Positions 1-64,000 of a DNA stretch of 64,000 bases are shown in pieces; position 1 is the first letter of the stretch, and each line of letters opens with the position of its first letter. The translations under genes were made by a program, and so were the position numbers. The notes under the pieces were generated by a model. That model ran no database searches, was not told the origin of the DNA, and was given only the letters and a program-made list of their open reading frames with translations. Origin of the DNA: Setoptus koraiensis (Eukaryota; Animalia; Arthropoda); assembly GCA_048013815.1 (NCBI GenBank), contig CM106586.1:6944001-7008000 (forward strand), written 5' to 3'.

Positions 1-624
1 TTACTTGTTGCGCTGATATTGCTGATGTATTTTGCACGTGTCTATATTTGTCGTGATATTAAGCGTGGTTGTGCGTTGGAATAATTGTACTAGATTATCC
101 ACTTTAGTTGAAGCTTTCTCGAGAATCTTATAATCCATTCTATGAGCATACGATGATTTCATCAATTGTTGTCGAGGGAACCATTTTGCAGCTATACTCA
201 ATAATCTGCTAGTGGGCCCATGTGAACTGCCAAACATCTCTTGTGATGCATATGTCATATACAAAAAGCCATCTTCGTCTTTGTTTTCTGAGTAAATTTC
301 GGCTATCGATTTAGAATTGCTTATAATTGATTTGTTGTTTATAACGAAATAAAATGATCGTCCAGGCGGTATTTTGAGCCTATTCCTTATGAGCTGAGTG
401 AAATTAGACATTGTCAACTCTTGGGGAACGAGAAATTTTGTCTTATCCAACAAGGGCAAATTGACCTCACGTTTGTACCGTTCAACAACAACGGGTATCT
501 TATTAGGGAATTTCGCCCTTATTCCCTCTACTTCGCCTTTTCTAATCTCAAATGACTTCCGTTGTTTGAAAGGCTTGTTGAGTGTGTTGTTGGTAACAAT
601 GATTTTCTCCGCATTGGGTGCCAT
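1..624 (-). CDS. MAP1LC3C: Autophagy ubiquitin-like protein, LC3 subfamily (LC3C-like), 207 aa precursor; predicted ATG4 cleavage after Gly132
   Basis: Intronless ORF with KPFKQRKSF, IRAKFPNKIPVVVERY, LDKTKFLVPQELTM and KDEDGFLYMTYASQEMFG, closely matching LC3C. Gly132 codon GGC at 231-229; stop TAA at 3-1. Confidence 0.95.
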   Translation of the reverse strand: MAPNAEKIIVTNNTLNKPFKQRKSFEIRKGEVEGIRAKFPNKIPVVVERYKREVNLPLLDKTKFLVPQELTMSNFTQLIRNRLKIPPGRSFYFVINNKSIISNSKSIAEIYSENKDEDGFLYMTYASQEMFGSSHGPTSRLLSIAAKWFPRQQLMKSSYAHRMDYKILEKASTKVDNLVQLFQRTTTLNITTNIDTCKIHQQYQRNK

Positions 625-691
625 TATGTGATGATGATATAACTATCAAGGGGATATATTAATTATGAGTGCAGAGTAGTTGGTTGCGGGA

Positions 692-821
692 CTGCAAGTA
701 GATATAAATATAATGTGATAATGTTCGTTTGTTATAGTATGTTGAGTCTTGTTAGTAGGCAACACTTGTAACCAATCTACAGTATTGATACTATTATATG
801 TGTGTGTATATTTGATCTCAC
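692..821 (-). other. Predicted 130-nt intron in the LC3 5'UTR
   Basis: Minus strand has donor GTGAGA at 821 and acceptor tatttatatctacttgcAG ending at 692; size matches other introns in the window. No transcript evidence. Confidence 0.55.
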
Positions 822-2888
822 ATGTGAGATATGCTTCAAGTTGATGGTGCCTTTATCGCTCTGCCAATTGATATATGATGTAGTTATTTGCGATGATGAT
901 GATGTTAGCAGTTGTTGTTGTAGTAGCACTGACGATTTTTGATATCACTATTGATATTAACAACATCATTAATATCAGCAGTGATATTTTTGTTTTTGTC
1001 GATCACTATTTCTATTATTTTAACTTGGACTAGCTTCGATTTTGGTGATGGTGACGACGGTGTATCGGTAGCAGTGGTCGTATATGATGCAGGATGTTAA
1101 ACAACAAGATACAGGTTCAATAACAATAATAAACAACGATATTTAGCTAGGCCCACTTCGATAGATAATGCCCTAATAATTGCTGAAAATTTGCTTACTG
1201 ACACTTTGTGAGATTGATATGATTTGCGATGCGACCTATTCAATCAATTTTAGACACACTATCGAAACAGATTGTTTGATTGTCACTGCAGGTTTGTTTC
1301 TCCTTGTTCAACATCGGTCCAATGATAGTTTGTTTGGTTGACAACAATTTGATGAGAAAATGGAGGTAATGTGGTCGCGGACCTGTTAGTTAGTTGGCAG
1401 ATACAGATATCAACATGCGATGATGATAGTATTAGATATTTAGTATTCATCTAGTCAGTGTTACTAGAAATTTCAGTTTTGGTGCAATTTTACACAAACA
1501 ATCTATCTACCAATCAATTCATCTATAAATGTGTTGTTCGTTAACCTCAACAACACCACTATGGCGTACACAATTGTTGGCTCTACAATTATCGACTGCC
1601 ATTAAATGTTAACCAGTTTATCTATCCGTAGTTGAGTGAGTTACGACTATTGAGTGACGGAGACACATCACTTTATATTGGTAGTGATTTGCGCTCGGAA
1701 ATGTTAGCCTGGTTTACTAACAATTGGTTTATATTATCAAACCGATCTTATTTGCATAACAGCTGTGCCTAACAAACGTAAGAAGTTAATCCTTTGCAAG
1801 TTGTTGGATAATAATGATTTTGATTCTTTGTCCACAAGGTATTCGCCTTTGGTGGATTTGCAATAGTTGAGTGAAGGTGAACCCGACCTGGACCTCTTGC
1901 GCGTATGATATATTTATTATCATCAATTGCCGATTATCGATTACAATCACAAGATATAGCCAACTGTGTTGTTGTGTTGACACAAACAGATAAAAGCTTA
2001 ATTCCACTCAAGTTTCATAATTGACAAACAATATTTGACTGTATACACTTGTTCACCTCAAGTGCTCACTCTTAAATCGCTTGCTAGAAGCAATTGAATT
2101 GGACGAGATTAATACATCATTTGTTACAGCTATTCCTGCTAGCTATTGTTAGTAAACTTCCATGATTTCACAAATGAGTCACACATGAGAGCTGGATGAG
2201 AGATATGATTTGTGATCGAAATAAATAAATTATCAACAATTATTTGTATATGATGAAAAAAGTATCATCTTGTTGTTTTGCACACTCCACAAAGATAAAA
2301 ATCCTAAAATTACAATCTTATCTTGTTGTGTAGACAAAGAGAGTTTACATTTACACGTTTGTTGGTAAAGAAACAAAACAACGCGTAAATCCTTGTGTGC
2401 CGATATCGCCAGACATGTCTGCCAAGTCCTAACTGGTGCGGCTTTGTTCATTCTACGAGAGGGCACCCATGGCAAAGGCGCCCACAATGGCCGCATCGAA
2501 ATATAACGGTTCGGAACCGCTTCACCTTGCCAGAGAAGCACTAGGGTGTGTGATTTCGATTTTTCTCTCTTGAGCCTTGACGTAACACGTTGTAACACGG
2601 TGAAAAGAAAGAAGGATAAACAAACGTCGCGTGTCGAACACGTGCTCTCCAATTGTGATCTAATTTGTGATCAGCTGTCAGCTAATAATCTGCCTTTGCA
2701 GCGCAATCAGAGTTGTGATTGCGTGCTATGCTGTTTGTATCAGATCTTATACATCTTATAAACATAAATACATAAAAGAGATAAAAAGGAATATAAACAA
2801 TTCGCGAAACATCCAACTGCCAACTATTGTGATCTGACTGACACTCTTTGTAAGACCCTCACTAAATCCATTCAAAGCTTCAGGAATC

Positions 2889-4387
2889 ATGATCTTCAAG
2901 GCTCACTACGGACTTTGGTATGGAGGCCTGGTGGGTATCATGCCATTTATGTTCAACTATGCAAGTTTTTATTCAGGAGCAACTGCCACCCAACACGGAA
3001 CATTGTACACTATATTGCCCTTTATTGCTTTGCTAGCAAAACCGATAGTGTGTTCTTTTGCCGATAAATATCATGTCCACAAACAAGCGTTGATATTCTT
3101 CATCGCGACCACTATGTTAGGTTATGGTTCCTTGGCTATTTATCCGTTCTTTCCAGATCTAACGGATAAGCACAAAAATCTACTCTGGATACTTTATTGT
3201 GTGGCGGCTACTGTCGGCAACACCTCTATGTGCATTGTGAACTCACTGGGTGATACATTAGCTATAAACTCATGTAAAAGAAACAATCGTACATACGGAG
3301 AATACAGATTATGGGGACCAGTGGGTTTCGGTGTTCTGGGAGGCCTTTGGGGATTTGTGAATAAGCTGCCTAATTTGCCATATTTAATACCAGGTATACT
3401 AACCCTCATCATAATTCACATTATTAATATAGTTCTTCTGGTCTCATGGAGAGACCAGGATGAATTTAAGATAATCGATTCAGACCAATGTAAGTCCGAC
3501 TCCAAACTCAACTCATACGGCACTACAAATCAAGAAAATCCCGTTAATATTGAGTCAGATAGATCAGAAAATGGCGGCGGGGACCGGATAATGAATGTGG
3601 ACACTTCAGGAGAACATCAAATAGGAAGACTTCATTTATTCTGGTTGCTTTGTAAATACAATAAGTCAATGCTTGGTTTCATTCTACTATTCACGTTATG
3701 CGGAGTACTGACTGCCATTCAGTGGCAGTTCTTTTTTGGTTATCTTAGTACATTGACTCAAGATCAAAACAAGGACTTTTCAATTCTGACGACACTAATA
3801 TTACCGGTGCAAAGCTTGGGAGGCGAATTAGTCTTCTTCTTCTTTTCTGGTAAAATTTTGACCAAATTAGGACCTACATTAACTCTAACATTTTGTCTAT
3901 TTAGTTTCGCATTGAGGTATCTTGCATACGCATTCATCATACCGGTTGTCTCGATATACTTTATACTCGTTGTTGAGTTACTTCAAGGTCCAGCTTTTGG
4001 TCTGATGTATTGTGTGCTGACACATCAGGCTCAACATTATTCCAGCCGTGTCGACCACATTGTTGTTAGGTTTAACCTAAGCAAAATCTATAAAAATTCC
4101 TTGAACGCTACTTTGCAAGGTGTGATAGGTGCTTCTTTTGAGGTAAGAAAGCAACAAATCCAAGCACACTGCCTAAATTTCAACTACCTATTGTTAACAC
4201 AATCTAACAAGATCTATCTTATCAACAATCACACAATCAGGGTTTGGGCCTTGGTTTAGGTGCCATTGCTGGCGGACTGGCTTACGACATTGCACCCAAA
4301 CTCATGTGGCAAATAGCGGGTTTCAGTGCGCTAGGTGCAGGTCTTGTGTTATTGGGCATTCATATGTCCCGTGCTTTTTCTACCTAG
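2889..4387 (+). CDS. MFSD6: MFSD6-like major facilitator superfamily transporter, join(2889..4142,4241..4387), about 466 aa
   Basis: FKAHY...GGLVGIMPF, LGDTLA, YGEYRLWGPVGFG, GGELVFFF and ELLQGPAFGL motifs with multiple TM helices. GTAAG donor at 4143 and CAG acceptor at 4240 give FE|GLGLGLGAIAGGLAY to TAG at 4385-4387. An upstream exon is possible (ttcAG at 2883). Confidence 0.85.
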
Positions 4388-4604
4388 TCCGGAAGTGAGA
4401 AACGAGTCTATATTTAAGACATTCTTTATTTATGAGATAAAAAGGAGAAAATATCAGTGGAGCTCTGTGTTGTGTTGAGCCAAATTTATGATTAGATATG
4501 TTTCATCACACACTTTCTTTATGTGATTCATGTGTGCTTGAGATCTGTAATAAAGTTCCTTGAAGTGTTAATATTAATTTTCTAAGTGCTCGAAGATAAT
4601 ATCA

Positions 4605-5198
4605 TCACCAACGATGCAAATCAAATTTATTTTCCTCGATAATCTGCTTTTTTTTATTATAATAATATTTTTTTGAACTGCAACGGCCTCTTGCCCTCTC
4701 GTACTCTTTGTATACGGAGGGCCATTTGGCCTTGGCCTCCGAGCTTCGGAACTCTACATGAGTTCCGTCAGCCCAGTAAGTCAACACCCTGCCATACCTA
4801 CCCTTACGAGGGGCGCACTCGATTCGGATAGGTTCGGGAATTGCTCCATTAATAGGGCAGGGTTCTGGTCTGATGTCCTCATGGGGTCCTGGACCCTCCT
4901 GCTTGTCGTTTATAACGAAATAAAAGGATTTTCCAGGCTGTAATTTGAGCCTATATCTTATGAGCTTAGTGAAGTTGGCCATCGTCAACTCCTCAGGAAT
5001 AAGAATTTCGTCCATATCCAACGAAGGCAAATTGACATCACGTTTGTAGCACCCAACAACAATTGGTATCTTATTGGAGAATGTTGCACTTACTTCCTTT
5101 ATATCGCCTTTCCTAATCTCGAATAACCTTCGTGGTTCGAAGGGGTTGTTGAGTGTGTTGCTGGTAACAATTATTTTCTCCGCATTGGCTGCCATCAT
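4605..5198 (-). CDS. Chimeric ORF (197 aa): diverged LC3 residues 1-99 fused to an unrelated C-terminus with chromo-shadow-like features; possibly a pseudogene
   Basis: First 99 codons align without gaps to LC3 (about 33 of 98 residues differ by hand count). Homology ends near 4902 (VINDK vs VINNK). No FG C-terminus; ORF uninterrupted to TGA at 4605. Confidence 0.6.
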   Translation of the reverse strand: MMAANAEKIIVTSNTLNNPFEPRRLFEIRKGDIKEVSATFSNKIPIVVGCYKRDVNLPSLDMDEILIPEELTMANFTKLIRYRLKLQPGKSFYFVINDKQEGPGPHEDIRPEPCPINGAIPEPIRIECAPRKGRYGRVLTYWADGTHVEFRSSEAKAKWPSVYKEYERARGRCSSKKYYYNKKKQIIEENKFDLHRW

Positions 5199-5874
5199 GT
5201 GATGATGATATATCTATTACGCGATATAGTAATTATGAGCGCAGAGTAGTTGGTTGTGGGATGATGCTACAAGTTGATGGTGCCTTTATCGTCTTGCTTA
5301 TAGATATATGATGTAGTTGCTTGTGATGACGATAACGCAATTAGCGTAATTACGAAACACGTTGTAACAAGGCGAAAAGGAAGAGGGATAGACAATGTCG
5401 CGCGTGTCAGAGGTGCTTCTTTTGGGGTAAGAATACAACGAATTTAAGTACACTGACTAAATTTCAAATACATACTCAAATATATTAGAGTCCAACAAGA
5501 TCCGTCTATTCAATCATCAAATGATCACGGTCTGGGCACTGGCTTAGGTGCCGTTCCTAGTGGAATAGCTTACGATATTGCTGCTCAACATTGTAACTCG
5601 TGGCAAATAGCAGGCTTTGGTGCGCTAAGTGCAGGTCTTTTGTTATTGAGCATGTATCTCATACTTGGTCTGCCCAGTCTGGAAGTGAAAAACGACTCTT
5701 TATTTAAAACATGTTTTATTTATAAGATTAAAAGGCCTAAATATCAGTGGAGCTCTGTGGTGTTGAGCCAAATTTATGATTAGATATGTTCCATTACACA
5801 TTTTCTGTATGAGATTCGAATCCGCTTCATGTGTGCTTGAGATCAGTAATAAAGTTCCTTAAAGTGTTAATATT
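4902..5874. repeat. Collapsed direct tandem duplicate of the LC3-MFSD6 unit (about 327-4575)
   Basis: Collinear blocks: 4902-5261 = about 327-691, 5264-5345 = 831-909, 5357-5408 = 2584-2635, 5411-5874 = 4127-4575. Confidence 0.9.
5411..5874 (+). pseudogene. Remnant of the MFSD6-like 3' end (exon tail, intron, last exon, 3'UTR)
   Basis: aggtgcttcttttggg|gtaag copies 4127-4147. Last-exon copy encodes GLGTGLGAVPSGIAYDI..WQIAGFGALSAG, but the acceptor CAG is mutated to CAC and the upstream coding sequence is deleted. Confidence 0.85.
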
Positions 5875-6041
5875 GTCAATACATTGTAATTCCTTAATTG
5901 GTCCAAGATAATAATTTGCCCAGTTAGGGTAATCGATTTAGGCTTGCTTGGTGCAAATGATCAATCAATCGCATACGTCAAACATGGATGATGTTGGATT
6001 GTGGATTTAAACGACGACTGTTCCTAAGATAATAAGATTTG

Positions 6042-6607
6042 TTAATGGTCAGTTTGAAATGTCGACAACAAGGCGGCGTCTACAGGTTCCATGCAAGAGG
6101 GGCATATGAAAGAGCGCATCAACCAATCGTCTATACATTTGACATGATAAGTGTGCATACATGGTAGGAATCTGATATCATCACCAACCACAAATTCAAC
6201 CATACAGATGACGCACTCTCTATTTTTTTTACTACCATCGTAAGTTTGCGTTGGTAAATGTTGTATAAGGCCTATCCTTTGAGCTATTTTAATTTGTTCC
6301 TCTTCGGCAAGTTGATTGACAGGTAAACTAGGTGTCGGGTAGAAAATATAGGAAGACCCATGGGGTTGCACTGATTCCTGTAGGGTAGAATGAAGGATTG
6401 AAGAGCGAATAGAGTAAGGTTTGTACGGTTACATTAGCATTGTATTCGAATGATTTCAATGCAAGTAGTGCTAATTTGTTGTTATGGATGGAGAATATTT
6501 ACTTGGTAGGTAGGAGGAGGCCCAATCTGATCACCTTGTCGGTTGTCTTCGGGAATGAGAGCTACATCATCCACTGACAGTCCCACTCCCTTCAAGCAAT
6601 TGCCCAT
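6042..6607 (-). CDS. RNF11: RING finger protein 11 (RING-H2 E3 ligase), join(6042..6377,6503..6607), 146 aa
   Basis: Exon 1 MGNCLK (myristoylation-type start) ...PPPTYQ (PPxY); exon 2 EEEQIKIAQRIGLIQHLP...ECVICMVEFVVGDDIRFLPCMHTYHVKCIDDWLMRSFICPSCMEPVDAALLS. GT-AG intron 6378-6502, phase 0. Confidence 0.95.
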
Positions 6608-7156
6608 TGCTTGGAAAGGATTAATGTAAAAGGGACAGCTTTAAGATTAGCTTCAGAGGTTATTTTGTTGCTAATTTTTGTAGTTTTATTGATAATTTTG
6701 TAACCAACCAATTATGCGACTACGCACTTTTGCGTCTAACGCAATCATACTGTTTGTATTGTTGTTTTTCCTCAATGTCCTTGTGTTCAGCAAAATCTGT
6801 TGTCTGCTGATGTCGCATTATTTGTTTCAAGTGTCTCCTTTTGGAGTTTGATATGAGTCCGCCAGAGGCGTGCGTTCGATATTCGTATACAATAACAATG
6901 CGATTGGTTGCCAGCAGCACAACGACACGCATTCTTCGTTCAGGATTCCTGCTAGAGGTGGCGCCTCGCATTGGTCGTTTTTTTATTTTTTTATATTTGC
7001 CGCTTCAGTAATTTATGTAATGCGTGCGCATAAGATGTTCATTGCGTGTTTAATGTGCGTGCAGCAAAGGATGCACTTGTTACTAGTGCACCGCGGCGAC
7101 TAGAAACCTTCGAGAACTTCTCTTGGATAACAGCCAGACAGCACTGATAGCTGCAG

Positions 7157-7199
7157 TATAAATAGACCTGTCACCCTCTTAAACAAACAACAATCAGTT
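7157..7199 (+). promoter_or_regulatory. Candidate core promoter of the peroxiredoxin gene (TATA box plus arthropod-type Inr)
   Basis: TATAAATA at 7157-7164 and TCAGTT at 7194-7199, about 150 nt upstream of the ATG. Spacing is a few nt longer than canonical. Confidence 0.4.
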
Positions 7200-7344
7200 G
7201 TGCCACAATCACAGTTAATATCACCAACAACCATCGCTAATAACAACCATCACCAACAACAACCATCTACAATAGTCACCAACGTCATCCGCAACCAACG
7301 TCACCAGAAACCAACGTCACCAGAAACCAACAACTGTTATAACA

Positions 7345-7938
7345 ATGGCTGGAACTGTACCCAGAATTGGCGAGCCCGCTCCCGCTTTCACCGCCAAGGC
7401 CCTCGTCGATGGCCAATTTGAGGATGTGTCATTGGAACAATACAAGGGAAAATATGTCGTCTTATATTTTTATCCAGCTGATTTTACCTTTGTGTGCCCA
7501 ACAGAAGTGACGGCATTCAGCGATCGCATCAAGGAATTCGAGGCACTTAACGCCGTAGTTTTGGGTGTATCTACCGACAGTCACTTTGTTCACTTGGCCT
7601 GGTCCAATGTGTCACGTAAAGACGGCGGCATTGGCAAAGTCGACTATCCCCTATTGGGCGACAAGAGCGGAGAAATATCAACCAAATACGGTGTCTTAAC
7701 AAAATCGGGACTCCCATTAAGAGGCCTATTCATTATTGACGCCCAGGGCGTTCTGCAGCAGGTTACAATCAACAACTTTCCAGTGGGCAGAAGCGTTGAT
7801 GAGACCATCAGACTCATTCAAGCTTTTCAATTTGTCGAAAAACATGGCGAAGTGTGCCCGGCCGGATGGAAGCCCGGTAAGCCCACTATCAAGCCAACTA
7901 CCGACGCGAGCAAGGAATACTTCAACAAATCCGGATGA
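7345..7938 (+). CDS. PRDX2: Typical 2-Cys peroxiredoxin (Prx1/2, thioredoxin peroxidase), 197 aa, intronless
   Basis: Peroxidatic DFTFVCPTE, resolving [12 protein letters not shown] and YF motifs, and LRGLFIID. Confidence 0.95.
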
Positions 7939-8146
7939 GCTATCAAATCCATTTGAGTCATTGTGTCATGACAACAAAGTTGTATTAATCAAACAATAAT
8001 AGGCGGAGAAAATAAAAAAAAAACGTCTTTTTGTCTGTTCGTATTTATTAGGCCCAGTATCTTGAATATAACAAAATCCTGCTTTCTTGTAACTTCATAT
8101 CTTCTACTGGCGATTATTGATCAAGTTCACCATGCCTATGACTGGA

Positions 8147-8917
8147 TCATAAGGTCTCTCTGCTCAGTACATCAATGCCCGGACATTTGGCGTAATAGCC
8201 GCCGTCTATGGTCACCTCCGCACCGTTTATGTACGATGCCTTGTTGGAAGTCAGAAATACAATCAGGTCGCTCACCTCCTGGCTCGTTCCGGCTCTGTCC
8301 TGAAGTGTCAAACAACCAAACTTGGCTTGATTTGGACCAAATCTAGTCAAGATGGGACCAGGCAAGACCGAATTGACCCTGACGCCAGTCTTGTCACAAG
8401 CGTTGGCCAGTGTCTTGGTAAGCATTATTAATCCGGCCTTTGAGACACTGTAAGAGACAGTTGGATAGGCCATTTTACTCAGCACGGAGCCAACGTTCAC
8501 TACTGAACCAGTTGTCTTTTTTAGATATGGCATAGCCAATTGACACAAACGTACTGCCGATGTCAAATTAACAGTCATGATTTTTTCGTAATCCTCCATG
8601 AAATTTTCATCAGTTATGGCAGCGCGACCCATGAAACCGGCATTGTTGACCAAAATGTCTAAACGTTGAAACTTCTCGATTGTCTTGTTGAAAACATCGT
8701 CTACTTGCTTGAGGTCGGCAAAATCTGCTTGAATTATCAATGGCTCTAATTTGTCCGGAGATGCTTGCTTACACTCTTCGGCAACCTCTTTGAGCCGATC
8801 CTCATCGCGACCTGTAATAACTACATAATAGTTCAATTTGGAATAATCCACTGCAACTGCAGCGCCAATACCAGAACTAGATCCTGTCACTAATGCAACT
8901 ACTCTGTCAGCACTCAT
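8147..8917 (-). CDS. Classical short-chain dehydrogenase/reductase (FabG-like), about 256 aa, intronless
   Basis: TGSSSGIG cofactor motif, LVNNAG, catalytic S and YSVSK, RVNSVLPG and VTIDGG. First ATG at 8917 (MSADRVVALVTG); the ORF-track start at 8962 is TTG. Confidence 0.9.
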   Translation of the reverse strand: MSADRVVALVTGSSSGIGAAVAVDYSKLNYYVVITGRDEDRLKEVAEECKQASPDKLEPLIIQADFADLKQVDDVFNKTIEKFQRLDILVNNAGFMGRAAITDENFMEDYEKIMTVNLTSAVRLCQLAMPYLKKTTGSVVNVGSVLSKMAYPTVSYSVSKAGLIMLTKTLANACDKTGVRVNSVLPGPILTRFGPNQAKFGCLTLQDRAGTSQEVSDLIVFLTSNKASYINGAEVTIDGGYYAKCPGIDVLSRETL

Positions 8918-10422
8918 ATCTATGCTTGGTGATGATGATAAGAATCTTGTGAAAAGGTTCAAGTTGGTTGTTGTGATTGTCGCTTAGACTGTTGACTAAC
9001 TGTCTCAAGGATTATTGTTTTCTAATGTTGATATAAAGTGTGTCTAATGTTGTCTTTTGTTGCAGTATCTAGATGACTTTTCGTTGGTAAAGGTGACTAT
9101 CGAATAATGATAATTCTTTTTGTAATGGATGTTATCTGTATAAAAGCACTCGATCAAATGAAATCTAACAAGTAATGCTGAAACTATCAAACAAAAGAAT
9201 ATGGATTCTGGCTCAACAGTAAAGTTTCTGGACTCACATAAGTTAGTAAGTAGCTCACAGTTTGCAGTGAGATGATACTTTCCTCTCAAATGTGAAAACT
9301 CAGATCATTGTTGCCAGATCTGTCTAACTAAACTAACCATCACATCGCCCACTACCATGGACTTGATAATTTATTGTATACGTGTCGCAATGCTGCTAAC
9401 TTTCTGTTGGATGTTTCAGCACAAAGTAATCGGCCTTACATAACTCGCCGAGCTGGACAGATGAATATAAAAGCGTGCGGGCGAGACAGAAGGATTAGCA
9501 GAATGTATGTAGATGTGAAGTCGTTTTTTTAAAGCGATAGTTTCACCATGGTATGCTAACTTATTTCATGCCCTCGGTTGTTGCTATCTGGAACAAGACG
9601 ACTCAAAAACGACTCAGCAATTGGAGTCACTTTTTTAACGAACAGTCGGAACATCCGAAAGGGAAAAAACAGATTACAGCAGTAACAACAACTAAAAATT
9701 CATCGAGAATAGAAAAGCAATGAATAGTGGTTACTGCTGAGTTATTGCACCATGGCTAGCATAACATTTGACCAAACAACTAGTGGCCTGGCAACAGGTC
9801 GCTCGAAAACGGCAGGTGTTGTTATTTTAGAAGTGGGTTGCATGCAATCTCTTGCCTAGATGGGCCAGGTCATAATAGAATGGCATCCCGCCTGCCATTT
9901 TGACATGCTGCAATCTGACAAAGTTGATTTTCCTTTTTGTTGAAATTATGGAATGTCGTCATATCATCAAAAGTGGTGCGTTGTAGGCGGCTCTCACTGT
10001 CCGTCGGACATTTCTAGATAGCTGTGGAAAATTTGGGGCTGGCTTTCGAGGTGCCAAGAGTGTGGGAGATTCTGCCAATTTGACTGGGAAATCTAGCGAC
10101 TAGATTCATCCTCTCTGTCCGACGATGTGGCAACAGGCCATTTATTGGCTCTTTCCATTCTCACAAGTGCCAGTTTGTAATTATTTGATTGATGATGAGC
10201 GGTCATCATAGCGTACTGATAAGTGCAATATAGTACAAGTATAAGTGGAGTGAGCGAGAAAACAATAGACTGATTGAACATGGTGCTCGTAAAGAATGAA
10301 CAAAAAATGAGTTCAACAACATTGTTGGTGCTTCTGCGTTCGGTGATAGCTCGATGGGCAGTTATAAAAATAGACAGTCATGCCAGCAAACGGATGTCAA
10401 TGAACCCTCCATCGGAAAGTGC

Positions 10423-10425
<3 letters not shown>

Positions 10426-10463
<38 letters not shown>
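10426..10463. repeat. (AG)n microsatellite
   Basis: Uninterrupted gaga run. Confidence 0.95.
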
Positions 10464-10465
<2 letters not shown>

Positions 10466-11341
10466 GGGATCTGATGATCTAATTGGTTTTCATGCAGATG
10501 ATGAGAATGATTAATCAATCAATCACCTGAACTTATTTTCGATAATTCTTTTTGTTGCATCTCTCATCAACTGTAGGTGCGTGTGTGCCAGATATCCCAA
10601 CTCTTCAACAGTGATAATAATTATTTGAGCCCTAAACAGGCGATTGGCCCCGATCGTTAGAATGGGGTAGACCAGCTGAAGTGTCCTTGAGCTGAATGCT
10701 TAATTAACAAGCTCGCAGTGACTCGAGTCTCGAGAATGATCAACAAAATTGACTGCAAGCTAGACCAGCAATGATCGACGTTGCACTTTTGATCATTTCT
10801 CCTTGCATCTCTGGCCAGCGTCGGCTGCGTGTCCCAAGGCTTCTGAATCGATCCGAATTGGAATTATCCGATACAAAGGATAAGTATAACTTCGCGATTG
10901 CAATTCGTGATCTTGTCAGATCAACGAAATGATCAACGAAATCCTCTGTACACCGTGTATCGCTGTTTTTTATACAATTCTGTAACTCACAAAAAGAGTG
11001 GAACACAATTTAGTGGTATGTGTTTTGGCCGCTAGGTGGCTCGAGCGAAATTACAACGAAGTTACACGTGGGTTTATGGAGAATTTGCGCAGGGGAGCGG
11101 GACCTGTTTAGAGGGAGAACTCAGGGGGAGCTGCCCGGACCACCGCCATCTTGGGCGTGTACGGATCGGCGCGCGTGCAGCTGATATCTGTTATTGTTGT
11201 TCATTTATGCTGGTTTGCCAAACCAACCGAAAAACAGAATAAAAGTTGCTATTTTTCATCACTTTATCCACATTGCTAATTGTCCATCACAAGACGCTGA
11301 CAAGACAATTGCACCGCCACCAATCACAACAATTTGTCGCA

Positions 11342-12949
11342 ATGCCTCTCTCCATCGATCACCTGAATTTTGAGGATTTCTGCAAAATATTAGGCTACCT
11401 TAACGAGGAGGACAGATGTAATTGTAGGCTAGGTAAGTGCTGTACAAAGCTTTAGAGTTGGAGAGTTAGCTTCATGCAAATTATCATCGTTATCATTGCT
11501 TTTGCTGATCGTTTGTCGTCTACTATCACCACAACAGTTTGCAAGAGGTGGAAGGATCTCGTGACATTGTATAGGAAGGGCCAAAAAGAGCTCTCGTACG
11601 CGTGCCGTTTCTCAAAATTCAATTCGAGCCATTACAGATCATGCGACTTGCGATGGTTTGTGTCACAATTTCCAAATCTCATAAAAATCACGCTGGACTT
11701 GGATCTTTTAGTTGAGGAACAGCGAACAAAGTTTCTCGGCGCGCACTGGATAACTAGAATTGTTGACAATTGGCCTAGACTCAGGTCGTTCGCCTTACTT
11801 GTGCCCGGATCATTGCCAAAATATACCGACATTAGTCAGCTGGGCAGACTTCGTTGTCTAGAAGAACTCCACCTAGAATGTACTATACACTCTCCCGAAA
11901 ACCTAAATTTGTTGTTCCGTGATTGTGTCAAACTCAAACGACTCACTTTTCACAATCGAGGACGCACACCAGGCAGGCTGCTGGCGGACGCATTCAAATG
12001 CCTCAACGACAATCTCAAATCGGTTAGTTTTATAACGCGTAGTTGGTCTAGCATCGACTCCTATCTACAAAGGATGACCATCTCCAATCCAAATCTTGAG
12101 GAATTGTGCATGCCTAATGCATATGTCACTGTTACCTCACTCATGTTCATCTGCGACAAATTCAAGCGATTGAAGCTGCTAGAATTTGGCGACATGAACC
12201 AGCTTGGTCGCAACTACGAAATCAACGATATACGAGTGGAAGACTACGTTCCAGAGGCCCCGTTGCCAAGATATATACCATTGGCAGAGCTACAACAGAT
12301 CAATTTCCTCGGCCAACAAGAAAATAGAGAGAATCATAAAAAAATCAAAGACATCCCATTCGATAAGTTGGCACATCTGCAAACCCTGATCTGTTACTTC
12401 GATCTCAAAGTCACAGAAGCCACCACTATAATCAATAGATGCGCACAATCGCAAACTCTCCAGACGATCCATTTAGAGCTAAATAACAAAATATCTTCTC
12501 AACAATCCAACATGCTTATATCAAATCTTTGTGCCTCATGTCCAAAACTGACAAGTATAAATTTGATGGGCCTGGCGACTATAGATTTCAAAGCCGTCCT
12601 TCCAGAATTGAGCCGCCTAGAGAAATTGCAACAACTCAATCTGAAATTTAGATACAAAATATATTCGGATGACTTCATATCTGCATGGCAAACATATCAC
12701 GATGAATTTGCCAAGAAGCTCAAAAACTTAACTCTCATCTCCAATGGCCCAAGAGATGAATTACCTCTGTCCTGTATGGCCCAATTGCATTTCAGAGCAA
12801 AACTATATAGGCGCATAATCCAGCTGAAATTTTTTACCTGTGACGAAGGCACTCGCTGCTACGATATTGGAGATTGCCGGAATGAGCACACTAATTATTT
12901 GGATGGTCTAACCATCCAAGGTCCATCCATCTTGCTGAGACAATTTTAA
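11342..12949 (+). CDS. F-box/leucine-rich-repeat protein, join(11342..11432,11538..12949), 500 aa
   Basis: Splicing GTAAG (11433) to CAG (11537), phase 1, reconstitutes an F-box (IDHLNFEDFCKILGYLNEEDRCNCRL|VCKRW). LRR-like units follow (FPNLIKITL, WPRLRSFAL, LRCLEELHL, CVKLKRLTF, NPNLEELCM, CPKLTSINL). Confidence 0.85.
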
Positions 12950-13201
12950 ATTGATGAACGGAATTGTCCGGCAATAAATAGCTAACACGAAAAATTTCCA
13001 GAACGCTTGGTTGTGTTAGTTACAGTAACTCTGCATCGAAAATAATGATCAATCTAATTATACCAACCGGTTGTGATTCTATATATATCAGTAAAATTTT
13101 CAACTGGTGACCAACACTAAAGATTTTATTATCATTTTTCTACAATTATCATAGTGATGAGCCTGTTGAAGAGCAACGTAGACGGCCAGTAGTATGGTTA
13201 A

Positions 13202-16200
13202 TCAAGTAAAACTTTGTGTTGAATTTGATAACAAGGAGTGCCTCAATGATTTTGAGGGTAATGAGGTCATGGATGAATAATTGAATAATTTATACCATCC
13301 TATTACAATACTCGATAAGTTCAGATCATTCAACTGTACCTGAACTATACCCATTAAAGCTTTTCTGTCCATTCTACCATAGTCGCCCCAAACAATGATC
13401 TGCATTTGACGCAACAAACAAAAACAAAAATGAGAGAAAGACAATTAGGCTCATGATATCATTATGACAATGACGACGGTTGAAAATGAGTTCATATTTA
13501 CCTGTAGAATACATTGTCGATAGTCTTCGTGGAATGTTAACTGTCGTTGATAGAGTGGATCAAGCGTCCTTCTGGATGCGACAGTTTTTGCTTTCGCCAA
13601 ACACTTTGTGCCCTTCACAAGATATACTTTCACGTACGGGGCTGTAACGCAGCAGTGATTGGATGTAATTGATTCATATTTCTATTTAGCATTGAGACTG
13701 GTGATCGATTAATAAAGTAAGTAATCAGAAAATTAACAAAGCGACTCACCTGGCAAGGTCTTGGCACCGGGCTTTGATTGAAGTTTGCGAGCGCGAATCA
13801 CCTCTATCTCCAGATTACCTTTTCTATCACTCAGGCTCAATTGTATATCTCCCAGATAGGGCGACGCAAGAGCTTGTCGCGAAACTATCTGTCCGGCACC
13901 CAAGCCCTCGACAAAGCTCGAGGTCGGGTCGTCAGCCTGGGATCTAGGGGTCGATGAAGATTGCATCCGGCTAATGGGAGACAATCGACGAGTTATGAGT
14001 CATATAAATATATATAAGCCATGCATATAAGTCATTCCATAAAAAATCGAGATTGATAAAACAAACTCAGGGATGAAACTTACGCAGCCGCATTTTCGCC
14101 GCTCATACTTCCGTCCGCGTCGGACGACGCGCCGGTGGTCTGTTTGACCAAATGTTTCACTTTGTGTGGTGCTACCTCCTCACTTCGGTGAACACTGAAG
14201 GAGGTCACCTGTTTCTTTCTGAATCCGAGCCTCTTCTTTGTGCCTGTTTAATATGGATTGAGTGAATTTGGAAATTTCGTGGTTTCGAGATTTTGCGATC
14301 AAATCGGTAGTTTGAGTATTAATTAAATGAATCGATTGACATGCGCGACCTAACCACCTACCTGAAAGACTTAATTGGGTGGCACTGATGCTCTTCTTCG
14401 TGAAAATTCCCGGCAAAATTTGACCGCTAATGCCCGTGTTGCCAGAATTAGTGGCACCCGTTTGTGACTTCAAGCTCTGATTTGAGCCGCCACCCTCATC
14501 TAGGCTCTTATCACTAGAATTTTGTTGTAGTTGTAGACTGTGATACTGACTTGTGAGACTTCGTTTGCCATCTCTCTCCTTGCTACAAACACTTTTGTCT
14601 TTATCTGTGCTACCAGCGCCCTCGACCAGACCACCATCGGCCTCTGTAGATGAATTATGATCACGACTTGAGACAGTTTCAGCGGCAACATTTTCCGTCA
14701 TTGATGCTGCTGCTGCTGTTGTTGTTGCTGATGCGACAGCAGCTGTCGCAGATAAGGCTGATGATTGAGGCGCGGATTGTTGATTAGAGGTGGCTTTAGA
14801 CGGATATGCTGGACTTTGATGAAGCTGATAATATTGAGCGCTACCGCATGCTGCCGATACAGCTGCTTGTTCAGTCGAATGTTGTTGCTCTTGTAGGTGA
14901 CGATGATGATAGCTGAAGGCACTGTATTCAGGGGAAAAGAGGGTCAACTTTGACGAGCCTGACATTTGATCGAAAATTGCGTCGGATAACTGTGTGTCAG
15001 ACAAGATCGATATATTGCTTTCATCACTGCTCAAGTCCAACGAGCTAGATTTATCCCAATCTTGGCGACTTTGCTCCAAGTTGTAACTATCCGACAAATT
15101 TTGTCTTTCAATATTTTGGTGTGTCCTTCTATTAGGTGGACATTCTTCACTATATGTCCGCTGATAATCGTGATAACGAGCCCGCTCAGAGCCACTTCTC
15201 GTGCCATAAACAGGCGCTGACGTTCTACCGTCAAACGTGACACCCTTGTTGCTTCTGCCAGTACTTCCGGTTGCCATTGCACTTGTTTGCTGCTGTTGCT
15301 GTTGCTGCATGTATGATGATGTTGGATGCTGGACAGTGGCCGCACTGCGATGCTTTCGATGTTGACTAGAAGATTGTGATGGTATTACGGTTTGTGATGG
15401 CACTACTTTTGACATGAATTGTTGCTGCTGCTCTAATTGTTGTTGCTGATGATGTTGCTGTTGTTGTTGTGCATGATGATGGGGCGACTGATTAGAAACA
15501 ATTACCTGCTGTTGATGACTAGCAGTTGAAGTTGGCTGCTGCTGTTGATGATGATGACGGTTGTGTCGATTAGACTTCTTTGGTTGCGGATGAGCGTAAT
15601 AAAGCTTATTATGGTAAATAGATGAAAGGCCTCGTGTGTTCAACTCACTATCACTACCCATAGCCATTATTGGCTGATTTTGCTGGAAATGGATAACTCT
15701 TGGATCGTAAAATTGAAGATGGTGATTGATGGGGCCGACATGGGGCGGCTGTGGTTGTTGCTGTTGTTGTTGTTGCTGCTGCTGCTGTTGTTGCTGGTGA
15801 TGGTGAGGATGATGATAATATTGATTGGGTGGATGATCGTGTTCATTTAGATCATGCTGTTTAACTATCACCGAACGATTGTGTTGGTCAGTTATATTTA
15901 CTGATGGACGTTGTAGATGCTGCTGCTGTTGTTGTTGTTGTTGATGATATGGTTGTTGCTGTTGTTGTTGTTGTGGCGGAGGCGGAGCTTGGTTGTGTTG
16001 ATGGTGATGATGATGATGGTGGTGTTGATGGTGGTGAGGAGAATGTTGATATTGTGATTGAGATTCAGATAAAATTTGATGATCTCTCACCCAAGAATCA
16101 ACGATATTGCACCTACTGCGCGGGCCAACTAGCGTATCATCTATGTTGCTCATTGTTTCCATTTGTTGTTGACCATAGTTCATTGTTGCTGGTGTTGTGG

Positions 16201-19200
16201 TTGTCGTTGTTGTTGTTGGTTCCATCAATTCTAAACTCGATTGATGTTGCATAAAATGATTGGATGAACGACGACCGGAATGATGAGTGATCAAATGATC
16301 ATGCGATTCGCCCACAAGACGGCTTGCTGTTGGAGGAATGAGTGGCAATTGTCGTCTAGACAGTCGTTGTTGCTGTTTTGCCATTAGTGACAATGCTGAC
16401 GATGCCGCCTGCTGATGCAATATTGGATTCGGTGAGCCGGAAGCCAGCGAATGGGGCCCCATTAATGAATCAACTTTTGGCAAACAGCTCATGCCCGTTG
16501 TGGCGCTCATACCTGTATCGGCGGTTGATCTGGCCACCAGTGGCTCAATCTGACGCAACGACATTGCCGGTAATTGGTGTATCAACTGTTGTTGGTCATC
16601 GGCAAACTGCAAATTGCGCTGACAATGCGACACTATGGGTGCTGCTGCTGCTACCGGATGTTGATGAGGATGATGATGAATATCATGAATGTAGTCACCG
16701 GGTGGCGGAGCGGGTGGCAGCGAGTCCGTGCGACGATACGATGATCTCATGCATGACAAAGCGTGCATACGGTGCGACGAAGACACCGAGTTGGGAGACA
16801 CCGAGCGCTGGCGCACATTCGCACTGGGCGTGCTGGAACTCTTTTGAAACACGGGCCGGGATCTGATATTTTCACTTCCGGTTTCATGGCACCCACTTAA
16901 GCTGGTAGAGAATTGATTATTGCTATAATTGTTCAATTGTTGAGCGCGTTCAATATTGCGCTGGCATTGTCTGGGATTGTGCGATAGTGTCAACGCAGAC
17001 GACAATGCCTTGATTTGATTGGCGCTTGTACCACGTACACTCAACGAGGTGGCCCCATCAATGAGGCTTGCGCCAAGCGTTGAGGCCCGTTGCACTAGCG
17101 GCATGGAAATGCGCGCCCCCAGGCTATAATCTAAACTTCCGCCAAGTGTTACTTGGGGGCGCAGCGGGGCCTGATTGTTTATTGCATAATTGGGCAGTGA
17201 CGAGCTTATGGCGGGATTTTGATTGATTAAATATCTTAGTTTGGGTAGGTGGCCTCTGTCAATAGTGCACGGGTTTGGGCCGGACTGGCCCACAGCCGCG
17301 CCCATGTAACCGCGACTTGCGGTTCCGCTGTACCCGACCGCGACGGGCCCGCCCTGCTCGTCTGGCGGCATTTCAATGGCGGGCAGTGCGGTTTCTCTGG
17401 CTAGTTTCGTAATTGTCTGCGGGTTGTCTGTATAATGGCCGTTATGATCGATAAATTTCATTACATGTTGTGGGCATTTAGCATGGGTTTTTATCATTGA
17501 CGCTTGCCGTTTTACAAGTTGTGGTGCTCGATTGCTGTGTTGTTGAGGGCGGTTGAGGGCAGCATTGGTGGAATTGGCACCCGCTGACAAGTGTTGCTGT
17601 TGTTGGTTGTTTTGTTGTTCGCGGTGGCGCGGCTGTTGCAGCGTCATCCCGAGCGTGACCGCTGGCCCCGACAACCAGCTACCAAACGAAGCGCGGCTTC
17701 GGGTATCCGCCAATTGGCGCCATGTTTCTAATTGGAACGAAACAAAATTCAGGCAAAATATGAGTATGAGCAGCGGCAATTGGATGGCTATCAATTTCAA
17801 TTTAGACAATGTGTTGTTGTTGTTGTTGCTGCTGTTGGCTTGCTGTTGTTCGAGTTTGTTTGTAAAATAACAATGGTAATAGTGGTGAATTTTGTCGTTG
17901 ATCGACCTGGCCAATCTGTTGTTCAGCTGGTTCGATATTGCACAAATGGACAGAGTATTTATTCTTCTGCGAATATTTCTTGTGTTGTTGGGGTCATTTT
18001 TGTTATTTGTGTCTCTTGTCTTCTTGTTGGCTAGTTTCAGCAAGCCTATCGGACAGAACAACAACCGCAACGTGTTGGCGCCCAGACCACAAGCGAGCCC
18101 CCTCGTGCCGGCGCCAAATCTGTCCGAAACTGTTGTTGCTGTTGTCGCTGTTGTCGCTGTTGTCGCTGTTGTCGCTGTTGTCGCTGCTGTTGTTGTTGTT
18201 GATGGTGGTGGTGGTGGTGGTGGTGGTGGTGGTGGTAAAGATGTCAGCTCTGGCTCGAGCGGCGAGTTTCGAGAGTTAGCAGTTTGTGGGTTTGACTTGT
18301 CTGATGAAATTGCATTATCAATTGCATCAGAATCACTTGTTCGGGTAGGGGGCGCTTCAGTGGCGGCGACAATCTTTTTATGGTCTAGCTTTTTGTTCCA
18401 CGTGAAACAAGACAACCCGTTATGTTGTTGCTGGTGACACAATGTGGCCACATTGTCGCTACGGCCACTTGGGGCGCCAGCTTCACAGGCCACTCCGAAA
18501 TAGTGAGAATGGTGGCCAGTGGTGCAGTTGATGGCAGTGTATGCGAGTTCATTATTATAAGAGTCACTGGTCTCGCTGTGAATTACATAATCGTCGTCAC
18601 GATAGTAATCATTGTTGTAAGCTGACGATGACGCTGACAAGAGGGAGCCACTAGACACTTTTGACAGTTGTTGTTGTTTATTTTCATCGTGGCGGTTGTT
18701 TGGGACGTGCCAGTTGTATTGGTGGTTGTCGCTGTTGTTGTTGTCGCTGTTGTTGTTGTCGCGGTTGTTGAGGTGGTGGTCGTCGGTTAGAGCGTTGCTG
18801 GTGTAGCAACGGTCTGACGCGTCTGTCGATGCCGATGACAAAGAACGATGATTGAATGAGTTAATTGAATCGACGACAACAGCAGCAGCAGCAGCGCCGC
18901 CATAGGTCAGCAACTTTTTACTTGCGGGCTCGCTCACTGATGCAGCAGCCGCCAACCGCTGGCAGCTCAATCCAACGTGCCGGGCCCCACTCCTAAACTG
19001 ACCATTATCTAGATAGGCTGGCTGTCGTCGCCGTTCACAATGGAGCGGCCGGTCGTAAAGGGCGTCTCGTTGTCGCCGATAATGAGGCCGCCTCTTCGGA
19101 CACTCGATGGCTTGCCACGACCTCTGCCGTTGAGTTTTCCGATGAGGGCCCCACTCGTCGCTGGCCACTGCCAACTCAGCTTGCTGTTGTCGCTGTTGTT

Positions 19201-20662
19201 GCTGTTGTTGCTGTTGTTGCTGTTGTTGCTGTTGTTGCTGTTGCTGTTGTTGTTGTGACGACCATTTTATTCCATGGGCGTGGTTGACAGTTGAGCAGTC
19301 AATCTTTACTACTCGCAATTGGGGACACACGTTGCTCAAATGGCTCGCTTGCCACTGCAGCAACTGCTCTTGTTGGACACTGCAACAACAATATGCAGAT
19401 GAGTTTCGCTGGTCGTTATTATCGAGCACAGGATGGATTGCGACGCCACTTGGTCGCTGTTGTTGCTGCTGTTGTTGATGGTGTTGTTGTTGTTGTTGCT
19501 GTTGTTGTTGTTGCTGTTGTTGATGGTGTTGTTGATGGTGGTGTTGCTGCTGTTGTTGCTGTCCGGCGTGGATGGCGGTGCTCGACTGTTGGTGGTCGTT
19601 TGTTTTCAGACGGGCGCCCTCTATTGCATCGTTTGCTGGCCAGGTTGCCCGATGTGCTGTCGGTTGTTGTTGTCTAGTGATGCCGCTGCCAATGTTGCCA
19701 ATGCTGCTAATGTGCTCATTTGTCGGCGTTGTTGCGTCACTAGCGTCAGCATAAGTCCAAATGACAGCGTGATTGTTGTCGTCATGTGACGTATGCTCGT
19801 CGTGCTGGTCGTTGTAGTCGTCGTTCACTAGGGGCTCTGACGTTACACCGGCACTGGCATCGGCACCACTATCGCTACAAGCTTGTTTTGTGCTCTTGCA
19901 TAGGTGGCGCAACAAACGACAGTGGCGAGTCGAGTCAAATGGTAGCGGCCTCAAACAATAAAAAACAAACAATTTCAATCTGGTGAATAGTCGCGCCAAG
20001 ACACTAATCAATCTACTGAACGAGTTATCGAGTGCGCCGCTTGTCAGGCAGCAGCTGTCGTTTGTATTGGAGTCGGTAGGGGGCGATTGTCTCACCGAAG
20101 CAATTGTTTTGGTGCTGCTGGTGCTGCTATTGTTTGTATCCGCTGTTTGTTTGTGGCTGTTTGTTTGGCTGGTTGTTGTAGTCTGGTCAGCGGCAAACCG
20201 GACAGAATAATTGTGAAAGGCCGAAGAGTGACAATTGGTCAGTTGTAGCTCAGTTGCTGACAGCGAGCGTCTTGTTGTTGTGTGAACTGTGTGAATTGCA
20301 CCGGCACCGTGGCCGTCACAGGTGAGTAGCCGTTGGTCACTGTAATACGTGCACAGTGGATAGTTGAATTGGGGCTGTTGCTGGCCAGCTGATTCACCTG
20401 TGCCCAATTGCGTAATTGTGTGGTGGTTGTGTGCACTGGGCCTGTTGTTGTTTTGATGCAAAATGGTTGCCAAATTGAGCTGGCAATGGAAACAATTGTG
20501 CGATTGTCTCGGTGATTGGTGATTGGGTGTCACAAATAAACTGCGGTACTGGCTGTGGTGAGCGTTTTGCTGGCTTGTTGTTGCTGTCGGGTCAAATTGT
20601 TGTTGTTGTTGTTGTTGCTGCTCGTCATCGCTGGCCAACATCTTACGGTTAGTCGGAATCAT
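13202..20662 (-). CDS. Rim: RIM (regulating synaptic membrane exocytosis)-like protein, paralog A, C2B domain only; join(13202..13399,13502..13641,13750..13970,14084..14243,14362..X) with X=17647 (1334 aa) or 20662 (2339 aa)
   Basis: Spliced exons give KKSISATQLSLSG|TKKRLGFRKK..HRSEEVAP..|..FVEGLGAGQIVSRQALASPYLGDIQL..EVIRARKL..|APYVKVYL..TLDPLYQ..LQ|IIVWGDYGRMDRKALMG..GWYKLF, the RIM C2B signature. All introns are GT-AG with consistent phases. Start codon uncertain. Confidence 0.9.
17679..17723 (-). other. Candidate upstream ORF MAPIGGYPKPRFVW* of Rim paralog A
   Basis: ttcgttccaattAG|aaacATGG; 14 codons plus TAG; ends 31 nt before the in-frame main ATG at 17647; homologous sORF in paralog B. 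Confidence 0.5.
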
Positions 20663-20730
20663 CGAATGGATTCATGTTTGTAATTAAATCACTCACTTGA
20701 CATTATTGTTTTTAGTATTGTCGTCATTAC

Positions 20731-20781
20731 ATCGACAATATCGACGGCATCGACAATATCGACGGCATCGACAATATCGAT
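20731..20781. repeat. 18-bp tandem repeat (atcgacaatatcgacggc) x about 2.8
   Basis: Direct inspection. Confidence 0.85.
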
Positions 20782-22557
20782 CACATCGATTGTTTACAAA
20801 CGCATGCAATGATATCCAATGATGATGTCGACAAATAAAATCAGTTTACTATTGTCCGGCAACTCGATCAATCATCGGCACTAATCATCTTGTTTAAATT
20901 GTTTGTCATGCACTCTCGGTGTGTGTCACATTTGGCTTGCTGGCCACTGTGAGCAGTGGCGAAAAGGCTAGTAAATTTTGTTGTTTGCCACTCTCTCATT
21001 GAGTGTTGCAAACTGTTGGCGAATATCGCTATAGTTCGCTCAGGTGAGCTGCACAGTGGGCCGCTCCAATGGTGGCAGCCAGCACGAAGCCGCCAGCGAA
21101 CGCACCACGACTGGGCAAACAGAAGCCAGTGAGGCAAGCAATAATTTGATGACAATAATCTATATCACCTATATTGCGTGCTGGCAGGCACTGTTCGTGT
21201 GCTTGTTAGTGTAATAGTCGCCTGATTGAAACCAACAGCAACGACAACAGCAACAGCAACGACAACAGCAACGACAGCAGCAACAACAACGACAACAACA
21301 ACAACAACGACACCAACAACGACTTGACTTGCGAACCGTTATGCAGACGCCGCGTCGCTGGCGATATCATCAATACAAAGAGCTGCTATTCTTTGGCAAG
21401 CTTATCGACGTTGCGAGATATTCATGAGATAAACACACACACACACACACACACAGCAAACAGCTATTGATATAGAAATAAATTATTATTATTAATTTTT
21501 TTCTTTCTCCATCATTTCGTCAGTGGGCCCATTTAAAGTTTGGCTCAGCTGGCATTGTCAATACAAATGCGCCAAGCGGTCGGTCGGGCCGGCCGGCCCG
21601 AGCAAGGTGACGCAGGTAGGTGAACGAATGGCAATTTGTGCCAATGCCGGCAACTCACAAGGTAGAGCCCGCTTGTCAGCCGATGGCGTGCGATATGGCC
21701 AGCTCTCAAGCTAAAACACAAGCTCAAATGTTACAATGAAGAACAAGTTATTGTTTGTTGCTCGGGCTGCCAGTGACACTTGCAACTATTACGCAACAGT
21801 GCAGCATTAGAGGGGCAACACATTACTGCGGCACAGGTAGAACAGGTAGCAGCAGCATGCCGGCGACCTGTTCACCTGTTCGTTGCAAGTAGCGACACGC
21901 ACAACAACAGCGCCGGTTGCGCAACCACGCCAACAACAGTAGCGCCAGTTTGACAAACAAACAAACGCACACACACACGCACACGCACACACACACGCAC
22001 ACACACGCACACACACACGCACAGACACGTAAATGACGTTTAAGAATTGTAAAGAGAGGCCAACATGAAATGAAATGAAATGCATTCGCATAATCCATTT
22101 AGCTTGCCAGTAGTACGGCCAGTATGTCGCAAACACAGGCCAAGGCACGCACGCAACTCTTTGGGTCCGCCGGGTCCTGACTGCTTGTTGTTGCTGCCGT
22201 TGTTGCCGTTGTTGTTGTTGTTGTTGCCGTTGTTGTTGCCGTTGTTGTTGTTGTTGGTGCTGTCGTTGTTGCTGTTGCTGTTGTTGTTGCTGCCGGTGGC
22301 CGGTGTGTCGAGCGCTAATACTTACCTGTTATACCTGTGTCATAGTTAGCCCCAAAATAGTCGGTCCGGCGAGCGAGAGTAATTGTTTTGTCTGATCTAT
22401 TTGTATTGTGTGTGTGTGTGTGTGTGTGTGCGGCCACTTTTCCACTATTCTCCGATGCTATCAAACCGAGTCGCTACTATGGTTACGCAATAACAGCAAC
22501 AACAAAATAACTTGTGTGTGTCTAGTTTATATACTATCCGCTGGCTGCGTGTCACGT

Positions 22558-22594
22558 ACAACCCACCACAACAGCGCCAGCAACAACGACAACG

Positions 22595-22644
<50 letters not shown>

Positions 22645-22660
22645 GACAACGACAACGGCG
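22558..22660. repeat. CAA/CGA trinucleotide repeat (one of many in 21-24 kb; others near 21235-21320 and 22185-22295)
   Basis: Direct inspection. Confidence 0.9.
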
Positions 22661-25600
22661 ACATACAAGCCACTGCCAAACCAAACAGCGGCCAAACCAA
22701 TGAAGCTAGCAGCAAAATTAGAAAAATGCTCGCCATCAGATATTTTTCAGTTCGGTAGCGGCCAAATTGTAGTGCTTGCAAACAACAACAACGACATGGG
22801 GCGCCCATGATGGCGAGCCCGAGCCGGTGCCGTGCGCACGGGCCAAAGCGAACGGCTGGGCCGGGCTCGACACGCACGCCCCGGCGCGGGCCCGGCCGGC
22901 CGGCTAGCCGGCTGGCAAGCCTTTGCGACAGGTGACATCTAGCGTCATTTAAAAGTAGCGCTAGCAATTTGAAAATAGAAGCCTGTCACACTTGACATGA
23001 CAACTTTTTGTTTTTTGTTCTTGTCGCCAGTCGTCGGCAGTGGGCGCCGGCAAGCGGCGCTGCGAATTAGGAGGATTGGCGCCCGCGACAACAACAAACA
23101 ACGAAACAACGCTAATATCTCTTTGTTTGTCGCTGCCCCTACTGTCAATGTCAACAAGCGAGTGATTAGAGGGGCTCTAAATTAGTGGCCGCAAATTGAC
23201 GACAGGCCCACTGATTGGGGCCAGGCACTCGAGGCGAGCTTGTTCAGCGGTGCGTTCGGCGGGCCGCGCAACTGTCAGTGGGCCCACTGTGCGCGTTGCC
23301 TAACAGGTAACAACGGATGCCACTTGCACCAGATTACCAGTTAATTGCTTCCTGTAATCGCTTAACTGTGCCCTGTGCGGCGCGGCGCGGCCCGGCATGG
23401 CTTGTGCAAAAAGCGCGCGGCCCGATGCGCAGAGCGTGCGCGCTCTTTTTGCACGAACGCCCCTCGGCTCGGCGCCCGACCGAGCCGACGGGCGCCGAGC
23501 CGGCCCGACCCCCGCGACCCCTGCGACCCCACCGACTTGGCAAACTCGTCCGAGCAAACACTGGCCCCCTCGCGGAGCGCCCCGCCAACAACTTGGCCAG
23601 CGCTTGGCGAGCCGGCCGACGCGGCGCGCCAGGTGACAGGCCGGGCGAGGCGGAAGTGTTTGCCTTGGAGAAAAATATCCAACTTGAACAATAATTATTG
23701 CGCAATCACACAGTTTGCTACGGTCGCACCTACGGCGATCATTTTGAAATTGCTGTCGTGTGTGTGTGTGTGTGTCTGGAATTGCGATTGTGTCACCATT
23801 TGCACAAGTCAGTGAATTTTATTAAGTGCGGCCCATTAACAAAGCTCGTTCGATTATTATTCATTCTGTCTGTGCCCCGCGCCCCGCGTTGGCCGGCGGT
23901 ATTAATAGTGCAATAATAACAATTTCCCTGGCGACCAAAATGTAGCTTGCGTGGCTCTTTAGCAGGCAAACACACACACACACACACACACACGCCAACA
24001 GTGAGCAAATATATATAAATATACGGCCCAAACATACATTCGAGCTTTGCTGGGGGCGCCATTAGATGGCGCTCGAATTACTTTTCTTCCGAGCCAATGC
24101 ACAGAGGGGCCCCGACGGCCGGCACACACACACACACACGCACACATTATGTCACACATTCCTCAGTTGTGTGTGTGTGCGCCGATTTGTTGAACCAGAA
24201 GAGAGCGAGCTCTAAATGATAGTTAGATGGTGTGGCAGCGAGACAGTGCTGGCGCAGTTGCACGAGCGAGCGGTGCACGAGCGAGCGCTAGGCGGCGCGA
24301 GTTGGGGCCCGCGCGCGCGTCGCCCGCCAGCCCGGCGCGTCTGGCAAGCCAGCTCGGCGCGTCTGGCAAGCCAGCAGCCGGGCAGAATGAGAATTAATAT
24401 TGGGCCCACACACACACACACACGCACACACACACACACACGCACACGCACACGCACACGCACACGCACACGCACACGCACACATACACACACACACGCA
24501 CACACACACGAGCAGCAAGAGGCCACAAGGAAAAGGAGATTGCGGGAGGGGGAGGGGGTGGAGGTGAAATCTAGTTCAGCCGCCTTGGCGGAGCCTCATC
24601 ATTTGTTCTTGGGGGGAGACGGGCGAGCGCCAACAAAGGGGCCACGAGCGACGCGGCGGCGCCCCCGTCCGACGACGGCCCACTTTGGGTCGCGGCTCGG
24701 GCGCGCGTGCCAGCGAGCGTGGGCGTGCGGGCGCGCCACCAACAACCAGCCAGCCAGCCAGCCAGCACGCTAACAGCAGACAGCAGCGCGCGCGGCCAGC
24801 AATTTACTGAGAACTCGATTCGAGCGCCGAGCCCGCCAATGTGCCAATTCGCCAAGCCAGCTAGCTTGCCAAGGAACGGCGGCTCGTGCCGCACAGTGTG
24901 TATGTGCGCGCGTTGAGCGTGCAGTTGTGACGCAACCAGAGCGATCGCTGATCGCAACTGCAACTCGCCCGAGCGCAACTGCGGGGCCCGAGCGCAACTG
25001 CGGGGCCCGAGCACAACAGCGACAACAGCAACAACACGACAACCAGCCGCCGACGGCAAACGGCAACGGCCGCAAAGGTGTGCGTGTCGGGCCGCGGGAC
25101 GTTCAACCGCGCCAAACAGCTCTGATTATCGGAGCGAATGATACGCTGCGAATGCTGTTTTGACGGGCGCCAAAAATGCGAGCGCCCGCTCAAATGGCCG
25201 CGCCAACCTCAGCCTGGCCACGGACGGCGGCCGGGCGCTGACCGCAACCGGCGCGCCGCCCGAGTGACGCGCCCGCAGACGCAAGCGGGACGTTTGGTGC
25301 GCAATCCGGTCGGCCGGACGGCGGCCAGATTGCGGCTGCGGAACGACCGAAGCGCCGCAACGCCGAAACGCCAAAATAACTAAAATGCCAGAGTGGCCGC
25401 AATACCAAAATAACCGAAATACCAGCGCCGGCCGAAATAGTGAGAGCGGCGGCCAATTGGTTGCGAGCGCCGTTTCGGCCGGCGCGGACGGCAACGCGAA
25501 GCCACCAACGAGCGCCGGTGAAGTGGCGCCTCAATAGTTTATTAGGTAATAAGAGCGCCTTGCGCGAATCAGAGGGCGCCAACGCAACCAGCCTACGTAA

Positions 25601-26163
25601 CCAGCCAACGCAACCAGCGGCGCCCGGCCAGCGACACATGGCGCAACGGATACGGCGCTGGCACTGTACCATTGGCACTGGCTCGGGTGGCGCGCGGCTC
25701 GTGGCAGTTGCTCGTGCAAGTGGCGACGCGATAATGCCTCGACATCTCTCAACGTCTCGGGCCCGTTTGACACACGACAACGCGCACACCGCGATATAGC
25801 GCCGCAGCGACGTAGCGGGCCGAAACAATATAGCCGCACGATATGTTGTGCGGCGTGCCCATTTGCCCCAGTTGCCCATTTGCCACCGGCTGGCCGCCGT
25901 CGAACGCGCCCAGCGCCCGGCCAAACAGCGGGCTCCGTTGGGGCCGCTCGACGATGATCGGGCCGCGCCAAGCGGTGCCAGCGGGCAAGCTCGGCTCGGG
26001 CCGCCCTGCACGACACACTCTTGGAAACACACACACACACCCAGACAAACACGCGCTCGTGCGAGCTCCCGGGCAGCGACGAGGGGCGCCGCGCACGTCA
26101 TGTCGCCGCTATGTGACTCTATCAGCGCCCCAAGACGCCAGCCACTGCAATAGCGAACGGGCC

Positions 26164-26328
26164 GCCAGTTGCGTAAGCGAGCAGCCAGTTGCGTAAGCGA
26201 GCAGCCAGTTGCGTAAGCGAGCAGCCAGTTACGTGAGCGAGCAGCCAGTTGCGTGAGCGAGCAGCCAGTTACGTAAGCGAGCAGCCAGTTGCGTAAGCGA
26301 GCAGCCAGTTACGTAAGCGAGCAGCCAG
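26164..26328. repeat. 20-bp minisatellite (RcgtRagcgagcagccagtt) x8
   Basis: Eight units from 26171 to 26330, varying at only two positions apart from a degenerate end on the last unit. Confidence 0.95.
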
Positions 26329-29300
26329 CCGAGCGAGCAAGCCAAGAAGTGAGCAGGCAACAACAAAGCCAGAGAGAGAGAGAGAGCGAGGGGGCCCGAA
26401 CAGAGGGCGCAACCGACGCCACCAACCGAAGCGTAATGGGCAGCGCTCGGGCCCGCGCCACGGGGCTCAAGAGGCGCAAGAGGCGCAATAGGCGCAAGAG
26501 GGCGCATATTTGGCAAAACCACAATGCAACATCAGTGTGGGTTTTCGCGAGGTACAACGACCTTGGAATGGATCGTACGATCGTATGTCAGTCGGTGTTT
26601 TGTTCTTGGCGCTAAGCGCTCGCTCGCGGTCCGATCGTCCGTTGGCTCGGATTCTCGCTTATTTTGTCTTGCCATTCTCTTGTTCGCTCGCTGGTGGCCC
26701 GATTCGGACGCCCCCATCGGCGCAATTGTTCCGCCTTGTCAGCTTGCGCCAGTGCGGACATTATCGAGCCGCTGCTGTGGGGCCCAGTGGCCCAGTTGCC
26801 ACGTAGTGCCACGTAGTGCGATCTGGTGCCATGTAGCGGGCCCCGCACACATTACGTCATATCGTGGGCGCACTGGCCTGGCTCACCTTTGGTATAAGTA
26901 ACCACTGTCGCTCGCTTGTTCCGCCGTCGTCAGTGCGCGCCACCTACAGCACAAAACAGCATAAAACAGCACAAAATAGCACAAAACAGCCAAAAAGCAA
27001 CTCGCCAGCTCGCCATATCTTGCCATATCGCGCCCCCCATCTCAGCTTGCCACAGCGATCGCGCCGCCAGTCAGCGGATTAGCGGCCAATGGCGGGCCGC
27101 GAAATTGGGTCGCTGCCCGCCACTGGCCAAAGGCTCGGTGTATTTGCATAAACTGGTGCCTTATGCCACAAACGACAGCGCATAGGTGAGATCAAATTAT
27201 TGGCCAGGATTCGTGCTCGCGCCAGCCCGTTGACAAACAGCGACGCATGGGCGCCACCTCATCGGACTGCCATCATCACACTCTGCTGATCTCGGGGCCG
27301 GCCGAAAAGCCAGCCCCGAAAATACCCGGTTAGCAGTCCAGCCAGCCGACCGAAATACCCGGTTAGCAGCCCGCCAATTGCTTCAGATTTCAGTTGTGCT
27401 CTCTCAGTTAATTTATTGTGCGGGATATTCGGGGCTGATACGCGGCAGCGGTGAACAGCCGCAAATCCCGACTGCGGTGAGACAGTGATACAGTGCGGAT
27501 ACGATTACGCTAGTTATTTAGCCGAATGGGCAAATGGCGCTAAATGATGATGGCCCACACTAACAGTCGCCCCCGCATATCGTCGTCACATATAACTCGT
27601 TATAGCCAGATATGTGTAGCGAAAATTAGAGAAAAAATTATTTGACGGCCGTTTGCTAATCATTTTGGCTGGCGCTATTTCTGCGCGGGCCCCATTCAGT
27701 CTGCTGGCTGAATGCTTAAATACTCATACGGAAAGAGTTGCCAGATTTACACCACTGTATTGCATAATAGTAGCAGTAGTAGTAGTACTATGTAATAACG
27801 CAATGACGCAATAAGTGGCCTGACACAACCACCAACAAAGAGCAGTAAAATAGAGTTATCTGCCAGCGGTGTAGCTACCAGCACAAACCAAAAGGGGGCG
27901 CCCACACAAAAGGCGCCCCCGTCGGCTGTGGCTCGGCTGATGTGCTGATTCTGACAATTGTCTGGCGGCAAGGGGCCCACACACACATGACCCCAATACA
28001 TAAGTGGGCCCACTAAAGAACGGGGCGCAACATTGTGGGGCCGCCAAGCGGGTTTGTTGCCCGTTTGTCACGCCTACTTTCGTCGGCCCGCCAACTGGCG
28101 CTGTAGGCGCCACTGCGGGCCACTTGCCCGCTTGCCCGTCTGCCCGCTTGCCGGTTGTGCGGCGGGCCGACGGACAAAACGACCGACCCAACAGAATAGT
28201 GCCCCCTCTTTGTCTCTGGAGCGTCGCCCCTGTGAGACGACAACGACGACGACGCGCCTGCGAATCTCAGGCTCACAAAATCATTTTCGCAAACAATTCG
28301 CGTTTGTTTGTTCTTTAATTTGGATTTTCGCCCTTTTCGGCCCGTTTGGTGGCGCCGTTGCCCGGTGGCCGCACCAACTGGCAGTTGATTATTTGTGGCG
28401 GGCAACATTTATCTGGTTCGGCTGGCCGCTGGACACATTGCCGCCGACACGACGGCGGATAAGCGATCAGCTCGAGCCCGCCGTGCAGATAAACAGCGCA
28501 TAATAACTTGTCATAATAATAATAACTCACAAGTGCACCTTTGGCCAGCCGGCCGGCCGGCCGGAGTGGCCGCTGGCGAGCACTGATAACAATATATAGA
28601 TATATAATATTTATAAATATATATAGTTGCGCAACACTGTCATATTTATATTTGTATTTATTTTCGAGTTTACCTGTCTGTTTATCTGTCGCAATGTGTG
28701 TTGCAATGTGGGGCCGCGTGGGCGCGCGTGTCGCCACAATCGCCAGTGTCATTGTGTGTGTGACGCAATCAATAACGAAGCTCGATAGACGGCGCCAGCG
28801 ACCACGATAATATTGGCGCGCGGCGACAGCGACCAAAGTTGGTGCCGTCACACTTTATAACGGATAGTCGGTGCCGCTAAGACAGCGTCTAGACACTAAC
28901 GGGGGTCGCTTGCACGGGCCGCTCGCGCCTCAATTGTGCGCGGCCTCAACTCGCGGCGCTGTCAAGTCGCGAACGCAGCTAGGCGCCTCCGGTCGCCATC
29001 ACCTGGCAGCCGGTCGGCGTCGATGCTAGCGCCGCTGTCAGTGGTTGTGTGACAATCGTCGATGACACACGATCAATCGCGACTCGCGACACCGCGCGAC
29101 AACGTGCGCGCCCGACGGCGATTGCGGGCCGGTGAGCGCACAACGTTGCGCTCGTTTGGCGCAGTACCCGCGACGCCACTCGAGCTCAGCCAGCGCCGAG
29201 CCCAGCCAGCGCCGAGCCCGGCCAGCGCCCTGGGCACCGGGGCATTGTCGGGCGGGCACATGGGCCGGCAATGCTCAAAATTGTTCAACATTCGGTTCAA

Positions 29301-31311
29301 CATTTGACAAAACCGGGCGCCACACAATGCGCGCGCCACCGCCCGCCGACCAAAGCCAAACAAGCGCATTAAGCCACGAAAGATAATGCCCCCGTTGCCA
29401 AGACGGCCCCAATGTGTGTGTGCGGCGGAAACGAACATGGAACAACGGAAATGGGCGCTAATATATATATATATATATATTTCTCGGTGCGCGGGTATGA
29501 ATATATTGTCATTGAGGTTGTGTCATGTTGGAATGAGAATGTCGCCCGATGTTATATCGTATTTATTTTGTTACTTTGCTGCTGCATGCTGTGCAGGGCG
29601 CCCTCTATCTGTCGAGCGGTTACGTAGTGGCGTGGCGCGCATTCGTGGCGCAGTGTGTGCGCCGCTGAACGGTGTTGGCAGCGATAACGTTTCACTTGTG
29701 ATAGTGACAATCATGCGTCGCCAGGTGGCTTTTGACAGCTTTTAGACAATAGGGGTCGCGCACAGTGGGCAATTTGCATGATCGATGGCGAGTCACTGTC
29801 AGGCCAAATTTTGGTGGACACAGGTTGATTATATGCACACGTAATGCCGCCATTAGCAAGCCCAAATGAGCAAACAGCAGAAACGATGATTGATTTGCCA
29901 GATTTGATTGAGAGAGATCGCGAGATTGAATTGCGGCCGCATAGGCACCGTGTGCCACTGACAGTCGCCGTGACAATCGTGACGCAATCGACTTGACACA
30001 ATTATCAACTGTCATCAGCTGTCCGGTGCTTATTTATTTATCATTGGTCATCTGTTTGTGTGTAGACAACCAACTGACAACACATTCACAGCTAATTATT
30101 TATCTTGCGCGATTGGCACCGGCCGGCCGGCCGATGTCAATTGTCAACTGTCAACTGTCAACCGCTCGCCCACTAGGCGCTCTTCCGGTCACCTGTTCCG
30201 GCCGCTCGATTGCCGGTTGCAGGCCAGTGGCCGAGGGCCAGTCGCCAATGCAGAGACCGAGGGTCAGTCGGCGATTCAGTGGCCGAGGGTGTTAGTTTGA
30301 ACGAAAATGCATGTTTCAGCCACATGACTCATGTCGATGTGGGCACTTTTGTGACACAAAACACTTGTCACCGACTGTCACCGATTGCACATAACTGGCC
30401 CGCGCTGATGCCCACAGGGGCCCAAACGGCGCCATTTCGGCCAGCAGGCGACACGACTGTTTGTGTGCCACTTTTCACAAAATTAGACACCCGTCAACGC
30501 TGACAAAGTTTATTTCAAGTTGTCCCGGTAAGTCTCACAATGTCGGCAACGGCCGCACTGGCACAGATTGGCACAGATCGGCTCAGATGGCTCAAAATGG
30601 GGCCATTGTGTCACAATGGTTGTGAGCCGATCTTGTCGACATTTGCGATCATCGCTCGTGTTGCCGCTTGCCGTGTAGCCGTCAAACTGTTGGGCCGTCG
30701 CCGGTGCCAAACCGTTAAACTGTTGAACTGTCGGGCTGCCAGTTTGGCCGCCCAACAGGCCGCTAAACGGCGGTTATTACGACCGTTATTAGAACCGGTA
30801 TTGGGCGCCCGGCCTTTTCAAAGGGCTGCCAGTGTTGCGCCGGCGAGCGACTTATGGACTCCGTAATATGGACGACTGCACAGATGACTGCGCAGAGCGT
30901 CGCCCGCACAGACAGTGGGCACAGACAGTGGGCACTGGCAATCACAATTGGCCACCGCAACCGGTTGGCACACACATAAAAACAAAATCGGCGCACCGTA
31001 AAGGAATGAAGGGCACACACGCTCGCATGAGCCAGTGGCAAGCTCGCGAGCAGCATGACGCAATCATGTTTGTGTGCGCCATCGACTAATCATGGCGCAC
31101 AGTCGCTATGTCCCGGTCGCCATGTCCCGCCATGTGCCGCTATGTCGCGCTAGGCAAGCTGTGTGAGCTGTGTGACAGTGGGCGAGTTTGACGCGAGCAG
31201 TCTGGTGACATTGTGTTGTTGATATTGTCATTGGCGCTAGTTGGCCATTCTTTTACACACACATATTGACGGCTTGCACAAGCGGCAACTGTAATTCTGT
31301 TTTCCTGTCAC

Positions 31312-31359
31312 ACAACAACAACAGCAACAACGACAACAACAACAACAACAGCAACAACG

Positions 31360-31441
<82 letters not shown>

Positions 31442-31442
31442 C
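31312..31442. repeat. (CAA)n microsatellite
   Basis: Near-perfect CAA run with a few CAG/CGA interruptions. Confidence 0.95.
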
Positions 31443-31904
31443 GGCAACGGCGACCACCGCAAGCATCAACGAGCAGCGTTTTGCAATTGTGTGCAGCTAG
31501 CCATTGTTGTTGTCGTCACACAAATATAATGTAATATTATATATTGCAGTCCGCCCGTGTCATGTAATGTTATGTAATGTGCTCGCTGAGCGCTTGCAGC
31601 GCCACCCGTTTCTGTATCAATGACTGACTTGCATGTGTGCGTGTGCCTCTGTCAGATTTGCTTGTCGCCTCTTTATGGCTCCTAACAAGCCCGGCTAGAC
31701 GGATAAAGCGCACTCTAGATTCGCATAACAGCTTGTTGTAATCGCGTTGCGTTTGGCTGGCCAGCGCGCCCACAACGCGCTGCCAGCATTTGCTTGACAG
31801 GGCGCCCCCTGTTTAGCGGCTCTCCCGCGCGCCACTTGACCAGCAGCGTCGCTCTGGCCGGCCCGGCCCGGCGCTCTTGTCCGGTGGCGCGCCATCAGTG
31901 CGCC

Positions 31905-32010
31905 TCTGTCGGGCTTTGTCGGGCTCTGTCGGGCTCTGTCGGGCTCTGTCGGGCTCTGTCGGGCTTTGCCGGGCTTTGTCGAGCTTTGTCGAACACTGTC
32001 GGGCTCTGTC
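31905..32010. repeat. 10-bp minisatellite (cgggctctgt) x about 10, degenerate
   Basis: Direct inspection. Confidence 0.85.
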
Positions 32011-32184
32011 AGCGTAGCTGTGCCAGTCGGACGGCGCCGGGGTCACATTAACGGACAGTTCACTAGAGAGCGCCACCAGACGAGCTTGACCACAACTAGG
32101 CCGGCACAGTGCGCCAACCGTCTGTCCGTGTCGCTCGGTGTGCCTAACCAGCCGTTCACTTTCAACGGTGTCGCCGTAATGCTC

Positions 32185-32305
32185 GCTGTGCTATATCCGT
32201 GCTGTATCTGTGCTGTATCTGTGCTGCGTCTTTGCGATATTTGTGCTTTATTTGTGCAGTGTTTGTGCTGTGTTTGTGCTGTGTTTGTGCCGTATTTGTG
32301 CTGCA
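32185..32305. repeat. Degenerate 11-bp repeat (tgtgctgtrty)
   Basis: gtgctgtatct / gtgctgtgttt units. Confidence 0.75.
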
Positions 32306-32905
32306 TGGCCCATACCGCACACCGCACAGCTCCATACGGCACAGCTGCAGACGGGGCGCTCTATATAGCTGTATAGAGCCCTGTATAGAGCTGGCCGTGG
32401 CGTGGCGAGACCGCTGAGAGTTGCGCAAGTGCGAAAGGGGCCCCAGTTGCGAGACTGGCACACAATCGAATCATATTGGTGTGATATACTGAGATATTGT
32501 CATGAAATGAGCGTGCCCTGATACCGCCGCCACACATTGTTAATATTGTTGCGCGGCACAGAAACAACTGGCCCACTCACTATTGTTAGCTTGGCAGCGC
32601 GGCCAATGGGGCCGACGGGCCGAGCTGGCCCGTGTCCACGCAAGAATGAATTTTAATGCGGCCGCTGCCTGTCCGTGCATTTGTTGTGTGTGTGTTTGCA
32701 CAGTTTGGTCGTCGGCTGGCCAACGCGCTGGCCACAAACAACAAACTGCTGGCCACTGGCCAAAACGATCCAAACCAAAAATAGCCTAACCGCCATCCCG
32801 TCGCACGCCAGGCGCCCCCACAGCCGAGCCTGGGCCATCTAGACGCCGCGCCGGCCAGCGGGCCCCTCAGCAGCGCCTCTCGTTTTGGCGAGCTCCGCCG
32901 GGCCG

Positions 32906-32960
32906 GCGCTGTCTGGCCAGCGCTGTCTGGCCAGCGCTGTCTGGCCAGCTCTGTCTGGCC
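32906..32960. repeat. 14-bp repeat (gcgctgtctggcca) x4
   Basis: Direct inspection. Confidence 0.9.
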
Positions 32961-33621
32961 GGCTAGCCGAGTCGAGCCGAGCTGGCGATGCCGCGTGCAA
33001 AAAAGGGGCCCGGCCGCGCGAGCGGCGCCCGAAGCCCGACGGAGAGTCGGCGAGTGGGAGAGCCCGAGAGCGTGCTAAACGTTTTCGATGGGCGCGTAGC
33101 TTCGAAAGCGCAGGTTCGAGGGCACGGCTTCGGGGGCCCGCGTTCGACGGCTCGCGCTCGAAGGCTCGCGCTCGAGTTTGAAAGCGCCCGCTCAAGTTGG
33201 GCGCGATATGATAGTTTGAAGAGCACGCGCCGGGACCCATTGTTCAAATACAAACACACACACACACTGCGCTAAAAAGGCAGAGGTGGGGCCCGCGCGA
33301 GACGCAACAACAAACTTAATGACACCGCACACACACACTGTAACCCCGGCCAAGCGAGCGCGCGGGGCCCGGTGGGGCCCGCGCGCTTTATAGCTGTTGG
33401 CGGGCGCCCATGTTGTTGGCGGGCGCCCATGTTGTTGGCGGGCGCCGATGTTGTTGCCGAGTCGGCGGCGGGCCAAGTGTGTGTGCCGATAGGCGCTTTT
33501 TTACCTGATCAGCTATTCAATTACGCTGACTCGTCGCTGGTCGCGCCGCTAGCTGCCTAGCGCCTGCCGAGCTGGGGGCCGGGGCCGGCCCGATGCTCGC
33601 TCGCTCGCTGGCGCAAGTATC

Positions 33622-33750
33622 CTTATTACTATTATTACTATTACAACTATTACTATTATTATTACCACTATTATTACTATCACTATCGCTATTATTATTA
33701 CTATTATTATTACGGCGGCTATCACTATTATTATTGCAACTATCGCTATT
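33622..33750. repeat. (TAT/TAC)n trinucleotide repeat
   Basis: Direct inspection. Confidence 0.85.
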
Positions 33751-34811
33751 GCCATCTGGCCGGCGGGCCGGCAGTTAACGGGACAATGAGATCGATGGAG
33801 GCAGCACATAAATTGTATATTATTTGGTGTTGGCAAGGCGCCGCCGCGCTGTTGTTGCGGTCACTAACTATGTGCGATATAACTAGCACTTGTTTGTCGC
33901 CGGCCCGGCGCTGCTGTTGTTGCGCAACCGGCCCACCGCTGCAAACTGTCCCTGGGAACTGTGCACAGTTCGCGCTTGTTGGGCCAGCCGGCGCGGCCCC
34001 ACTGGCCCCAGTTCGCAGTTGCGTGGGGCCAACAATCACTGGCGCGCTTATATCGCTCGGCTCGGCTCACATATAAACATAAAAACACAACACACCAGCC
34101 AGACAGGCCAACAGGCAAACAACGGCAATATTAGCTTTTGGGGTTCCGCTAATACCGCTGGCCGCCAGCCGCGACAGTTATGTCCAATATGTTGCTGTTG
34201 TGTCATGGTGTTTGCCTTGTGTTGTGCTTGTCGTGGGCCCGCACCCACGCAACGGCGCACCGCTCACAATTGGCTCGCGTCGGGCCCCAGTGGCAAGCGC
34301 TCGCTGGCAGCTACTTGAGCCCGAAATGTTGTTGCAAAATGCCCCAACTTGACTGGCCAGCTCGCACGCCAGCAGCGTCGAGTGTGCTCGTGCCAATCGC
34401 TAATTGTGTGCCAATGTCTCTCGCCGGCGCAATCACTCGCTGGCGCCCCACAATCGCTGGCCACTCGTATACTATACGACGGCGTCTAGTATACGCCGTA
34501 TACAATCACTTTTATACGCCGTATACAATGGCCGAACGCGACGCCAGGCTCGCGCTTTTAGCTAGCTCGCCAAGCCCAAGCTTGCCAATGTTAGCTCGCC
34601 AGCGCTAGCTTGCCAGCAAAGCCGACACATAATCACATAAAGTGTGACTAGGGGCGCACCGTGGCCAATATCCACTCTTGCGGCTTGAGCCGTGCGTCTA
34701 TCCGTTGTCGGCTGTCCCGGGGCCAGTGCTCAGTGCTGTGATATCCATGTATATCGGACATGCGCCCCTCGTTCGTGCATACCCACGGCCAGTCTCGATA
34801 GGCATGGATAC

Positions 34812-35043
34812 GTGGATATGTGGATATGTGGATATGTGGATATGTGGATATGTGGATATGTGGATATGTGGATATGTGGATATGTGGATATGTGGATATG
34901 TGGATATGTGGATATGTGGATATGTGGATATGTGGATATGTGGATATGTGGATATGTGGATATGTGGATATGTGGATATGTGGATATGTGGATATGTGGA
35001 TATGTGGATATGTGGATATGTGGATATGTGGATATGTGGATAT
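34812..35043. repeat. Perfect 8-bp array (GTGGATAT) x29
   Basis: 232 bp with no interruptions that I could see; generates the spurious CGYVDMWI/HIHISTYP ORFs. Confidence 0.95.
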
Positions 35044-35594
35044 AATAATAGTAATATCCGATATATATGCCCGTATACGGATGTGTGAGCATATGCAAGG
35101 GTGCATGTGGATATGAGCAAATGTGGACATGAACAAATGTGGATATAAGCGAGTGTGGATGGCGTTGCGAAGAGGCGTTTGCATGCCATCTCCATATCCA
35201 TTCGTTGCCACTTGATGTGGGGCCTGCTCATTGCACTGGGCCCATATCGGCGCTGTATTGGAGGCACTGTGTCACTGGATATCCACAATTGTCGATATCC
35301 ATGAGAGTGCAGTGCCACGTTATAAATGGATATAAATGCTTCGACGACAGTTGTGCTGTGCGGATATAAAAATAAATCCTGGGTGCAGTTCGATATCGAG
35401 TAGCTTGCCACAGAGAACAGTGCATGCCAAGATAACTGTGGCCAAGTTTAAGTGGCCAATGTAATGCCAGCCGTGGTGACAGTGGCACAACAAGAGATAT
35501 CACGACAAATATCGCGAGTCGCGACAAACATCACGACAAGCGTGCAGTATTTGTGACAATTTTTCGATGGCAAGCCAATCGTGTCGCTTGTTAG

Positions 35595-35624
35595 AACAAC
35601 AACAGCAGCAGCAGCAGCAGCAGC

Positions 35625-35697
<73 letters not shown>

Positions 35698-35698
35698 G
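35595..35698. repeat. (CAG)n(CAA)n microsatellite
   Basis: Direct inspection. Confidence 0.95.
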
Positions 35699-35724
35699 TG
35701 TTCGGTGCGTATACGTGGCACACA

Positions 35725-35782
35725 CCAATGGGCGCCAATGGACGCCAATGGACGCCAATGGAGGCCAATGGAGGCCAATGGA
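35725..35782. repeat. 10-bp repeat with six CCAATG cores
   Basis: CCAATG at 35725, 35735, 35745, 35755, 35765 and 35775. Confidence 0.9.
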
Positions 35783-37604
35783 AGCCGAGCTAACGTTGTG
35801 GCGTTATTTACTGTATTTATTAATACAGTAATACATTAATAATAACACATACATGATATCGTGAGTGACATATGTTATCACGTGCCAAATTAGAATGAAC
35901 ACGACAGTAGTTGATAGTGAATAATAAACAACAACAATAGGCTGCACAGTTTGCAGTCTAGGCGGCTCACAATTACTTTGGCCGCTTGCAGCGTTACGCA
36001 AGCCGCCGGCACGAGCTAGCTTAAACTGGCTCGTGCACTTGTGAGCTCCATTGTGCCCATGCAATCAATCTAACGAAATGTCTATCTAATTGCTTGCCAG
36101 CCAGCTCGTTGTTTGTATGGTGGCGCGTCGCGCGCGCGTGGGTGTCCTCTCCACTTGTGACCATCTTATTCATCTTATCCGTCTGTGCGTCTATGCGTCT
36201 ATGCGTCTATCCTTCCATCCGTCTATCCGTCCGTTGGGCTGTTGCGACGCAACCGAGCCGCCACATATACACTTGTGCATGTATAGAGGGCGCTGGCGGG
36301 CTGGCCTATCCTTGCAGAGTCTATGAGAGAGACACACACACAGATGAAAAGTGTGTTTGGGCAATTTAATTAAACAATCATCTTGCCAACCAATTGTGTC
36401 AACAGCTCACTTTTCTTGTCCTAATCAGATTACTCACAACTGCTGAATTTGTGCAACAGTGCACACACACACACACACACACGCACGACGCCAATATGCG
36501 ACTCATGGCGTGTCAAATATACTTGCTGATACAACTCTCAATATGGAACCGGATCACATTTCAAAAGGAATGATTTTCGCCCAGTCGCCGGCCCCTCGCC
36601 GGCAGGCTCGAAGCGCGACTTTTGGCGACAATCTTGCCAAGCCATTGGTGCATTTGTATCGCGTGGCATGACACAAAACTAGCGAGACCATCGAGCAGCA
36701 ATGCTCCATGCTCCGCTTATAACCAGCCAGCCGGTCAGCCGCAAGCGCCCGAGAGCGGGCCCCAGCGAGCCGGCGCCGAGCCTTGCTTTACGACATAAAA
36801 TGAGCGAGCCAGCACAAACAAAGTTGGCCAGTTTCTCTCTCTCTCTCTCTCTCTCTGCCAGCTCGGTACGAAACTATCAGTTATTACGCACACTAGCAAA
36901 TGATAGATAAGCCCAAACTAACTACAGCCCAAAAAAGTAGAGCTCGCAGACAGAATGTTATTAGTGTGTGTGTGTGTGTTGTGCATCAATTGCGCATAAA
37001 ATTAAATATTTGAATATACCGATGAGCAATTGCCCAGACGAACGACTGGAATGCAATCGCCAATTGATATCTACTATCTTGGCAAGATAATAACATTGAG
37101 TGTGTGCTATGTATATAATGTTATGTAAGAGAGGTACGCGCGAGACACCATCAGCCCAGAGCCGAGAGCCGACAGCTGGCGCTAGTGCCGGTGAAGCCTG
37201 CGGTATTGTTGTTGGCAAGGCAAGGTGCCCCGGCAAAGCAGTAAAGCGGTTGTTAAATGGATGACCAAACAGTAGATAAAAGTAGTGCTGGCAGACGCAC
37301 CACAGAAGGGAGAGGGAGCGAGTGAGAGAGAGGGGAGTTTGTCGGAGAAGAACAAAAACTCTTGCTCTCTTGTGCATAAGTAATAATGTGTAAGCTGGCG
37401 GCCCCGGCAGCGTATTCTGTCGAAGCCAATGGCCTCAATACAACAACTAATGGTACAAATGGTGGTATCGGTGTTATCGTCGTCACACCAACGCTTACAT
37501 CCGACGCTTGCATCCAGCCCTGCTGCCAATTGAGCGAGCACCAGCACTTATCTTGTTAGAGAGAGAGAGAAAAAGAAAACTTAGTTGCCCCTCGAAAGAG
37601 GCCC

Positions 37605-37650
<46 letters not shown>

Positions 37651-38230
37651 CGCACACACACACACACACAGATTGTCTCTATCCACTTATGGGCTATCCA
37701 ACTCTGGCGAGATGAGGCCAGAGCCTATGTGTGAGGCACGCGCGCGCGTACCCCCCCCCACCCTCCAATAGTAAAATTGCAACCGCGATCGCCAGATTTA
37801 CTTCATGTTCGGCCCGTTGAGCCGTCCCTGAGTGGGCCCCAAACACATCCAGCTCGTTCTCAGCGTGGCGCCGTGCCGTGCTTTGTAATTATTTCAGTGA
37901 TAACGACAATTCACGATAATTCACTGATAAATGCAATAGAGGAATGTTCAAGTAAGCTTGTCTTGTCAAGTATAGCGCTACGTTTCTTTCCACTCGTAAA
38001 TAAAATGAGTTTAACTAGCACATTGCTTACGAGTACCAGCTAGCCAACCAGAGTGGCCCTTACGTGTGTACGCGTGCCACTTGAAATTAAATTATTCGCA
38101 AATTAGCAAAACGTGACACATTGACTTACTAAATTGAGAATTCCTAATAGTTACTTTAATCTAATTTGTTTACAATGTGATTGAAATTATCGCAATCATA
38201 TCATCTTTTAGGTTTTGTAAAATTTGTGTG

Positions 38231-41200
38231 TTAAAACAATTTAAATGTGATGGATGAATAATTAAATAATTTATACCATCCTATAACAATACTCGATAAG
38301 TTCAGATCATCCAACTGTATCTGAACAATACCCATTAGAGCTTTTCTGTCCATTCTACCGTAGTCGCCCCAAACAATAATCTGCGTGTGACACGTAACAA
38401 ATAACAATAGCAATAGTAAATAAAGTAGATAAATAGAGAATGAGTTTCATGATATCTCAGTTGGGGTCATATGACTTTGTGCTTCACGATGAAAGTTGAA
38501 ATATTTACCTGTAGAATACATTGTCGATAGTCTTCGTGGAATGTTAACTGCTGCTGATAAAGTGGATCCAGGGTCTTCCTAGCAGCAGCCGTTTTTGCTT
38601 TGGCCAGACACTTTCTGCCCTTCATGAGGTAAACTTTCACGTAAGGGGCTACATTGAATGCATTAGATTTAAAAAGCAAAGGTTCATTCAAGGTTAAATA
38701 GAATATCGAGGCGGTTAGTGGCAGTAAAGGCATAAGATTATTTGCTAATTACGCAATTAATTAATTAAGCAATTGACAAAATGGCTCACCTGGCAAAGTC
38801 TTGCCTCCTGGCTTTGACTGAAGTTTGCGAGCTCGAATCACCTCTACCTCTAGATTGCCCTTTCTATCACTCAGGCTCAATTGTATATCTCCTAGATAGG
38901 GCGACGCGAGAGCTTGTCGCGAAACTATCTGCCCGGCACCCAAGCCCTCGACAAAACTTGATGTTGGGTCGTGAGCCTGGAATCTCGACGACGCTTGTAT
39001 CCAGCTGACAGTCGCACAGAATAGGATGAAGAGTATGGAAGAGGAGATGAGATGATATAATGAGTCAACATGTAATAATAATCGCATAATATTAATGAAT
39101 AATAGGATGCAACTTACTTGGCTCCGCTCTCGCCGCTCATACTGCCCTCGCCGTCGGACGACATACTGGTGGTCTGTTTGACCAAATGTTTCACTTCATG
39201 TGGCGCTACCTCCTCACTTCGATGAACACTAAAAGAGGTCACCTGTTTCTTTCGGAATCCAAGCCTCTTCTTCGTGCCTGTTTTTACACGTGTCACATGA
39301 GTATATTTGGGGTGTGAATATCACAATACGCGAATAAATTTCGTATCAATAATTTGCAAATAAGCATTACGGTAGCATTGTTACTTGGGACACATGTAGA
39401 CGACAAGGACAAACTTACCTGAAAGACTCAATTGAGTGGTGCTGTTGCTCTTCTTCGAAAGACCTCCCGGGCCAATTTGGCCGCTAGTACCCGTGTTACC
39501 GGAATTAGTGGCACCCGTTTGTGACTTCAAGCTCTGACTTGAGCCGCCACCCTCACCTATGCTCTTATCACTAGAATTTTGTTGTAGTTGTTGACTATGA
39601 TGCTGACTCCTATGACTTCGCTTGCCGTCTCGCTCTTTGCTATAAACACTTTTGTCTTTATCTGGGCCACCACCACCGTCAGTCAGACTACCTTCGGCCT
39701 CTCTAGATGAATGATGATCACGACTTGAACTAGTTGTGGCGGCAACATTTGCTGTCATTGATGCTGTTGTTGTTGCGCATGTCGTTGTTGTTGGTGCGAC
39801 AGCACCTGTCGCTGATAATGATGATGATTGAGGTACGGATTGCTGATTAGACGTAGCTGTTGATGAAGTTTTAGACGGATATACTGGACTTTGATGAAGC
39901 TGATGGTGCTGAGCACTGCTGCCCGCCACTACCGCCGCTTGTTTATTCGAATGTTGATGTTGGTGTTGTTGCTTCTGTTGTTGCTGCTGTGAGAGGTGAT
40001 GATGATGATGATGATGATGGGAGCCAGTGATATTAAACTCGGCCGCCGTTATGCTGCCACCTAAAACGGGTGCAAGCTTCGACGAGCCAGACATTTGGCC
40101 AATAACAGCATCAGATAAATGTGTGTCAGACAAAAGTGATATATTGCTTGCGTCGCTTTTTGATGCCAGTGAGCTAGATTGATCCGACTCGTCGTCACTT
40201 TGTTCCAAATTGTATCTATGTGATAAATGTTGTCTTCTATGGTGTGCATGCATTCTACTCGTGTTTTGAGGCTCACCCTGAGATGGTATATTTTGTTGTG
40301 TCCTTCTATTAGGTGGACATTCTTCACTATTTGTCCGCTGATAATCATGATAATGAGCACGCTCAGAGCCACTTCTCGTGCCATAAACAGGCGCTGACGT
40401 TCTACCGTCAAACGTGACACCCTTGTTGCTTCTGCCAGTACTTCCGGTTGCCATTGCACTTGTTTGCTGCTGTTGCTGCTGCATGTATGATGATGTTGGA
40501 TGCTGGACAGTGGCCGCACTGCGATGCTTTCGATGTTGACTAGAAGATTGTGATGGTATTACGGTTTGTGATGGCACTACTTTTGACATGAATTGTTGCT
40601 GCTGCTCTAATTGTTGTTGCTGATGATGTTGCTGTTGTTGTTGTGCATGATGATGGGGCGACTGATTAGAAACAATTACCTGCTGTTGATGACTAGCAGT
40701 TGAAGTTGGCTGCTGCTGCTGCTGCTGTTGATGATGATGACGGTTGTGTCGATTAGACTTCTTTGGTTGCGGATGAGCGTAATAAAGCTTATTATGGTAA
40801 ATAGATGAAAGGCCTCGTGTGTTCAACTCACTATCACTACCCATAGCCATTATTGGCTGATTTTGCTGGAAATGGATAACTCTTGGATCGTAAAATTGAA
40901 GATGGTGATTGATGGGGCCGACATGGGGCGGCTGTGGTTGTTGCTGTTGTTGTTGTTGCTGCTGCTGCTGTTGTTGCTGGTGATGGTGAGGATGATGATA
41001 ATATTGATTGGGTGGATGATCGTGTTCATTTAGGTCATGCTGTTTAACTATCACCGAACGATTGTGTTGGTCAGTTATATTTACTGATGGACGTTGTAGA
41101 TGCTGCTGCTGTTGTTGTTGTTGTTGTTGATGATATGGTTGTTGCTGTTGTTGTTGTTGTGGCGGAGGCGGAGCTTGGTTGTGTTGATGGTGATGATGAT

Positions 41201-43067
41201 GGTGGTGGTGTTGATGGTGGTGAGGAGAATGTTGATATTGTGATTGAGATTCAGATAAAATTTGATGATCTCTCACCCAAGAATCAACGATATTGCACCT
41301 ACTGCGCGGGCCAACTAGCGTATCATCTATGTTGCTCATTGTTTCCATTTGTTGTTGACCATAGTTCATTGTTGCTGGTGTTGTGGTTGTCGTTGTTGTT
41401 GTTGGTTCCATCAATTCTAAACTCGATTGATGTTGCATAAAATGATTGGATGAACGACGACCGGAATGATGAGTGATCAAATGATCATGCGATTCGCCCA
41501 CAAGACGGCTTGCTGTTGGAGGAATGAGTGGCAATTGTCGTCTAGACAGTCGTTGTTGCTGTTTTGCCATTAGTGACAATGCTGACGATGCCGCCTGCTG
41601 ATGCAATATTGGATTTGATGAGCCGGAAGCTAGCGAATGAGGTCCCATTAATGGATCAACTTTTGGCAAACAACTCATACCCGTTGTGGCGCTCATACCT
41701 GTATCGGTTGATCTGGCCAACGGCTCACTCTGACGCAATGACATTGCTGGCAATTGTTGTATCAATTGTTGTTCGTCCGAACAATCATCTTGCTCGGGCA
41801 AAATGTTTATCGAACGCTCAAAGGATCTGCCTATGCGAGCCAGGTGATCAACCTGATCTTGATATTGTAAATTGGTGTGTAAAGGATTGCGAGCCACCGG
41901 ATATTGATTGCTGCTATTAGGCTGTTGTTGATCATCTCCGAACGAGCTGTGCTGGGAATGTGACATCATGGCCGGATGATGTTGGTGATGATGAATATCA
42001 CCGATATAGTCAGCTGATGAACTTGGCGCATTTCTGGGTGGCGGTGGCAGCGGTTCAATATGATGATATGATGATCTCATATAATTAGGAGGCACATGGT
42101 GTGACGAAGACACAGAGGTGGGCGATATGGAGCGCTGGCGTGCGTCCGCTGTGGGCGTACTAGAGCTCTTTTGGAACACGGGCCGGTTTCTAATATTTCC
42201 ACTTACGATCTCGCTAGTTGTTGCTTGATTATTATCCATTTGGGCGGCAAGCTGAGGATTGTAGGAGACCGACGATGAGGACGAAGCCATTGGATTGGCG
42301 CCAATGCCGTGCGCACCCGACAGGGTAGCGCAACTAATAGAACCAAATGAGGCCTGTTGAACGGGCAAAGAGATGGGCTCCTCTAGGCTATAATCTGAGC
42401 TTCCGCCAAGCGTTGTGCCTGAGCCTAGCCAGGCTCTATTTTCGGCGTAATTTGGTAACGAGGAGCTAATAGCGGGATTTTGATTGAATAAATATCTCAG
42501 TTTAGGTAAATGGCCCCTATTAATAATATTGCCGCTATCATCGAAGCCTGCGCTTGCGGTTCCGGCTCGTCCCGTGTAACATTGGCTAGGATCGCCCGAA
42601 CCCGTAATATAACCATGACTTGTTCCGCTATGATCCACCATACCGCCCCCCTGTCCGCCTGCCAATGGGCCTAAGCCCGGCAATGGAGTTGGTCTGCTGC
42701 TCGATATAGTTGGGGCATAATAGCCGCTATCACCGCTAAATACCATTAATGACTTCATAGAGGCCCTATGATGGGTGTGTTTATCATTGGTTGTTCCGAT
42801 GGACGACTGATGCTCCAAGGGCTGAGGCTGTTGTTGTTGTTGTTTGTTACCTGGCAGCTGTTGGGCAACATTTGTCACATTGGCGGCTACATTAGCACCG
42901 ACAGCGCCAATTAAAGCCAAATTGCAACTAGACGACGACGATTGCTGCTGCTGAAGACTGTGATGCTGATGGTGGTGGTGGCGTTGTTGTTGCTGGTGTT
43001 GTTGCTGTTGTTGCTGTTGCTGTTGATGATGGTGTTGTTGTTGTTGGAGGTGATCTTGTTGTGACAT
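38231..43067 (-). CDS. Rim: RIM-like protein, paralog B, C2B domain only; join(38231..38380,38509..38648,38790..39004,39118..39277,39419..43067), 1437 aa
   Basis: Same five-exon structure and intron phases as paralog A (160/215/140-nt internal exons vs 160/221/140). GLSKKSNSTTQLSLSG, RKTLDPLYQQQL and IVWGDYGRMDRK motifs; long Q/H/S-rich first coding exon. Confidence 0.9.
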
Positions 43068-43095
43068 GCCATAGGCAACGGGCAGCTAATAAGCG

Positions 43096-43137
43096 CTACC
43101 AAATAAACTGTCGCTTGTATCGGCCAATAGGCGCCAT
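43096..43137 (-). other. Candidate upstream ORF MAPIGRYKRQFIW* of Rim paralog B
   Basis: ttctttcattgcaaatAG|aaaacATGG; 13 codons plus TAG; ends 28 nt before the main ATG at 43067. Confidence 0.5.
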
Positions 43138-44054
43138 GTTTTCTATTTGCAATGAAAGAAAATTCAAACAACAGCAATAATGCTATATGATGATGATGCT
43201 GGCATACATATACATGTATATATGTATGTGTGTATTATATGTATATTATATGTATACATATAATATATTGGAGAATTGGAAAATTGGAAAATCAATTTGT
43301 TGTCTTGGCTTGTCTCGCTTGTTTGTAAAATAACAACAACAACCACAGCGACTATTGCAACAACCACCACCACCTCGACAACAACAACAACAATGCTAAT
43401 AATAATACTAATAGTGCTGATAATAATAATGATAATAATGCTGGAATTTGTTGTTGACCGACTTGGGCAATTTGCTATAGATTTGCTTATATAATAATAT
43501 AAATTGGTATATATCTATTTATGTGTATTGGTCGCCGTTGAACTAAGTGTGGCTGTGACCACGCAAGGCGCTCAAAAGCTTCGAACGCACAGCTCGCAAC
43601 ACGCACACGCACACGCACACACACGCACACGTAAGCAAGCAAGCTCTTGTGTGCATCTTGTGCCCCAAGCGCCTCATGTGCCTCTCGTGTGGCCCCTTTC
43701 TACCACCAGGATCGCTTCAGTCGGTTTGCGCACCCGCAAACCGATCTGCCCGAACCCGCCGAACCGGTCACGCCCCACACACAAACCGCTCGGGCTTGCA
43801 TTGGCGGGCCGAGCACAAACTGAGCGTGCGCACACCGATGAAAGCGGCCGCTGGCGGCAAAAAAGGGCCAATTGAGGCACATGAGGCACACAATGCACAA
43901 GACGCGCACAGGAACCTGTACGCGTGCCAACCTGTGCGTTCGAAGCGCCAGACGGGGGCGCCTTGTGTGTGCGCGGTCACAACCGTCGGAGGTTCAGCGG
44001 TGACCAGCGCGCACACACACTCACACGCGCCCGTTCGATTTGTGCGGTTTTGCC

Positions 44055-44116
<62 letters not shown>

Positions 44117-47013
44117 CTCGATATTCCTCAAGCTTGCATCAGCCAGCCAGCTATACATATCTCTGCCATACATAGGCGCTCTGTCTAGCCAGCAGCTCGA
44201 CCGTGCACCGTGCACCGAGCTCGTGTGACGTGCAGCGGATATGTATGGATATCCATGGCATGGCATGGCGACATACTGTGGCCCCACTTTGGCCCCACAC
44301 AAGCGGCGCACGCGCAACGGCAGGGGGAAAGATTGCGCAGCAGCTTTCAGTGAGCTCGCCATGGTACGCGCGCTCATGCGCTTTCTTCCTTCATAGCGAG
44401 GGGGCCCCCAATCACGGCTGCTGCTGCTGCCACCCGTTCTGTTGCGCCCAGCCAGCGTGGTGCACGCACCACTTGCGCGCACCACACTGGCTGTGCAGCG
44501 CACGCCATTGTAATGGGGCAAGATCGCCGGAAACTGATGTGTGTGTGCACTTTGTGTACTGTGCACTTTGTTGTTCCAGCGGGCCCACTACGGTAACTAG
44601 AGCAGCAGCCAGCACCGTGGCACGGCAACAAAGCAGCGGCAGCCAGTTGGCCCAGTTGGGGCCCAGCAAAGCGCGCGCGTCTCGCCAAAAGAAACGAGCC
44701 CAAGAAGGAGCGCGAGTCTCGCGCACCGTCTCAAGTGTCGCGAGCGCCTGGCGAATTGGGGCCACCACGAGCAGCTTGCGCGCGTGCAATTGTGTCGCCA
44801 ATGGCAGGCCAAGACAACACACACTGGCAGCACTGGCTTGGCGTTTGTTGTTGTTCTCGCAGCAATGCCGATGTAACTGGCACTGTGCACATTCACTTTG
44901 CGAGCAAGCCAGCCGCTTGCACCAGCGTGCAGCGTTATTGAGATGGGTGCAGCGCGCGTCAAGCAGTAATTACGCTGCACCAAACAAGAGGGCGCCCACG
45001 CTGCTGCGTGACGGTGGCTGCACTCTGTGTCACAGAGTCTGTGAATCATGATTGGTCCACGGGCACATGCTGCCACCTGGCGAGCGGCCACGCAATCGAT
45101 GGGCGAGTGAGACAGTGGCCACAAACAAACATGTGCCACAGGTAAGCCGGCTCACGTGTCACCTGTCGGCGGTGCCTTACCGACGCAGCTCGACATGGCG
45201 ACAAACAAATAGCGACAACAAGTTTTTTAATTATTAACTCAATTTATGTTTCATTCTATCGAATCGCTTCGATTTAATACGATCTTCTGCGGGCTCAGGC
45301 AGAAGATCAAATCACGGCGAGGCGCACAAACGACGATCAATCGCATCACTTCTGATTCACAAGTTCTGATTCGCAAGTTGTGAATGCGAGTGATCGCTAC
45401 AGTACGAAAACATCAAGTGTGGCCGTGTCATTGGTTCAACCTTGAATCGTGGTCGTCTCGTCGCGGCGACTTGCACCCCCCCCCACCGCTGCCCCTCCGC
45501 TCAATCAATAAGACTAATTAATCAATCATGAGTCATTCAACTTTTTCCCGGCACCGACGGCAAGCTGCTCGATGGGAGCTGTACTCGCACCTAGTCGCAC
45601 CACAACTCGCCATCATGCACCGACACGACAGAGTGTTTTTCTCTAGACTCGACACTCGACACTGGCGAGCCGCCAAACACTGTCGAGTTCGCGCGCGCGA
45701 TCGCCACACTTTGGCGCCAAAATACCCCGCTAGCCTATATGTGCTGATGGGCTAGCAAAAATTGCTACATTTTTCGTGTAAGTGCGCTCAGTGTCACACA
45801 GTAAACAAAGTAGCACTAGATGAGACGATATTGATACTAATTAGTTGATTAATAAAAGTGAAAACGCTCAAAGTGAAGTGCAACAGTCACGCGAGTCGTC
45901 GTTACAATTTTTCTTCGTTGCTTGCTTGTGGGCTCACCTGTTGTTGTTGGTGCTGCTGTTGCTTTTGTGTCATGACGCAAGTAAACGCATATTCTATATA
46001 CATATTACATATAATTTTATAATTACAAAGCCAATCAACATTATTTGTGTTTTGTCCGTCGTCGCGTTCATTTGATCGGCGACGACAACAGCGATTCGTC
46101 TGAATTGTTGTTGACTTGTTGTTTACGAATGTTGCGAAAGAGAGGAGCGCTGCATAAATAACTAGTTGGTTTATTGACCTCACACAGCGAAGCATGGCCA
46201 GTGTTTACTACTACCTGTTTTCTGTCGCTGTCTCTCTCTCTCTCTTTTCTTTTTCGAAGCTCCACAAAGCAACCTAATGAGCGTCTGAGAATTCTGCGCT
46301 CCACACACACACGACAAGAAAACAACAACAAACCGACATATAAACAAACAAACAAACAACCTGTCGCTTGGCTCGAAGCAGCTTGGCTTGGCCACTCGTT
46401 CATCTGATACAAATCGAGTGCCTGCTGCCACCGCACAACAACAACAACGACACCGATAACGATAACATATAATAACAACAGCAACAGCAACAGCAACGAC
46501 GACAACAACAACCCATAGTGACCCGATGTCTGCCGACGTTTTTGGTTTGCTCGAATCGGAGGTTGCGAATGGCGCCAATGGCGAGCTATGTTGTGTAGAC
46601 AGCCGACAAGTTGGTTGGACTGAGTGGCGCTGATTCATTTGAAAAACCACCGACAATATCATTGCGGCAATAATATTTATTGCCGCATGTAATGTTAATG
46701 GAATGAGCGATATCGATAAGACAAGCGAGAAAAGAGCGGCGAAAGAGACGCGCGTCGTTGAGATTAAGATTTGTTTATTATTAACTAGTTAATTAATTAG
46801 TTGTGATGGTGCTGCTGCTTGCGTGGTTTAGTGCCAGTTTAGTCTACGTTGATCAATCATACACTCCATTTGTTTGTCATGTTTGGTACACTTGCGCAAG
46901 TGTGTGTGTGTGTGTCAGGTGTTTACCACCAACAACATTTATATAGGAACATGTGATGCGATTGTGCATGCAAGCATGCCAATGCCGAAAAGAGCTAATT
47001 AGAGGCGCACTAA

Positions 47014-55419
<8,406 letters not shown>

Positions 55420-55422
55420 TCT

Positions 55423-55453
<31 letters not shown>

Positions 55454-56688
55454 GTGGGTGCTCTATGGTCTTGCTGTTGGCTGTTTCTATGTTCTCTCTC
55501 TGTCTGAGCTGTCGTTGTGTTGCGGCGTTGAGAGCGACGAGGCAAGTTGCGACTCACTCAATCGCTACTTAATTACTTTTTTCTTGCAATTACTATTCTC
55601 TATGTGTTAGTGTGTCTCAACTTTTTTCTCTCAGTCAACTTTGAGTGTGTTCACTTTCGCTCACTTGTTGTCGGTGACTCAACTCAAATGATTGTCAGTT
55701 TGTTGTTGGTGACCCGGCGTTAGGCAGCAACGCGCTGAGCGACGACGATGTGAAAGTGCACATATAAACAACTTGATATTTGATATATATTTCTCATGAT
55801 TTTATACACTCACACATGTGTCTCAAACACTGTGTGCGTGTGTGTGTGTGTGTGTGCGTGTGTGTGTGTTCGGCGCGATATGAGAATCACTCGCACTTCT
55901 TTCGCTGCGAACACACACACACACACGCACACAGATAACTTTCATCTTTTTATGCGCAGATCTAATCACTTGTGTCACAAATGTGTGTCTGCGCATAATT
56001 GAAAACTTGAACAAAGTTATCGCTACACCTTGACAGAGTGTGGCAAACAACCAGTGATGCCACTGTCGACCCCCACTCTCTTTCCACTGCCAGAGGAGAC
56101 AGTGCACAGAAGCGAGTGCCGAGAGAACGCCGAGAAGAAGCGATTCGAAGCAGCCATTCGAAGCAGCCAGTCGAAGCTGCGATGCGAAGAAGCCTTTCGA
56201 AGCAGCCATTCGAAGCTGCGATGCGAAGAAGCGATGCGAAGAAGCGACGCAGCGGTGAGACCAAGAACGACTCGACGAACAGCCCGAAATCAAACTGTTG
56301 GTCGGTTCGTCACACTTTGCACACTTGCTGGCGCTCCATTCCCATCATGACACCTTGTTATTGTTTATTGTGCATAATTAATGCGCCCCGGCGCAGCCTG
56401 TCTGTGCACCGAATTGTGTCTATATTTGCACTTGCTCCCTATATCTCTACACATATCTCCCCGCATCTCCCCGCATCGCTCTATATCTCTATGTCTCTCC
56501 ATATCTCTCTATATGGCCACAAGGTGGCCCAAGTGGCCACAAATATAGACCCGATCAGTGCGATATGGTCGCTCGCAGCAAACACAAATCACGCCAACAC
56601 ACTTTTCTCGACCGCCAAATAATGCCCATCGCACCGATGCTGATAAAAATCATAAATGTCGCCTCATCTGCCACTTCCGGCCGATGTC

Positions 56689-56797
56689 GTTTTCGTCCGA
56701 AAATTGTTCCGTTTTTGTCCGAAAAATTTTTCGTTTTTGTCCGAAAATTTTTTCGTTTTCCTCCGAAAATTTCTTCGTTTTCGTCCGAAAATTTTTT
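56689..56797. repeat. Degenerate about 22-bp repeat built on the quasi-palindrome ttttcgtccgaaaa, x5
   Basis: Five tccgaaaa cores separated by T-tracts. Confidence 0.8.
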
Positions 56798-59700
56798 CGC
56801 TCTTCTTCCACAAAGAAGCACGGAAAAATCGGCCCCTGGGCGACGTTTCAAGACGTTTCGAAGCATTTCAAAAGGGGCGCACAAGGGGCCAACTTGGTCT
56901 TGCATGCAAATCTGCTGCTGCATCACATGTTCGGTGAGCTCATAAAGTAAAGTTGAGTAAAGTAGTGCAGCCAGCAATCACGGCCAACTGTGATCGTAAT
57001 TAACTTAACACTGTTTGTCTGGTGCCAATTAGCAGTTGGCCCAAAGCGCAGTGCAGCTAATTATAGCTAATAAACCAACCGTCACTGCTGACTTATTTAT
57101 ATGATGCATGTATAGGTTGAGACGAGACGGTTACCGTTAGATGGCCATGACTACTACTGTTTTGGGTCGCCACAATGTGCGTGTGCCAGCGTGAAAAGTC
57201 AAACTACTCAGATTTACTTTTCATTTGTCAACTTTTGTATTCTTGTCACGCTCCGCAGAGAATTCAATTCAAATTTTAAAAGTATATTGATGCCTAAACA
57301 GCGATAAAACAACAAGCAACGACGAGGCAATAGTGTTTTTGATTAGCATCTCCCCGCACACAATTAAGTGAGCAGCGAAGGGCCCAATAACAGCAACTAA
57401 TGGCCTCGATGGGGCGCCTATTAGTTGTTTGTTGGTGGCCGATAGTGGCTGACGAGCCCGCTAGCCCATTAGCGCAAACGCTGGCAAGCGTGCCGAAAGG
57501 ATATTTTCGGGGGCACGCGCGAACACATGCCACACTAATTTGTATGCGGCTCGCGTTCGGCGTGTCAGCACGCGATTCCACAGGATTCGGCAGCGGATTC
57601 GGCAGTCGATTCGGCGGCAGACTCGAGAGCCGCCGATTCGCCAGCAAACAGTAGTGATTGGCACTATTTGCGAAAAACAGCAATTGTTGCGAGTGTGCGC
57701 GTTGCTCGAATTGCCCGAGTGCCGACTTTTTCGCGCGCGCCAACCGCCCGAACGTGTTCCATTCTAACCCGAACATGACAGTTCGGGCTGCGAACGAGGC
57801 CGCGGCCTTGGGTGCCCCCCCCCCTGACAGGTTTTTAGCGGCTAAAAATGGGCGCATTTCGCGCATTTCTAGCCAGTTTTCAGTGTGACCTTGATTTTTG
57901 GCGCCCAATGCGCGCTCGCTCACTGCAAGCACGGCCAGCCAAAAGGAGGTCAACCGTCGCCCATGACCTATCGAGCGAGTGCTTTAAATAGAGACACTGT
58001 TATCTCTGTCATTACAATTATGATTATCTCTGCCATTATTATCATCTCTGTGTATTATTACAGAATTTCGTAGCCGGGCGCGTGCAGTATCGCAATATCG
58101 CTTGTTTACATGGATAAACGAATTGTCGCTTGCATGCAAACGCAACTGCCAGTTGACAGTCGCAGGCACGGCTATAACTTGATTAGAAACTTTCCGATCG
58201 CTTCCTTGTCTGATCATCTCATCATTTTTTGTTTGCATTATGTTTTATCCGATCAGTGTGTGCGTTCGAACTCTCTTAATAGCTCACCTAATTAGCGACC
58301 GACTTTCGTACAACTCTCGCTTTTTCGGGCTAAATCCATGCCCACTGAAAGCCGTTTTGCTCGCCGGTTCGCGACGAAAAACTCGTCGCTGTCATTAGCT
58401 CAATTTAGCTGTGCGTAGACAATGACAACTATTGTTTGTTCTCGGTTGCTAGCTCGCGAGCGAACACTCAACAACCCGGCAGGTTCGACACTGCGCACAC
58501 TAGTCAGTTATCAAGTAGGCGATTCGCTAGAAGTTCGCAGCTCGAATTCGTTATTCGAAATTCGCCGTTCGAATTTCGCCACTCGAATTCGCAGTTGGCG
58601 GCTCGAAGTTCGCAGCTCGCAGCTCGCAATTCGCAATTCGCAATTCGCAGCTCGAAACGAAACTTCGAACTGCGATTCGATTTCGCCGATTCGATTCGAA
58701 ATCGTTCGGAGGGGCAGGGGGAAATTTAGCGCAACTCTTTCGCACTCGACTAGTCGACAACTGGTTGTGTTGCTCGATACATTTTCAATAAATAGCTCTA
58801 GCCCGTGTGTGCGATGATTCTTGATTCTTGAATCGCGACTGACAGCCACCTGTTGCTGCCTGTGGCTGGACTGAGAGACAAGACAAACAGGCCTATTGAC
58901 CGACTTGCGGCCAACAGTTTCGTCTAGACGAGCCACCCGAAATCATCTGATTATCTGGTCTGGTCTGACACAGCACAATGGCAATAGGCGATAGGCAAAA
59001 TTTCAGTGTCATGAAAATTAAAAATTTAATAAAATGCTGTTGATTAATTAATGATGATGAAACAAAGATGAAACAAAAACCAGCCAACTCCTTTCGTAAT
59101 ACTGGCTCGATTGCTGTGTATGATTAGTGTTAGCGGGTTAGCCAACTACTACTAACTAACAGTAAATAAAGTTGTTGTTATGTGTTGCTTGCTATGACAA
59201 CAAATGGACAAATCACGGCCACCACCAATCGGCAGCCACTTTCTATTAATGGCCACTAAATGGCATAATTATTATATAATGGTCTGTCTATGTGCGCTGC
59301 TTGTCGCTATAAATAATAATACAGATAAATTAATCCATCCACTTTTTCAGTCAACACGAACACTCTGTTTAGAGCGAGACCTTGAGCGTTGATTTGGTGT
59401 GCTTTTTTCATGGCGTTGTGTCGCCAGTTTGCGGTTGCAAACTTTGCCAACGTTTCCAGTCCCAGTGACACTTCCTTTAGGGCGCCCCTGAGTGCTCAAG
59501 TGAATCCCTTGAGTGCCCCAATGCGCGCCATTGCGCTCCAGCGACAACAACCACACTGTCTAGTCGACAACAACTTTTCTGACAGTCGTCTCTAATTGTA
59601 GTTTTCCGAAATGCCAGGTTGGCCTCTTTCGAACAATTGTGTATCCGAGTTATGCTATAGTTCGAAAAAAAGAAACTAAACAAAACCTCACTGCATGCGC

Positions 59701-62577
59701 TGGCAACAAAAACCGGCACACAACCTCGAGCAATGTCGCCTCCTCCTGGCGCCATTCCATCTGACAGTAGGTGGTACAGTAAGCACCGGTGGAAATAATT
59801 CGCGTCGCGCCTTTGAAAATTCCGGCCATCGATCAATTTTGATCAATTTCTTTTCTTTGAGTCCATTCATTCATTTGCGTCTAATTGATGCTGTTTGTTT
59901 TGTTTTTTTGCCGAAAGTCGTCCGCCAGAAAGTGATCCGAAGTGTCTCTAAAGAATTTCTTTTTGGACCGGCACTGGGACTGGCATATTTCGGGCAGCAT
60001 TGTCGAGAATTTTCGCCGATTGAGCCGAGCCGCACAGATAATTAATTTGGCTCAGAGATAATTTTGCGTTCATTGGCGAAATTGTGCGATTGGTTCGGTT
60101 GTGTGATTATCATTGTGAACCAATGATAATCATGTTTTTATTTTTTATTTTTATCCCAATTCAGCTCGTAAAAGGCTTATATCCATAGATGCCCATAGCC
60201 TTACCTTGTCAGCGGCATCGGTTAACCTGGCGCATTGTCGCCGTTGACCTCGTGGCAGCACAAACATCTCTGGCACACAAGCAACAGGCCGTGCTGATTT
60301 GCATACCGGCGTGTGCGCATCCATGGTTTCGTCGACGAATTAGCGCCCGTTCGAAGCCACTCTCAATGGAATCGCAGTCCCAGCTGGCAAAATCGATGAT
60401 GTCAGTGGCGGCTAACCGAGAAAGTGACCTGATTTCAATTGACGCACACACACACACGAAAAGGCAACGAAGAGATTCGGTGCCCTCCAACGACAATACT
60501 AGTGCAAGTTAGAGGTCAAGATTGGTAGTTGGCGCGAGCCAACTACCAAAAATAGATTGCAAGCCGCGCGACCTTCACCTCGTTTATGCCACGCGCTTGC
60601 TCGTGGTTCACCTTTGGCCAGCGTAGCGCGTGCAACTCGTTCTTTTTGTCAGCCCGATAGTTGACTAGCAGCTACAACTATAAATAGTCGTCGTCGTCGT
60701 CTCAAATCGTTGGAACGCTTTTGAAAGTTGCTCACCTGAAATCTGTGGCCCGATTGACGCCGGGCCACAGATGCGTGCGCGCCGGAGGTTAAGATACGGC
60801 CTATACCGATTCTTTCGGAGTAACACCAGGGCCACTGTTTGCCCTGGCTGCTCGTGATCCAGTGAGTATCGATTATCGACACCGAGCACAAGGAACAAAA
60901 AATGGGTTCGCGAACAACGATCGCAAACAAATGAATGAACAACAATAGACGAACGCACTGCAATGTTTGCCCTTCACTTTCGGCGCCTATTTCGAGGCCG
61001 GAAAATATGAGGAAAAAAAGTTATATTGAATTATTTATAGGAACAGGAATTTGACCCGAGTGGCAACTCGCAAAGCAAACAACGACCGAAATGTGTTCGA
61101 GCTGCAAGCCGGCCCATTCACCACAATGCAAGCCTTTTGGCCATATTTTTCGTCACACCATGGCATCAGCGACAGCGAACGGGTTCTCGCACTTTTGTTG
61201 TTCGCGCGATACCTGCAAATCTGCCATTCTCATTGCCAGATTTATTCAGATTCACCGAAACAGCGATTAACAGCGGACAGATCGAGAAACAGATCAACGG
61301 AACAAAATAATATAATAACAACACACGAGCAAAACTTTCTCTTTTCGTTGCCGCTGAACACGAACACCAGGGGGTGTTACTATGACCGCTAGGTCGGACG
61401 TGGCGGCAATTGTCTTTGGCTAGTCCATTTTGTCAGTCACTTGAACAACAACAACAACAACAACAACAACTTAACTGTTTACCTCCATTTTTAGCTGCCG
61501 TTACTTGCAATGCAAGCATACACAATGGCCACAGTTTAGTTTACAAACAATTGGTGCAAACCTATTTCCGGCAATGACCTCGCTGACACGACTTCACTTT
61601 CTCTCTCTATTCATGGCGCGCCATAGAAATGGCGCACGCAACTGTCAACTCTTTTTGTTCGGGCCAACGGACGGCGCCTCTCGGGCCGCTGCGACTTAGC
61701 TTGCATCTTGCCTGCGAGCGAGTCATTGTTTTCTGGTATGACCTACTCCGCGAAACAGGCTCCCTTTCGCTGGTGCGCGCCCCGACGAGAAGCCCAAAAA
61801 GAAGCATCACGAGACGAGAGGCCGAGCTTGCAGCTGCCAATTGATCCTTTGCGCGTACCTCTCGGGCCGCCCCGGCCGCTATTTACTGGCCCGCAACACT
61901 CCGGCCCGCATATTTGGCCCGTGTGGCCATGTATGGACACAACTGGCTGGTCATCAATCAACAATGGGATAACTGAGTGGCCCGCGGCACGGGCATAATT
62001 TGGCCCCAGTGACCACTGATTAGCGGATCCACACCTCCCGTTCTAAAGAGCGCCTCCTCCCTTTCCAGTGATCGCCGCCTCCCTTTCCAGTGAGTGCCGC
62101 CTCCCTGCGCACGGTCGCCTTTGTCGGTCATTCAAATGTCCCATTGAATGCCAGCCATTTATTTGATTGGATTGATTTGGTGGGATATTTGAGCCAGTCG
62201 ATGCAGTCTGCCTGACAATGTGCGAATGACTGGAATCGGCTGGAATTTGGACTGTTTGAAAATGGCGCCTAGAAGTGGCCGTTGCGCGCGCCATCTCGCG
62301 CCAATTCGACGAGTTCATTGATGTTCGTGAAGTGGCCCAATGTTGGGGGCCGAGTTGTCGTCACTGAGACAACTCGCCAGCGCGCATTAAAATAATCCAC
62401 TCTAACCCGTATTCGGCGGGGGCCCCTCGGCAAGCTGCTCAGCGAGCGACGAGGCTGGTGTTGTGCCGAAAGGTGCTCGCGTTACGTAATGCGCGTTATT
62501 ATTGGTCAGTGCGGCAGCAGCCCAGCAGCGACGACAAGAATTTCGCTCTCATATTGTTCACTTCTGCCTATTTGAGC

Positions 62578-62579
<2 letters not shown>

Positions 62580-62629
<50 letters not shown>

Positions 62630-62640
62630 GTGTGTGTGTG
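62580..62640. repeat. (GT)n microsatellite
   Basis: Direct inspection. Confidence 0.95.
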
Positions 62641-64000
62641 CGTGCTTGTGTGCCTAGCGGAATTTGCAAGCATATGTTGAAGTAATCAATTATCACGTCA
62701 ACTTTTGTTGGCGATGAGACAAACAGGTGACACAACGAGACACAACAGCGAGCAATTATCCGTTACGCGTGTACGTGATAATGTAGTTGTTTCTGGCTGA
62801 TTTATGAGGCCAGCAGTAGACAAAGCGACCACGACAACTGGCGGCCAGAGCGCGTTATTTGCAGCGTTATTAACAAACGGCAAGCCGAAACGTAAACAAC
62901 GCGTAATCATAACAAGCCTACGACATACACAAATAAACGGCTCGCCAGGTAATTCAAGATAAGAGTGCTGTATCCATCCAAGTTGTTGTAGGTAGCGCCA
63001 AAACGGTCGCTCACATAACAGGATATAACCATATGTAATAATATGTAATAATGGATCAAGCGAATATACACAGCAAACAGCCACAATAGACAAACAATAA
63101 ACAGACCAACAGCTAGCAAACAAACGCAAAATACCGTTGCGCCTCGTCAACCATTTCGAACATCATCGTTCCTTCATCCGATTCACCCGATTCATCCCAT
63201 TGCTGCAAGTAGTAAATGTGATTGTTCTGCAGACAGACAGATAATAGTAACGTTACAAACGAATTTAAATGATATCGATTTGATAATAATGATGGCATCG
63301 TGCTCGCTGGCTTTCGGCGCTGGCGCTACTTGACGTGCGGTCACACGTCATGCAACGGTGTCCATTCTGAGAAAAAGTCTTTATAAGCGCGCCATTAATT
63401 TCATGCAACTAGACGCAAACACGCCGCATCATTAGGCAACAACGTGTTTTCATTTACAAACTCATTAGTTAACTCGACAAACAACTCATTTAGTCACACC
63501 AAGGCACATACGAAATATCGACACATTATTGTACAATAACTCAACAAATAACTGACCAATCGATGTTGGGCATCCAGTCGAACTGGATTGTCTAATTGAA
63601 TGTCAAACCGAAATCAACCAATGACATTTTCGCGTACCTATTTCGCTAGGCTTGGCAGGCTAGTTGCAAACACACGACGACACATATAATAAGTGAGTTA
63701 CTGCAACGCTTACATACTGTTATATAATCATACTTGTGTAACAGCATACAAAGCTAACGGCAGCTAACGGTTTATAATGACGTAACAATGCACAACTACA
63801 TCCCATGTATGTGCCAGTGACATGTATTGCCATTATAATGACCTATTATACAAACTAATGAGCTACTTTTGTGTTCCATATGGACACGACATTGGGCGCT
63901 GTTATTGTTTTGAAAAATTGAATAATTGAGGCACAACAATAAGCTACGCGGGCCCGCAGAAAACAAATTAAACACACCACCACAAATAGCACGATAAACG

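Follow-up and report, generated by a model that had tools for sequence, protein, structure and literature searches.

An LC3 gene fragment with an orphan tail, left by a partial tandem duplication in the mite Setoptus koraiensis

Gene duplicates that are partial or chimeric and take up flanking or junction DNA for their new 3' end reportedly form a class in C. elegans, as described by Katju and Lynch. Chimeras of a comparable type in Drosophila include jingwei and Sdic. The locus discussed here resembles this class in that a breakpoint lies within coding sequence, the promoter and the 5' codons are kept, unrelated DNA carries the frame to a new stop, and the arrangement is lineage-specific. It differs in that it is known here from sequence alone, and in that deletions are plainly eroding the remainder of the duplicated unit.

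The other natural comparison is with unprocessed (duplicative) pseudogenes. Like these, the locus is a truncated copy beside its parent, with accelerated substitution that is blind to codon position and with invariant residues lost. Unlike these, it retains an uninterrupted open reading frame (ORF), complete with a start codon and a proximal upstream region.

The window, which is the whole stretch of DNA that was analysed, is 64,000 nucleotides long. It starts with a complete LC3-type gene, here called A. The ORF of interest, called B, is 197 codons long, lies on the minus strand and runs from an ATG to a TGA at 4605-4607. The features of the locus, in window coordinates, are:

1 to 624, minus strand: parent gene A, a complete intronless LC3C-like Atg8 gene (ATG8 profile positions 2-104, E 2e-35).
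332 to 4600: the parent duplication unit, holding the 5' part and upstream region of the LC3 gene, intergenic DNA and a whole MFS gene.
4601 to 4902, minus strand: junction DNA, called X, which encodes residues 100-197 of B; 302 bp, single copy in the genome.
4605 to 5198, minus strand: ORF B, an LC3 fragment plus an orphan tail (ORF call and Pfam).
4689 to 4838, minus strand: residues 121-170 of B, earlier read as chromo-shadow-like; no profile support, sub-threshold fold resemblance.
4903 to 5198, minus strand: the LC3-derived codons 1-99 of B, gap-free against parent 332-624, with about 82% nucleotide and 66% amino acid identity.
5199 to 5333, minus strand: copy of the LC3 upstream region (parent 625-900), without parent bases from about 692 to 830.
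5352 to 5405, minus strand: copy of parent 2580-2634, sandwiched by two large deletions; its junction with the next segment has (G/T)ACAC microhomology and no splice signals.
5404 to 5912, plus strand: C', a decayed MFS 3' end that aligns with parent 4120-4600 and comprises the last intron, the last exon and the 3' UTR.

Protein A has 207 amino acids and shares 73% identity with an LC3C entry from Fragariocoptes setiger, an eriophyoid mite, which makes a mite of this group the likely source of the DNA. The nearest protein found is P0001, with 191 amino acids and 78% identity, on an 11.7-kb Logan contig (L019) from a sister species. A continues for about 75 amino acids past its processing Gly (FG followed by SSHG..., window 1-228, minus strand), and P0001 partly conserves this extension (L019:9051-9230, RMDxKILEKxSxKVxNLVQL). 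It is an unusually long and conserved Atg8 C-terminal propeptide. Many Lepidoptera have LC3-like proteins that are also long (matches P0003-P0022), at 212-250 amino acids or roughly twice the usual length of Atg8. These are top-scoring against the 207 residues of A, of which they cover about 50-76%. Two closely similar Atg12-like genes (L009 and L010, at G000:C2 13.48 and 13.29 Mb) lie about 190 kb apart.

The assembly measures 48.8 Mb in two contigs, and the genes seen in the window are mostly intronless. Published two-chromosome assemblies of eriophyoid mites measure 47 Mb (PMC11920263) and 34.5 Mb (PMC11879100). GC content is strongly heterogeneous in the window: it is 0.56-0.64 at 24000-34000 and at 48000-52000, against 0.36-0.44 in the first 14 kb.

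The sister-species contig carries peroxiredoxin, RING, MFS, ATG8 and a large gene, in the same order as the window and in reverse orientation. By BLASTN each segment is single there, with 223 bp from the 3' end of the MFS gene to the 3' end of the RING gene, and no counterpart of about 4601-5912 (X plus the copy) is found on it. Synonymous sites put A and B at a distance of 0.44, and A and the L019 gene at 0.87. In addition, the MFS 3' ends of parent and copy have six indels in common against L019. Because of this absence, these distances and these common indels, the duplication is dated by sequence comparison to after the split from the L019 species, which makes it specific to this lineage.

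The preliminary description of this DNA had called the copy young, and the fact that the whole block is missing from a syntenic contig of a sister species bears this out. The same description suggested looking for orthologues of the chimera in sister species; the contig with the same gene order has no such block.

A mis-joined or collapsed duplicate in the assembly would be a more mundane origin for the block. The copies are about 18% different however, with several indels and deletions, which is far above the level of haplotypes or read errors. The flanks of the block are collinear with L019 at both ends. Such an artefact is extremely improbable.

The parent unit is about 4.3 kb long. Its MFS transporter gene is on the plus strand, from 2889 to about 4400, with a 3' UTR behind it. 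The degenerate second copy spans 4903-5912, and four pieces of it align to the parent:

Copy 5874-5404, parent 4575-4120, 77% identity.
Copy 5405-5352, parent 2634-2580, 84% identity.
Copy 5333-5255, parent 900-823, 84% identity.
Copy 5261-4903, parent 691-332, 83% identity.

The first piece reaches 5912, the equivalent of parent 4600, in a three-way alignment with L019. All four are collinear with the parent, are in the same orientation and adjoin the unit, and the block is missing in the sister lineage: it is a tandem segmental duplicate.

Much of this copy is gone. Three deletions, of about 1.5 kb, 1.66 kb and 0.13 kb, have together taken away about 3.3 kb, and two (G/T)ACAC motifs border the junction of the first. 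The copy of the MFS exon (window 5530-5700) has a 4-nt deletion and a 6-nt insertion compared to the parent and L019 alike, which makes it a dead fragment. About 25 nt separate the copy from the RING gene, where L019 has 223 nt between MFS and RING. A conserved proximal upstream element of the parent is still present in B.

A retrocopy origin was considered, prompted by the roughly 130 nt that are missing upstream of the ATG of B, and was rejected. At the boundaries of the two large deletions GT..AG is absent, as judged from the three junctions that were read. This means that these are deletions at the DNA level, and not the result of splicing. The copy also includes the upstream region and pieces of a neighbouring gene. 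The upstream gap itself does not look like a clean intron excision, and there is microhomology at one junction.

The course of events is best explained as follows. In the mite lineage, after the split from the species of L019, a unit of about 4.3 kb (332-4600) was duplicated in tandem. The left breakpoint fell inside the intronless LC3C-like gene, such that the second copy retains the LC3 upstream region and codons 1-99 and is missing the remainder of the gene. The frame of this second copy reads on through 302 bp of junction DNA (4601-4902) until it meets a TGA. Three DNA-level deletions subsequently collapsed the copy, removing the MFS coding region. The LC3 fragment was released from the Atg8 type of constraint and has lost its LIR-docking lysines. 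Its product cannot fold as a complete ubiquitin-like domain, nor be processed or lipidated.

The LC3 part of B is readily recognised. Positions 332-631 and 4903-5202 align over 300 nt without gaps at 81% identity, and homology between A and B breaks off sharply at 4902/4903, which is codon 99 of B. Residues 29-98 match positions 2-70 of the 104 positions of the Pfam ATG8 family (PF02991) with E 3e-12 and 47.1 bits, where the cut-off is 27. This match and the nature of its parent tie B to the LC3C-like subfamily of Atg8/LC3.

B differs from that subfamily in what it lacks, which is the C-terminal third and the processing Gly. The Gly that Atg4 exposes for lipidation has no equivalent in B, which diverges ahead of the ...QEMFG (residue 132) of the parent. 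The last helix and the last strand of the ubiquitin-like core are also absent. In the ubiquitin fold, this last strand is the middle of the sheet. AlphaFold, run in its weak single-sequence mode, gives residues 1-122 a pLDDT below 50. No separate 3' LC3 fragment was found near B by local comparison and a scan of the genome with the ATG8 profile. Earlier statements that residues 1-99 are a gap-free LC3 paralog without the last strands and the Gly, and that this Atg8 fragment is non-lipidatable, therefore hold.

The preliminary description also spoke of an intact chimeric gene. The chimeric ORF of 197 amino acids is indeed uninterrupted. The LC3 part of it, however, evolves as if freed from Atg8 constraint. 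Changes per lineage were polarised with L019 as the outgroup, over 97 aligned codons:

Lineage B: 32 amino acid changes; 43 nucleotide changes, codon positions 18/12/13.
Lineage A: 1 amino acid change; 4 nucleotide changes, codon positions 1/0/3.
Lineage L: 7 amino acid changes; 32 nucleotide changes, codon positions 8/3/21.

A first outgroup, consisting of two distant paralogues from the own genome (one of which came from two joined exons), gave 14 for B versus 3 for A and was superseded by L019.

There is no codon-position bias in B, and L has the bias that is typical for a constrained gene. For the B branch, NG86 distances give an omega of about 0.43; its bootstrap interval, 0.16-1.46, includes 1. 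The pairwise dN/dS against 1-624, which had been proposed as a check on the gene, comes out at 0.40. This is the expectation for one constrained and one free copy.

Conservation was assessed with 37 LC3C-like proteins from across animals; within the span of B, 42 columns reach 90% conservation or more. Of these near-invariant residues, 41 are kept in A and 22 in B, so that 20 are altered in B and 1 in A. The losses in B include P40S, E48G, R49C, K61M, T62D, K63E, F64I and N81Y. Both lysines of DKTKF are hit (K61M and K63E); these are the equivalents of K49 and K51 in LC3B, two residues lining the site where LIR motifs dock. Judged by these comparisons, B is certainly not under purifying selection at the Atg8 level.

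Per site, B also changes faster than its dead neighbour. It has 43 changes in 291 sites, against 30 in 379 for the MFS fragment, a rate about 1.9 times higher. This excess may be due to positive selection or to regional rate variation.

If it is positive selection, B could be a functional young chimera that has taken on a new role outside Atg8 conjugation, its fast change being adaptive. We consider this unlikely. The omega point estimate of the B branch is below 1 and the conserved upstream element of the parent is retained, both of which would fit a functional chimera. That same omega is indistinguishable from 1 however, and the substitutions fall on the three codon positions without bias. 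The ubiquitin-like core also has to do without its final helix and its final, central strand, and AlphaFold models the LC3 part with low confidence.

The more direct argument for such a functional chimera is that all 197 codons of B are free of stops and frameshifts, while the co-duplicated MFS exon is frameshifted. In simulations that placed 28-56 random substitutions on the parent, the LC3 part remained stop-free in 21-43% of trials. The dead flank, polarised with L019, has 2-3 lineage-specific indels in about 480 nt. At this rate about 1.5-3 indels are predicted per 297 nt, with a probability of roughly 0.05-0.25 of finding none. Because the polarised flank has only these 2-3 indels, the indel test for selection is not significant. 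An unpolarised version of this case (8 indels in 458 nt, probability of none 0.005) was rejected, as it pooled both lineages and alignment artefacts. Under neutrality the openness of the LC3 part would not be remarkable.

The tail keeps its frame open for 98 further codons, which 0.2-0.4% of shuffles of the tail DNA also do. This is beyond chance, and it too would favour function. The GC-rich piece of X is fully open in one antisense frame as well. There is also the matter of ascertainment: the case was chosen for being open, and an ORF 40 codons shorter would equally have been flagged. The intact frame of B is mild evidence for function, and its openness is probably partly luck and partly ascertainment.

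On the coding strand, X consists of a 226-bp piece at 56% GC (4676-4902), followed by a 75-bp A-rich piece at 24% GC (4601-4675). The surroundings of the first piece are at about 39% GC on either side. The preliminary description saw a Lys-rich, NLS-like tail at the end of the protein. This Lys/Asn/Tyr-rich end, which includes KKYYYNKKKQ, is simply what the A-rich piece translates to. That non-homologous junction DNA keeps the frame open for 98 codons more is correct, since similarity to the parent stops at 4902/4903. The bounds first given for this DNA need adjusting: 4601-4902 is indeed unique, but 4576-4600 fall within the duplicated unit and have orthologous bases in the sister species.

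A donor locus had been expected elsewhere in the genome, and the search for it matched only the site itself. X has no second copy in its own genome, be it as DNA, in the coding frame or in the open antisense frame, and no significant local alignment anywhere in L019. The idea that X is the ancestral spacer between MFS and RING was dropped, as X does not resemble the 223-nt spacer found in L019.

Relatives of the tail were sought widely. None were found in a word-indexed search (with residues 100-197 and with the whole ORF), in the ESM Atlas, in a full HMMER scan of 1.84 billion protein representatives with the minus-frame translation, or in metagenome or prokaryote contigs. Pfam assigns no family to three translations of X, and the tail has no match there at E up to 10. 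Searches with A and with B did not bring back the query protein, from which it appears that the proteins of this genome are outside these collections. The absence of B from them therefore says nothing about its annotation. As evidence against a functional chimera, it is to be read with the apparent omission of this genome's proteins in mind. That no relative was found in any other species also argues against a functional chimera.

The composition of X allows for another reading, in which the duplication junction picked up a piece of real coding sequence in the right frame. Such a piece might stem from a gene that has since been lost, from a transposon or virus outside current sampling, or from foreign DNA. 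The GC content and the open frame would then be explained without selection on B. Besides the GC contrast of 4676-4902 with its flanks, two of its six frames are open, its composition is protein-like, and on the coding strand it leads into an A-rich run. Set against this are the lack of a relative of the minus-frame translation in the 1.84e9 proteins and in the metagenome and prokaryote contigs, the fact that the DNA and the plus-frame translation are single in the genome, and the blank Pfam result for all three translations. We hold such a capture to be rather doubtful.

This leaves the most specific claim about the tail, namely that residues 121-170 are a chromo shadow domain (CSD, PF01393) as found in HP1/Swi6, a domain that homodimerises and binds PxVxL peptides. 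As a dimerisation domain of this type, it would turn B into an adaptor between the Atg8 fold and heterochromatin. There is some likeness: the size is similar, the predicted order is a hairpin plus two helices, and a few letters agree (P-E-x-I, W, P, Y-E). The motif letters are present in the tail, and aligning them to a CSD by eye requires three indels in 50 residues.

The genome itself provides good material for comparison. A scan with PF01393 readily detects eight CSDs in the 48.8 Mb, none of them at B. L011, L012 and L013 (G000:C2 19.12, 16.40 and 6.23 Mb) are near-identical copies of an HP1-like CSD, of which L013 has an in-frame TGA. A CSD profile was made from an alignment of seven of the eight PF01393 matches. 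As a control, this profile detects the HP1 CSDs of human, mouse and fly (E 1e-17 to 1e-23) as well as that of Rhino, which is divergent (E about 1e-4).

The tail does not behave like this. When it is compared one-to-one with the genome's own CSDs, hhalign reports a probability of 0.13% and E 0.46. A search with hmmsearch --max finds no reportable alignment between the tail and the CSD profile, and 1207 of 2000 shuffles of the tail do score, at up to 7 bits. No CSD is among the best 60 rows of PDB sequence matches of the tail. Pfam finds no chromodomain in B; its N-terminal part is the Atg8 fragment, and the architecture of HP1, with an N-terminal chromodomain and a hinge, is not there.

The best PDB match of the tail by phmmer is in fact a mouse Fab heavy chain, at the V-D-J/CH1 junction (CDR3/FR4/CH1), with E 2e-4. 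It spans residues 125-164 (window 4707-4826) with the pattern C-A-x-R-x-G-x-YG...YW..GT.V...S.A..K.PSVY. A relationship with antibodies was rejected as chance, given that the PDB contains thousands of variants of this junction and that the large search lends it no support. The match does show how easily such motif patterns arise.

Structure prediction had been suggested as a check, and its outcome is mixed when set against the CSD fold, in which a three-stranded sheet packs on two C-terminal helices. The full-length single-sequence AlphaFold model has a mean pLDDT of 46, with the tail at 62-80 as a beta-hairpin plus helices; this moderate confidence for the tail is a point in favour of a functional chimera. 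A tail-only model, also from a single sequence, has a mean of 54, and its strand positions differ from those in the full-length model. For both of these low-confidence models, the few compact (rmsd below 6 A) and domain-sized matches found by Foldseek are mostly CSDs of HP1, below the trust threshold (E 1.6-7, probability 0.38 or less, TM 0.35-0.49, and 15-25% identity over 33-52 columns). VIA aligns CSDs to these models with Z 2.5-4.1 and rmsd 2.9-3.9 A over 57-62 residues, a result that is tied with Sac7d. In a VIA search of 48,161 representative chains, an HP1 CSD scores Z 2.8 where the top is 3.7, and about 1000 chains reach at least Z 2.

So CSDs, of Rhino as well as many of HP1, are among the nearest PDB folds, and the predicted order of elements is beta-beta-alpha-alpha. 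But the scores stay below the levels at which the tools are to be trusted, on models with low pLDDT and inconsistent strands, and the structural match is at noise level. Pfam, the PF01393 scan, hhalign and hmmsearch are all negative, even though the profile picks up Rhino. The single copy of X also leaves no donor locus that bears a CSD. By its sequence, the tail is not a member of the chromo shadow family, and its motif resemblance appears to be at chance level. A dimerisation domain of this type is highly improbable, and the idea of an autophagy-chromatin adaptor is unsupported.

A looser version of these ideas is that B is a translated and selected young protein, in which a remodelled N-terminal Atg8 fragment is joined to a small newborn alpha/beta domain, encoded by the junction DNA, that is chromo-like by convergence or by descent. 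This we also judge improbable.

Our preferred reading is that B is a decaying by-product or relic of the duplication, or at most a proto-gene, and that it is probably without function. We would put the probability of this at roughly 0.65.

Should B be no more than a relic, it is an unremarkable but neatly resolvable case of how partial tandem duplication makes chimeric reading frames. It would then also show the speed at which a deletion-prone, streamlined genome dismantles an extra copy. If B is expressed and maintained, it would provide a dated new protein tail made from junction DNA, absent in a sister species at about 20% divergence, and this would be relevant to how genes are born, both de novo and as chimeras. 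And if there should indeed be an alpha/beta domain in the tail, this would be domain birth by capture at a duplication junction, caught in the act, in an animal genome that is among the most streamlined.
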